A stretch of 63,777 nt of DNA, counting the filler, from Dugesia japonica (taxonomy: Eukaryota): the NCBI GenBank assembly GCA_001938525.1. It is 6 parts of 6 records of this genome, joined end to end, with 100 filler letters (N's around TTAATTAATTAA, not from the genome) between each part and the next. Parts side by side here need not be neighbours in the genome. Positions count along the whole stretch, not along the records: positions 21,595 to 33,344 come from MQRL01632970.1; 5 more parts are not named here. The stretch is one strand, 5' to 3'. Positions 1 through 63,777 of the stretch are shown here, one piece after another; positions within the stretch are counted from its first letter, which is position 1; each line of letters opens with the position of its first letter. The notes below the pieces were generated by a model. The model worked only from the letters and a program-made list of their open reading frames with translations. It was not told the origin of the DNA and made no database searches. The position numbers and the translations under genes are program-made.

Positions 1-30
1 TTTTCGACAATAGTCTTCTTCAGGAACATG
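1..30 (-). ncRNA. Minimal hammerhead ribozyme core (Penelope-type), cut by the window edge
   Basis: Reverse complement reads CATGTTC-CTGAAGA-A-GAC-TATT-GTC-GAAAA: CUGANGA box, 3-bp stem II, GAAA box. Stem III and cleavage site lie outside the window. Confidence 0.75.
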
Positions 31-81
31 TTGGCTTCTTGAGATATTCAATGCAATAGATCTTTGTTACTAATGTTTGTT

Positions 82-152
82 ATTTAATGAAATCTCAAAT
101 CCGATCAATGGTTAAGTCCAACAATTATTGTCACAATAATTGTAATTATAAA
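82..152 (+). mobile_element. 3' tail of the Penelope-type pLTR family
   Basis: ATTTAATGAAATCTCAAATCCGATCAATGGTTAAGTCCAACAATTATTGTCACAATAATTGTAATT matches the tails at 10990-11055, 13011-13078, 26181-26249 and 39016-39085. Confidence 0.8.
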
Positions 153-166
153 ATAATAATAATAAT

Positions 167-216
<50 letters not shown>

Positions 217-266
217 NNNNNNNNNNNNNNNNNNNNNNNNNNNNNNNNNNNNNNNNNNNNNNNNNN

Positions 267-320
<54 letters not shown>

Positions 321-334
321 TAATAATAATAATA
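153..334. repeat. (AAT)n microsatellite with internal gap; similar tracts near 2014, 14923, 23170, 27493-27716, 28268, 46070-46375 and 54818
   Basis: Directly visible AAT/ATT runs, often flanking N gaps. Confidence 0.95.
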
Positions 335-369
335 ACAATTCAGATAACTGTAACAAACTAGATCAAAAC

Positions 370-1830
370 ATGATGTTTATAAATCTAACAAATCAAGAAT
401 TTTCAAGCAAACAACTAGACTTTTTAAACAAAGGACCTAACTACATCCCATTTACTACAAATTCATCAAAATCATCAGATATCGCAATGATAGAAGCTTC
501 AATTTACAGCCTTAATTGCCAGGTATGCAGAATAAAGAATAATACTCAAGTTACAATAAATGAAACTAAAACATCTGAAATACATCAATCAAATTGGAAG
601 TACTCACAACAGTATAAACGTAATATCCGAAACTTTGAACCAACTGATTTAGAGATCGAGAATAATATAGAAGAATTAAGAATCAAACTATTGAAAACTT
701 ATGAAAAATATGATAATAATAATAAAATTGACACAAGAAAAAATAAGAATAGAATACAAAGAAGAGAAGAAAACAAACATACAGAAGTAGCGAACAACAA
801 AAACGAATACAATGCAAAAAAAGATATCAAAAAAATCAAAAAACTAGAATCAATTATTATTACTTCAACAGATAAGACCAAAAGACTAACATTATTATCA
901 GAACAAACTTAAAAAGAAATTTTTCCAGAACATTTAGTTAACTATGAACCAATAGCTCATAAAGGACTTCCAATAACAGAACAAATATACTTTAATAAAC
1001 AACTGTTCTAAATCATAGAAAATTATCCAGATCACATTAAAACATTATTTCTGGCAAGTAAATGCAGCGAACCAATTCCATCAACAAGTTATTGTCTTCC
1101 CAAAGACCATAAAACCACTTTAAAAGGCAGACCCATTGTCAATGCTACAGATACACCCTCCACCTCGTTATGCAGGCTGATGGCAGACATATTAAAACTA
1201 CTATTAAATCTCATTCCAGCACACCTAAAAAACAGCCAGGAATTTATCGAAACTTTAAAAAAATACCAATGGAAAAAAGATGACATTTTATGATCATTAG
1301 ACGTTACAAATATATATGGTTCTATACCAATCAGTGGACCAGATAATGTTATGGATATTATGATCAAATTTTACGATGAACATAGAATATATACAGAAAT
1401 TTCAGAAATTAGAAAAAACGATTTTAAGTCATTAATAAATCTTTGTCTCACCTCAGATAGTATTATATATAACAATCAGTTATATAAACAAAAGAAAGGT
1501 TTAGTTATGGGCAATAACTTATCCCTAATATTAGCCATTATTTATATGGATCACATTGAAAAAGAAATCATTCATATGGCAAATAATAAAATCAAACTTT
1601 GGCTAAGATACATAGATGACATATTCTTCATTTCCAATACTACCTCAGATAATATTCTTAATATAGCCAACAAAATCAACAGTAACATACAATTCGCGTT
1701 AGAAGAAGCAATAAATTACCAAATACCTTTCCTTGACACACTTATACGGAAAGAACCTAATCGAATGCTAACTAGCCAACTATACATAAAACAATTTCAG
1801 AGTGGATTGATATTACCATGGAGCAGCAAC
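370..1830 (+). pseudogene. Penelope-like element reverse transcriptase, disrupted and 3'-truncated (no GIY-YIG visible)
   Basis: N-terminal NLTNQEFSSKQLDFLNKGPNYIP, then TDKTK, LPKDHK..KGRPIV, SLDVTNIYGSIP, YKQKKGLVMGNNLS, WLRYIDDIF, IPFLD, SGLILPWSS. In-frame stops at 910, ~1009 and ~1291. Confidence 0.9.
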
Positions 1831-2013
1831 ATTAAAAAGAAACATTTTTTTGAAACTTTTTTGATCTACACCTTAGTTTATTTTCGTAACTTTGAAAATA
1901 TTTAATTTTTTTATTTCACAGATCAATGNNNNNNNNNNNNNNNNNNNNNNNNNNNNNNNNNNNNNNNNNNNNNNNNNNNNNNNNNNNNNNNNNNNNNNNN
2001 NNNNNNNNNNNNN

Positions 2014-2063
<50 letters not shown>

Positions 2064-2104
2064 TTAATAATAATAATAAACAAAATTATAAATATAATAT
2101 TTAG

Positions 2105-3304
2105 TCATCTGTTTAAATATTGAAAATGAATGTTGATTTTAACCAATTGACTAAATACATTGTCTTCTTTGCAAAAATAACTCTCCATGTAATCGAAATT
2201 GTCTGATTCCATTATACTATTGCAATTATAAGTAGAATGCATTCGTATAACTGGAGTACAAACAATGTGATTAATTTCACGAACATGGAATTTCAAATAA
2301 TTATAGAAATTAGAAATAGCAGCAAAAGCTTCAAACATTGGTCGAATCAATACACAATAACCATTCAGATTTTTTTGATAATTTTTCATTGTGACATTGT
2401 AAAAATGGTTTCTTGTGATATTTTGAGTATCAGAGAAAACAACAGAATTCCTATTACAAATCAACAGAGGTTGACATTGAGTAAAAATAACAGAATTTTG
2501 TGTTAGAAAATAATTTTTATAAATAATTAAATTCGTTTCTTTGTGTATTTTAATAATAAAACATTCCAGCAAATTGTTTTTTATTTGCATAAACTCAAAC
2601 TTTTCTAAATTATAATACTTTTCTTTGATTGGATCATGATACCGATAAGCAATTAGAGATTGATTTCTCAAAATTTGGTGGACTGGAATCGGCCAATATT
2701 TAATAATGTTTTTCAAATAAGATTTCGGAATTCTCGGCAGATTCAAAGAAACTGCACAAAGATTCAAATGTTTCTGTAAAGATTTATTCAAATGTATTTG
2801 TAATCCAACAGGGGTACCTTGATATTTAATTAGGAATTTCAATAAAATTTTGTCTCGATCATCGATTTTACTTTGAAGAATATTTTCAAAAATTTCTTGA
2901 TAGTAACATTTTAGTAATTTATTATTTTTAAACGATTTGATAAATTCACAAGTGAATCCTTTAATTCGGGATTTTTTCCAAATTTTCTCATTGATATTTA
3001 TACAATAGAATTTCAAATATTTTTCCAGTTTTTCTTGGATTTTCTTCTGGAAATCTGCTTCGTTGAATTTAACAAGTTCATTGTTTAATATTTTGTTTTG
3101 TAATACATTTGATAAATAACGATTAGTATTCGATTGTTTCAATTCGTTACAACTGATTGATTTGGATTTTCTATAAATATGAAAATTCGGATATGTAAGA
3201 ATTTGTTTAAAATTTGAATTGGTATTAGTAAATTTTTTTCTAAAATCATTTTTCGAATTTTTCAGTCTTCTTTTCATTTCTTTATTAACAATAAATTCTT
3301 TCAT
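2105..3304 (-). CDS. Uninterrupted 399-aa ORF of unknown function
   Basis: 1.2-kb ATG-to-stop frame in very AT-rich DNA is unlikely by chance; no family recognised with confidence. Confidence 0.65.
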   Translation of the reverse strand: MKEFIVNKEMKRRLKNSKNDFRKKFTNTNSNFKQILTYPNFHIYRKSKSISCNELKQSNTNRYLSNVLQNKILNNELVKFNEADFQKKIQEKLEKYLKFYCININEKIWKKSRIKGFTCEFIKSFKNNKLLKCYYQEIFENILQSKIDDRDKILLKFLIKYQGTPVGLQIHLNKSLQKHLNLCAVSLNLPRIPKSYLKNIIKYWPIPVHQILRNQSLIAYRYHDPIKEKYYNLEKFEFMQIKNNLLECFIIKIHKETNLIIYKNYFLTQNSVIFTQCQPLLICNRNSVVFSDTQNITRNHFYNVTMKNYQKNLNGYCVLIRPMFEAFAAISNFYNYLKFHVREINHIVCTPVIRMHSTYNCNSIMESDNFDYMESYFCKEDNVFSQLVKINIHFQYLNR

Positions 3305-6300
3305 TAATATTGAATGCTTATTAATGAATCAATAATTAATTTTTAATATTAAACAGTTTCAATAAGGCATTTTCCATAAATTGTTGATTTGTTTAATTGA
3401 AAAGAATGACTTTTATTATTTAATTGAACAATCATTAGATCGTCATGGTTACTAATCTGAGCTAGTTGAGATTAACCAAGCTGTTCTAATGGAACAAGAG
3501 GAAATAAATAATAACAAATCATCTTCATACAATCAAAATCATCCAAGATTGTGATTAAATTATTAGAAACTATATTAGTGATTCAATTTAATATTTAACA
3601 GTATCATTTTTGACTGCATTCTCTAATCTCTGTGATCTATCTCTATTTTTCAATCTTTTTTATGGATTAACGATGCTATCATCTGAGATTCATTTTGTAG
3701 GATTCAGCACCTGTAAAAAACCTATTTCAAAATAAATAAAGTTTTGATATATTGGTTAGGAGCACTCCAAATCAAAATATTGGTCTATTGTTATGCAAGT
3801 TTTCAATTTATGAACTAACAATATCTTTCCCAGTTATTCATTCTTCGGTACTTTCTGAACTCCACTTGGGTAAATCTCTCAAAACTTATTATACCCTTCT
3901 TTGATGACTCTTTGGTGATCCATCTCATTCTCAATATTCGAGAATCTTTTTGAGTACAATAGTATATTATTATTAATTATTAAATAACTATAAAGCTTAG
4001 CGTGATAACAGATTGTAAACTTAACTCAATAAATGTTTATTAGTCCTTTTGATTTATTACTTTTTTAGGAGTCTAATATTAGAAAATTTTCGTGGCACGC
4101 AGTGTGTGAATTATGGAAGAATTTCTATAAAATTATGGTGATAATTATTAAATAGGGTAATAACACTTTTATGTGCATTTATTTATTTATATTGGATTGA
4201 TATAACTCTTAAAAATGCTATGCTTTATGAGACTACAAAGATTTCTCAGATTTGTTCTTTTGTTGGATATTTATATAGCACGTGATTTTAATTATCTTAT
4301 TTGATTCTAAATTGTATCTTAATTTTAATAAATAAAACCAAACCACATTTGTTAGAGATTTAATCAAAATAATACAAATTAATAGTAAAAATAATAGAAT
4401 GAAGTAATATGAATCATCTCAAATCTAAACTATTTCCTATTACTGAAGACCCCAAATAGAGCCAAGTCAAATCTTAGTAGAGGTGTTAAATAAAAAAAGA
4501 CTACTTTGAAGATGAATAAGAGCTAATAAATTTGTGAAGATCCTAGTGAAAATCAAATCAGCACGAATCTTAGGTAAATAGTTTTCGGTGAAAACTACTT
4601 TTATTTTATTGAAATATGTAAGATTGTAAGATATATAAAAAATAAAACTTTGAAATCCATTATTTTGAGCTAACTCAGTAAGCTACTATCTATATATTCT
4701 AACCACATTACCATGAAGGAAGAATTTTTCGGTAGTAGACCTTCAGGAAATATATAGGCAGTTTTTGCTTCTCTTACCCATGATTTTAATTTCTACCGAA
4801 ATATTTATCCCCATGACCCAAAAATCGAATGTTTGGTTTTCTAATATTCTAATACTTAAACATTTCTTTTTTAATTTTTAATTTTCTATCTTATAGTACC
4901 GGATTCAAAAGCTATAACTCCGATGAGATAGCTCGGAGCGCTATTATCTGCCTACTTAATAAATAGTTAAAATTAATTAATAGTTTAAATCAAAAATAAA
5001 TTATCCTCAGAAGATTTAACTAATAATAATAATCCAGTTGTGAATTTGTGAAAATAAAATTGTAGTTTGCATTTAATTTTCTTTGATTACAGTTAATTTA
5101 AGGAAATGAAGTTTTTAATTTCTAACGCACTGATAACTAAACCTACAAAGGTTAACGGATATAGACGCACACGAAAGATGTCCACATACACAAATGCTTC
5201 CACGAAAAAAGCTAATGCTGTTAAAATCCTTCATGGAAAAATCCCACAAAAAAAGCTAACACGGAAGATCTCCGTGTAAAGTGAAGGTACCAAGGAACTT
5301 CTGAGAATTCGCCTCAGGACAGATAATTAAATGTTTCAGAGAATTTCACAACACTATCTGAGGTTTTAAAAAGTTAAAACAAGTTATCCGTTTAACCATG
5401 AAATCGGAACACAATTATCAGTACTTCTTGACCATAATCAAGTTATGAGCGGAAATGAATTTGAAATGGTAAGCAAAATTCAAGAAAATTGCATTTGTAA
5501 AAGAACATGAATTACGAGAATAAACAAATAATTATATTAAAAAATTAATCAAGTAATTTTATAAATTCAAAACTAATGAATACATTAAGTATATTTTGAA
5601 ATAATTTGTAAAATAATTATAGAATATTCAATTTAGAAAAATAAATTTTTACAACAGTAAATCCAACATGCCTATATACTTTGCATATAGTTATTACTTA
5701 ATAAAATTCTTTAAATACTCAACAAAACACAAATGTAAATTAAATGAAAATTTTATGAAAATTTGAATAATATTCAATTATTATTTTAGTTATTTCTTTG
5801 TTTTAATTATTAATATTTTAAATTTTTATTTTCATATCTATAACAAAGCTTTTTTTCGGCATTTTGTTTTTAATATTGTAAAGGTAAATACTTAATCAAT
5901 TGATTTGATAATTTAAGAAATTAAAGATAATTTAAAGGTAAAAGTTCTATTTTCATTAAAGATGTCAAATAGAAGAAATACAAGACATCAATATTGAATG
6001 TCATTGTATCGAATGTTGACGTCTATATTTGATAGCATGTTGATAGGACATATCAAATACAATACAATGATCCAATTTATCGGATACAATAACGCCAAGA
6101 TGTGAAACTGAATGCTTATTCTTTTGAAAAATTAATGTCCTTTAAAAAATGAAAACAAGACCATTTAAACCTTATAATGATATCGATCGCCTGAGTCTGA
6201 AGTATAGTATTCAATACCAGACATTTGCAGTAAAAATTAATTTAATGAATTAAATATAATTCACAGGTAAATTAATTGCTTTCATTGATTATGTCAAGTA

Positions 6301-7284
6301 GAAGAAATACAAGACATTCTTTTGTGAGTTTACTATACATTTATTTTATATACAATTAAATAATAAAAACAATATAATTTAAATTTGTTAAGATTCTTCA
6401 TATTAAAAAATTAATTTTATTTCATAAGCCTAATATAATGGTAATATAATTAATAATAATCTTGTAATTTTCAAAAAAGTAATTTATTAAAATAAAATGT
6501 CATGTATTTAAATAGAATATAAGTAATTTTAGAATATTTTGTCTTTACAAAACTATAAATTAGTATTTCTAGTAACGGTCTCTTCTTGACTAGCCAAGAT
6601 CATTCTTTAATGGATTCATTTTCGCGTGTTTATATTTTATCCGTCATTAGATAGAGATTATAATTGGCATTTCATCGTTAGATAGTTGTCGGATGTAACA
6701 TTTATAGTGAATACGCCAAGTAAATATTTTATAAAGTTCTCACAAAGGAATTAATGGAAATATAGAATTGAATTATGTTATTTTACATTATTGCAAACGT
6801 TCGTAATTAAAATTTCTCTTAATTGCGTCAATGTATAGAATAACATTTGGATTAAATGATGTTTCGCGATGTATCGCTGCAGACTTCAATCTTCGATCAT
6901 CCACAGTTGATAGCAAAAAAATTGCTTTAGTTAAAAACAGAAATTATTAATGTAAATTTCTTGAATAAATCTTTCCATTTCTTCCTTTTTTAGTGATAAA
7001 GTAACAGTTCACACAAATAATCGATGAACCACAAGAAATAACTCACTTAATTATGTCTAGTTATAACCATCAATACTTATTTAGATATTAATTAAATAGG
7101 GGTTCTCAACTTTGTGTCCATGGAGTTATTTACACGCGCCCACGAAAAAGTGTTGAAATGATTTTAGAAAATTTGAAAATAAAAAGCTTTAATAGTTTTT
7201 AAAATCTTGCTATTGAGAAATTCGCTAAATTGGCTATATCACGCTTATTATAATCACGACTCCATCGACGTCTATAATCTCTTA

Positions 7285-7365
7285 GTCGATGTTCATACTA
7301 GGTTGGGTACATCCGATCTCGTAAGTTAATCAGTCCTAGACCTCGTTAGTACTTATAACGTGAGC
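7285..7365 (+). pseudogene. 5S rRNA-derived segment (pseudogene or SINE3-like head)
   Basis: GTCGATGTTCATACTAGGTTGGGTACATCCGATCTCG..AAGTTAATCAG..GACCTCGTTAGTACTT..CGTGAGC retains 5S hallmarks (CCGATCTCG, box A, GTTAGTACTT). One GATCTCG unit is deleted and the 3' end is replaced. Confidence 0.8.
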
Positions 7366-7591
7366 AGTGTAGACTGAGCCTGACTGGTGTTTAGTTAGAG
7401 ATAACCTTACGCATTTCCAGTGTAAAAATGAGTCCACCATCTCGAGTTTCGGTGTTTTCGGTTAAGTCCTTTCAAATTCTCTTAGAATTATCTGCCTTAA
7501 ATAGTTTTAATCATAAGATCGTCAAAGGGACACTCAAATTGAGCTAGCAGATTCTGAATCCCTGCTAGTTGATATCCTGGGGACATCCAAT

Positions 7592-7997
7592 CTACGTGCG
7601 CCTAATAATGGGGTCTTCAGTCCATTTTTCGTCACATGTTCTGACACGATTCAAAAATAATTCCCGATTGTTTTTTAATAGCAAAGTCGAAAAGATTTGA
7701 AAAGTTTTTTTTGCATATCGGTCAATAGCGTCCAAATTTCGAACAATGATTACGCGGGTAACCCCAATTTCTGTTGCGTATTTTCCAACAGTTGATTGAG
7801 GATTAGATTTGACAATTTTTTTTAGTGGTGATCTTCCACGAGAGTTATATTCAAGACTGGTATTCAGCCAGAACGAAATTTCGACAACCAAAACGGTTCT
7901 TTCATTAGTGGTGTCTGTCCCGAAAGCCGAATTGATGTTTTCTGTTGCTAATGCTGTGTTTGTATTCATACAAAAAGAAATATTCGCAAATTCTTAG
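7592..7997 (-). mobile_element. Mariner transposase remnant (N-terminal half)
   Basis: ATENINSAFGTDTTNERTV helix-turn-helix region, SRGRSP linker, LFLNRVRTCDEKW. Confidence 0.85.
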
Positions 7998-8009
7998 TTG
8001 ACACCATGT

Positions 8010-8850
8010 TGTACCGTGGGAGACAAGTCAGGAGAATAGGGCGGATGCTCGAGCCACTCCCATCCCATCTCACGCAACTTGGTTTGTGTTCGAACGGATG
8101 TGTGANNNNNNNNNNNNNNNNNNNNNNNNNNNNNNNNNNNNNNNNNNNNNNNNNNNNNNNNNNNNNNNNNNNNNNNNNNNNNNNNNNNNNNNNNNNNNNN
8201 NNNNNNNNNNNNNNNNNNNNNNNNNNNNNNNNNNNNGAGTTCCAAAAAATGATTAACATCACCTTACGCTGACGAAAATCTGGTCGAGGTGTTGGAATTG
8301 GGCGTTGTCCAATAGACAGTCACTGATTGTTACTATGTGGATTGAAAAATGAGATCCATTTTTCATCAACTGTCACGATATTGTTCAAGAATTTACGACG
8401 CTGACCACGATTCAAATGAAGGCGTGTAATCCAAACTCTGCTTTTCTTTTGTGAGTCGATCAAAAAAATGAGGGACCTAATTACCTTTGTGCCAACGCTT
8501 GCCTTCAAAATCTTTGCAATTTACGTGTGACTGCATTTGAAAGTATTGCCCAAATTACGGGTTGTCAACGTTGGATCCAAATGAATAGCATCAATCACAG
8601 TCTCTCGATCAACTACAGATGGGCGTCCGGATCTTGGGTGGTCATTCAAATCAGTTTTGCCATCCCGAAATTTTTTAAACCAATAGTATGCGGTTCTCTT
8701 AGACACAATTTGTTGATCTTTGGCCCTCTTGATATTTGCAGCAGCCGTTTCAGCACTATTTTTAAGTTCAAATTCCTATAATAACAAGTTCCTAATAATC
8801 TCTCTTGAAAAAGCCATATTGTACCGGATAAATTCACGTGATAAACTAAA
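8010..8850 (-). mobile_element. Second mariner transposase remnant
   Basis: RTAYYWFKKFRDGKTDLNDHPRSGRPS, FLNNIVTVDEKW, MLIIFWN and GWEWLEHPPYSPDLSP across frameshifts and a gap. Confidence 0.9.
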
Positions 8851-9490
8851 NNNNNNNNNNNNNNNNNNNNNNNNNNNNNNNNNNNNNNNNNNNNNNNNNN
8901 NNNNNNNNNNNNNNNNNNNNNNNNNNNNNNNNNNNNNNNNNNNNNNNNNNNNNNNNNNNNNNNNNNNNNNNNNNNNNNNNNNNNNNNNNNNNNNNNNNNN
9001 TTTTTTAGCAAAAAACAATTACTACGTAAATCTAATAGTATTATAATTATATATTTGTCACCAAGCAAGTAAAAAAAGGATTTATAACGAAAACATTACT
9101 TCTTAATCTTCATTAACGTAATTTTGTCTCTGATAATCGAATATTAATATCATCTCCGGTATATATAAACCTTTTATTATGCTGAAATTGTTTATAAGAA
9201 TAATGTTTTTCCCATTCATCACTTATATACTTTTTACGAATAGATTGAAAATCTTCTAATTTATGACTGTATGTATTGCTTAAAAAACTTTCAAAAGAAT
9301 TTAAAGTATTTTCTAATTTATGCTTTTTAATATAATTTTCAAATTCAGTATTCCAATTACTACCCCAATAAGTAGCGTAATTTAATTCATTTAATAATCC
9401 ATTTAATGCATTTTTATAATCAATCCAATTGCGCCTAGACTTTTCAAAATTAATATATGTTTTATTTATAGATTTATCTCCATCTGAAGA

Positions 9491-9928
9491 TTACATTTTA
9501 CCATAAAATTTATCGTGTGTATCTGTGAACCACTGCCATATTTTACCCCATATACTTTTTTGATTACCAGATACAGTGAGCTTTTCCCACATGTGCATAA
9601 TATCAGATTCATAACCACGTCGATGAATTTTTTTCAAATATTTTTTTAAATAACGATAATCAGGCAATAATTTTTTTGATAATGCTAATCTATAAAAATC
9701 TTCTAATTTAGCACCATCACTAATCATATCATAACTTTTTTTAATTGCATATGGTATTGTTTCTACCATTTGTTTCAGTTCAAACGTATTTTCAACTACA
9801 AATTTTGCAATGTATTCATCAAATGTCTCTGGGTCAACATCCTGTAAATTTGCTAATAAATCTTGGTCTGCTTCATACCACGCAGTGGGGCTCCCTCCTC
9901 CGAAGAGAGGTATTGAACTTAAGGAGTT
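9491..9928 (-). CDS. Probable terminal exon (145 codons) of an unknown protein
   Basis: Frame is open upstream of the tracked ATG to a TAG (possible acceptor) at 9931-9929: NSLSSIPLFGGGSPTAWYEADQDLL...KSIWGKIWQWFTDTHDKFYGKM*. Confidence 0.5.
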   Translation of the reverse strand, partial: NSLSSIPLFGGGSPTAWYEADQDLLANLQDVDPETFDEYIAKFVVENTFELKQMVETIPYAIKKSYDMISDGAKLEDFYRLALSKKLLPDYRYLKKYLKKIHRRGYESDIMHMWEKLTVSGNQKSIWGKIWQWFTDTHDKFYGKM

Positions 9929-9956
9929 CTACAGGAGTTCCCCAGATAGAGTGTCT

Positions 9957-10056
9957 NNNNNNNNNNNNNNNNNNNNNNNNNNNNNNNNNNNNNNNNNNNN
10001 TTAATTAATTAANNNNNNNNNNNNNNNNNNNNNNNNNNNNNNNNNNNNNNNNNNNN
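9957..10056. other. Artificial scaffold linker N44-TTAATTAATTAA-N44; same 12-mer at 21539, 33389, 44776 and 54930
   Basis: Identical six-frame-stop 12-mer centred in a 100-base block, five times. Confidence 0.95.
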
Positions 10057-10856
10057 AGTTTGAAAAAATATTCTCCCGGAAAGGGGCTACAAAAAATTTT
10101 CAAATGTTTAAAAATTGAAAATTTTTAAACAGTTAAAACATTAATCCGTTTAAACAAAAATTATATAAGTAACACGCAAAAATTTAAACTTTACTATTCG
10201 TATCACCATTGAAAATTTAAACTTTATTATTGGTATCGCCTACGAGTATTTAAACAATTTTATTAATCGTATCGCCTGCAAAAATTTATTATTCGTATTC
10301 CCCGCGAGAATTTACTTGCAATATGATTGGTGGATACAACACCACTTGCGTATTTTCCAGAAATCTAATTTGTTGATACTAAACTAATTTTATGTGTGTA
10401 AAAATTTCTCCTGCAATATGATTAGTTGATACTGAATAACTTTTCAAAAATTTTTCTCTTAAGGGGATGGAGATGATGTTATGCACTCGTATCTGCTTAT
10501 TAACCGAGTTTACCAGTTATAAACAAAATTAAGAAAAAAATTTGAAAATGGAATAATAAATTAATAGAAATGCAATCTCCTATCTGTTTTCTTCAACAAA
10601 TTTGAATTTCTATTGAAAAAATGAATTTCTTTAATTGTCTAAACTTTTCTCAAATATTTCCAATTTTTGAATCTCCGTAACTGGAATATCATGAATGATA
10701 GACTTCAACTCATTACGGTTTTGAAAACCATCAGATTCTACAGATTTTCTAATAGTTGTGTCATGTTTCGATACAATCCAGAAGTTGTTGAATGTTTCTT
10801 TTCCATATTTATAAATAATATTTTTCTTAATTGTTAAATTTTAACCCTTAAATATT

Positions 10857-11053
10857 ATTCATTTAAAATAAAAGCTGCAATCAAAATTTTTGTTTTTTTT
10901 ATTGATATTTTATAACAATTCAATTCAACAACGAATTGTTATCAAATATCAATAAAAAACAAAAATTTTGATTGCAGCTTTTATTTTAAATGAATTCTGT
11001 AAAACGATCAATAGTTATGTCCAAATATTATTCTCGCAATAATTGCAATTTTA
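10857..11053 (+). mobile_element. Palindromic Penelope-type pLTR insertion without ribozyme core
   Basis: Arms 10857-10921 and 10933-10995, then tail. Direct repeat TTAAATATTAT at 10848-10858 and 11051-11061. Confidence 0.85.
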
Positions 11054-12720
11054 AATATTATCCTTTGCTAAACATATCAAATTAATTTTAAAGATTTGTT
11101 TGAATTTCGATATTTTAATATTAATCTAGAGGCAATAGTAGAATTTACTATAATTGATCTGAGTGGAATCGAGATTAATTTGAAGTTCTGTATAGTATAA
11201 TGTCAACTACACTTATTAGAAATCAATGGTTAGAAATAAAAACACGAAATATAAAGAAAACGGAATATGAAAAATAAACAGGATAAATTTTGAAGTGAAA
11301 ACATTTGTTTTAATGCTTGCGCAAATTAACCGAAAACATTTTCAATCGATTTAATTTTATGATTTCTTAACTAGTAATAATTTATTTTAATTGTGTTTCT
11401 ATTAAGATTTTAAGGTAAAATAATTTCAATATTAAAACAACTTATTAATAAATTTAAAAACCCAATCTTCAATAAATTTTAAATTATATATAATTTATTA
11501 ACTACAAATTTAAAATTATAAATTTATTATAAATTGTAAAAAAATTTTAATAAAAAAAATTTAATATTTACTACATATATTTTTTAATAATTTAATTCAA
11601 TTTATTTACAAATTAATTTACAAAAAATTTTAAAGAAAACTTTACAGTTGATTACAAAATATTGAGCTCGGTTTTTTTAAAAATCTCCAAATATATATAT
11701 ACGCATCCATGTCACAATATACAGTATACATCATACAGGCTAACTTTATTGCGTCCAATAATTATTTATTTTACTCAAGATTAAAATAACTCAAAATATA
11801 TATAAAACCAGTTTACTACATTATAGGCTATAACAGATTGTAAACATTAAAATTCCAGGTTCTGAATGTATGAAATTAAAAAAACCTAACTTTGTCTTTT
11901 ATTACACAATTTAAAATGTTTAAATATACCCACAATATTTATTTAAAACCGACGATTTTATTTAAATTTATTAACATCTATCTAAATTGCGAATCATAAA
12001 ATATTACAGATAATTGTCGTCCAATTAAATAAATGATAATTATTTTCTGATATATTCTGAATAAAAACTTCTGTTTATTATTGAATTGCTCAGCTATTTT
12101 TGTATACACTTTTATCAATTACATAGATAATTCGATTTTGTAATTACTTAGATTCCTAGGAAATATATTTATAAACATAATAATTATTAATAGTAATAAT
12201 TACACGACAGCTTACATATTGATAAAAAAAAACTATTAATAAATTGCTGTTTACTCATCAAATTTTGATAATGGTGCTTTATTCTTATCATTTTTTAGGA
12301 AACGAAATATCTTACAAAATAAAATAGTGCTTTTATTAGTCCACAATTCCTGTAAAAAGATTTTGAATTGAATCAATAAAATTGAATTTATATTTTCTTG
12401 AACAAAACGTAAGAAATATTCTTGCATAAGTTGCCAGATAAATTTTTCGGTGTGAAACAAATATAAATTATGTGAGAAAATGTCCACAGATGTTTTTCAT
12501 TCTTTAGTTTTGGTTTCGAAATTTTTAAAGTTATATGACATTTCGAACTATATTTGTATTATTTCATATGGTATTTTATTGAAATTTAGAAATGGTTACT
12601 ATTTTAAGTTACAGAGAACAATAAAACAATATTGTGTCATTATATCATTACACTGTTTGTCAAAATGAAGGGTTTTTAAAGGCGATGATAATGAATTAAA
12701 TTCGTTAAAGTCCTCTAAAG

Positions 12721-13374
12721 AAGTGTTTCTCAAACAAAAACGTTCCGCGGACCAGTAAACTGGAAATAATTTCTAACACAGACTACTAATAATGTTTATA
12801 CTTAGTGTTGTTATTCTAAATTTTACAAATACGCAATATGCGGAAATGAATTTTACGTGCATCATTTGCGGGAAAGGAACCTCCTCTCCAGGAAAAAATA
12901 CTATAGAATTCATTAAAATAAAAGCTTCGATCAAAATTTTTTTTTAGTTTTTGATAATAATTCAAATTATTATCAAAAATAAAAAATATTTCGATCGAAG
13001 CTTTTATTTTAATGAATTCTGAAAAACGATCAATGGTTACGTCCAAGAATTATTCTCGCAATAATTTCAATCGTAAAACTTTAGAATTTGATAAAACATT
13101 TAGTATTAGAATTTGCAATTTAGTAAGCATTTTTCGTTAATAAATTTTTTTAGCACCAAGTGCGGAAGGTTGTGATATATTAATTTTATTTGTAAACAAG
13201 TACACAATATAAATTATTTTAATAAAAACCAATTATGGAAACACATAATAATACTTAAATACTTAAATGCAACAACTTCTTTAGTTAAAATGTTTTGTTT
13301 TTAGCAAAAGTACAATTAAATATTTTTCGCGGGCCACTAAGCGTTTTCTACGGACTACCGGTTGAGAAACACTG
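12721..13374. mobile_element. hAT (Charlie-like) non-autonomous element
   Basis: TIRs AGTGTTTCTCAAAC / GTTGAGAAACACTG; degenerate 8-bp flanks CTCTAAAG / CTTTATAC. Confidence 0.7.
12905..13078 (+). mobile_element. Palindromic Penelope-type pLTR insertion nested in the hAT element
   Basis: Arms 12905-12963 and 12964-13020 plus tail; imperfect flanking repeat ACTATAGAATT / ACTTTAGAATT. Confidence 0.85.
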
Positions 13375-14041
13375 CTTTATACGAGTTGTTAACTTATAAC
13401 AACTTTTATGCAGTTTACCTTTGCAAAAGAAGTTTCTAACGATGGTAGAAGCGGTGAATACTAATTTAGTCCTAACGATGATTTAGACAAATTTATTCTA
13501 GTTGTGCAGCCTATTTCGAAGTAAAAATGAAACAGAAATAAGAAAGGTTGTTTCGAAACAAAAGTAGTTTCAAGCAATCATGTATTTAAAACATTGGGAA
13601 ATTTCTAATTTTAACATATGAAAAATATAAATTTACAAACCTGTAAAGAAATATATTAATTCGTAAAAAAAATTGACAAATTAAATATTTGTATTAATGC
13701 CGTTTCAATTCATTTTAAAACGAATAACCGTTTAAAATAAATAATTTAATTAAATTTCTCATAAAATTATTTATTAGCAATAAAAAATTTGCATGATTTA
13801 AATTATTTATTTGTCCGTGGAAAATTACTTGTGATAACAATTTTGGTATTTATGTAATATTTAAATACGAAATTGTTACACAATTTCCAATAAAACGGCA
13901 CAATAAAATATATATTCCGTGTAATTTAACATACAGTCAATATTTGATTTCTGTTAAATTTTCCTTTACGAAAACAAAGATTTTTAATAGCAAGCAAAAC
14001 ACGTACATCTCAAACTGAGAACATACAACACATAGGCCTAC

Positions 14042-14130
14042 CAAATTTAAATATGGAGTATAAGCAGCAGTTTCTTTGCAGTCACTGATTACATAATCTT
14101 TGCAATCCACATGAGTATGATATTCACAAA
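14042..14130 (-). CDS. DGKQ: Diacylglycerol kinase theta-like exon (end of second C1 domain)
   Basis: tttttag|..|gtaggc; encodes (I)CEYHTHVDCKDYVISDCKETAAYTPYLNL; phase 1 start fits exon 15398-15500. Confidence 0.85.
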
Positions 14131-14257
14131 CTAAAAAATAAATTAGAAATTAATCAAAGTAAATTATTATTTTATTTATCAATAAATAAATATTTATTAA
14201 ATTTTCGTATTAATATGATATAAATACATAATGATTAATTTGAATGAATTATTGAAT

Positions 14258-14759
14258 AAAATTTTAACCGTTGATTTGTGAAGAACACTGAATAAACAAT
14301 TTTATTTAAAATAAAATTTTTTAAAATCAAAAGATCAAATTTATTGTTCTTTTTTTTCATTTATTCAATATTTTGGCTATGCCTTCTTCAGGAACAATAG
14401 TTCAGTAAATTCTGATTATAAACTTTGAAATAACAATTCAAATTAAATTAATTTGTTTAAATTTAATTTTCATTGGCTTTTACTTATTATTTTGAATTCA
14501 TTGAAAATATTTGCGGTTTATTGTTTGCCAACATTAAAATAAATCTTTTTTTATATTATAAATAATAACCAAGGAAAATTAAATTTAATCAAATTAATTT
14601 AATTTGAGTTGTTATTTCAAAGTTTATAATCAGAATTTACTGAACTATTGTTCCTGAAGAAGGCATAGCCAAAATATTGAATAAATNAAAAAAAGAAGAA
14701 CAATAATTTTGATCTTTTGCTTTTAAAACATTTTATTTTAAATAAAATTGTTTATTCAT
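14258..14759 (-). mobile_element. Large palindromic pLTR insertion with a mutated hammerhead in each arm
   Basis: Arms ~14289-14476 and ~14569-14758; TTGTTC-CTGAAGA-A-GGC-ATA-GCC-AAAA-TA-TT-GAATAA in both. Short tail-like TCAACGGTTA on the left (minus). Direct repeat AATTATTGAAT at 14247-14257 and 14760-14770. Confidence 0.8.
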
Positions 14760-14921
14760 AATTATTGAATCATTAAATTTTTTAAATACATTTATTATTT
14801 TCATTTTTTCATAGTAATTTTGAAAACTTCACTCATCAAAATATCTTTGTTTGTTTTTTATATTCTGTACTCTCAAAAATTATTCATTATTTCTGATTTA
14901 AATAATAAACTCATTAATAAC

Positions 14922-14959
<38 letters not shown>

Positions 14960-15397
14960 NNNNNNNNNNNNNNNNNNNNNNNNNNNNNNNNNNNNNNNNN
15001 NNNNNNNNNNNNNNNNNNNNNNNNNNNNNNNNNNNNNNNNNNNNNNNNNNNNNNNNNNNNNNNNNNNNNNNNNNNNNNNNNNNNNNNNNNNNNNNNNNNN
15101 NNNNNNNNNNNNNNNNNNNNNNNNNNNNNNNNNNTTCGATTTTACCGGCTAATATACATATGATCTTTTCTTTTTATGTTAAAATTTTGAAGATTTACGT
15201 ATCATGTTTACTTTTGTTTCGTGTAACTCATCGTGTACTTTTGTTAAGGAATATCAAATAAATAATGTGGATCTTTTATTCAATTATTAGTTTCTTTCAT
15301 TGTTCTTAATCGTTTCAGTTATAACACACAGATAATAATCATTCGTTTTCGTATTCGTGTTGAAATATGAAATTTCTAAACAATTTTCAAAACTTAC

Positions 15398-15500
15398 TTT
15401 CACAACGATATGCCAATGATTCATCCAAACGTTTCCGACACACATTACAAAATTTTCTTTTGAAATAATTCTTTTCAGACCAGCAATGAGAAACTGGTTT
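15398..15500 (-). CDS. DGKQ: Diacylglycerol kinase theta-like exon (second C1 domain)
   Basis: ttttcag|KPVSHCWSEKNYFKRKFCNVCRKRLDESLAYRCE|gtaagt; resembles the DGK-theta PVAHCW..KRKFCNVCRKRL motif. Confidence 0.88.
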
Positions 15501-15954
15501 CTGAAAATTAAACACAATAAGAATATTAAAAATAATTAAATAAAAATTAAATATATTGAAAATGAGATTTATCTATCTAAAAATAAGGAATCAGAGTTAT
15601 CACTACCAAAGGAAAATTTTAAAATAAATCTGTAAATAATTAACATATTTTCGGGTTATAAAGCGTAGCCGTCTAATAGGCATACTACGAGAAATTAATA
15701 AAAAGTTTACGTCTAAATTGTATCGGTGTAAAAGACTGACTTAAATCATTTTTAAAAATTTATGCAAAAAATTTATGTATAGGTTGAATTGACTCAAATT
15801 TTGTTTTTTTCATATGCTTTATAAATTTATAAAAATTTAGATAAACCTAAAACCAGTGCAATTTATAATAATTAAACAAATTAACTTATTCAAATTCAAT
15901 AAAAAAAATAATTCCAAATGTATTTTTATTTTAACAATAAATATGGAATAAATC

Positions 15955-16069
15955 AAAAAGTCAATCCCTGACGAAAACAAAATCGAAAATTCAAAATACT
16001 ATTAAGAACTAAAAAAATAAATATAAAAAAAACTATATTTTGATTGAAGCTTTTAATTTAATGAAATCT
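15955..16069 (+). mobile_element. Degenerate pLTR arm with decayed hammerhead
   Basis: AAAAAGTCAATCC-CTGACGA-AAAC-AAA-ATC-GAAA, later TTTTGATTGAAGCTTTTAATTTAATGAA. Confidence 0.65.
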
Positions 16070-16602
16070 ATCATTCATCTTATCATTATCTTTTAATAGA
16101 TCGTTCAATAAGTTAAGTTTTTATTTAATCTTTACTTAGTTCTATTCGATTGCGTATTTATAATTTCTGTGTAACCTATAACTTGTCCACAAAGATGAAA
16201 ATGTACTGGAATTTTTTTTATTAAATTACACTTATTTAAGTTACATAAAATACATAAAAAAAGCAAACCAATTGGTCTTCAACATTTATATACGCGATAC
16301 ACGAGTTACAGTATTGACGTTATACAATACGAACATAGATAATTATAGGTCAGGGTTTTCCAAACTTTTACTGTGATAGAACACTTTTTATATCCTAAAG
16401 TTTTACAGGAACACCGTACTTTTTCTATATTAAGTAAGTATTAAATTTACAGAAGAAATTAGCGTGTGTATCTAGTGATATCAATAATATATTTACTATT
16501 TTGTAAGCAAAAAGCAACCAGACTTGAAACTAGAAAAATGTTGTTTTGTTTTGAAACTAATAGAATCACGGTCATATTTATTATCTGACAGTGAAATAAA
16601 TA

Positions 16603-16891
16603 CACTCATATTTCGCTTTGCGGTCTAGATACGTTCCATCTAGCTGTAAAGTGAAAAGTGGTATAACGAATAAATTATTTTGATACAAACCCATATAAAT
16701 TCAATAGGAATAAAGATGTTTACTTACAAAAATATGTAACTACACCAAAGTGACAATGCAGTAAAATGTACATTGTGTTTTTTGAATTGGTTTTTTTCGG
16801 TCGTATAACAAAACATTAAGGAGTACATCGAAAAAGTGCCATAATAAAAGTAGGCTATTAAAGTGAAAGGCCGTATAGTGAGATATGAGTG
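16603..16891. mobile_element. MITE with ~25-bp imperfect TIRs
   Basis: CACTCATATTTCGCTTTGCGGTCT versus AGGCCGTATAGTGAGATATGAGTG. Confidence 0.55.
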
Positions 16892-18739
16892 TTTATTAAT
16901 TTAATTGAGATATTACAAAAAGAATTAAAAGGAGAATTTAAAAAATTAAATCAAAAATCAAAGCTGAAGTAAAATTATCGAAATATTAGTAACAAAAGTT
17001 TTATTTATAAAACATTACCTATTGAATATATCTTAGTAACTTAACGCAGAATAATCAATTACCTTAATGTTGTTCTTTGTACATTATTTATCACAGAATT
17101 TATCATAAAATCCTTCTGCTTACTCAAGAAATGAATAACCATGCTTTATTTGTAGTTATATAGGTGAATCATAGATTATGAATATCTAGATTTCTCAAAA
17201 TCGCAAGACTTTTTGTTTACAAAGTTTATAAAGATTTGAATTCCAAAGATGGTAACGGTTATAATAATATCAAACCATTAAAAAGCATCTTTAAAATTCT
17301 GGTATAACTGGAACACTTTAATTTATCCAGCATTTTTAACAAAACATTGACAAAAATTTCAGAAAATTCTTAAGGCCATTTGCAAAAGAAGTGATTGTCT
17401 CAGGAAACAATCAAACATTCTGTCCATATAGACACCAGAGAAAAGTCTTGAGATGAGGAAATGACAATTTATGTCAATAACCAAAATAAAATTGAAAAAT
17501 CAGATCTTTATGGTCAAATAAAGAAATTCAAATACAGCAGAAAATGATAAGAATTAATTTTTTTCAGAAAAGAAAAACTTTAACAACTCGCAAAAGTTAA
17601 GAGACGAATGACAAACGGTTATGTAACTGTAATTGTTTTTATATTATTGGTAATGAAGGTCATATGATAACTCCTAACAACAAAAATATTTAAAGCAGCA
17701 AATAAAATATTTAACCTTTAATTTAATTGAAAATTGATATTTTAATTTTTTTAAGAATAAAACGATAAAATATATTTTAAAAAAGAATTTGTAGAAGTTA
17801 CTTTATTGTTTTAAAATTATTAATAATTAGTTATTATTATTAATAATTATTAATTTTAAAAAAATAATAATAACATTTATAACAATAATAATAAAAAATA
17901 ATCAGAAACCAAATTATTTGTAAAGTTCAAGTGAATAGAACACATCATGCCAAATATCTAAATATAGACTTCAAAAGAAAATTATTAACAAAAGTAAATC
18001 CAATCAAATTGAATGAAATATGGAAGATCTAGGTGAGAAAATGAAAACTGCGATACAGCTGAAATTAAGATATAATTATATAATAATTAAATATAATAAA
18101 TAAATTTATTACAAAATTATTAAGTTTATAAATGTTGTCATTATTGGTTAATAATAAGATTTAAAGACTTTTATACTGATCCCGTACTCTTACATGATGT
18201 CATGTGCAATTATTCAAAGTTTGACTTACATATTACATAAAAATAGATATTATAAATCAATAGTTGAAAAATTGCATCACTAAACAATTTATAAATTCAC
18301 ATAAAAAATAACAATTGTTAGACCCGGTAATATAGTTAGGCATAAAATATATTTATTCAACAAAAATGGCACTGTAACAAATATATGGATATAGCTTTTC
18401 AGTAATCGGTTATGTAATAGTATTTGACCACTTAAAATTATACACACATTCATACATTCAATAACACATTCACCTATTATCAATTACATATGTCAATTTA
18501 TATAAATAAATATAAATATATTTTCTCATTTAATTGCCAAATATTAAAAATAAATATAATTTTTACACAAATAAAATTTAAGCATTAATTTTAAGAGATT
18601 TTAATTAGAATTTTTCAGAGAAAGAAGTGAATTTGAATTACCGTATGTGGGTAATATTTAATATGATCGATATTATGAATTCTAATTTAGTATTGATTGA
18701 GTTTCATTTAACAATTTTTTTCTTTTATAGAACATTTTT

Positions 18740-19345
18740 CTTTTCCACTAAACGAGCATTTCAGCTACAAATGTTGACTCAGTCATATTAATTGGTCTTG
18801 GTAGCGATCAACAGTAATTGTTCATTAGATCATAATATCACACCAGACACAGAGCAAATCGGATTTACATATTGTATCTCGTCACAATTATTTACAATAA
18901 CGACTTTTGACGCTGTCTATTGAGTAGAGAAATTCGGGTTCCCTTTCGAAGATTTAAGTAAGTTTATGCGGAACATATTTTACTTCTTTTTGGATCTTAT
19001 CCATTTCATCTATGTAATTAGAAACCGTTTGTTGAGTTACTCCCAATTATTTTGTAAGCTCCGTCTTTGTCTGTGCCGAATTATCAGAGATTACTTGTTC
19101 CAAATATTCATTGGTGAATGTTATAGTAGGACTAGGACGTTGTTTTTCTGTGACACTAAAATCATCGCTTTTAACGTGTCTGAACCAAAAAACGCACACA
19201 TCATACAAACCTACATCTTTTCTGAGAACGGAACAAATTAATTCACATGCTCTTGCTGAATTTTCCCCTGCTGAAATTCCTACAGAATACAGTGTCAAAT
19301 ATACACTTTATCTGTTTTCATGTAGGGCACTGTTGGACTGAAATT
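18740..19345 (-). mobile_element. Highly decayed mariner transposase
   Basis: GENSARACELICSVL..FWFRHVKSDDFSVTEKQRPSP and a CDE-like remnant near 18880. Confidence 0.7.
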
Positions 19346-19750
19346 TTCGGCTTGATTCTTTTGCAAACTAAAGGCTATTTTAATGTTTGATTTAAAATTT
19401 GATTGAAAAATGGAAGATTAAAACAATTGCAATACTTATAATATAAAAATTTAGATTATTCATTTTTAGACCTTATAATTAATTTGAAAAATTAAAATAT
19501 TTAAATGGAAAGAGAATAATACCTTGGAATTCACTTTTCTAAAATCAGCAATTCTACAAATTCTATATATTTTAATTTTTTGAGTCATTTTAAATAATTT
19601 ATTTTTGGAAAAAAAATTATTTGTCTATGTAGATTCATACATTTATTATCAGAAATTTAATTATCCGCGAAATGAATATGCTAACGAACTATAAGTTAAT
19701 TCTTTCAAATTTAAACTGAATAATATTAGTAGAAAAATTAAAAAACTCAC

Positions 19751-19830
19751 GGTTACTAAAGATACAGCAACGGTGCTGCAATATGATACAACATTTGGCA
19801 GGCAACGTTCATGCACCATGAAATTGCAAA
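19751..19830 (-). CDS. DGKQ: Diacylglycerol kinase theta-like exon (end of first C1 domain)
   Basis: tttttag|xCNFMVHERCLPNVVSYCSTVAVSLVT|gtgagt; joins phase 0 to KPVSHCW. Confidence 0.85.
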
Positions 19831-20624
19831 CTAAAAAGAAAACGATAAATCAATAAATATTAAATCGATAAGTTTTAAATCATTAAATGTTATTCAATGA
19901 ATAGAAGGAAAAATAATAAATTATATTAAATCGATAAATTTTAAATCAATAAATATTATAAAATGAGTTGAAACGAAGCTTTAAAAAAATTATTCTTATA
20001 TTTAATCTTTAATGGTTTAAACGTTTTAATATTATGTGTATAAATATGACTCCACAAATTTTTAGAATTTAAAAAATAAATGACAATGAAAAAAGTCAAG
20101 TTAACTTTTTATTACAAATAATTTCCATAATTAATAACAACAATTTCACACATTTCAGACAATTTATGAATTCCATCATAAAAGAATGGATCTTGTTTCG
20201 TAGCATTCCAATTATCTATCCGTGTTATAACATCTTCATAATCCATAAATAAAAAAATTATGTAAAACCATTTTTGAAAATTGAAAGATATCGATAGTTA
20301 GCGCTGAATCTGCACATCAGATAAACAACACAGCTTGCAAAAAATTCTTTATTCAAAAATGTTATATATAATTACTAAACGGCGTAGTCAAACTTGTACA
20401 TTTATTAGAATAATTCTTAGAATAATTCTAAAAAACAAAATTGGTTAGTTATATTTCATTTGAATGTATTATACAATTTAGCATTTGAACTATTGGATCA
20501 GTCAAAAAGACTGGTTTTAATATTTTTCTAAAAACTTCTGCTTTATTTATTTTTTTGGTCTGAATAATACTGACTTTTACAAGTACATTCATTTGTTTTC
20601 TAATTTATTTAAAACGAAAAAAAC

Positions 20625-21150
20625 TAGGTTGAGGAAAAAGTAAAAATAAATATTTTTTAAGCAAGAAATTATTCAAAATCGACAATTATTCTTCAAATTT
20701 AAGACCATCATTGTCCACAACCTTCTGTCAACGATCTGCAAGCTTTCGAATTTTGTCATTGTACCGCTTCTTGACATACTTCTTCAACCTCGTCGAATCA
20801 CTCAAATCACCTACCTTTCATAAAGTGCAGTATTGATCGAAAGAAACCGTAGTCAGATGAAGCAACGTCTGGAATATAGGCTAGATGTAGTAGGACTTTC
20901 TGCGCTATGCGATTTCTTATTGCCCTGTTGAAACAAAAAACTTTTTCTAAGAACAAAACTTGGATACTTTTTAACCAGTTCGTAGCTCAAAATTTGCTAT
21001 TTCATATTCAGAAGTCATAAAAATTAACAAATTTTTTGACATTCTTGAAATTAGATTAATTAAACAAAAAATATACTATACCATATAGTATATAGTATAT
21101 AGAAATTCATAATTTTAACGAAGTGCACGAACTTTTTCCTCAAGCTAATA
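20625..21150 (-). mobile_element. Internally deleted mariner with both TIRs
   Basis: TAGGTTGAGGAAAAAGT / ACTTTTTCCTCAAGCTAATA; internal VLLHLAYIPDVASSDYGFFRS (decayed YSPDLAPSDY). Confidence 0.75.
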
Positions 21151-23249
21151 CAATGTTATACATATTTATACCGACTCCAGTTGAAATGACAACTGCCAGT
21201 ATTTTGAATATTAATCATGTTTGTATTTGTTATATGATATTTTTAATTTTGTTAATAAAATTTCTGAATTTATGGAATATCCTATTAAATATGTCATAAA
21301 TGAGTTTATATGTTTAGGTAAATATGAAGTTTTGAATTTACCAATACCTCTTGGTGAATATATTCTAATCAAACCCATGGAACTATATAATATGAACGGA
21401 AGAAATGTAACTAATGATAATGGTTTTACTAGTTTATCGCTAACCTCAAAATTGTAAGCAAAAAAACTACCTCAGTTGGAACTATGCACTATAGNNNNNN
21501 NNNNNNNNNNNNNNNNNNNNNNNNNNNNNNNNNNNNNNTTAATTAATTAANNNNNNNNNNNNNNNNNNNNNNNNNNNNNNNNNNNNNNNNNNNNTAATAT
21601 ATAATTATTTCTGTGTATTTATCATTTAAATAATAATTTAAATGTGATTTAAAATTAACATTATTTTACGCATTGATAAATATTTAGAAAAGTAATGATG
21701 AAGTTTATTCGTAATTTTTCATTCTTCATTGAAGACGCGAAGACTTCCTCTGTTAAAAGACTTAAAACTTTCTAAAAAAAAGAATACATCGAAAACTTTC
21801 TTTCATGATCATTATTATAATGAAAAATATTTACTGTTGTATTAATTGTAAATATAATTAATTTTTATAACTTACTAATTTATTCATAATTAATTAATTA
21901 TTATTGTTTTAAGTGAATAATAATTAAAGCAAAGCCACCACTAGAAATCTGGGATATCGACAAGTAGTATTTTGTTATTAAACTTGTTTATTTTTCTTTA
22001 TTTATAATTTATTACTGACGAGTTTCATGAAAGTTTATACTAAAATTAATTTTAATAAGTTATTAAATGTTCAGAATTTGTTTACTGAAAATTGCAATTT
22101 CAAATCTGAGAAAAAGTCGTTTTGATTATAAAAATGCTTTTCTTAACTGTTATTTTTCTATAGTAATAATTGATTTTTATTATTATTAACAAACAAACAG
22201 TCATAATAATTTGAATAGTTTGCATTTTGTATTCGGAATTTTGATTGATTATAATGGTTGTTAAGTATAAATGAGAACTGAATAAGAACTGATAATCAAA
22301 ATGTGAATTATACAACAATAATATATGTTTATATAGTGGAATCAGGTATAGCAATTATCCAATTGACCCTGTTGGTAATTAGATCATCACACAGTGAAAC
22401 ATCAGTTTTTTCAGATATGCACGCAAATATACAATTACATAACATAAAATATTTAATTACAATTAATTTAATTAATTTCATCTCACAATGGTTATTTAAC
22501 ATTTTCAGAATTGTTCATATTAGTCAATGCTATGTTATTAATATAATTTCCGTTAAAGCATTATTTTTTATTAAAATTTAATTTTAAAATACAATTTTCA
22601 ATAAATAATATTTTTTCAATAATTAATAAACAAAAAATAATAAACCGAAAATAATTCAAGATCTGAATTTTAAATTTAAACAAGCATTTAGATTTACAAA
22701 AAAATTTCTATATATAATGAATAAAAATGGGTTCATTTAAAGCAGATGTAACAAATTTCTAACTAATGATGGCCGCATTGCAATTATTTTACAACGGTCG
22801 CATAGTTAAAATGATATTTGTTTCTAAATTTATATGTCTAAAATATTGATATTTAATAAAAGTTGAACAAAAAGCTTTTTAAATAAACACTCAAATATTG
22901 TCAACAAACTCTTATTATAAATATTTTTTTCATTAAGTTACACACAAAATTTCAAAATTAACTAAAATGATTATCTCTAAAAATCAAAATATCTTTTAAA
23001 AGCAATAAACAGAACTAAAAACCCAAAATGATTATTTTACTATATTCTACAATCCTAAATTTTAGTATATCAACAAAATTTTNCACGGCCAAAATACTTA
23101 TTGACTACGACTTCAGGTTGCGCACCCCTGATTTAAAGCATTTAAAAATTAAATGAAGAAATTTTAATCATTTATTATTATTGATATTATTAATATTATT
23201 ATTAATATTGATATATTATTATTATTATTATTACTATTATCATTATTAA

Positions 23250-23289
<40 letters not shown>

Positions 23290-23319
23290 ATGCATATATG
23301 TGTATATTAGATGTAATTT

Positions 23320-25170
23320 TCAAATAATAATTAATCTTAATTAAAATTTCCGAAATGCAATAAATTTTGTTTAATATTTGTTATAAAAAAAGTCCGAATA
23401 GAGTTTCTAAACTATATTTTATATGACATCATCGGCTTCTATATATATTGTTTTAGAATCCATCAGTCTTGCGGAAATCTATGAAATAATAATACGTGAC
23501 TAAAACAAATAAATCAACATACCTAACATACACACATCCAAACAAACATATGATGTAGAAATATAATTCATGAGTTTATTAGTCCCAGCATGGCACAGAT
23601 TTTTGTGTTTCTATAACAAACTCCTGCTTTCTTTCTTCGGAAATATATATTTTATTTTTCTGAATAAAAACTATGTTTTTATAATATAACATTTTGTAGT
23701 AATCATAAACGTTATTGCCTTATGGTCTGCCCTTAAAATGGATTTCTTTTCATATATGTATTGTTAAAAATGTTGTGCAAAGTGAAAAATTGATAACAAT
23801 TTCTTCCTAGTTATGCAGTATCCAATTTCATGTTTTTTCATGCTTTTAGATCCATATGCAACGATGAATTCTTTTCCATATTCATCTTTTTGTGATAAAA
23901 CTGCGACTGTTGAATCGAAACTTGCATCTGTATCTAAAAATCCGTTTTCTGAAAATTTAGATTTCTTAATATTGGTGCCTTTGTGAGACTTTGTATTAAA
24001 CTTTTAAACGCTTCTTCACATTTTTCAGTCCAAACTAATTTTACATCTTTATTCCCAATTAATTTTTCCAATGGTCTGGCAATTTTTGAATAGTTTTTTT
24101 ATGAATTTGCGATAATAATTTGTTAGAACTCAAAAGCTACAAAGATGTTTCATGCATTGAGGTTTTCCAAAATTGTTTATCGCCGCTATCTTTGAATTAT
24201 CAGTTTTAATTCCTTCCTTATTTATAATAAGACCTAAGAACTTTAATTCGGATACTAAAATTTTGCAGTTTTTTGGATTTATTTTTAGCCTCAATTTCTT
24301 AATTCGTAAAAATATGTTTTCAATCTTTTCTTTATGTTCATTTAATTGTTTTAAACATACTAATATATCATCGAGATAAAACCGAGCTTCTTTCCACATC
24401 ATGTCTCCAATAACAATTGACATTAATTTTTGGAATGCCAATGGAGCAGCAGCAATACCAAACGGCATTCGATTAAAACAATATTTCCCATTTTAATAAA
24501 AAATACCGTCTTTAACTTACTAAAGTTCCTACTTCAAATGATAATATGCATTTCCTAAGTCTATGGATGGTAGATATTGTGCCCTATATATCGAATCAAG
24601 CATCTATTCCATTTTTGAAATTGGAAAAGCGGGTCTAACAGTTTATTTATTTAATAATCTGAAATCTAAGCACATTCTTATTTCATTTGATTCTTTTTTA
24701 TTAACGCATTAAATCGGAGAAGTCCATGAAGATTCACAATTTTTTATAATACCATTTTCTCCTAAATTATTTATAATTTCTACTATTTTTTTTTCGTAGT
24801 GCATTGGCTGCTTTCTAGCTTTCATTAATATCGGTTTGCAATCGGTTTCTATTTTATGTTTTAAAATGTCTGTTTTACCAATATCCCATTTATTGCTCAT
24901 AAAAATTTCAATATATCTGAGAACAATATCATGAATACTATTATCGTCATTTAATTAAATTTTTTTAATTAATTGTTCGCTACTATTCATACTTATATTA
25001 TTGGTTGAAAATTTAGCTTGTAAATTTAAAACTCTGGGATTTATATTATCTATTTCCATAAATTTTATTTGTAAAGAATATATAATATCTATTCCTAAAA
25101 TTATAAGGGGATAAATCTCTTCAGCATCACACAATATGAATAATAAATGCATTTGTGTTGAAACAATTTT
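23320..25170 (-). mobile_element. Ty3/Gypsy remnant (protease, RT, RNase H, LTR fragment)
   Basis: IILGID, KWDIGKT, SSWTSPI, CLDFR, MPFGIAAAP, YLDDILV, DTDASFD. Segment ~23400-23540 is inversely similar to ~28385-28480. Confidence 0.88.
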
Positions 25171-26010
25171 TTCTCAAATTTAATTTACCAAACTAAATTT
25201 GTTACTCAAAATAATTAATTAAAGTTTGTAAATAATTAAATAATAATTTCTAATACGGATTTCAGAACAGCATAAGATATTATAAATGATCTTTTTCAAA
25301 AACTTGATTTTTTTAGAATAATTTTCAATGAAACATCAGATAATTTCTACATAAAACAAATTACAATTAGTGAATAAATTATGATGATTTATAAATAAAG
25401 CTTAAAAGATGAACAATATGATAATAATGAGAAAAGGCAATAATTATTAGTGATGAAAGAACTAATAAATTAATTAACTAATTCAATTATTTTCTCAACA
25501 AAAAAACAGAAAAATTTAATTTAATCAATTAATATAATTACGTAATATTCTGCATGAACATTACTTCTTAAAATTCTGGCATTCATTCATATAATTATCA
25601 TAAATCGCGTGGTAAATATTTTCAATGAATTGTATTTTTAGTTGCATTTTTATGTAAACAAATTTATATTATGTTGTTTATAGTACATTGATTCATATGA
25701 TAATGAATCAATAAACTACAAATTAAATAATATTAGAAAATTTAAATTATATGAAATCGGAAGTTAAATAACAACAGGAATTTTAAAAAACATCAGAAAA
25801 AATGCAATGCTTTTAACTAATGTTGTTTACTTAGAATATTAATTCAGAAAAACAGTAATTGATTTGTAGATCCAAAAGCGTCACCAAGCTATGTTGTGTA
25901 TACAATGAGCATTCGAAATATCCATCATGAATTACAAACATAATAATAAGTATTCATTTAATATAAAAGCTTTGATCAAAATTTAGGTTTTAATTATTGA
26001 TATTGGATAA

Positions 26011-26047
26011 CAATTCGATATTTCGACCTTGTCTTCGTCAGGAATTG
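26011..26047 (-). ncRNA. Apparently intact minimal type I hammerhead ribozyme
   Basis: CAAUUC-CUGACGA-A-GAC-AAG-GUC-GAAA-UA-UC^GAAUUG: 6-bp stem I, 3-bp stem II, palindromic AUAU mini stem III. Predicted cut between 26017 and 26016. Confidence 0.85.
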
Positions 26048-26092
26048 ACTTTTTATACTTGACAAAAAGTAACAATATAATTGACAAAAAGT

Positions 26093-26129
26093 CAATTCCT
26101 GACAAAGACAAGGTCGAAAAATCGAATTG
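26093..26129 (+). ncRNA. Mutated hammerhead copy
   Basis: Same as 26011-26047 but CUGACAA (G8A) and GAAAAAUC. Confidence 0.7.
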
Positions 26130-27528
26130 TTATCCAATATCAATAACTAAAACCTAAATTTTGATCAAAGCTTTTATATTAAATGAATTCTATAAAACGA
26201 TCAATGGTTATGTCCAACAATTATTCTCGTAATAATTGCAATTGTAAAATAATAATAAGTTTTCAAAATAGTTCTTCGTTTGATTTTTCATTTCTAATTT
26301 CTATTTCCAGTGAAATATTGCAGTGATAAAATCTTTAATTCAGTTAATAACAAACTATAGGAATAATTAGGCTTGGACAAGCCTTAACCCCAGTTTAGGG
26401 CTCAATGATTTGGAGCCATTTTCGGGAGCTCAAAGCTCGATTAGCTTCACACAAATACTTTCCATCGTTTTACATTTAAATTTCTTTTTACCATGTTCAA
26501 ATGTTTTAATTCTATGTATGATATTTAAATATTTTTTACCTTAATTTATCATATTATAATAAATTGAGGAAGAAATTAGTTTAATTTATTCATTAAAATT
26601 GATTTATAAGTCAGCCACCGATTTTCATAATTCTGAGTATCTGCTTTTCTTTCCAAATCAATTTTAAATATTATTAAATAAAATTGTATTTGGCAAAGAC
26701 TGTTACACTGTTGAAAGTTTATTTGCAATTGAATACTAACCTGATAATAATTTATTGAAATCTTATTGATTACCTATAATATAACTAAAATAGTTTAAAT
26801 CTCATTTACTAAGTTTACTAAGTGCTTATATTATAGAAAAAGGTTAGAAAAAATAATACACATCATGCACGCACATAGATACACAAATAAGATTCATAGA
26901 AAAAATTAAAAATCATGTGAGCACAAATTGACATATATTCGAACAAATTAATTTCTTTTATTTTTGAGGATCAATTGTATTCTGTAAAACTTTTGTGAAC
27001 ACTTTTAACATAATAAAATCTTATCAAAGTATTCATTTTAAAAGAAATATAATAAAAAAAAATAGAAAATTATTTATCTATAAATTATTTGACATTTAAT
27101 TTATTACGTTGGAAATTCATTTAGTTTTAAAATATTTCATTTCAAAAAAAATTATTAGATTAATTTAATTAAATTTATTAATTTTCAAATTTTAATGTTA
27201 CAAATTTTACATATTTATCTCATAAATGTTAAATTTGTAAACTTAAAATAAAATAAACATATTACAATTGAAAGTACTCTTGATATTTCAAACCATTTCC
27301 CTAGTAGACCGTAAGGAAAGTCACCTGCGAGACTTGAAAGTTTTGCTATCCATGATATATTATGTCATATCTAAAATTAATTTAAATTAATGTTAATTGA
27401 ATTTAAAATAAAAGAATAAAATATAAAGTTGGTTTAAATAAAAGTTTATGTTTATTTATGATTTAGATTTAGCTCTAACGAGGGTTTCTCGTAATAATAG
27501 TAACAATAATAACAACAATAATAATATA

Positions 27529-27575
<47 letters not shown>

Positions 27576-27659
27576 NNNNNNNNNNNNNNNNNNNNNNNNN
27601 NNNNNNNNNNNNNNNNNNNNNNNNNNNNNNNNNNNNNNNNNNNNNNNNNNNNNNNNNNN

Positions 27660-27717
<58 letters not shown>

Positions 27718-28274
27718 GTAATAATCATTAATAGTTTTGATTTCATTTCTCCAGCTTTAATGTGTTCAAGTTTGTATCCAATAATCATGTTCCTCAAAAT
27801 AAGACAAATTTATTTTACTTGTCTGATTGTTTAAAATTCACATTTATTATTAATTTTACATTTACAGCACCATTCATTAAAATGTCTAAAAAAATTAAAG
27901 TTTTCTTAATTTATCTAAATTTGGAAATATGAAAATTAAAATGAAGAGATGAGTAAAAATGTTAACATAAATTTTTTGAGTATTTGGCATTTTGAATGAT
28001 TGCGTTTGATATTAGATACAGTTGGGAGTTTTCAATCTAGTAGATTTCAATTTCGATATGGCGACGAAAGATGAGATTAAAAATTGTTTTTCTTCTAAGA
28101 ATTGGCACAGGGTGTTACATTCTATTTTTCTTTTGTTAAAATGGTTAATTATAAAAATAAACTAATGAGAAGAAAGAAATTAACGAAAACCGGAAATTCA
28201 TATTTCTATTTTTTTAATTATATCAGATGATTAATGAATTAAAATGAATTAAATCTTTTTAAGTTTTATTATTA

Positions 28275-28326
<52 letters not shown>

Positions 28327-28327
<1 letters not shown>

Positions 28328-29568
28328 GTGAGATGATTAAATAATTACCTTTCATTACCAGTATAAATAAATTATGTCTGATTGCATGTGTGTATGATAA
28401 GGTATGTTGATTTATTTGTTTTAGTTACATTTTATTATTTCATAGATGATGTCATATGGTCAGAAAATATATTTTAAAAACTGTAGTTAGACTTCTTAAT
28501 AACATGGCGACCTTTATCAACGAAAGATTTGTTACAAATATTACTTCAGCCAATAATATTCACTGTAAATGATTATATGAAAGAATGCTTGAAGTACATG
28601 GAACAATGATTCAGCTCGACAACAACCAACGAAATATTGTTAGTAGAGTATAGCCAGATGAAGTGTCAAGATTGAAATTTGATCAAAAAGCAACAGAAGA
28701 AAATTATGAAAAAACAATCCGAAATGCAATTTTTAAAAGTCCAGATTCAGCAGACGATCTGATCAGTTAGCTCAAATACAATAGAGGAAACAATTCAGTG
28801 GATATATTTATTTCAAACTAACCAGCACTAAATTGATCGTAATTTTCCTGAAGTATTGTGTTGACAATGATGCACAGAACAATTAAATTCAAAGATATGA
28901 GTTGACTAAAGATTTTTTAAGAAAATTATTTGAAGAAGATCAACAAAAAAAATCTAAAAATGTATAGAGAGGTCCAACTACATGCAAATACATAAAAATT
29001 GTTTTGCATTGCATTGATTTTAAAAAATGTGGCACAAATCAATGCGATAGAAAACAAGCATATGCTAGAGTGTTAACAGATCAAAGATATTCGAATTATA
29101 ATATGCCTTGAATATACAGAAATGATCCAAGACAAATTCTAGAAATTCAGCAATCAAAGAAATTTACAATAAAAAACAAAAGATTTCCATTCAATATACA
29201 ATGCCTCAACAAATAAGACAAATTTTATCCAGAAAGTAGAGAAAAAAGAAAATATTTTCAATTTAATAAAAATGAAGAATCCAGACAATGTTATGGATGC
29301 CAAGAATTCGGCCACTTATTTGGTTGTCCAAATATCCGATGTTATGTTTGTAATCAAAGAGTTATAAATGTTACCATTGAGGAGATACCATAAACAGAAT
29401 GAATATTCGATTCCAAGTCAAAGATTAAAATGATGACAAATACTATAGAAATGACAGATACTATCCTGCTAATAAACAAAACCATGTTACTGCTCTATAT
29501 GATGAGGAAACATGAGAAATAGATGCTAACAATGATGATTCGGGAAATGCCAAGGCTCTAGTCAACGG
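28327..29568 (+). mobile_element. Gypsy LTR fragment plus decayed gag
   Basis: TGGCGACC PBS-like motif at 28505; zinc-knuckle remnants CYGCQEFGHL and CYVCNQ; TCGGGAAAT gag-pol junction-like motif at ~29540. Confidence 0.65.
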
Positions 29569-32500
29569 GAACTTTTAAAAATGTTTTAAAAAGAGAANGT
29601 TTTACGTTTTTTTAATATTTCAGTTTTGTAAAGTAGTTTGACGAAAACTTTTATTTTGAAAAGTAAATTTTGTATACTTTTTTAAAATTTGTTCATTGTA
29701 ATTTATTTGTAATTTAAGTGTTGATTTATTTGTAATCAAGTTGTAAATTATTTTTAATCGATAATTATATTTATTTATAATATATTTTATACAAAGATTG
29801 TTAATTCTTGTTTTCAGTAATTTATTGTAATAGATACAAAGGAAGAAAATATTATTAATGAGGTGCGTATTCCTCACATAGTGGCAGTGGTAAGTACCGA
29901 CTCAATCACCGAATGTCTATTGCCAAAAATAATTTGTAAGGTGAAGATATTGAAAAATTTATTAAAAGGACTGAATTATATTCTGATGCGAAAGGTATCA
30001 ACCAGAAGAAAGAACAGGAGAGAATAGTTTTTTGTTTATTGGATGAAGATTTAGTAGAAGATTATGTATAGACGGCAAAGAAGACGGAAGGCTTTCAATC
30101 ATGATTACAATTGGCGTTCGAAAAAAGGATATAAAAGAAGAATTTCAGAATTTAGTAAAATTTAAAAACCGTGGAGAATCTGGTTGACAGGATATTTGAT
30201 AACAAAGACTTTACGAAAGAGAAATAAAGGAATGTTGGTTGTGTCATAGAAAGGGGCATTTGAGTAGAGAGTGTCTAGAAAGACGACCTGCCACATGTTT
30301 TGGATGTGGGAAAGTATAACACATATGAANNNNNNNNNNNNNNNNNNNNNNNNNNNNNNNNNNNNNNNNNNNNNNNNNNNNNNNNNNNNNNNNNNNNNNN
30401 NNNNNNNNNNNNNNNNNNNNNNNNNNNNNNNNNNNNNNNNNNAAAAAAACAAGGAATGAAGAAAGGAATCGATATAATCAATTTAATATGAAAGAAAAAG
30501 AATGTAGATAAAAACAACATGTAAACTGCGAGATAGATGACAAGAAATGAAATACTTTCATNAACAAGTGGGCTAGCTTTCCCAATGCCAAATATTAACG
30601 AGATGTTAGATGCATTGGATGGAGCAAGATCTTTTAGTTCGATTGATTTAGGAAACTCTCACTTCCAAGTGGAGTTGGAAGAGGAGTTGCAAGAAAAAAC
30701 TGAATTCTCAATCAAACAGGTGCAATAATGTAATGGAATAGCTACAGAACCGGGTATGTTCCAAGAAATGATGACGAAAGTGATTTGAGGAATAGCAGGT
30801 GTACTTGGTATACTTGGATGACATCTTGGTTTTTTGAAGAGTAGAAAGCAACATTATTAAATCATTGACAGGGTATTAGACAGTATTTTAAAAGCCAGAT
30901 TGTGTGTAAACTCGAAAAAATGTCAGTTCATAAGGAGTGAAATTAAGGTTTTGGGATAAATTATTTGCAAGAAAGGGGTCCGGACAGATTTGACGAAGAT
31001 TAAAGCTATAAAAACCTTCAGACGACCAAATGGCGTAAAAACCTACATAGTTTTCTAGGAACTTGCAATTATAATCGAAAATTTATAAAAGAGTAAGGAA
31101 TTAAGGCCAGACACTTGGAACAACTATGCTGTGGCCCAAGTAATAAAAGGTTGGATTGGACTAATGAAGTGGATGAATTTTTCAAGGTTTAAAAGGTGCA
31201 TTAATGTCGGCGCCGATTCTAAATTTCCCAGATTTGAGCAAAGATTTTAGACACAGACGGCAGTTTTAAAACCATAGAAGCAGTATTATCTCAGAAAGAC
31301 AATCAGGGTAGGTAAAGAGTGCTAGCTTATGTATCGCATGCAATTTCGGCAGAGGAGAAAGGTTATTGTATTACCAGAATTGAATTATTGGCAGTATACT
31401 TTTTCTGTGTACATTTTACACCTTATCTTTATGGACGGAAATTCACATTAAGGACAGATCAAGAAGCAATAATGTTTATGTTGACAACTAAAAAGACAAT
31501 AACATTGCTGTTTCAGACGTGGATCAATTACCTAAGCAGTTTAGATATGGTACTGGAATATAGGAAAAGCGTTCTTCACAGAAATGCAGATATACTATCT
31601 AGCCCTGGTTGGGAGCGATGTGTTCAATATCAGACGATATATGAAGATNCAATGAAAGGAAAGATTAAAACTAGAACATTGAATGAAATTTCAGAAGATT
31701 TCAAGATAAAGCTAAGAAACGAAACAAATAGAAATAAGATAAATACAAAAGGTTGGATTGTAGAGAATCAAATAAAAGATAAGATTCAAGAGATACATAA
31801 GTTATTGTGTCACACGGGTGTGGAAAAGAAACAAGAATATATGAAGAATATTTTTTAAGGACCACAGTTGAGAAAACGGATTCTGGAAGTTGTACGTAGC
31901 TGTGAAATCTGTCAGAGAACTAAAGCGGAGACCTTGACTATTAAAGAAGTAACAATGACATCGGAGACGTTTAGTTGTTTCAAGATAGTGTATGTAGACA
32001 TTTGTGGACCATGGAGAGAAACAAAAGGCAGAAAGAAATATAAACTGATAATGATTGATCAGTATAGTAAGTATATAGTACTGGTAGCATTATCACGTCA
32101 AGATAAAGTAGTAATTGTAGAGTCATTTTTAAGAATTGAATCTTGCAATTTAAATGCTNNNNNNNNNNNNNNNNNNNNNNNNNGGAAGGTATTTGAATAA
32201 AAGGTTATGAAAGAATTTTCAGATAAATTCAATATCGAATTACAAACATCAAGCCCGTATCATCATAATACAAACGGACAGATTAAAAGACATATAAAAA
32301 AGACTACACAAATAAGCCTTGCACAATTAGTATTTGGAAAACATATTAATAGAAAAAATGGTATACAAATGAGGGTATCAGTTGGGTTAAAAAGAGTAGA
32401 AAAAGTCAAACAAAAAGACAGGTCGAAATAGGTGATCAGGTTTTAGTCAAGGCAGAAGTTAGAGATAAAAATCAGGACAGATTTGTAGGACCATGTCAAG

Positions 32501-32924
32501 TTATCGGGAAGGTTCATGAGAGAAGATATTTTCTTGAAGCAGAGAATGGCAATCAGATCGACAGATTTATAGAAAAAATTTAAAAAATTCTTAAATGAGG
32601 GAGATAAAAGGCGAACTTTTAAAAATGTTTTAAAATGAGAATTTTATACGTTGTTTTAATATTTCAGTATTTTAAAGTTATTTGGTGAAAATTTGTATTT
32701 TGAGAAGTAAATTTTGTATACTTTTTTTAAAATTTGTTCATTGTAATTTATTTGTAATTTAAGTCTTGATTTATTGGTAATCAAGTTGTAAATTATTTGT
32801 AATTAATAATTATATTTATTTATAATATTTTTTATCAAAAGATTGTTAATTCTGATTTTCAGTAAATTATTTGTAATAGATACAAAGGAACAAAATATTA
32901 TTAATGAGATGCGTATTTCTCACA
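29569..32924 (+). mobile_element. Ty3/Gypsy element with paired ~310-bp LTRs, internally deleted
   Basis: LTRs 29569-29878 and 32613-32924 both end CTCACA; TGGCAGTGG after the 5' LTR; purine tract at ~32597; RT (FPMPNI, FSSIDL), RNase H (YCITRIELLAV, LRTD), integrase (H-H-C-C, VDICGP, SPYHHNTNG). Confidence 0.92.
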
Positions 32925-33444
32925 TTAATAAAATGTGTACGAGTATGTTAGAGTGTGATGATGATTGTTTTAATAATTTTAATAATAGTATTGGTGTNAT
33001 TGAAAATGACTCAATTATTGACTGTATATTTAAAAACATGAATTATGAAAATAGATTGACTGAGACATATATGTTTAAATTTTTGAATGTTATTAATTAT
33101 TATTACATTGATGGTAGACCATTTAATAATATTAAACTAAAATATATATATCAATCCAAATTTGGAAACAATCACCCGAAGATAAGTATTAAAAAGGATG
33201 CAAATATTAAATACCGGCCAACTCGCTTTCAAGAAGATACACATTTCGAACAAAGCATACCGATACAAAGACAAAGTCAGTACAATAATTTCCAGCAGTA
33301 TTCATTGAAACATCTAGCAAATAAACTATATTGTAAACCTAAAGNNNNNNNNNNNNNNNNNNNNNNNNNNNNNNNNNNNNNNNNNNNNTTAATTAATTAA
33401 NNNNNNNNNNNNNNNNNNNNNNNNNNNNNNNNNNNNNNNNNNNN

Positions 33445-33550
33445 AAAAACAAGAAAATAATTTGATCGAAGCTTTATTTTTTAATGAAATCTCAAAAACG
33501 ATCAATGGTTACGTCCAACAGTTATTCTCGCAATAATTGTAATTGTATAA
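33445..33550 (+). mobile_element. pLTR 3' part and tail at scaffold start
   Basis: TTTGATCGAAGCTTT..AATGAAATCTCAAAAACGATCAATGGTTACGTCCAACAGTTATTCTCGCAATAATTGT. Confidence 0.8.
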
Positions 33551-33738
33551 AAAATATAACTCTATATAATTTATAAGAGCATAATTTGTTCAAAAAGTAT
33601 AAATTTACGTACGCCTTAAATTTAAATAAATTTGGTATCGATAAATTTGTGTATTTCTCCAATATTTACTTCTAACTAAATATTATTGCACTATACACAT
33701 TTTCGTTGTTTTTAATAACAATGATATTTATTAACATA

Positions 33739-34064
33739 CAGTGGCGTAGCTACAGGGAAGCAATGCTTTCAAGCCTCCGAATTTATGGGGCCCCTTTTAA
33801 AATTTATTTATTTATATATAAAAAAATCTTTTTTTTTGTTTTTTGTTTATAAATATCGTTTATAAATATTCAAATATCAAATACATTTATTTATTTAAAA
33901 TTAAATTATAATATATCTATCTATTTAATATATTTATTTCATTCTCTGCTCTTATGTTAAAACATAATTTTCCTTTGTATAAACAGTTGAAATAAAAAAA
34001 ATGTTAGTAGGGGCCCCGTAGTTAGAATTTGCTTATGTTCCTAAAAAATCTAGTTACGCCACTG
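33739..34064. mobile_element. hAT-type MITE
   Basis: TIRs CAGTGGCGTAGCTA / TAGTTACGCCACTG, internal GGGCCCC motifs, perfect 8-bp TSD TTAACATA. Confidence 0.92.
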
Positions 34065-34788
34065 TTAACATATCAGTTAATTTAATTTCTTTGAGCAAAG
34101 TTTTTATTACTTATGTTACGCTTCTACAGGTTAAATTTTTTGAAATGTATTTTAAAAAAATTGATTTAATAAAAATTTTGAAATTTAAATAAGTCTGGGC
34201 CAGGTTCATCGGTGCACCGAAATTTTAAATCAATTATATAATCCCTTAGACATTAGATATACACTACCTTGCTGATTCATTTGATCAGGTTAAAGGGGAT
34301 CTGGGTTTAAAATCATGTATCTTCGCATGTTTATCGCGTGTTTCATTATAATGGATTTAAATAATTTAACCAAAAACGATACTTTTTATATAAATGATAT
34401 AAAAGTTATGCTTTTTGACTAATTTATGTCAAAGAAATTAATAAATTTTAATTGTTTACCGGTTTATTTGTCGATGCACCGTTCAAAATACGAACTGAAA
34501 GCACAAATAAATTATTGAATAAATAAAAAATATAATTTATAAAAGCATAATTTGTTCAAAAAGTATAAATTTACGTGCACCTTTCAATTCAGTCCTAATT
34601 GTCAATAAATTTGGTATCGATAAATTTGTGTATTTCTCCGATATTTACATTTTACTGAATATTATTGCAATATACACATTTTCGTTGTTTTTAATAAAAA
34701 TTATCATTTATTAACATGAGTTTGAGCAATGTTCCGCCTTTGTATTTAACTTGTTAAAATTTTCTATTATTGCATTTTACAATTTTAG

Positions 34789-34928
34789 ATGTTGATGATA
34801 TCAAAATTGTTATCAATTATGATTTTCCTAATCAGTTTGAGGATTATATACATAGAATTGGAAGAACTGCAAGAAGCGGGAAAAGAGGCATGTCGTATAC
34901 GTTTTTCAATAGAAAAAGTATCAAAAGT
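34789..34928 (+). CDS. DEAD-box RNA helicase DDX5/DDX17 (Dbp2/p68) family, penultimate exon
   Basis: ttttag|(D)[46 protein letters not shown]|gtaaga; motif [10 protein letters not shown]. Confidence 0.92.
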
Positions 34929-34974
34929 GTAAGATGAATTTGGTTATAAAATTGAAGTTAAATAATGTACACAG

Positions 34975-35520
34975 GCGTTGCCACTTATTAAAATAATGGA
35001 AGATGCTAAGCAAATGGTTCCCGATGGTTTGTATGATATGGCATTTGTTCCGAATGAAAAGCGTAGGAAAACCTTTAATAACCCGTTACCATTTTCTAAT
35101 GGATTTTCTCGACCTAATCCTCCTCCATTAGGAAATTCAACTTCTGCTTATAATTCGATTGATTTGACCAATTCAAAATTTAATTTGCATAAAGAAAAGC
35201 CAGTGCAAAACTTCGATTCTCCGAAAGATGAAAATCATGTTCAACCTTACAATACCTCTTCAGTTTCTCAGGTAAATGGGACTTCGCGGAGAGCCAGTAG
35301 ATTTGGTGATCGTGTTTCTCTGCCTACCCAATTTTTCACTGCACCACCTCCGTTAGATTCGTATGATATTGATTGGAAAACTGCTCCCCCACCACTACCA
35401 CCGGTTATTGCTGGATCTGTTAATGATAAACTTTACTCGACAATCTCTTCTAACTCTGAGCCTTACAATGATCTTATATATAATCACGTAGCGTTCTATG
35501 GGATACCTCCTCCACTCTAA
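34975..35520 (+). CDS. DDX5/DDX17-like helicase last exon with Pro-rich tail
   Basis: 46-nt GT-AG intron, then in-frame ALPLIKIMEDAKQMVPDGLYDMA; AATAAA at 35665. Confidence 0.88.
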   Translation, partial: ALPLIKIMEDAKQMVPDGLYDMAFVPNEKRRKTFNNPLPFSNGFSRPNPPPLGNSTSAYNSIDLTNSKFNLHKEKPVQNFDSPKDENHVQPYNTSSVSQVNGTSRRASRFGDRVSLPTQFFTAPPPLDSYDIDWKTAPPPLPPVIAGSVNDKLYSTISSNSEPYNDLIYNHVAFYGIPPPL

Positions 35521-36116
35521 AATTGAGCTAAATATTAATAAGCATTTTCTTTCGAACGAGACTGGTTGTTATTAATCAATTTTCATATCGTGAATATTTG
35601 AGAAATGATCAAGTTTGGTTGTTTTGGAGTTCGTAGGTTTTGATTAAACCATAGTTTTTTTCGTAATAAATGTTGAGTTTTAAAATTGTTTTTGATTTGG
35701 TAAACAGATAATTGCTGCTTATTTATTTGGTGAAATATTTTTGTTTTTTTAAACATAATTTGTTTGTTGTAACATTGGTGAAATTACTAAATATAAATAA
35801 ATGTTTTTAATCACATAATGAGACGAATTTTTATTTTCTAATCTCGAAGTTAGAGTGATTTTTTAATGTTGCATGCCTTAATATTAGAATTAAACAATTT
35901 TGGTAATATTTAACAATGTGTCTTCCTTTTACCACTTGATTATTCTCAATATTAGAGGTCCAGATGTCATTCATATGTGATATTGATCATAAGATTCCAT
36001 TCGATATTTTACTTAGTATTTTCGCTTTTATAAACAAGTATAATGTTGAACCTTGTAGCCACTGTTTCTGTCACAAAGAGTGAAGTTTCTTTAATGAATT
36101 TTTTTTCAAATTGACT

Positions 36117-38875
36117 TGACTTTCACAATCAGACTACATTTAAATACAATGTATTTATTAAAAATCCAAAATACAACAATTTAAACAAATTGTTAATCAT
36201 TGTAACTCTCCAATTCTTTAAAATGCTTTCCAGTTCTTTAACCATTCTATTCTTCTATACTTTGAACCTCGAGGAAATTTGATTTCTATTTGCCAATCTG
36301 ATATGTACTTCTTTACCTAATATCGTCTTTCATATAGGAAATCATTCTTCTTTCTTTTATGTAGTTCTATACGAACTAACACCCACTCCCCTACTTTGAA
36401 AATTCTCTGTCCACACTTTTAATTTTCAAAATTTGCCATTTTATTAACTGCTACATTTAAATTTTGTCTAAATGTCTCTATATTAACTGGTTTGTTTCCG
36501 TCTTTATATGCTTACATCCGCCTTCCAAAAATAATTTCAAATGGTGACAATTTTGTCGACTCTTGAACAGTAGCGTTTAAACTGAACTCAATTCTTGCAA
36601 GTTATGCATCCCTTTTTTTCTCGCTACAATTTCCTTTAAGTGACGTTGTAATCATATCTCTTATCGTATGAATTATTCTTTCTACCAGCCCATTCGATTG
36701 GTGTTGGTACAGAGAGCTGAACTCTTGTTTAATATTAAACTTTGCTAACTTCTCTAACTCTCAAACACTCTTCCTCTGTCAGCTAATATGCTCTTTGGTT
36801 TGTCGAAACGATATATCCATTTGTTCACAATTATTCAGAAAATTGTTTCTTCATTTATCTTTGATACCGCTGATGTACTTACTAGTTTGTTAAACCGATC
36901 GATAATCACCACCATATATTTTGTTCCTGATGCCACGGTTTCCATATGTGAAATATCTACTACCATTTGTCCACAATATCTTGACACTTTATAGGTAATG
37001 TTAGGTGAGTTTGGAAAACTCATCGAATCATTAACATCAGAATTCAACTCCATAAATTTATTAAAATAAAAACAATAACATCATTATTTGTTTACCATAA
37101 TTATAACCTCTTCTACCTTATTATCATGTATACATATTCTTTCATCATTCTCACCAAAATTGCCTTGTTTTTCTTGAATATCCACTGTATTTAACATCTT
37201 TGTTTTTAATAGTCTACTTTTGGGATCTTCGTGTGACGTTAGACATTGTGCACATGTACCGCATTCATTCCTTTCATTTTATATCCTCATTTGTATGAAG
37301 CGATCCTTTTCTTAACTGCTCAAATAATTAATCCAGGTTTGAAACTGTGATGTGATCGGCTTCTTGGTATTTAGCATAAAAGTTATAGCTTTATGATCTG
37401 TTCTGAGGATAAATCTCTTACCATATAAGTAATGTTTGAAATGAATACAAAATTAGTAAATTATGAGTAATTCTTTCCGCATAGTACAATATCTTTTTAA
37501 ATGACTCTTCATTGCGTGTGACATATATGCAAATACTCTTTCTTGCCCATTGTTGTCCCTTTGAGATGGTACTGCACCAATCGTGTTGAAACTCGCATCC
37601 GTGTCCAAAACAAATACTCTATATATATCTGGAAAACAAAATATGAGAATACCATCTATATAAACCATCGCTCCTTTTATTTTTCAGNTTAATTTATTTA
37701 TCATTTCCTGGAACATACCTGGTTTTGCTGCAATTCCATTCTATTGAAACAAAATTGCCATTGTTTAGTCAAAAAAGCCGTCTTCTCTTGAGAATCTTCA
37801 CTGAGTTTTACTTGGTAGTATGCATTTCCCGAGTCTATTGAGCTAAAATACTGTGTACTTTCCAAAGCTTCCAGCATTTCGTTCACATTTGGCATAGGAA
37901 AATTTTGTCTTTCTGTTATTGCAATGAGCTGTCTAAAATCTAACCATAATCGTATATCCTTTTTTTCCTTTTTCCAAACGCAGATTAATAGCATATTCTG
38001 AGAATTACACTTCTGAATGATACCGTTATCATACAAATTCTACTTAAATATCTTTTTTTGTGACAAGTCCAACATTCCACATGATAATTCTTTGGACTTT
38101 CTCTTTTCGTATGGCCATAATTCTGGCATGTCCAACTCTATGGTTCTGTGAATATTTTGGTCTCCTTTTAACACATTTGAATAAATATTTCTCTGTATTG
38201 CGTAAATATTTTCATTTCCAGCAATCCGTTGGAAATGTTCTTTATCTTCATATATCGGCAACTTTCATTTATGACCTTGTTATAAGTGTCTCTCGCAGAT
38301 TTTGATTCCTGACTTTCTTTGTCAGTAAATCATTTAAAATTTTGTCATGACTTAACCCTGAATTCAATACACAGTTAACTAGACTTCTTACTCGTATCTC
38401 AAACGTTGCAAATCTCTCTTTTGATTCTTGTTTAACTGTTGTAAGCTCCATGACCATTTCCGTGATAGATATTTTTAGCATAAAAGTGTCTAAAAACCAC
38501 TTGTTTGTCTCTTCTTTCGTAATTCCATCCTACTTAAACTTTTTCCATAAAACTCCGACTTTCTGTGATAATAAGAGATCAAAAATTCCCATCAAGTTCA
38601 AATCATTCACAGTGAGCCATTCTTCGATTTCTTTCACCCATGCTATAGCTTCTTATATTAAAAATTGATAATCTCTCGAGTCTTCTTAGACAAGATTTCT
38701 AAAATTGATTTTCACTTTTGTTGGCGTGTCACTATATTAACATCTTTGAGATGGTTGCCAGTTAAGTTACTTTCACCATCAGACTTCATTTCAATACAAT
38801 ATATTTATTTAAAATCAAAATTACAAAAATTTTTAATAATATTTAAACAAAGTCTTAATCATTGTAACTCTGACA
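36117..38875 (-). mobile_element. Ty3/Gypsy element with very short (~100 bp) LTRs
   Basis: Repeats 36117-36209 and 38767-38875; TGGCAACCAT PBS-like motif; gag, RT (LDFRQL, FPMPNV), RNase H (LDTDASF), integrase (VVDISHM, IIDRF). Confidence 0.88.
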
Positions 38876-38904
38876 GTCATTGATATCATGGTAAATAAAC
38901 CATA

Positions 38905-39085
38905 TCATTTAAAATAAAGGCTTCGATCAAAATTTTCTTTTTTGCTTTTTTTGAGATTGATTCAATCAATCTCAAAAAAAGCAAAAAAGAAAATTTTGAC
39001 CGAAGCTTTTATTTTAAATAAATTCTAAAAAATGATCAATGGTTACGTCCAACAATTATTCTCGCAATAATTGCAATTGTAAAAA
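38905..39085 (+). mobile_element. Palindromic pLTR insertion without ribozyme core
   Basis: Centre GAGATTGATT-C-AATCAATCTC (C at 38963); tail; direct repeat AAACCATATCA at 38897-38907 and 39083-39093. Confidence 0.9.
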
Positions 39086-40142
39086 CCATATCAATTAAAT
39101 AAAGTTAATCGTGGAGTCTTTTATGAAAGATACTATTCCTGGAGAAATGAAATAGTTTGTGTAAGATTAATAATAACTTTAAGAGCATCTTTATCAGTTG
39201 ACTGAACAATATCGTTTGAAGCATCATCAACTATTAATTGAATTAAATATTTTTTGAAAGCATTAAAGTCATGTTTGTTTGGGAGGTTTGTGACTCGAGA
39301 GTGGGAAAGAACGTATAATGAAATAAAATCTAGTTAATTTTTCTTCCACGAGGATAGTTGAAAGGCTTTTAAAATTTGTTTAAGTTTTTTTCAAAATACT
39401 GAAGAAAATGTTGGGGTAAAACACCTGCTATAGAAAATAAAAATAACGATATGTAAACCCGAAATTTGAAAGAATGTCATAAGAAAAGAAAACAAAGAAT
39501 CCAGACAAAAAGAAATAACGCAGTTCAGTTAAAGAAAGAAATAATTAAAGAGAAAATCAGTTTAGGGAGCTAAAACTTACGAAATAACCAAAAAACTCTA
39601 GAATCACATTAGGAAACAATTCAGAAATAAGAAAGTCAAAGAAGAAAAGAAGTACCAAAAACTATAATAATAATAATGAATAACAACCAAGCAATTAGTT
39701 AATTGAACAAAAATAAGGAAATCATATTGAATTAATAATTGAAGAAAGAGAAAATAGATTAAATGGATTAATTAGTATAAGAAAACGACGAAATTAAATT
39801 AATTTTAGATCAAAAACGAAAAATGAACATCCAATTAATAATTAAGAAGAAAATAAATTAAATAATTTATTTAAAATAAAATAAATCATACAAACTAAAA
39901 TGATTTATTATAAAAAAGAAAATTAAATTTATACGAACATATAAGAAAATGAAGACTTCCCATTGAGATAAAATTAGCAATTAAGAAAATTATAATCAAG
40001 AAGAAATCGGAAATTTCGAACATTCAAGTCCAAAAACTATAGGAAGACTAAGAAAAAAGATTGAACAATGGTAATCCAAAAATATTGGAATTCCAAAATT
40101 CTAACTAATAAGAAAAACCAAGTGTCAGAACTAGAACAAACC

Positions 40143-40245
40143 AACCAATAAAAACGCAATAATTGCATATTAACCAATAAAAACGAAGAGGGCGTATAAG
40201 AAAACCGGTATAAATACCGATGTAATTTTCAGCAAAAAATCATTC
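40143..40245 (+). promoter_or_regulatory. Pol II promoter-like module, possibly an LTR U3/R junction
   Basis: AACCAATAAAAACG twice (40143, 40172), GGGCG, TATAAATA at 40209, Inr-like TCATT at 40240. Confidence 0.5.
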
Positions 40246-41102
40246 AAAATCATCATCAAATTTCTGAATAGAAAGTCTCAACTATTACAAGCGGTAAGCA
40301 TTTCATCAATTTGGTTTTGGGCAACGGTTTCCGACTTGAGAAAAATAAGATGAGAAGAAACGGAAGATTTCCTGAGTGACAATAATAGCTACCGAAGAGA
40401 TACCTATCCAAGCGCCGTGCTTGCTCCGGATCGGGATACAGACCACGTTAGTTTTATTGATTGCTGTAATTAGTAAACTAGTTTATAACAAGTAAAAATT
40501 TTAGTAATCATCTTATGTTTTTCACTAGGCAAATATTTTGTTTTAATAAAGACGAATTTAACCATAAAACTCCCATAATGGGATAATTTATGAATTAAGG
40601 GTATTAAGTAAATTAACTGGGTTAAGCTTTCGTAACCATTCTGTATTGTAAGATTTGATTAAATTGTTACCAATAATGCTGAGTAGTATAGTAGTGCAGT
40701 ATCTAATGTCATGTTTATTTATCGCGTGTATTTAAACAATTAGTATTTAATATATTTTTATCAGTATTTTTCTTAACGAGTTATAAGTATTTTATACTTA
40801 TTTGTCAGTATGTATTTATAAATAATCAGTATTCAAGGAATCAATAATAAAGTGAACGATTTAATCAGTATAATAACTAACGTACTAGTATAAAATATAA
40901 ATTATCAGTATAATAACTAAAAGATCAGCATTGGATATAAACAATCAGTATTATGATATCAATGCGTCAGAATGTAATATAATTAATCAGTATTCGATGT
41001 AAAAATATCAGTAGTTTATTTATGAAAATTTCCAAAATCCCTTTATTTGGTAATTTTTTTAATTTTAGTCCTTTTAAATTACTATTATTACTATTTTATT
41101 TA

Positions 41103-42308
41103 GGCGCACCGCCAAAATAACAATTTCAAAATAACGATCTTTAAAATAGCAACCATCAAAATGGCGACTACTTCATAATGGCAACCATCAAAATTGCGAC
41201 TACTTCATAATGGTGACCAATAAAATAGCGACTACTTCAAAATGACGAATAATTCAAATGGCGAATTTATTTAATTTTAAGAAATTCTTAATCGATTATT
41301 TTGCTGAATTTTTAAAAGAAATGATAATATTCAATCATGGATTGTTTGTGTTTGCAGTAGAATTTGATTTGTGTCGTTAATAAGTTGGAAATTATTTCAC
41401 AAAAAAATTAAGTCAATAAAACAGTCATATCCGTGAAACTTTTATTTAAAAGTTTCATTTATTTAAACGTAAGTATACTTTTTTAAATATACATATAAAT
41501 TAATTTAAACATATTTGCATTCCTATTATACTTCTTTTTTCAGAGTTTGCCACCTTTTCCGTTATTATTATTCTATTGAATTCTTTCTTTAAGGATCTAT
41601 GTTATGAAATAATAGCTATTTTAACGATTGCTATTATTAAATAATCGTTATTTTATGATCTTTTTTAAAAAGTAGTCGCTATTTTAGAAACTCCGAAAAA
41701 TTAGGTAAAACTATAAATCGAGGAAATTGATTTTTAAAAATTTAAATTTTTATCCATAATGTAAGAACAATAATCAAATATTGATTTAAATACTACTATG
41801 ACTAAAAGGAAAACATCAATAAAAAATTAAAAAATAAATTAATCACGAAATAAAACTCTTAAAAAAGAAGTATAATAAGAATGCAAATATGCTTAAATTA
41901 ATTCATATATATACTTGCGTTTAAATAAATGAAAATTTTATCTAAAAGCTCCACGAATATCACTGTTTTATTGACTTAATATTTTTATTTTGAAATAATT
42001 TCCAACTTATTACCGACACAAATCAAATTCTAATCACATGTAAACACAAACAATCCATGATTTGATATTATCGTTTCTTTTAAAAAATTCAGCAATATAT
42101 TCGATTCAGAATTTCATAAAATTAAATGAATTTACGAAATATTTAATATAAAAAAATATTTCAACAATTAATTTGAAAAAATATTTAAAATTTACACAAA
42201 AGATTTAAATTAGTCCTATTTTGATAATCGCCATTTTGAAGTAGTCACTATTTTGAAGATAACTGTTTTGTGATCGCTATTTTGTGATCACCATTATTAA
42301 CGTAAACC
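41103..42308. mobile_element. Mutator-like foldback element
   Basis: GG..CC termini, 9-bp TSD TTTTATTTA, subterminal AAAATGGCGACTACTTC-type arrays inverted at both ends, internal ~280-bp inverted repeat (41263-41540 / 41861-42132). Confidence 0.85.
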
Positions 42309-42338
42309 TTTTATTTATAGTATTTTTTAATTTAGAAA

Positions 42339-44030
42339 ATGGAATCAAATTTAGAATATTATTAGTCTGATGATGATGCAGAAACGACGTTTAAACCAGA
42401 AAGATAACGGAAAAGGCAACGAACTTGAATTAAAATAAGCGCATTAAACTGCAAAACGGATGCTTTAGAAGAAATAGCCAAAGAAGAAATATGGAGTTCA
42501 TATTTAAAAAAAACGGTAGACGGTTTAAAAATATGTTTTCGTTGCAATAAAGAAAAAACGGATAGGAGTACAATGTAATGCATGGTTATTTATGATTGAA
42601 CATATAAAAACTGAGACTGTTTCTATTTTTAAAACTGTGGAGGAGCATTCACATGATAGTGACCAGTAATATCCACCAAAAGAAATAGAAATTTAATTTG
42701 ATTTGAAAATGAAACCCAAAAAGAATGTTGTTAATTTTAATTGAAAAAGAGTACAAGTTTAAAAACAAAAGACAACTAAGAAATCATTTGTTAAAATTAA
42801 GAAAGCAAAAATATGGACCTTCGAAAATCAGTTTGGCTGACCTGGAGCAGTAGATTCTGATGACACTGCATTAGAAATTTCATATTATGTTCATCATGAA
42901 AATGAATCTAGTGAAGAAAATGAAGCTCAAAAATTTGAAATTTTCATTTCAACTATGCGTTTGTTATAAACCTGTGCAGTGTCAAAAGTAATTCATACTA
43001 CTGCCACCCACAAATTGGTTTGGGAGGGTATGCCCACCAAGTTGGTTGGCACAACAGATATGAGTCGCCATTTATATCTGTTTGGTATAGCAGTATGTTC
43101 ACACGAGAAATAAAAATATTCCGTGGTCATTTTCCGATCATTTAATATTGGCGGAAAAATGTTAATATAGATATAAAGTTTTTAGTGTTTGATGCTTTTT
43201 ATGCATTCAGAAATACTTTCACTGATGATTTTGGAACTGATAAAGTTTTAATCATTTGTTGGGCACATATGAGGCGTGCTGTTATAAAGAAAATAGAATC
43301 GTTGGTAAAAAACATATTGGTCATTTACACATAGCCTCATCATCTGATATATTAGAGCAAGCATTACGGCTATTTATAAATAAGTGGACATCAAAAGAAA
43401 ATGCATTGTTGAACTATATGAAGCTTCAATGGTTTACCTTACATAAAAATTTGTATGAAAGTGCAGGATATCGAATTCCTTCCACAAACAATGCTTCAGA
43501 GACATTTAAATTAGTAATTAAAAAAGAAGCTACTTTTAGAGAAGATAAACTCTTGCTAGATTTTTGAATTTAATAGTCGAGACGACACATATGTGGAAAA
43601 TAACAATTATGTTAAAGTTTTTAACAAAGCGATAACTGTAGACTTAGAGCTTTGGATTAAAAGCTATCATTGGGCAAAAGAAAAAATAAATCTTTCGCAT
43701 TACAATAGTTCAGGTGAATATATATTCTCGTCAGACAAAAATCCAATTATATTAAAAAATGATTAAAAATTTTTTAAAGAAATGAAGTGNAAATTCTTTG
43801 ATGATTATAAAAATAAAACCTTCAAATTTTTGGTTGTAAGATTACAACACCCATTAAACAATATCACCAATTCTACCTGTTTATGTCCAGAATTTTTGAA
43901 GAAGTATTTGTGCAAACATGTAATAGGATTAATTATAAAACTTAAATATATTAAACCACAAAACAATTACCCATTGGAGAGACACGTCGACGAAATCGAT
44001 CCCCATTTGCAACTCGTGCACTTATAATAG
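42339..44030 (+). pseudogene. MULE transposase with SWIM zinc finger, disrupted
   Basis: IHTTATHKLVWEGMP..VGTTD..FGIAVCSHE, CWAHMRR, PSTNNASETF, SWIM CLCPEFLKKYLCKHVIG. Confidence 0.88.
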
Positions 44031-44324
44031 ATTAGTTATTTTTGTATCTTTGCAGTTCATGTAGCATTTTTTCTATATTAGGCATCAGACAGGCTTGTCT
44101 AAAAGTTACTTTATTTAATTGACTACAATCAAAACACAAAATATTCCTTATTTTTATAGAACCTAGATAAGTGGTGCGTTCCTTTACAAATTATATTTAC
44201 TAATAATCCTGAGCTGCTCCAAATTATGAATAACTTCTTTTATTTTACTTTCTAAATAAACAGGTTATCTTCTGGGTTTCGTAAATATTGAAGTGATTTC
44301 TGTTACTGGGTTATTTTTCACAAA

Positions 44325-44690
44325 CTATGCACATCCTATGCCCCACTTATGAGCCAGAAAAATACAAGAATGTTTTTTAATTAACCTATATAATGTATGA
44401 TCTTTACTTCTTTGAATAATTGAAATTACTTTCAAAAATTGTTTACTATCCCGCGTTATTTCGTTTATTTTTAGTACGAAGATAAGTTTTTCGTTACCAG
44501 ATATATGGAATTTATAATTATTATTAATTTCTATTTCTTGTCCTAAAATCATCAGTTTAATATTAAATTTATTCAACAAATCTATCCCCGCTATTAATTT
44601 TGAAAATGCTTTTAGCAACATAGAATTTAATTATTTTTATTTCTTTATTAATTGTATCGTATAGCCTACAAATTCTCTCTATTTCTAAAG
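44325..44690 (-). mobile_element. Gypsy protease/pol-linker fragment
   Basis: IAGIDLL and IFLAHKWGIG parallel IILGID and SNKWDIG of the 24.9-kb element. Confidence 0.55.
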
Positions 44691-46090
44691 AATTGTTATT
44701 TGCGCAAAAATTATTAATATCAGGTTTTACANNNNNNNNNNNNNNNNNNNNNNNNNNNNNNNNNNNNNNNNNNNNTTAATTAATTAANNNNNNNNNNNNN
44801 NNNNNNNNNNNNNNNNNNNNNNNNNNNNNNNTAGCAATTGTTTAGCATAGTAATTATATTTTTATATGTATAATTTCTTTTTGATTAAATAAGTTATTTT
44901 GTAAGAATAATTTTTCCAATTCTCACCATCACAAGCGAAGTAGTGAAATTGGATAGTGAGATAGATTTTCCACATCTACTTTTAGTCGTTTAGATCACGG
45001 TTTAGAAACAGATTGCTAACGTCTCATTAAATTGTTAATTATAAATCTTTTTTTAAAAATATTTGGAAATTTGAATATGAAATTTGAAACAATGGAAATG
45101 GTATTAATAGAGGTTTGGTATAATATAAAATGAATTCAGTGAATATATACATTTACTAATTAAAGTGTAAATTTGATAAAATCTGTAATAAAATACTCAC
45201 TAAAATATGTCTTGCAGGTCTATTTTATAATTACGGGGAAACAAAATAATACATTTCGATCATCAATGTCTACAAAATACAGTTTTTAACAAATATATAC
45301 ATTTACTATTTAACATAAAAAATCAGTAAATTGTAAATAAAAATAAAAATAATGAAAACATCTTTATTTAATTCAGCTTAATTTTTGATAGATTCTAATT
45401 GTAATATAAACATTAGAGTAAATATGTTTTAAATTATCCAAGTGTGCATCAATCAAAAATAAATAATAAATCATTTAATTATTAATCAAAATAACTAGTG
45501 AAAGCTTGAATAGTTCATATCAAATTTGAAATACTGGAAATCTCAATTATTTCTAAAAAAAATAAAATCATTGTTGTCATTCCAAACACTTAATCATCCC
45601 GATAGACTAGTTTTGATTATCAATTAACGGGGAAATGAATCAAAAATTTTATACTTGATGGAATTTTTTATAACTATTTTATTAGTAAATAATATTCTTT
45701 GGAAAAAATTATTTTATCGTACTGTTAATGATGTAATTTCAGCTTTTTATTTATTTATTTCGTTTATTTATCAGTTTATTATATAATACTGATTTATTGA
45801 ATAGAGCAGACTGAAACAGTTAGAGACATAAGACAACAACTAGTTTGACATTATAATTTGATTAGAAATCATCCAAGATCATAAATAACTTGGTTGAAAT
45901 GAGTAAACATAAATTAAATGACTTTATAAATAAATTTTTATTGTAAATAAAATAATACAATTATTAATAATAAATTAATTGTGTTGTAAAATAATAGTAA
46001 ATGTAATAAATTAAAAATATCATTTAATATACTTTAAAATAAATTTTTATTATTACTATTATTCTCATAATTATTACGATTATTATTATA

Positions 46091-46121
<31 letters not shown>

Positions 46122-46313
46122 NNNNNNNNNNNNNNNNNNNNNNNNNNNNNNNNNNNNNNNNNNNNNNNNNNNNNNNNNNNNNNNNNNNNNNNNNNNNNNN
46201 NNNNNNNNNNNNNNNNNNNNNNNNNNNNNNNNNNNNNNNNNNNNNNNNNNNNNNNNNNNNNNNNNNNNNNNNNNNNNNNNNNNNNNNNNNNNNNNNNNNN
46301 NNNNNNNNNNNNN

Positions 46314-46376
<63 letters not shown>

Positions 46377-46384
46377 TTAATTAC

Positions 46385-46906
46385 AAAAGAGGGTTTTGAA
46401 GGCTTCAAATGAAACTTTGGTAACACTGCAGACATATTATGTTTTTCTACATCAAATTGTTACGGGTGACAAGAAGTAGATTTATTTTCACAAAAAAATA
46501 ATTTGTAACTCTCTAAAGCAATACAAAAAATGGGAAAACACTCTGCTATACATCCGTTGGAACCATAAGAGTGTGATCCATTATGAACTAGTAACTGGTC
46601 ACAGGAGACATTCCCCAAGATCAGATAATCTGTCTAAGACAAGCATTGTGTAAGAAACGATCAGAGTATGAGATAAACCCATTGTGTTGAATGACAACGC
46701 CCTGCCACAGATCTCAAAATATGTTCAGAAAATGTTTTAAAAAAGCTTCGATTGGATGTACTACACCAATGCAGATTATTTATCAGACTGTGTATCTTTC
46801 ATCAGCTTCCTCCAAGATGGAAGAAAGTCTTTATTAACCATGTATCTTAAACGTTCTAAGACAAAAAACGCTTTAAAAAATTCACTTTCAACGCAGACAC
46901 CTAATA
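46385..46906 (+). mobile_element. Decayed mariner
   Basis: HQIVTGD remnant, V+HYEL, LNDNALP, terminal ACACCTAATA. Confidence 0.7.
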
Positions 46907-48028
46907 TAAATGCAATTATCAATCAATAGTTATTTATTTCCTCAAATACGTTTTACTAAACAAGCACTTAATGAATAATCGTAATTTTAGAATATTATTT
47001 AAGCAAAATATAAGATTATTTTATTAATTATTAGTTATTTAATAACTGAAAACTTTAATTTAAAGAAAAGAAATCGTTTATCGAATTTATAATATTACAA
47101 ATTGCATTATGTTGATTCATCAAGCTTTTCAATCAATTATGCAATTAGTTTGGGGAGTTCTGTCAAATTACGCATTTGAAGGGATAGAATGTAATAATTG
47201 ATTACTTTTCTTTATATAAATATTACTAAATCATTCTTCATTTTCTTTGTTTAAATAAGATAACAATAACAATTCTTTAGTGTTATTTAAATATTTAGTC
47301 TTGTTTCTCTAAAAGAAACAATGAGATAAATAAGGAAATGAAATAGATTTTATTGTTTTCTTAAAATTTTAATTTTTATATTTCATTTAATTATTTCGTA
47401 ATTTCTGTAGATTTTAATTAATTTCTTCTAATCAATCATTTAAATTTTCCTCTAATAATAATGATTTATTTATTACTTTTATTCTGTGAATTCATTATCA
47501 TTTTCTATGTATATTTTCGTATGAATAAATAAATATATATGATTAATAAAGGTTTCCATGAAATGGTATATTATATATAACACTATATTTTATTAGTAGA
47601 ATATATTATGAGGAAATAATTATTAATTAATAATTTCACCCAATAGAAATTGAGTTATATAAATATTAATATTGAAATGCTTGTATTCAATATTAGTTAT
47701 ATTATGATATAGTTTGTAGTAGTAAAATAAATGGTATCTCAAAATATTAGTAGTGATTTGCAAAATGAATTACCAATTGAAGATTTACCTAACATATATA
47801 TTTTGTTATCATGAAATAATGATAATAATTAATTAATTCAAATAAAGATGATTATTTGAAAATAAAATACATAAATTCAATTAATGAAATTCGTGTTAAA
47901 TTAATACCCAAAGAAAGTAATGAAATATAATGAATACATTATATTTAGTTGTGTTTAAAAACTCAAAAAACATTGACAACGTTTTCATGAAAATAATAGA
48001 ACGCCGTATTTTTAAAATATTTATTTTG

Positions 48029-48068
48029 TGCAATCGATATCGACAGGAATAACCGTCATCATCAGGCA
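48029..48068 (-). ncRNA. Hammerhead-like motif of a second family, core-mutated
   Basis: UGC-CUGAUGA-U-GACGG-UUAUU-CCUGUC-GAUA-UCGA-UU-GCA: stem II present, palindromic UCGA loop III, GAAA reads GAUA. Confidence 0.55.
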
Positions 48069-49636
48069 ATTAAAGATTAATAAAACAAACTATTTACAAA
48101 GTTTAAATTATTATATAATTTTAATTATGTAATCTCAATAAACAACCAATAAAGTAATTTTAACAGAAATGTTGAATCCGTCAACTGAACATTAATTTTA
48201 GAATTTAATGCCATTATCAACAATGCTACACATCACTCCCTCCCAATAATTATTAAATCCACTACACAAGATATTAAAATAAAAACACCCTATTGAATTT
48301 ATACATTTTCTTCGATGCTCAACAAAATATTAATATTTCCACTATTTTGATTATGCTCTTGTACTCCGGTGTAAGTTGTATTTATTAATTATTTGCAACA
48401 TTTTAATCATTTTCAAAAACATTTTATTTTGTTTATATTAAATACGATTATAAGTTTAATTAATGATTGATTAAATAAATAAATATTATTTAATTACGTA
48501 ATTAATTATTCATTCTGTTTGAAATAAACTAGGAGAAAACCAGAAATAAAAAAATTGGTCGATTAATTAATTTTATTAATTGAAGTTCAGGTCATAAAAT
48601 TTTAAACTTTATTTTAAGTTTTTTCGGGTTTTATTTTATTATAATTCATTTGGAAATATATTTAGTTTTTTCAAGAATAATATGTTGTTTATTGGTTAAT
48701 TTAAATTAATCGTATAATTTACAATTTTATTTCATAATTAAAACAAAAACTAAAAGAAAATATAATATTCTTTGTTAAAACCGAAATTAGATAATGAATT
48801 TTCAATTTGATAAAATTAGTAATGAAAACAGAGAAATATAATATATAATATATAATATATAAATATTTATATTAAGTAAAAATAAAATCGTTAACCAATA
48901 CGAAATGAAATTATCTTTTTTTTATTACAACAATTCATTTCTATTTGGATGTGAAATTTATTTTTCTGTTGAATATTCCAATAAAATTTAGCGGAAAAAA
49001 ATGATTTTAGAATAAAAAAACATTTAACATCAACATTCAAAATCAATAATGACACGATTATTCGCCATTGGAAGAATTTTCAAACAACTCTAAAAATTTT
49101 ACTTTAGAAAATTACTTTAATGTTCGGTTTAATTTATTATAATTAAAATTGAATCTTTCATTATTATATGATGAAATTTTAGATTTTTAAAAAATATTAA
49201 ATCGGGTATATTAAATTTTGAAGAGAACAGAAATTATATCTTTTTTGCTTAAGAATTTAAGTACATTTTACTTTTTTAATTCAAATTAAAATTAAATTAA
49301 TTTAATTAAATTTTTAATATAAATATAAATAATAAAAGTCAATNNNNNNNNNNNNNNNNNNNNNNNNNNNNNNNNNNNNNNNNNNNNNNNNNNNNNNNNN
49401 NNNNNNNNNNNNNNNNNNNNNNNNNNNNNNNNNNNNNNNNNNNNNNNNNNNNNNNNNNNNNNNNNNNNNNNNNNNNNNNNNNNNNNNNNNNNNNNNNNNN
49501 NNNNNNNNNNNNNNNNNNNNNNNNNNNNNNNNNATAAATATAAATATAAATATAAATATAAATATAAATATAAATATAAATATAAATATAAATATAAATA
49601 TAACAAGTAATAAATCGGAAACACATATTTACTTTT

Positions 49637-50795
49637 ATTAGGTGTACAAATATGACTAGGGCTTTTGCAGAGATATTGGTAAAACTTGTGCTTTCATGTT
49701 ATAAGTATTTGTAAAATCAAACATCATAATGTGAAATTTGTTAAAGTCNNNNNNNNNNNNNNNNNNNNNNNNNNNNNNNNNNNNNNNNNNNNNNNNNNNN
49801 NNNNNNNNNNNNNNNNNNNNNNNNNNNNNNNNNNNNNNNNNNNNNNNNNNNNNNNNNNNNNNNNNNNNNNNNNNNNNNNNNNNNNNNNNNNNNNNTTATT
49901 CGCATATTGTATTATATAAAAATTATTTTTTGAAATATTTTATAGTAAGAAGTTTTTTTAAATTATTTGAAATATTGTATATTTTTGAAATGTTTTTAAA
50001 AGTGTAAATTTTTGTGAAATTATTTTGAAGGATTATTGACAGGTATATTATTAGAAAATACATCGTATGTGTAATTTTTTTTAAAAAATTGATATGTTTT
50101 TATATAGATTTTATATTCTCAGGTATGGATTATTTGTTTAAATATGATTGATTAAGCTTGCATTCATTTTAGCTTTAATGCAACAATTGTCTATTTGAAT
50201 AAAAATTATAGATAATTGTATACTTCTTATTTTAACTAATATGTATTTTGCGACGTCTATACTGCATGGACATGATTCGAAAATTGGAGAATTGGATTCC
50301 AATCTACGTAAACTTACTATATCAACACCGAAACCAACCTTCTATTATATGAAAGTTATTCTATGAATCTTATAGACTCCTAAAGGTTTCGTCCATTACG
50401 AATTGCTATAATTATTGGAAACCACAACAAGTGAATGTTGCAACATGATATTTCTAGGCCACATATTCATTCAGTTGTTAAGAATTACTTAGAAGCAGTA
50501 AGCTGAGAAGTCTTACATCACTCACTGTATTCACCAAAAGATGCTCCTTCGGATTGTCATTTGTTTCGCTTAATAGAGTCAGTACTTTTGTGAGAGTGGT
50601 TCAGTGCTATTGAAGACTTTCAATATTGAATAGATAGCCGAATTACTTCAAAATAGTCAGAATTCGTTTTTTACTGAATTCATTCGTTGCCTGAAAGATG
50701 GATAAAAGTCTTAGTTTCAAATAAAACCTATTTTAAATAAATTTTTTTAAATCAAACCTTTTAAGAAAAATCTAGAGTCATTTTCTGCACATAAT
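49637..50795 (+). mobile_element. Decayed mariner with TIRs
   Basis: TATTAGGTGTACAAATATGACT / AGTCATTTTCTGCACATAATA; HSLYSPKDAPSDCHLFR. Confidence 0.75.
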
Positions 50796-50827
50796 AATGA
50801 TAATGAATAATGATAACTTTGCTTAAA

Positions 50828-51000
50828 TATATTGGAGGATTTGGTTTGTTTAAATTTATTTGGCGTCATTTTCAAATGGACAATGAAAAAGTGCATTATA
50901 GAAATATTTTACTTATTTTATTTCAAGAAAGGCAAACCAGTTGCAAATGTGCATACAAATAAATGTGACGTGTATGGTTTTGAGGTGGTAACATATTGCA
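50828..51000 (+). mobile_element. Mariner N-terminal fragment
   Basis: FYFKKGKPVANVHTNKCDVYGFEVVT. Confidence 0.65.
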
Positions 51001-51025
51001 TGATATTAACAATTGAATGACATTA

Positions 51026-51327
51026 TCTATATAAATAAAAATGTAAATGTTCGCTTGTTCAAAATCAAATAACTCTAAATCAAATTATTCACCGATAGCC
51101 TTGAAATTTTGGCGAATCACTTCTCACATGAATAATTGTATGTTGCGTGTTCTAGGTTCGGCAAACCAAGTAATCTACATATCTACACAAACAATGAAAC
51201 AACAAAAGATATTGTATATCCACAAGCATTGTAAAATTAAATATATTAGAAACGTATTCATTCTCTTTTCTTTTCTGTTTCATTCAACCTAACTGAGTTA
51301 CAGCAACATGTGACCGAGTATGGATAG
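51026..51327 (+). mobile_element. Non-autonomous mini-Helitron
   Basis: A|TCTATATAAATAAAAATG 5' end; helicase C-terminus LYVACSRFGKPSNL..TKDIVYPQAL*; decayed subterminal GC-rich segment; ATAG|T end. Confidence 0.85.
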
Positions 51328-51752
51328 TATTAAAATAAAAATAATGATTTTTGTAATATGCATATATGTTTTATCGTATCGATATATAATCATATTGTTT
51401 TTTACATATACTTATAGATAATCGATAGTTTTCTTTTACAAATTGGTGTGGGTTATTTAAAGATTTAAAATTAAAAATATGCTAATAATAATTTTATAGC
51501 AAGCAATAAATAAATTTCATTTCAAGTATTCCGAATTTCCGCATCGTCAAGCACATCTCAATCGATTATTCTTCTGTAATTGTTGTAAGTTTATTAACTG
51601 TATTAAAATTCAACATTTAAATTATCAAATTGTAAAAGCTACTTGTATAGGAAATAACATTTATTTTTAAGTTATTATCTATTTTATTAATAATGGTTTG
51701 ATTTTAAATTAATTTTATTATATATTATATATTTATTTTGTAAATTTTAGAA

Positions 51753-52205
51753 ATGGTCCAACTGTTCTATTATGAGAGCAGAGGCCAAAGATGTCAACAG
51801 TTAATTCGTCATGATGGACCACCAATCAGAGTTCAACTTCATGCTTATGAAGGCTGGGCACAACCGGCTTTATGTTCCTATTTATTGCTCAGATTTCCAT
51901 GGTATCGTAGAAAACGCTGTCATATCACTCAAATAATTGGAGGTGTCAAACAACCTTCATTAACTGGGCGATTTATTCAATCTGGAGTTGACGGATGTAT
52001 GATTATTAGAGGAAGGTTAAATAAAAATTCAAAGAAAACAGATGGAAACGATATGACACATTTTCAATTAAGTTTAACATCAGCAGTTAGCGAAGAAGAT
52101 TTCGTTCTTGGTTACTGTTTAACTGGTTTTCTACAACATGGAAGAAAAGTAGATGATTGGTGGGAGATGACACACTATGCCATGGTTCGCCGTAAAGGAT
52201 ATTGA
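51753..52205 (+). CDS. 150-aa protein of unknown function in a single coding exon
   Basis: Intact ORF with elevated GC; ttttag acceptor 2 nt before the ATG. Confidence 0.75.
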   Translation: MVQLFYYESRGQRCQQLIRHDGPPIRVQLHAYEGWAQPALCSYLLLRFPWYRRKRCHITQIIGGVKQPSLTGRFIQSGVDGCMIIRGRLNKNSKKTDGNDMTHFQLSLTSAVSEEDFVLGYCLTGFLQHGRKVDDWWEMTHYAMVRRKGY

Positions 52206-53761
52206 TGCCATTGTATTTTTTGTTGATTATTTCGGTTTTCGTTGCACAGTACCAATAAGTCTTGGGATTTATATTGTTATTTTTATTGGTATGAATTCTC
52301 TACAATTCATGGCGTTTGACCTTCTTTTTCGTTTAATTTCTATTTTCTGTTTTAATTTCTGATGTTTATATGAATTCTCGCATTTTTATAATGTAATGTG
52401 ATACATTCGTAAAATATAACATTATTGGAGTAGTAATAGTTTTTCCTTTTATGCCTAATAGTAGATTTTAATTTTTTATTTTCATTATATAAGAAATTTT
52501 TTTGATAAATATTTATATTAATTATATCTTATTTTAAAATGTATAATGCAGTAGCGCAGTGTTTCCAAAAATTTGTTTCGTTCAACAAAATTGTGCGGCA
52601 AAATTTTAAACACATTGTTATAATATCATAAAATGTTAAATGAAATCCATTAAAATGTAATTAGACTGTTGTTTTAATATTAAATTTTGTTTTAATAATT
52701 AAACTATAGTTACTATAGTTTCATTAAGTCTTAAGATAATTTGAATATTTAAAATTTAATAACGTAAAATTTAAAAATAAAATAAAAAATATATTTTGAT
52801 GAAAATCAGAAATTTGTTAATTTTAAATCATAATCAAATTATAAAAATTAAAAATCATAAAATTTAATTTAAATTGTAAATTAAAAATTTTATATTTAAG
52901 ACAAAATCAAAAATTTCAAATTCGCTTTCTGTACATAAATAAACTAAAATACAAAAAATTTATTTTACAAATTATTTAAATATTTTAATAAATTCCGTTC
53001 CTAAGTACAATAGAATTAAATCTGATTTTATTATATTAGATAAAACGACATAAAATACCATTTTATAATAAGAAAAAATTAAAATGCATATTCGAAAATT
53101 TTTATTATGATTTATATGGAACGGTAAAATTATTTGCAAACATCATTTTAATGAAATGTTTTGTTAAAATTATATTTGTGCTCATTAATTTTATTTAGAC
53201 GCTTACTTTTTGATAAATTCTTTGTGCCGTGACAATAAAAGAATTGGGGAAAACCGCTGTAGGGATTATTAATGATAATTTAATTTACTAGTATATTAAA
53301 TTTACTATTTCTATGAGGTAATAAATAACATTAACTTACTAATAAATAATATAAATAAATAATATAATAAATAGCATAAAAATCTCGTAACAACTTCATA
53401 GTTTTAAAATTCGAATTATTCTATTTAATATTCTAAAATTCTTTGCTAGTTCAATAGTGGTTTTGAATTGAAATAAAAATTTTATTCATATATTTTTGTA
53501 AATATGAATTTCTAATAAATATATTTTCTATAATTATTCATGAAAAGTTCTTTGTCTTTCCTATCATTGTTTTAATAATTATAGATTTCCTAATTATATG
53601 GTTACAACAATGTGTTGTATTGTATCTGTACAATAATAAATTGTGCGAAATATAATGACAGATTTAATGAATATAATGATCTTAATTATAAAATAAATAT
53701 TGAAATACCTATTCGTATACTCAAATTGTTATTTTTCTAAATTATGTTTAGTTCTGTATTA

Positions 53762-53985
53762 TTTTACAATTGCAATGATTGCGAGAATAATTGCTGGACA
53801 TAACCGTCATTATTAACCAATTAAAATTTAATATAAATGAATTAATTCAAAAGTTATTACTATTATAAATATAAATCTTGAATAAATTAAAAAAAGTCAA
53901 TTCCTGACGAAGACAAAGTCGAAATATCGAATCAATCTCAAAAAAGCAATAAAAAAGTTTTTCATCCAAACTTTTATTTTAAATG
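53762..53985 (-). mobile_element. pLTR insertion with short tail and long inverted arm
   Basis: Reverse tail 53762-53805; opposite-orientation arm ending AAATGA; direct repeat AGTTCTGTATTA at 53750-53761 and 53986-53997. Confidence 0.88.
53898..53934 (+). ncRNA. Minimal hammerhead ribozyme with intact core
   Basis: CAAUUC-CUGACGA-A-GAC-AAA-GUC-GAAA-UA-UC^GAAUCA; stem I only 4 bp; predicted cut 53928/53929. Confidence 0.8.
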
Positions 53986-54816
53986 AGTTCTGTATTACTT
54001 AAGAATTTATCAATTGTTGTAAATCTGGGAACTTATATTTTGGTGTTTGAACATAGCTTAACTGAAAACAGTTCGTGAAATATCATGTATTTCAGATAGT
54101 GTATATTTATATAGAATTACAGCTGAGTTTATTAAAATAAAAACTTAAATCCAAATCAGTATTATTTTCAGAAATTCAGATTAATTCAGATTATTCTGCA
54201 AGTAATATATTAATTAATAAGGTAAGTTACTTAAAATCTGTTATTTTACTTTAATCACTTTTACTAATCAATTTAAATTAAAGTATTCGATTAAAATTGA
54301 TAATCAATAAAAATTATTGATAAATAATTGATTGTTAATTATTTATTGAAAATTATGAGTAAGATTTATAGATTAAGTAAATTATCAAAAAACTGTAGTT
54401 TTTAGTTTGGTATGTTGTATTTTAATAACAAAAGGTTTATCATAAGGCCAGTCAATGAAGTTTTTAAATAAAATTCTTTATTTAAAAATGTTGAAAATAT
54501 TTTTTTCTAGATTTGTTATTTTAACATTAAATCAATTTTAATTAAATTAAGTTAATTAATTAAAATTTCGCCAATAAATTTATAATTAAATTAAATGTTG
54601 TTGTTTTTTTGTTTCCTGTTTATATAAGTTATGAATTTTATCAAAATTAATTTAACATTGTTAGGAAAACAAAAGATTAAAATGAATATTTTTAATTTTG
54701 TATTTTTATTACATTTCTAATTAGTTTCTAAATTATATAAAGATAAAGAATTTCTCGTATTTAAATTTTATTTAAATATCTTTTACTGTAGTATTTAGGA
54801 AATTCATATGAAGCTA

Positions 54817-54885
<69 letters not shown>

Positions 54886-55519
54886 NNNNNNNNNNNNNNN
54901 NNNNNNNNNNNNNNNNNNNNNNNNNNNNNTTAATTAATTAANNNNNNNNNNNNNNNNNNNNNNNNNNNNNNNNNNNNNNNNNNNNAATTTTTTATCATAT
55001 CTCTAATTTCCTTCAAGAGAATGTCTTCCATAACGACAGCGATTTTAAAAATGTCTTCATCGAGTTCATCGAATCCAGGACAGTGGATTTCTATTCTATT
55101 GGTATAAATAAACTTTTTTCTTGTTGGAAGTAATGTATTGATTGTAATGGTTCATATTTTGAATAAAATATCTTTATGTTTTCTGAGATTTTACTTTTAC
55201 TTTTATATGTTAAAAACAGCAATTATTTTCTTACCAACCTAATAAATTTAAGTTTTAGTGTAAAGATTTAGTATATTGAATTTTTAATTAATTTGATTTA
55301 TAGATTTATTAAATTTTTAATTAATTTGATTTAAAGTTTAATTAATTTTTTTATTTAAATTATTAAGAATTGATATGAAAAATATTTTTGTTTTATCGTA
55401 TCAATTAAATTAAATTAAATGTGTATTCAATTAGTATATAAACGAATCACATTTCGTCAAATTTCAAAAATTGGTAAGTGATAATTTTTCACATTTTTCT
55501 TACGCAAAATTAAGTTTGA

Positions 55520-58450
55520 TGATTTTAGGTGATAATTTTCTTTGATCAGTGAAAAATTCTCTATTGAATAATTTTAGTTTCGTTACGATTAGAGAAGAAA
55601 AAAATTCTAAAGATCTCAAAAAATCACAAGTTTTTCTTTATTTCTTCAGCACCCAACATTATTTAGCGATTTTTAACTAGATCAGTCATGATCAGCGGAA
55701 AATTTGAGTTTATAATTGAATTCGAGAAAAAAATATTTTTTGAAAAAAATACTTTTAACTAGGAATGATCCCAAAATCATTCTGAATCAATTAATGTAAA
55801 AATCTCAACAAGAAACATTTTCAAAAAGTTTGAAAATTTTAGGTTGTTTACCAAGATTCCCATAAAATTTTTAATTATTTTGAATTATTTAAACAAATTT
55901 TTCTTTTCCCCACGATTTTCCAAACAGACCAATCCGAGGAAATTATTGTCTAAAATCACCCAAAAATCAACCTTCTCGAAGAATTGTCCTCATCAAATCG
56001 TCCAAATATTTTAAAAATTAAGTAAAAACTATTCAAATAACTCGGGGAAATGAATACATGAAAAGTATTGATTCTAATTCTGAAAAGTTTCATGACCCTT
56101 TAATTCATTTATATAATTACTTAGTAAAACCTTGATTTCAAATTTAAATATTCTCCACATAGAGTATTTAGTATTAATAATTCGATTTTATATACGTTTA
56201 TAAAACATTTATCAGTTTAAACCTGTTCAAGTACTCTACGAATGCATTTACCCATCGATAATTTAGTTAATGGTTTAATTTATCTATCGCTTATTTCATA
56301 TAGTCAACCATACATTTCACACTAAATATATACTTTGCAACCAATAACCAGTTATCTATTCACATATATTTATCTTGTTATAGAAAATTCCTTTGGAATT
56401 AGATTTCTATTGTGTTTATTCACTTATTAATCATATACATTTTATTCAATCATTAGAATTCTTACCAATAATTTATTAACCTATCATTAACCTTTCAAAT
56501 CAATTAATTTATTCATTTAAATCTTTTAAATAATTACTTAGTGAAATCTTCACAGAAATTTTATCCAACCAAAGTAAAATTTAGAACCAACATATATATA
56601 AAATTATAAATTCAACTTCTTAAATTGATATATCCTAATTGAAAATAAANNNNNNNNNNNNNNNNNNNNNNNNNNNNNNNNNNNNNNNNNNNNNNNNNNN
56701 NNNNNNNNNNNNNNNNNNNNNNNNNNNNNNNNNNNNNNNNNNNNNNNNNNNNNNNNNNNNNNNNNTATTTATGAGAAAGCTTAAAATTTCACTTCTTATT
56801 TAAAATGTCTAAAATGATTGTATTTTACACTTAAAATTAAAGTTTCGGGTACTTTTCTGATAATTATTTGAAAATTATTAAATCCAGTATACTTAATTTA
56901 ATCAATCAATTTAATTTGCAATATTTTCAATAAGTAGTTACAAATTATTTCAAAATTTTCAATACTTAATAAATNNNNNNNNNNNNNNNNNNNNNNNNNN
57001 NNNNNNNNNNNNNNNNNNNNNNNNNNNNNNNNNNNNNNNNNNNNNNNNNNNNNNNNNNNNNNNNNNNNNNNNNNNNNNNNNNNNNNNNNNNNNNNNNNNN
57101 NNNNNNNNNNNNNNNNNNNNNNNNNNNNNNNNNNNNNNNNNNNNNNNNNNNNNTCTTTATAAAATATTCATATAATAAATTAAACTTTAATTAAATTTTA
57201 ACGATAAAAATAGAACCACTTATTAAACAAATACACAAAATCTAATTTAATTAAAAAATTACAAGTAAAAATATAGAACAGGTTAAATAATTAAATACTA
57301 ATTAAACAGTAAATTACTATTAGAGATGAGTAAAGACCTAAAAATAGTGAGAACACTATTGATATCTTAAAATCAGTATACATTAATCAGAACACAGATA
57401 ACTGAAATCTAGTGGTCAGAGCACTGAGTATTGAAATCCTGTGTATTGAGCACTAGTGAAAAGTAACAATGTCATCTAAATTAATTTAAAATACCACTAA
57501 AATTTGACCTCACCAAATGAATTGTCATCTATTCTTTATGTTCATCGGGAACTCCCAAATTAAGTAGTGGTTTTTTCAATATAATTTTTTATCTATAATG
57601 TTTGGTGATTTTAGGTTAATATATTTGTAATCAGTATAAAATTTTATAACGTATAATGTATGTTTCGTCACAGCTTGAGAGAAAAGATTTTCAAAAATTG
57701 TCAAAAATTCAAGGTTTTATATCATTTTTCACAGCACCAGACAAGATTTGGTGATTTTTTAACTAGGTCAGTCATGATCAGCGTAAAAGTCTCTGTCAAG
57801 TAGACCACGATATAATTAAATTCCAGTTACCCTTTTTAAAATTCAATTTTTCTTCGGGGACTCCCAAATTAAGTACTTGTTTTTACAATATAACTTTTTA
57901 TCTATAATGTTTGATTTTAGGATTACATATTTGAAATTAATGGAACTTCCTCTATTTAATAGATACCTATTTGACCAATTTTGAGATACTTTTTCAATTT
58001 TCGAAAAAAGTTACCAAATCCGAGAGGACAGCTGAATATCTTCGTTAGGAAGCATTTTTACCGAGACGATACATTAACTTTACACAGTTACTTTTTCTTC
58101 GTGAGTAAAATAATGCCAAATTTGAAACCATACAAGTTATGCACGCAGAGAAAATTGAGTACAAAAATTCAAAATTTAAAATTTTTTCACCACAAAACCT
58201 CATTTATTTTATCGAGTATTAACTTTGGCAATTTTAGGTTAACATATTTGGAATCAGCAAAAATTTCTCTATTGAATAGACACTTTCTTAACCTATTTGA
58301 GAATCAAATTATTTTCGAAAAATTTTTATTTGTGAAAAATGGTCGCCGTAAAGTTTTCAGCAATTTGGTATAAAAATCTTTGAAATCTGAAATATTGAAC
58401 ATATTTTTTCAAAATATTGACTGTTCACCTGGATTCCGATAAAGGTTTCA
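55520..58450. repeat. Modular degenerate repeats, probably DNA-transposon subterminal sequence
   Basis: Recurrent ACTAGRTCAGTCATGATCAGCG (55676, 57762), TCTCTATTGAATA, TTTTAGGTTAAYATATTTG, and a ~90-bp direct repeat at ~57545 and ~57854. Confidence 0.5.
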
Positions 58451-58814
58451 TTTAACAAAATTTTTAATTTTTTCCTAACTAAATACACAGGGAAATACTA
58501 AAACAGTAACGTATAGTTACCTAATGATGCAATTTATAATGCAATTTTTAAATTGCCAACTAAATGCATTAGGATCATGTTTAGTTACATCACTAATCTG
58601 GTAGGGGCTACAAAATGTGTATGTTCTAGTACGCATGTATCTACCTAATTTTATAATCACTCTTATGATTTCACTTTTCATGTTGTGAGAATAGATATGC
58701 CATTTTATGCCAAAATGTGTAAAGGCTATCATTTGTATTAATATTTATAATTGAATTATATATGAATGGAAGTTTCATTAAAAATCCTCCACTCTTATTT
58801 ATTCTTATTTATTA

Positions 58815-59257
58815 AAGTATGATGAACCTTTTGAATTTACATTGTAAAGTAGTACTAAAAGTTTTAAATTCGATAAAATTTTAACAAAATCATTAGGAAT
58901 AAAAGAATCGAAATATACTCGAATAGGTTTTGATGATGAACAACTAAAATATAAAAGTAATAAAAAACATAGAATATTAAAGTGTAATAATGAAATTTTC
59001 ATCTATTGTGGTATTGTTGAACCTATTAATATTGGTGATGTTAATGTTTCTTTATTGAAAGCAGTATGGATAGAAGAACAGAAGAATGATAAATTAATTC
59101 AAATATTGAAAATCCAATGTATTTACCTATTTCTTCATCATTTATAAACAATATAGAAATCAAAATACGTAATAGTAGTGGAAAACTATTCAACTTTGCC
59201 GAAGACTCAAAAATTTATTTAACGTTACACTTTAGAAAATTTAATAATGTATCCTAA
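58815..59257 (+). pseudogene. Polinton/Maverick minor capsid (penton)-like remnant
   Basis: IFIYCGIVEPINIGDVNVSLLKAV ... PMYLPISSSFINNIEIKIRNSSGKLFNF..LTLHFRK; one frameshift and a stop. Confidence 0.75.
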
Positions 59258-59543
59258 TATTGTATCATTGTTTAGTACTAGTCAAGCAGGTGGAGAATTA
59301 CCTTACTTTCTTGGAAGACAGTATGGATCTGATTTGTTGAGAGCAATATGTAGATTTGATTTACATTTTCTTCGCCGTATTGGTTCATTTGGGATGAAAA
59401 CAGTTCAGGATGTACTAGCAAATGGAGGAAAAATACTACCAACATTAAAATCTAATGCATTGGCTGAACTTCATAATGTTATGTTATCGTTACCTATTGG
59501 AGTAACCAGTATGATCCCAAAAGTAGCAATCATATTATTGTAA
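59247..59543 (+). pseudogene. Polinton small core-like protein remnant
   Basis: SQAGGELPYFLGRQYGS motif directly after the penton; KTELYF (KSELDLF-like) remnant at ~59701. Confidence 0.65.
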
Positions 59544-60309
59544 AGAATAACAAATAGAATACCACCTGAAATAAGCAATGTGATAACAAATCAACACAAA
59601 ACACAGCCAACTAATAGAAAACGTAAGAAAAATCACATGCATCCCGTAAAAACAAACAAATGTAGGTCGGGGAACAATATGTGAAAAATGATTTTCGGTA
59701 AAACTGAATTGTATTTTTGATCGACCATTTCTACAAGCTATAAGTGAAATAGGGAACTTGTCTTTCCTATAAATTCAATTTCTGAATCACAAAGCAATGT
59801 AGAATTATGTTTGCATTGAAAGTGTTTGAANNNNNNNNNNNNNNNNNNNNNNNNNNNNNNNNNNNNNNNNNNNNNNNNNNCACAAAGCAATGTAGAATTA
59901 TGTTTGCATTGAAAGTGTTTGAATGACTTAAATTCACTGATTTTCTTAAAAAAAATTCCAAAAATATTTTTGCCGACTAAAAAGCCCAAAAAATACTAAA
60001 AATTGAAAATCTCTAAATCTCTTACATAATAATCGTGACGAATAAATTAATCCAATTATATGACTTCAAAATTATCGCCGATTAAAATGTTTGAAATTTG
60101 CAAATCACTCATGCAATAATTTTTTACACGAGGTTGGTATACACACAAGGTGATCTGATTGGCCACTAACTACCTACTAGCATAAATAACTTTTTAACAA
60201 AATATTTAGACATGTTGAATATAAATAGATAATAATATCTTTGTTGCAAACATCAAATATTAAAAAATTATGAAATTCAAAAAAAATCAATCGAAAAGTA
60301 TTCTTCCGA

Positions 60310-60472
60310 TAAAATCAATAATCATCAGATTTANATNATNAAATCAATAATCATTACATTTATAGATTATTAAATCAATAATCATTACATTTATAGATTA
60401 TTAAATCAATAATCATCAGATTTATAGATTAATAAATCAATAATCATCAGATTTATAGATTAAATCAATAAT
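60310..60472. repeat. ~30-bp minisatellite, about 5.5 units
   Basis: Unit AAATCAATAATCATCAGATTTATAGATTAT(T). Confidence 0.9.
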
Positions 60473-61459
60473 TTCATATTTTTTTTATTATTATATTTTT
60501 AATATTAATTTTTGTATTTGGAAATAATAAAAATAGTATCAAGAAGGAACGTTAAAATTTAAAGGCATCACAAGAATTATTCAACACTTGCATAGCATAA
60601 ATACTCAGAAAGTTTACATGAGATTACTAAAATTCGAATACAAAAATTTATTATTTCCAAAAGTATTTATAATTGTAAATTCAAAATAATTGAAGAAAAT
60701 AACATATGTAAATAAAATTTTATTTGAAATGTCATTGGGTGATATATCGTAACACCATTGGTTCATATCATTAACGCTAACATGTTAGCGCTAATATAGA
60801 TTTTCTATTTCTGTAAAATTTCAATCAATTTTAGATCAATCTGTAACTATGGTACGAAACATTTCGGTAAATATTGTTAAATATTTGTAATATTTCAATA
60901 TATATAATCTTATGGTATGATGCAAAATATTAATGTTTTCTATATAAAATTAGAATATTTTGACATTGATAATTCCAAAGCCTAAGAAACACCTTCGTCA
61001 AAGAAAAGTAATTCTAAAACAACCAATCAATCATGATAAAAAGTATGTTCACTACTTTTAAATTTTAATTTTTACTTACTTTCGATGAAAGTATAATGTT
61101 TTCTTTGAAATCGTACGAAAAACAATAGTTTTATAATAGAAAAATGGTTGTTTTCAAGTCATTTTGCTATTAAGTGACATAAATTACAAACAAATCTGTA
61201 ATTCGTAGAATAAANATTTGGAAACATAAATTAAATTGATATTTATTTGAATAAATTTTTTTAAGTTAAAGAAAATAAAGCAAATAATATAAAAATAATA
61301 TAATCACAAACTTGGACCATAAACATGTATAGAGAAAAATGGTTTCAAATTTTTTAATTGAATTTAATCTAAATTTAATTAAATCGAGTTATTGAGCAAA
61401 AANNNNNNNNNNNAATTTATTTATGTAAAACTATTGACTTGTTTTATGTTTGTTTAAAT

Positions 61460-62140
61460 TAGGACTGAAACGATGCTTTGAATTTTGTTTATGCATTCGA
61501 ATGATTTTGCGGATATTCGAAGCTTCACCTAAGAATCTATCATTTCAGAAATTCTAAAAACAATCGATTACATATTAAAATATGATTTAAATAAATTTTA
61601 CTTATATATTTATTTATAATGACTGTTAGGCGCCAATTAAAAAATCATTGCAGTTGCATGTGGATCTAGTAAACAACAAAGCAGTTGTTCATCAAGGCTT
61701 ACCACTTGTTTGAATAGATTTACAGTTTATTAGTTAAGTTTATTCATCAATTAGTCATAACCTCCAAAAAGGATTTATACAAATAAAGACGAGTTTGTGT
61801 ATGTTAATCTTTTCTCGCCTATCAAAACAAAGGTTAATACAGTAATATTGATTCTGTGTTTTTCGTTGTGTTTATCTTACATCGTATGTTCATTATACAT
61901 AAAAAGGCTATCGACTGTGGAAAGAGGTATAAATGTATGTTATGTATAAACGAGCTTGCTATACACGGTGGCAAAACAGATCTCCATAATCATCTTAAAG
62001 ACGTACACTCTCTTCAATATGCACTAATAATAATGAGTAAAACAAATTTCAAGAAACCCAAATTTACAGAATTTCTAAAAGATAAAGTAACTACGGAAAA
62101 TCGAGTCTCCAGGATTCATATGTTTTCTATAGTGTTATAG
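61460..62140 (+). mobile_element. hAT 5' remnant with BED zinc finger
   Basis: TAGGACTGAAACGAT TIR-like start; YKCMLCINELAIHGGKTDLHNHLKDVH. Confidence 0.65.
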
Positions 62141-63713
62141 GAATTATTAAATCTTATTGGATCTTCTCTGGTCTAATTTAATTTTTTTGAGTATCTATAG
62201 TGTTGTTTTTCGAAGTATTATCTAATTGGTAGTAATGCCACCCATAACTGTGAACCATAACAGTAAACCATAACTGTTTTTTCGATTTTGAGGCGTTTTT
62301 AAAAGTGCATTTTTACGAAAAATGAACAGATTTTTTGGAATTATTCTTAAATTCTACCATAATTATCAATTCTAATGAAAATTTCGNATTTTCAAAACTC
62401 TTAAAAATATTTTAAAAATACACCGTCTCAAAATCAGCAGAAAACGGCTACAAGTGGCATTGATCCCAGTTACATACTACAAAATTAATTTCAAAGTATA
62501 TTTATATATTAAATAATATAGAAAAATTTTTATATATATAAAATAAATAGATAAAGTTATTTTAAATTTTTAAAAGATATGAAAAAAATATTAATCAAAA
62601 TTTAGCATCAAATTTAAGAAGAAACAAAAGAAAAAGTTTAGATAGATATATTTCTAATTTTAATCGAAAAATTAATGAGAAAGTATAGAGAAGATCGATA
62701 AGTTAATAGATTAAATATTTTTAATGAACATTCATATTATATATAAGAAACAATCTAAACTGATTTAACTTTAACTGATTATATAAATAGAAATGTATCT
62801 TACTTTGGCAATTTAATTAAAAATAAAATAGAACATTCACCATATAAGAAATTTAAATCTATGANNNNNNNNNNNNNNNNNNNNNNNNNNNNNNNNNNNN
62901 NNNNNNNNNNNNNAAAACTACTAATTCATTAGAACAAGATGTATTAATTCAATCCCATCCATTAAAATGTTTTAAAAATAGTTAAAAGGAGTAAATGTAA
63001 ATTAGTCTAAATAACAACTTTAATAATTAAATGGATAGTTTACAAGGAAGCAACTGGAGAAAAATAAGCTTNNNNNNNNNNNNNNNNNNNNNNNNNNNNN
63101 NNNNNNNNNNNNNNNGAGGACATTTAATGAAACTTCCATTTATATATAATTGAATTATAAATATTAAGACAAAGGCTAGCCTTTTCTTATTTTGTCATAT
63201 AATGGCACATAAATTCTTATAACATGAAAAGTCAAATCATAAATATTATAACAAATACATGAAAGTTAATAAATGTTAATATATTATTAGAAAATAGAAT
63301 CGATTTAAATCTAATAGCATTAAATCGATTCTCAATAAATAAAATAAACGTTCTATAAAAAATATTTAAAATTTCTATAAATGTTTTAGAAATAGATTTA
63401 CANNNNNNNNNNNNNNNNAATAATTAGTTATTCAGATGTAATTCAACGTAGAAACTTTATATCATCTCTATTGATATATATCTAGTCATGAAGTGAAATC
63501 TGAAAACTTTCAATGAATTATTTTAAATAATTATCATAAAGAATATTATAAATATGTTTACATAAATCTGTTACATTCATATTTGCATTAAAAAAAGGAA
63601 CACTTTTCATTCTAAGATTTATTCAAGACAACAAACAAAAACCACAACATATCAATTTGTCTTTTCAAACAAATTTAAAAGTTTTATAACTGAGACTTGA
63701 ACAAAAAATATTA

Positions 63714-63777
63714 TTTTACAATTGCAATTATTACGAGAATAATTGTTGGACTTAACCATTGATCGTTTTATAGAATT
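63714..63777 (-). mobile_element. pLTR tail cut by the window end
   Basis: Reverse complement AATTCTATAAAACGATCAATGGTTAAGTCCAACAATTATTCTCGTAATAATTGCAATTGTAAAA. Confidence 0.85.

What the first reader, a model, noticed from the sequence alone, without database searches (positions are those of the whole stretch)
25940..26260. Dispersed family of hammerhead-bearing palindromic mini-retroelements
Seen: at least 10 related insertions in all six independent scaffolds (1-152, 10857, 12905, 14258, 15955, 25952, 33445, 38905, 53762, 63714). Complete copies read direct repeat / inverted arm / sense arm / ~60-nt tail / direct repeat. The arm carries CUGA(C/A)GA-A-stem II-GAAA-UA-UH. Known: Penelope-like elements carry minimal hammerheads in pLTRs and often have inverted 5' pLTRs. 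Inference: this is a very abundant (about one per 6 kb here), ORF-less, ribozyme-linked family mobilised by a Penelope RT. It could be non-autonomous retrozyme-like elements or extreme truncations.
Basis: partly seen in the sequence, partly recalled or inferred. Interest (0 to 1): 0.85.

Follow-up and report, generated by a model that had tools for sequence, protein, structure and literature searches.

The report
Inverted Penelope-like remnant with hammerhead motif
This is a 297-base, gene-less insertion made of two head-to-head copies of a retrotransposon end that carries a minimal hammerhead-ribozyme motif, which is the layout already described for Penelope-like elements, so it is real but ordinary.

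Summary
A 12-nt direct repeat (25940-25951 and 26249-26260) brackets two 103-nt inverted arms, a 31-nt centre and a 60-nt tail on one side only. The left arm, read on the minus strand, holds a complete minimal hammerhead motif. It is the only such motif in the 11.75-kb piece, and chance predicts about 0.001 per piece. The tail-linked arm has a degenerate version of the motif.

No Rfam hammerhead model reaches significance. The hammerhead fold is not the preferred fold of a lone arm. A transcript through the whole element would fold into one long hairpin.

No ORF with a Pfam domain lies within about 4 kb, and nothing in the piece encodes a Penelope RT or GIY-YIG nuclease.

Published Penelope-like insertions show the same features: a head-to-head inverted terminal copy, a one-sided tail, a short target duplication, palindromes at the inverted junction and a minimal hammerhead.

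Only one copy lies in the piece I was given. The claims of at least 10 copies, one per 6 kb, and of a dedicated non-autonomous family are therefore untested.

Verdict: a new member of a known kind, of low to moderate interest.

The parts
25940..25951 (.). Left copy of the 12-nt direct repeat (target-site duplication), ATAATAATAAGT
   Evidence: This 12-mer occurs only at 25940 and 26249 in the piece. The chance rate for such a flanking recurrence is about 4e-4.
25952..26054 (-). Inverted arm: a 103-nt copy of the element end, sense on the minus strand, with no tail
   Evidence: the repeat finder I1, arm alignment, 103 nt with 3 differences from the other arm.
26011..26047 (-). Complete minimal type I hammerhead motif. 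It has a 6-bp helix I, CUGANGA, one unpaired nucleotide, a 3-bp helix II with a 3-nt loop, GAAA, a 2-nt palindromic spacer and UH.
   Evidence: It is the only canonical hit of the descriptor in the piece on either strand. Simulations gave a hit in 2 of 2000 runs, and in 0 of 2000 with helix I of 6 bp or more. The boxes align with the only hammerhead model Rfam returns, at 15 bits, far below its gathering score of 56.3.
26055..26085 (.). 31-nt centre at the head-to-head junction. It holds one copy of a 12-nt direct duplication (26059-26070 = 26081-92) and parts of two 7-bp mini-palindromes.
   Evidence: It matches the 'palindromes at the inverted junction' that PMC3846280 reports for Penelope insertions.
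26086..26188 (+). Sense arm: a 103-nt copy of the element end, joined to the tail
26093..26129 (+). Degenerate copy of the hammerhead motif. It departs from the core consensus at one invariant position and at one of the two nucleotides between GAAA and UH.
   Evidence: The descriptor finds it only when one core position is relaxed. Two of the three arm differences fall inside this stretch.
26189..26248 (+). 60-nt unique extension ('tail') present at one end only
   Evidence: It is absent beside the left arm, where the direct repeat abuts the arm. It has no significant fold (z = -1.1) and no coding match.
26249..26260 (.). Right copy of the 12-nt direct repeat

Best explanation
This is one insertion event of a Penelope-like retroelement that left only terminal sequence. 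Two head-to-head copies of the hammerhead-bearing 3' end (or pseudo-LTR) are present. One carries the optional tail, and no coding part lies between them.

Shown:
- a 12-nt duplication of an A/T-rich, (TAA)-like target;
- 103-nt arms that are 97% identical;
- a junction with a short duplication and mini-palindromes;
- a minimal hammerhead motif in the arms.

Inferred:
- a GIY-YIG nuclease made staggered nicks about 12 nt apart;
- reverse transcription was primed at the target from the tail end of the RNA and stopped, or reached the template's 5' end, 14 nt upstream of the ribozyme box;
- the inverted copy arose by self-priming or snap-back at the junction palindromes, or by priming on the second nick;
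- the RT and nuclease came from an autonomous element elsewhere in the genome.

The hammerhead is a passenger of the terminal repeat. In this palindromic copy it is probably inactive. One arm has lost the core consensus, and any transcript through both arms would fold into a hairpin of about -150 kcal/mol.
For: - Anatomy is measured.
- The hammerhead motif is unique in the piece and is far above chance.
- PMC3846280 describes Penelope inserts with an adjacent inverted pLTR, an optional 31-bp tail at the 3' end of one inverted pLTR, TSDs of 8-10 bp, palindromes at the inverted junction read as self-priming, solo pLTRs, and integration in trans with pLTRs alone.
- PMC8557442 describes heavy 5' truncation, an inverted 5'-truncated copy and a one-sided 30-40 bp tail.
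- PMC4209133 describes PLE minimal hammerheads with an unpaired nucleotide before helix II, G10.1-C11.1 and a palindromic 15.2-16.2. It also reports pairs of motifs on opposite strands 100-700 bp apart, and most motifs as lone remnants of truncated PLEs. All of these features are present here.
- No ORF of 35 aa or more with a Pfam domain lies in 25153-29560.
Against: - No Penelope RT or GIY-YIG sequence is in the piece, and no full-length element sharing this end could be sought.
- Helix II is 3 bp, whereas PMC4209133 reports 6-8 bp as typical for PLE motifs.
- The tail is 60 nt against the 30-40 nt reported.
- No Rfam hammerhead model matches at a meaningful score.
- The hammerhead fold of a lone arm (-5.3 kcal/mol) is weaker than its minimum-energy fold (-10.3).
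- Two of the three differences between the arms fall inside the motif, so this copy shows no sign that the motif is kept better than its flanks.
- There is a single copy, so there is no covariation and no distribution of arm ends.
Confidence: 0.7

Rival explanations
1. It belongs to a dedicated, abundant, ORF-less non-autonomous family: a fixed palindromic unit with its own tail that parasitises a Penelope RT. On this reading it is not a by-product of abortive insertion of an autonomous element.
For: - Both arms end at the same internal point, 14 nt upstream of the box, at a 7-bp mini-palindrome. A fixed unit boundary would give this.
- PMC3846280 shows that pLTRs alone suffice for integration in trans.
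- The 2026 preprint 10.64898/2026.07.22.740005 derives animal retrozymes from PLE pLTRs.
Against: - I had one copy only, and no related sequence turned up in six collection scans.
- Equal arm ends are also what snap-back self-priming gives.
- The retrozyme layout of head-to-tail units with same-strand ribozymes is not met.
Confidence: 0.2
2. It is not Penelope-related. It could be a foldback or MITE-type DNA transposon, or a twin-primed LINE/SINE remnant, or a local inverted duplication. On this reading the hammerhead-like motif is a coincidence.
For: - Long hairpins are common in MITEs.
- No hammerhead covariance model matches.
- Helix II is only 3 bp.
- The duplicated target is low-complexity and (TAA)-like in a genome full of such repeats.
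Against: - The direct repeat does not abut the right arm but lies 60 nt beyond it, and the sequences directly flanking the two arm ends do not match. The two ends of the inserted unit are therefore not inverted repeats of each other.
- The chance of the motif is about 0.001 per piece and of the flanking 12-mer about 4e-4.
- The element has no poly(A) end.
Confidence: 0.07
3. It is a hairpin-RNA or microRNA precursor gene.
For: Many Rfam miRNA-precursor models match the hairpin on both strands with small E-values. The hairpin is very stable.
Against: - Every match is below its family's gathering score.
- The matches are to many unrelated families, mostly plant ones, and occur on both strands. 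Any 100-bp perfect hairpin gives this result.
- The target duplication and the tail mark an insertion, not a gene.
Confidence: 0.03

Closest known systems
Penelope-like element insertions with an inverted pLTR and tail (for example Pen2a_Av of Adineta vaga, PMC3846280; general scheme in PMC8557442, Fig. 2)
   Same: Both have a head-to-head inverted terminal copy, an optional extension at the 3' end of only one of the inverted copies, a short target duplication, palindromes at the inverted junction and a hammerhead motif in the terminal repeat.
   Different: Here nothing lies between the inverted copies: there is no ORF and no second direct pLTR. The arms are 103 nt against 181-218 bp, the tail is 60 nt against about 31-40, and the duplication is 12 bp against 8-10.
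Minimal hammerheads of metazoan PLEs (Cervera and de la Pena 2014, PMC4209133)
   Same: [quoted passage not shown] That paper also reports pairs on opposite strands 100-700 bp apart and lone motifs attributed to truncated PLEs.
   Different: Helix II is 3 bp with a 3-nt loop, against the 6-8 bp described as typical. The two motifs are only 46 nt apart. One of the two has lost the core consensus.
Metazoan non-LTR retrozymes (PMC7229834; bioRxiv 10.64898/2026.07.22.740005)
   Same: Both are small, ORF-less and AT-rich, carry a type I hammerhead, have duplications longer than 4 bp, and are thought to depend on PLEs.
   Different: Retrozymes are head-to-tail tandem units with canonical hammerheads on one strand, which excise a circular RNA of 170-400 nt. 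Here the two motifs face each other on opposite strands, so no unit is bracketed by two same-strand ribozymes.

Membership tests
Penelope-like element (autonomous) | A single ORF with a telomerase-like RT and a GIY-YIG endonuclease | tested here: not met
   No ORF of 35 aa or more in 25153-29560 has any Pfam match. The only RT, RNase H and integrase matches in the piece belong to LTR-type elements elsewhere.
Penelope-like element (insertion remnant) | An inverted 5'-truncated or pLTR copy adjacent head to head | tested here: met
   Arms 25952-26054 and 26086-26188 are 97% complementary, with their 5' ends facing the centre.
Penelope-like element (insertion remnant) | A short extension (tail) at one end of the insert only | tested here: met
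   A 60-nt unique stretch, 26189-26248, lies between the right arm and the direct repeat. There is none on the left. It is longer than the 30-40 bp reported.
Penelope-like element (insertion remnant) | A short target-site duplication around the whole insert | tested here: met
   A 12-nt exact repeat occurs only at 25940 and 26249 in the piece.
Penelope-like element (insertion remnant) | The same terminal sequence ends a full-length RT/GIY-YIG element in the same genome | not testable with these tools
PLE minimal hammerhead (PMC4209133) | Core boxes CUGANGA and GAAA, then U-H, closed by helix I | tested here: met
   This is met in the left arm on the minus strand, with a perfect 6-bp helix I. 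The right arm fails at one invariant core position.
PLE minimal hammerhead (PMC4209133) | [quoted passage not shown] | tested here: met
   All three are read directly from the left arm. The palindromic spacer is lost in the right arm.
PLE minimal hammerhead (PMC4209133) | A long helix II (6-8 bp) | tested here: not met
   Helix II is 3 bp with a 3-nt loop.
PLE minimal hammerhead (PMC4209133) | Covariation in the helices across copies, and self-cleavage | not testable with these tools
   Only one copy is available. Between its two arms the helices do not vary.
Rfam hammerhead families (canonical types I, II, III, HH9, HH10) | A match at or above the family's gathering score | tested here: not met
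   The only hammerhead hit is RAGATH-1-hammerhead at 14-15 bits against a gathering score of 56.3, with E of 1.2-8.7 even on a 67-323 nt search. There is none at E <= 1 on the whole piece.
Metazoan non-LTR retrozyme | Head-to-tail tandem units, each with a canonical type I hammerhead on the same strand | tested here: not met
   The two motifs are on opposite strands. There is no direct tandem of the unit.
MITE / foldback DNA transposon | Terminal inverted repeats flanked directly by the target duplication on both sides | tested here: not met
   The right-hand repeat lies 60 nt beyond the arm, and the bases directly flanking the two arm ends do not match.
microRNA precursor families | A match at or above the Rfam gathering score | tested here: not met
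   The best match is MIR7504 at 73.6 bits against 83. All others are far below. Hits fall on both strands and on unrelated families.

The most novel reading that the evidence does not exclude
The palindromic unit is not debris. It is a fixed, very abundant, ORF-less family, a hairpin-shaped pair of Penelope terminal repeats with its own tail, that amplifies in trans at a density near one per 6-12 kb. This would be a third style of ribozyme-linked non-autonomous retroelement, beside plant LTR retrozymes and animal tandem retrozymes, and a large source of hairpin RNA.
Probability: 0.2. Interest if true: 0.5.

Novelty: new member of a known kind. Interest (0 to 1): 0.25.

Why it matters
It matters mainly for annotation. 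Such hairpin-shaped, gene-less remnants are easily mislabelled as MITEs or as microRNA precursors; many Rfam miRNA models light up on this one, all below their thresholds. Recognising the Penelope signature avoids that error: a head-to-head copy, a one-sided tail, a target duplication and a minimal hammerhead.

It could be used to read covariation in a very short-helix-II hammerhead, and to see where Penelope reverse transcription stops and turns back. No open question is settled by this single copy.

Tried and rejected
- **Rfam scans.** I scanned the whole piece, the element and the lone arm. There was no hammerhead family at a meaningful score. The miRNA-precursor hits are generic hairpin matches below every gathering score, so the miRNA reading is rejected.
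- **Search for more copies in the piece.** A sensitive blastn of the element against the piece gave only AT-rich noise and no second copy.
- **Public collection scans.** I ran exact and degenerate pattern scans with the ribozyme stretch and with the distal arm: metagenome contigs twice, bacterial and archaeal genomes twice, viral contigs twice. All gave 0 hits.
- **Literature.** A full-text search for the motif string gave 0 papers. No supplements are held for PMC4209133.
- **Protein route to the source organism.** I used the neighbouring LTR-element fragments. They found only 41-70% identical fragments on short unnamed metagenome contigs, so the organism stays unknown.
- **MITE or foldback reading.** Rejected on the placement of the duplication.
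- **Retrozyme reading.** Rejected on strand arrangement.
- **Alternative hammerhead register.** The Rfam alignment offers a 9-position helix III with two mismatches and a 3-bp helix I. I noted it and judged it weaker than the minimal register with a perfect 6-bp helix I.
- **Not done.** I built no consensus and no covariance model of the element. The N runs were left unfilled.

Full report
**Scope.** I worked only on the piece 21595-33344. It is about 22% G+C and rich in (TAA)n arrays. It contains eight N runs, which I left as they are. Nothing suggested human origin. The source organism remains unknown.

**The observation.**
- The 12-mer ATAATAATAAGT occurs exactly twice in the piece, at 25940 and 26249.
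- I tested every position of the piece for the 12-mer just upstream recurring within 120 nt beyond a 237-nt span. It did so at 4 of 11,066 positions, one of which is this one.
- Between the two repeats lie a 103-nt arm (25952-26054), a 31-nt centre (26055-26085), the complementary 103-nt arm (26086-26188) and a 60-nt unique stretch (26189-26248).
- The arms differ at 3 of 103 positions.
- The left repeat abuts its arm directly, whereas the right repeat is separated from its arm by the 60-nt tail. The inserted unit is therefore asymmetric, and its two ends are not inverted repeats of one another.

**The hammerhead motif.**
- Read on the minus strand, the left arm contains helix I (6 bp, perfect), CUGANGA, one unpaired nucleotide, helix II (3 bp starting with G-C, 3-nt loop), GAAA, a two-nucleotide palindromic spacer, U-H, and the return strand of helix I.
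- I wrote a deliberately relaxed descriptor: helix I of at least 4 bp, an optional bulge, helix II of 3-8 bp, a loop of 3-8 nt and a spacer of 0-4 nt. On both strands of the piece it finds exactly this site and nothing else.
- First-order Markov sequences of the same composition gave at least one hit in 2 of 2000 runs, and none with helix I of 6 bp or more. The motif is not a chance match.
- The other arm, which is the one joined to the tail, is found only if one invariant core position is relaxed. It also differs in the spacer. It lacks the compensating partner change that PMC4209133 reports for a natural core variant.
- So two of the three arm differences fall within the roughly 27-nt ribozyme stretch. 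About 0.8 would be expected. This is not significant, and it is no sign of the motif being kept better than its flanks.
In this copy that is not where the arms differ.

**Limits of the ribozyme call.**
- No Rfam hammerhead family matches at E <= 1 on the piece.
- On the element alone, and on the lone arm, the only hammerhead hit is RAGATH-1-hammerhead at 14-15 bits against a gathering score of 56.3. Its alignment does line up the two boxes. It proposes another register, with a mismatched helix III and a 3-bp helix I, which I judge weaker.
- The hammerhead secondary structure of a lone arm is worth -5.3 kcal/mol, against -10.3 for its minimum-energy fold.
- A transcript through the whole element folds into one hairpin of -151 to -160 kcal/mol.
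- PMC4209133 reports that such minimal motifs escape canonical descriptors, are thought to act as dimers, and cleave poorly in vitro. These negatives are therefore expected for the class, but catalysis here is unshown.
- In this palindromic copy, with one degenerate arm, activity is unlikely.

**What it is.** Published descriptions of Penelope-like elements fit point by point.
- PMC3846280 describes the typical insert as bounded by pLTRs with an adjacent inverted pLTR. [quoted passage not shown] Palindromes at the inverted junction are read there as self-priming. The paper also reports solo pLTRs, and integration in trans when only pLTRs are present.
- PMC8557442 describes heavy 5' truncation, an inverted 5'-truncated copy next to the upstream end, and a one-sided 30-40 bp tail.
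- PMC4209133 places minimal hammerheads in the pLTRs. [quoted passage not shown] It notes pairs of motifs on opposite strands 100-700 bp apart and a majority of lone motifs attributed to truncated PLEs.
- In this copy the junction holds a 12-nt direct duplication (26059-26070 = 26081-26092) and two 7-bp mini-palindromes, one of them exactly at the inner end of the sense arm.
- No ORF of 35 aa or more between 25153 and 29560 has any Pfam match.

**Mechanism (inferred).**
- An RT and GIY-YIG nuclease supplied by an autonomous element elsewhere nicked an A/T-rich, (TAA)-like site with a stagger of about 12 nt.
- Reverse transcription was primed at the target from the tail end of the RNA. It ended 14 nt upstream of the ribozyme box.
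- The second, inverted copy was made by snap-back self-priming at the junction palindromes, or by priming at the second nick.
- The target duplication, the arm geometry and the junction features are shown. The enzymes and the order of events are inferred from the literature on the family.

**What remains open.**
- These claims are a family of at least 10 copies at about one per 6 kb, and a dedicated non-autonomous or retrozyme-like element.
- The piece holds one copy. Six scans of public collections found no relative, and a text search for the motif found nothing.
- The retrozyme comparison fails on a defining feature. Retrozymes are head-to-tail units with same-strand canonical hammerheads that release a circle (PMC7229834). 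Here the motifs face each other.
- That both arms end at the same internal point fits a fixed unit boundary and fits snap-back synthesis equally well.
- I put 0.7 on a Penelope-type terminal-repeat insertion and, as a separate sub-reading, 0.2 on a dedicated family.

- I have not repeated those places here and have deleted nothing.

**Verdict.** This is a real, well-delimited insertion with a genuine minimal hammerhead motif. Its kind is already described in the literature, so it is a new member of a known kind. Interest is 0.25.

Noticed in passing
window 29569-32925: This is a short LTR retrotransposon on the plus strand. Its LTRs of about 311-313 nt lie at 29569-29879 and 32613-32925 and are roughly 88-90% alike. 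Its pol remnant (30537-32431) has RT, RNase H and integrase matches. It is decayed, with at least two in-frame stops and at least one frameshift. The internal part is far too short for gag and protease. Several N runs lie inside and were left unfilled.
   Followed up: partly
window 24130-25152 (minus strand): This is a second decayed LTR-type pol remnant. It has an RVT_1 match at E 1.6e-14. It is split into three ORF pieces in one frame, so it has at least two in-frame stops. The nearest database relatives are only 41-55% identical.
   Followed up: partly
window 32843-33344 and beyond the piece's edge: An open frame of more than 167 aa starts inside the 3' LTR and runs off the end of the piece. 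That is unusually long for 20% G+C DNA. It has no Pfam match. It could be the gag of an adjoining tandem element that shares the LTR.
   Followed up: partly
window 23172-23291, 27492-27575, 27660-27725, 28266-28327: These are four (TAA)n/(TTA)n microsatellite arrays, two of them either side of an 84-nt N run at 27576-27659. The target duplication of the insertion is itself (TAA)-like.
   Followed up: no
window 26360-26450: This is a G+C-richer island of about 90 nt, roughly 100 nt downstream of the insertion, with a 7-bp palindrome at its start. It has no Rfam match, no tRNA and no significant fold. It is unexplained.
   Followed up: partly

What the first reader, a model, noticed from the sequence alone, without database searches (positions are those of the whole stretch)
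38905..39085. Palindromes turn around exactly at the predicted ribozyme cleavage site
Seen: the intact ribozymes predict cuts UC^GAAUUGUUAUC (26017/26016) and UC^GAAUCAAUCUC (53928/53929). Three independent ribozyme-less palindromes have arms beginning at that same G: 38963 (GATTGATT-C-AATCAATC, no spacer), 12963 (GATAATAATTC|AAATTATTATC) and 10921/10933 (CAATTC, 11-nt spacer, GAATTG). Inference: the template was the self-cleaved ~125-nt 3' product. RT ran off its 5' end, then snapped back or jumped to make the inverted arm. This would be a genomic record of in vivo cleavage defining a mobile RNA's 5' end. Copies at 14258, 25952 and 53762 keep the core and would come from uncleaved templates.
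Basis: partly seen in the sequence, partly recalled or inferred. Interest (0 to 1): 0.9.

Follow-up and report, generated by a model that had tools for sequence, protein, structure and literature searches.

The report
Snap-back scar of a short retroposon
A near-perfect 113-base palindrome joined to a very abundant ~120-base repeat is the scar of one retroposition event in which DNA copying reached the front end of a short RNA and turned back; whether a self-cutting ribozyme made that front end could not be checked here.

Summary
The palindrome is real. Its arms are 38907-38962 and 38964-39019 (54 of 56 bases pair), around a single central C at 38963. The right arm runs on to about 39084 as a ~121-nt unit of a very abundant dispersed repeat; about 22,000 public-run contigs match it. 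A second copy lies at 33447-33557.

The whole structure sits between a 22-23-nt target-site duplication (38897-38919 and 39083-39104). Both arms carry the same two minority variants. It is therefore one insertion made from one template.

The centre falls on the discrete 5' end of the unit. Other contigs stop matching exactly at 38963/38964. A palindrome in a second subfamily also has both arms starting at its first G. At least two other palindromic contigs turn around near unit position 29-32 instead.

The best reading is target-primed reverse transcription of a short RNA, run-off at its 5' end, then snap-back or second-strand priming, joined to the target by about 12 nt of microhomology. Head-to-head structures of this kind are already known for Penelope-like elements, R2 and L1.

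The striking claim, that this 5' end is a hammerhead cleavage site, could not be tested. This piece has no hammerhead, no ribozyme-bearing copy could be fetched, and RNA-seq shows no pile of starts there.

The parts
38897..38919 (+). Left copy of the target-site duplication (AAACCATATCA... 23 nt). Its last ~13 nt (38907-38919) double as the outer end of the inverted arm, a microhomology zone with a mosaic of target-like and unit-like bases.
   Evidence: Local alignment with 39083-39104 gives 21 matches, 1 mismatch and 1 gap. The wider alignment scores 38 against a null maximum of 29 in 2,819 random window pairs. The exact 11-mer AAACCATATCA lies at both borders.
38907..38963 (-). Inverted arm: reverse complement of unit positions 1-57, beginning (on the minus strand) with G at 38963.
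   Evidence: the repeat finder pair I3, 56 nt, 96%. It shares the minority variants at 38945 and 38937 with the mirror positions 38981 and 38989 (table 3).
38963..38963 (.). Palindrome centre: a single C:G pair and the turn-around point. It equals position +1 of the unit on the minus-strand arm.
38964..39084 (+). Direct, apparently full-length ~121-nt repeat unit: a 5' AATCAATCTC, an A-rich tract, then a conserved 3' half.
   Evidence: Sharp family 3' boundary, with loose ends behind 39083-39085 in all four runs. 23,028 and 21,608 contigs were laid. Contigs X1 record 6 and X2 record 14 align exactly to 38964-39084. A second copy matches at 85.6%.
39053..39073 (+). 8-bp stem with a 5-nt loop (CAATTATT-CTCGC-AATAATTG), 10-12 nt from the unit's 3' end. 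It is the most abundant and least variable part of the family and is a candidate reverse-transcriptase recognition element (inferred).
   Evidence: Present in the MFE and centroid fold. The highest depth is in bins 39036-39077, and no variant of >=10% is listed between 39047 and 39073. Copy A keeps the stem through a G-U pair.
39083..39104 (+). Right copy of the target-site duplication (22 nt). Its first As overlap the unit's terminal A-run.
   Evidence: The unique flank begins after it, at depth 8-15. The 3' junction contig is also seen in a second sample (X2 record 16, 5 differences).
33447..33557 (+). Second copy of the unit (positions ~20-128 of the query). Its 5' part is cut off by the edge of the piece.
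   Evidence: blastn 85.6% over 111 nt; the repeat finder family D2.

Best explanation
This is the scar of one retroposition event of a short (~121 nt), very abundant, non-coding retroposon RNA.

Proposed steps:
1. An element-encoded endonuclease and reverse transcriptase, acting in trans, nicked an AT-rich target.
2. It primed cDNA at the RNA's 3' end, next to a conserved 8-bp stem-loop, and copied the RNA to its very 5' end (G at +1).
3. The inverted arm was then made in one of two ways. Either the cDNA 3' end turned back and copied about 57 nt of itself (snap-back), or the nicked second target strand primed a second cDNA on the same RNA at positions ~44-57 (dual or twin priming).
4. The free end was joined to the target through about 12 nt of microhomology (ATTTAAAATAAA).

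The product is [TSD][inverted 1-57][direct 1-121][TSD].

Shown here: the palindrome, the duplication, the common origin of the arms, the discrete family 5' and 3' ends, and the microhomology.

Inferred: the RNA intermediate, the enzyme, and the choice between snap-back and dual priming. The mosaic of unit-like and target-like bases in 38907-38919 slightly favours a DNA:DNA heteroduplex, that is snap-back.

[quoted passage not shown] What creates that end is not settled. Hammerhead self-cleavage of a longer transcript is plausible (about 0.4) but was not tested here.
For: - Palindrome of 56+56 nt, 96% complementary, 1-nt centre; fold z = -16.5.
- A 22-23-nt direct repeat brackets the whole structure, score 38 against a null maximum of 29, 0 of 2,819.
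- Both arms carry G at unit position 18 and G at position 26, where 51-81% of family contigs have other bases. Each arm also has one private change (table 3: 38945/38981, 38937/38989, 39000, 38919).
- The family has a sharp 3' end at 39083-39085 with heterogeneous flanks (table 7).
- Other copies stop matching exactly at 38963/38964 (table 8 records 6 and 14; table 5c joint 38963>39067).
- A second-subfamily palindrome has both arms starting at G of GAATTGTT (table 5c, joint 38940>39039).
- The insertion's 3' junction is present in a second sample with 5 SNPs (record 16).
- Precedents from papers: head-to-head inverted pLTRs with palindromic junctions and 8-10-bp TSDs in Adineta vaga PLEs, interpreted as self-priming (PMC3846280); a PLE protein that nicks and extends both strands in vitro (PMC11167929); a 'snap-back' class of 5' junctions in R2-protein insertions (PMC11331408).
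Against: - No RNA intermediate or enzyme is visible in the piece. The only RT nearby belongs to a degraded Ty3/gypsy-type element.
- The palindrome junction itself could not be confirmed in independent reads, because 31-mer contigs cannot span a perfect 56-bp palindrome (no piece spans it).
- Palindromic contigs that turn around at about unit position 29-32 show that turn-back is not tied to the full-length end (joints 38931>38995 and 38934>39022).
- Pure twin priming would not convert primer bases to unit-like bases. Pure intramolecular snap-back with a 1-nt loop is sterically awkward. The exact path is therefore unresolved.
Confidence: 0.68

Rival explanations
1. The formation mechanism is the same, and in addition the template's 5' end was made by hammerhead self-cleavage. 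The ~121-nt unit would be the 3' cleavage product of a longer ribozyme-bearing transcript (a Penelope-like pLTR or an animal retrozyme). The palindrome would then be a genomic record of in vivo cleavage.
For:
- UC^G fits the U16.1-H17/N1.1 rule of hammerheads (established knowledge).
- In the one PLE studied in vitro, the hammerhead cut lies only ~90 nt upstream of the RT start site, so a cleaved template would give a ~100-nt insert (PMC11167929).
- Hammerheads are near-universal in canonical PLE pLTRs (PMC4209133, PMC8557442).
Against: - No hammerhead lies anywhere in 33445-44731.
- No ribozyme-bearing copy could be fetched.
- RNA-seq shows no start pile at 38964 (table 6).
- For the Anolis PLE, cleavage was dispensable in vitro and no reads ended at the cut site (PMC11167929).
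- Some palindromes turn elsewhere.
Confidence: 0.4
2. The formation mechanism is the same, but the unit is an ordinary SINE-like or LINE-tail retroposon. Its 5' end would be set by transcription initiation or another processing step, with no ribozyme involved.
For: - A 3' stem-loop followed by ...TGTAAAA and short AATTGY repeats resembles the 3' tails of stringent-type LINE/SINE pairs (my own knowledge of L2/CR1-type elements; structure).
- Abundance is enormous and rises toward the 3' end (table 2).
- No PLE ORF or hammerhead is present in the piece.
Against: - No pol III A/B boxes are evident in the unit (by eye).
- Head-to-head palindromic junctions are a hallmark of PLEs rather than of LINE tails (PMC3846280).
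Confidence: 0.28
3. A DNA-level inverted duplication arose after an ordinary insertion. A break or stalled fork at the unit's 5' border was repaired by fold-back priming, creating the left arm.
For: Fold-back repair makes spacer-less palindromes and uses microhomology. The arms are near-identical.
Against: - It needs the break to fall by chance within 1 nt of the unit's 5' end.
- It does not explain the target-site duplication lying outside the inverted arm.
- It does not explain the recurrence of +1-centred palindromes in another subfamily.
Confidence: 0.08
4. Two independent insertions landed head-to-head, for example because the element's endonuclease prefers its own sequence.
For: PLE proteins can nick their own pLTR region (PMC11167929). 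The family is dense enough for nested hits, with 2.5 copies in 11 kb.
Against: - One TSD flanks the pair, and there is none between them.
- The arms share two minority variants.
- The arms abut to the nucleotide at both 5' ends.
Confidence: 0.05
5. The palindrome is an assembly or library artefact, or it is primarily a hairpin-RNA (miRNA/siRNA precursor) gene rather than a transposition scar.
For: - Rfam miRNA precursor models give E down to 7e-11 on the hairpin.
- Perfect palindromes are hard to assemble, and no contig spans it.
Against: - All Rfam scores are far below the gathering thresholds (60 vs 117, 57 vs 95), so they reflect only a generic long hairpin.
- The TSD and the unit's 3' junction in a second sample argue for a real insertion.
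- Very few RNA reads cover the centre (table 2).
Confidence: 0.05

Closest known systems
Head-to-head inverted pLTRs with palindromic junctions in Penelope-like elements (Adineta vaga Pen2/Pen3; general PLE architecture in Craig et al. 2021)
   Same: An inverted 5'-side copy abuts a direct copy, with a palindrome at the junction. One short TSD (8-10 bp there, 22 bp here) flanks the whole. Self-priming or dual-strand priming is invoked. The target is AT-rich (PMC3846280, PMC8557442, PMC11167929).
   Different: There is no ORF, no full pLTR and no hammerhead here, only a ~121-nt unit. The arms meet at what looks like the very end of the template rather than overlapping inside a pLTR. Membership in PLEs is unproven.
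'Snap-back' 5' junctions in R2-protein-mediated (PRINT) insertions
   Same: The first-strand cDNA 3' end is extended on a nearby DNA strand, giving reverse-complemented element sequence at the 5' junction (PMC11331408).
   Different: That is an engineered R2 system in human cells, where the junctions are rare. Here it is a natural genomic copy of an unrelated short element.
L1 twin priming (5'-inverted L1 insertions)
   Same: The structure is flanked by a TSD, the inverted 5' part is joined to a direct 3' part, and the second nicked strand primes internally on the RNA by microhomology (PMC2837659).
   Different: Twin priming inverts the upstream part of the RNA with only a few bases duplicated or lost. 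Here the inverted arm duplicates the same 57 nt as the direct arm, which requires both cDNAs to reach the RNA 5' end or a true snap-back.
R2 HDV-like ribozyme, whose cleavage site sets the RNA 5' end and predicts the type of genomic 5' junction
   Different: The ribozyme class (HDV-like) and element differ, and the R2 ribozyme stays on the mobile RNA. Here the hammerhead would be left behind on the 5' product, and the link is untested.
Animal hammerhead-bearing non-autonomous elements (non-LTR retrozymes, Schistosoma Sm-alpha-type repeats, solo min-HHR copies of PLEs)
   Same: These are short, very abundant, non-coding repeats thought to derive from PLE pLTRs (PMC4209133; bioRxiv 10.64898/2026.07.22.740005).
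   Different: Those carry the ribozyme. The unit here lacks it and would be the ribozyme-free 3' cleavage product.

Membership tests
Penelope-like element (pLTR-derived insertion) | PLE reverse transcriptase plus GIY-YIG endonuclease ORF in the element or an adjacent partial tandem | tested here: not met
   A Pfam scan of 10 of the 14 ORFs of at least 60 aa in the piece found only RVT_1, RT_RNaseH and rve of a degraded LTR element, plus a SWIM finger. A non-autonomous fragment need not carry the ORF.
Penelope-like element (pLTR-derived insertion) | Hammerhead motif inside the repeat (canonical PLE clades) | tested here: not met
   No Rfam hammerhead at E<=10 in 33445-44731. No CUGANGA match is next to a unit copy. 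Full-length relatives were not obtainable.
Penelope-like element (pLTR-derived insertion) | Head-to-head inverted copy with a palindromic junction, the whole flanked by one TSD | tested here: met
   compare PMC3846280.
Penelope-like element (pLTR-derived insertion) | Optional 30-40-bp 'tail' at one end, reflecting two RT start sites | tested here: inconclusive
   Family 3' ends cluster at 39078 and 39082-39085 (table 7). No 30-40-nt extension class could be resolved.
Hammerhead ribozyme cleavage product | Conserved core (CUGANGA ... GAAA) with helices I-III immediately upstream of unit position 1 in uncleaved copies, and a scissile bond after H17 | not testable with these tools
   Copies of this genome outside the piece could not be fetched.
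Hammerhead ribozyme cleavage product | RNA molecules with a 5' end at position 1 in vivo | tested here: inconclusive
   No pile of starts was found in one single-end and one oligo-dT RNA-seq run (table 6). These libraries are unsuited to 120-nt 5'-OH RNAs, and the reads come from copies embedded in longer transcripts.
TPRT insertion with snap-back or twin priming | TSD flanking the inverted plus direct parts, and microhomology where the inverted part meets the target | tested here: met
   TSD 38897-38919 and 39083-39104. 38907-38919 matches the reverse complement of unit positions ~44-57 at 12 of 13 bases and the other TSD copy at 11 of 13.
TPRT insertion with snap-back or twin priming | Classical twin priming: the inverted segment comes from RNA upstream of the direct segment, without large duplication | tested here: not met
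   The inverted arm duplicates the same 57 nt as the direct arm. This fits snap-back, or two cDNAs that both ran off the RNA 5' end.
microRNA precursor (MIR837, mir-1468, mir-4679) | Score at or above the Rfam gathering threshold | tested here: not met
   60.4 vs 117, 57.0 vs 95 and 43.9 vs 88 bits.
Stringent-type LINE/SINE 3' tail | Conserved 3' stem-loop followed by a short terminal repeat shared with a partner LINE | tested here: inconclusive
   The stem-loop at 39053-39073 and the ...TGTAAAA end are present. No partner LINE is available for comparison.

The most novel reading that the evidence does not exclude
The ~121-nt unit is the ribozyme-free 3' product of in vivo hammerhead self-cleavage. 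This fragment is itself an efficient retroposition template that has multiplied to very high copy number. Spacer-less palindromes centred on +1 would then be a genome-wide fossil record of cleavage. That would be the first in vivo evidence that hammerheads of endonuclease-positive Penelope-type or retrozyme-type elements cut before reverse transcription.
Probability: 0.35. Interest if true: 0.8.

Novelty: new member of a known kind. Interest (0 to 1): 0.5.

Why it matters
The function of hammerheads in metazoan Penelope-like elements is an acknowledged open question. Craig et al. [quoted passage not shown] In the 2024 Anolis work, cleavage was dispensable in vitro and no RNA-seq reads ended at the cut site.

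If palindrome centres and unit 5' ends pile up exactly at the predicted scissile bond, genome sequence alone would show two things. The ribozyme cuts in vivo, and cleaved RNA is reverse-transcribed. The question would then become testable by a simple census plus 5'-OH end mapping.

Without the ribozyme link, the locus is a clean textbook example of a snap-back or dual-priming retroposition scar. It is useful for annotation but not surprising.

Tried and rejected
- Rfam scan of the piece at E<=10 found no hammerhead, only sub-threshold miRNA/snoRNA look-alikes caused by the long hairpin.
- A regex search for the CUGANGA core on both strands gave eight hits, none next to a unit copy.
- Exact-pattern scans meant to fetch other copies were all blank. 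I ran 21-26-mers from the conserved 3' half against metagenome contigs twice, prokaryotic genome contigs twice and viral contigs twice. The organism is not in those collections.
- The protein route to more DNA of this genome failed. The gypsy RT fragment found only five ENA metagenome proteins at 64-70% identity. One contig was fetched (L001, 36% GC) and holds no unit.
- A full-text search of papers for the 5'-terminal and 3' motifs returned only lac-operator primers.
- I first read the depth profile as a 5'-truncation gradient, then rejected that reading. The steps at ~39035 and ~38983 coincide with loose ends whose consensus is a diverged homologue of the unit or an A-rich tract. They are alignment breaks between subfamilies and a variable A-tract, not ends of copies.
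- The 'opposite strands' joints are artefacts of laying plain copies on a palindromic reference.
- I considered and rejected the idea that the palindrome is hammerhead helix I left behind after deletion of the core. The arms pair for 56 nt, far beyond any helix I.

Full report
**1. What is in the sequence**

Positions 38907-38962 and 38964-39019 form an inverted repeat of 56 nt per arm. It is 96% complementary, with a single base (C, 38963) between the arms (sequence). As RNA, the 201-nt region folds at -78.9 kcal/mol, against -22.3 +/- 3.4 for shuffles (z = -16.5).

On the minus strand the left arm begins G-AATCAATCTC. The right arm begins AATCAATCTC at 38964.

The right arm does not stop at 39019. 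It continues to about 39084. This ~121-nt stretch recurs at 33447-33557 at 85.6% identity, with its 5' part cut off by the edge of the piece.

**2. The unit is a very abundant dispersed repeat**

I laid Logan contigs of two DNA runs and raw reads of two RNA runs on 38700-39300 at 80% likeness. This placed 23,028 and 21,608 contigs on the unit, while the unique right flank has depth 8-15.

- All four runs show loose ends 'behind' 39083-39085 with heterogeneous AT-rich continuations. The family therefore has a sharp 3' end with different flanks in each copy.
- Summed depth is highest over 39036-39077. That stretch holds an 8-bp stem with a 5-nt loop (39053-39073), for which no frequent variant is listed.
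- The depth steps further 5' coincide with loose ends whose consensus is a diverged homologue (before 39034) or an A-rich tract (before 38983). I treat them as alignment breaks, not as truncation points.
- Two listed contigs align exactly to 38964-39084 (X1 record 6, X2 record 14). Another matches the inverted arm up to 38963, then has one G and a short 3' fragment (joint 38963>39067). The family therefore has a discrete 5' end at the palindrome centre.
- The 3' junction with the unique flank is also present in a second sample with five differences (X2 record 16). The insertion is real and not private to the assembly.

**3. One event, one template**

The whole structure is bracketed by a direct repeat, 38897-38919 against 39083-39104. 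This repeat has 21 matches, one mismatch and one gap, and begins with an exact 11-mer. The local alignment score is 38, against a maximum of 29 in 2,819 random window pairs of the piece.

Both arms carry G at unit position 18 and G at position 26, where 51-81% of family contigs have another base. Each arm has one private change, 39000 C and 38919 G (table 3). Two independent insertions or a chance juxtaposition are therefore very unlikely.

The outer 13 nt of the left arm (38907-38919) match the reverse complement of unit positions ~44-57 at 12 of 13 bases. They also match the other copy of the target duplication at 11 of 13 bases. This is a microhomology zone with a mosaic of unit-like and target-like bases.

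**4. Mechanism**

The anatomy [TSD][inverted 1-57][direct 1-121][TSD] is what target-primed reverse transcription gives under a specific sequence of events. The first cDNA runs off the 5' end of a short RNA, an inverted copy is made, and the end is annealed to the target by microhomology. The inverted copy can arise in two ways:

- **Snap-back.** The cDNA 3' end is extended on the nascent DNA.
- **Dual priming.** The second nicked strand primes on the same RNA at positions ~44-57 and also runs off at +1.

The mosaic bases favour a DNA:DNA heteroduplex, which points slightly to snap-back. One contig has a complete inverted arm but only 18 nt of direct arm, which is easier to make by dual priming. 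Both routes may operate. The RNA intermediate, the enzyme and the route are inferred.

Precedents in the literature:

- Head-to-head inverted pLTRs with palindromic junctions and 8-10-bp TSDs in rotifer Penelope elements, attributed to self-priming (PMC3846280).
- The general PLE architecture, with an adjacent inverted 5'-truncated copy (PMC8557442).
- A purified PLE protein that nicks and extends both strands (PMC11167929).
- A 'snap-back' class of 5' junctions in R2-protein insertions (PMC11331408).
- L1 twin priming (PMC2837659).

**5. The ribozyme claim**

Nothing in 33445-44731 is a hammerhead. I could not obtain any copy of the family from outside the piece. Six collection scans were blank. 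The protein database holds only distant ENA relatives of the neighbouring gypsy element. A sequence search of papers found nothing relevant.

RNA-seq gives no pile of starts at 38964, and 99% of the RNA reads run on into unrelated sequence. They therefore come from copies embedded in longer transcripts. Standard libraries would miss a 120-nt 5'-OH RNA, so this result is not evidence against the claim.

In favour of the claim:

- UC^G fits the hammerhead cleavage rule (established knowledge).
- In the Anolis PLE the cut lies only ~90 nt upstream of the RT start site, so a cleaved template would give an insert of this size (PMC11167929).

Against the claim:

- At least two palindromic contigs turn around at TTAA|TTAA, near unit position 29-32.
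- For the Anolis PLE, cleavage was dispensable in vitro and no reads ended at the cut site.
- The unit's 3' end, a stem-loop followed by ...TGTAAAA, would suit a LINE/SINE tail as well as a pLTR.

I put the ribozyme origin of the 5' end at about 0.4.

**6. Comparison and novelty**

As verified, the locus is a new example of a known kind of structure, a snap-back or dual-priming retroposition scar of the PLE type. The idea that a ribozyme cut sets a retrotransposon's 5' end and can be read from genomic junctions has a precedent in R2 (PMC3774820). It has not been shown for hammerheads of endonuclease-positive PLE-type elements, whose function is still described as unclear (PMC8557442, PMC4209133).

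**7. Verdict**

- The hammerhead link is untested.
- Interest is moderate (0.5). It would rise to about 0.8 if the census and end mapping listed under next steps show a peak at the predicted scissile bond.

Noticed in passing
window 36800-38500 (minus strand), with repeats 36179-36494 and 38710-38886: Degraded Ty3/gypsy-type LTR retrotransposon. The ORFs are broken and hit RVT_1, RT_RNaseH and rve. Two direct repeats that look like LTR remnants lie on either side (repeat finder D8 and D13). The palindrome insertion sits about 26 nt beyond the right-hand repeat, whose family (38760-38872) is itself several hundred-fold repeated in the public runs.
   Followed up: partly
window 33739-34064, TSD 33731-33738 and 34065-34072: A 326-bp MITE-like insertion with terminal inverted repeats CAGTGGCGTAGCTA... 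and ...TAGTTACGCCACTG, and a perfect 8-bp duplication TTAACATA, which suggests a hAT-type element. It interrupts one of two ~190-nt direct repeats (33564-33738 against 34530-34733). It has an internal GGGGCCCC-centred inverted repeat (I25).
   Followed up: partly
window 41100-42300: A ~1.1-kb foldback-like element. Its arms are nested inverted repeats of ~450 nt at 80-92% (I1, I2, I4-I7), with subterminal 32-nt tandem repeats (D3, D4, sequence). It lies about 1 kb upstream of ORFs with a SWIM zinc finger (43256-44027), so it may be a non-autonomous MULE/foldback transposon.
   Followed up: no
window 34978-35520 (+): A 180-aa open frame rich in proline. Its nearest named Atlas clusters are C-terminal regions of DEAD-box RNA helicases. 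There is no Pfam hit. It is probably the last exon of a host helicase gene.
   Followed up: partly
window 39053-39084: The family's most conserved part is an 8-bp stem with a 5-nt loop, followed by CAATTG-TAAAA. Copy A has AATTGT twice at the same place (33540-33552). This recalls stem-loop plus short-repeat 3' tails recognised by some LINE reverse transcriptases. It bears on which enzyme moves the unit.
   Followed up: partly
window 38887-38896 against 39075-39082: The target DNA just left of the duplication (ATGGTAAAT) resembles the unit's own 3' end (ATTGTAAAA). This may be chance in AT-rich DNA, or a preference of the endonuclease for sites that look like the element's end.
   Followed up: no
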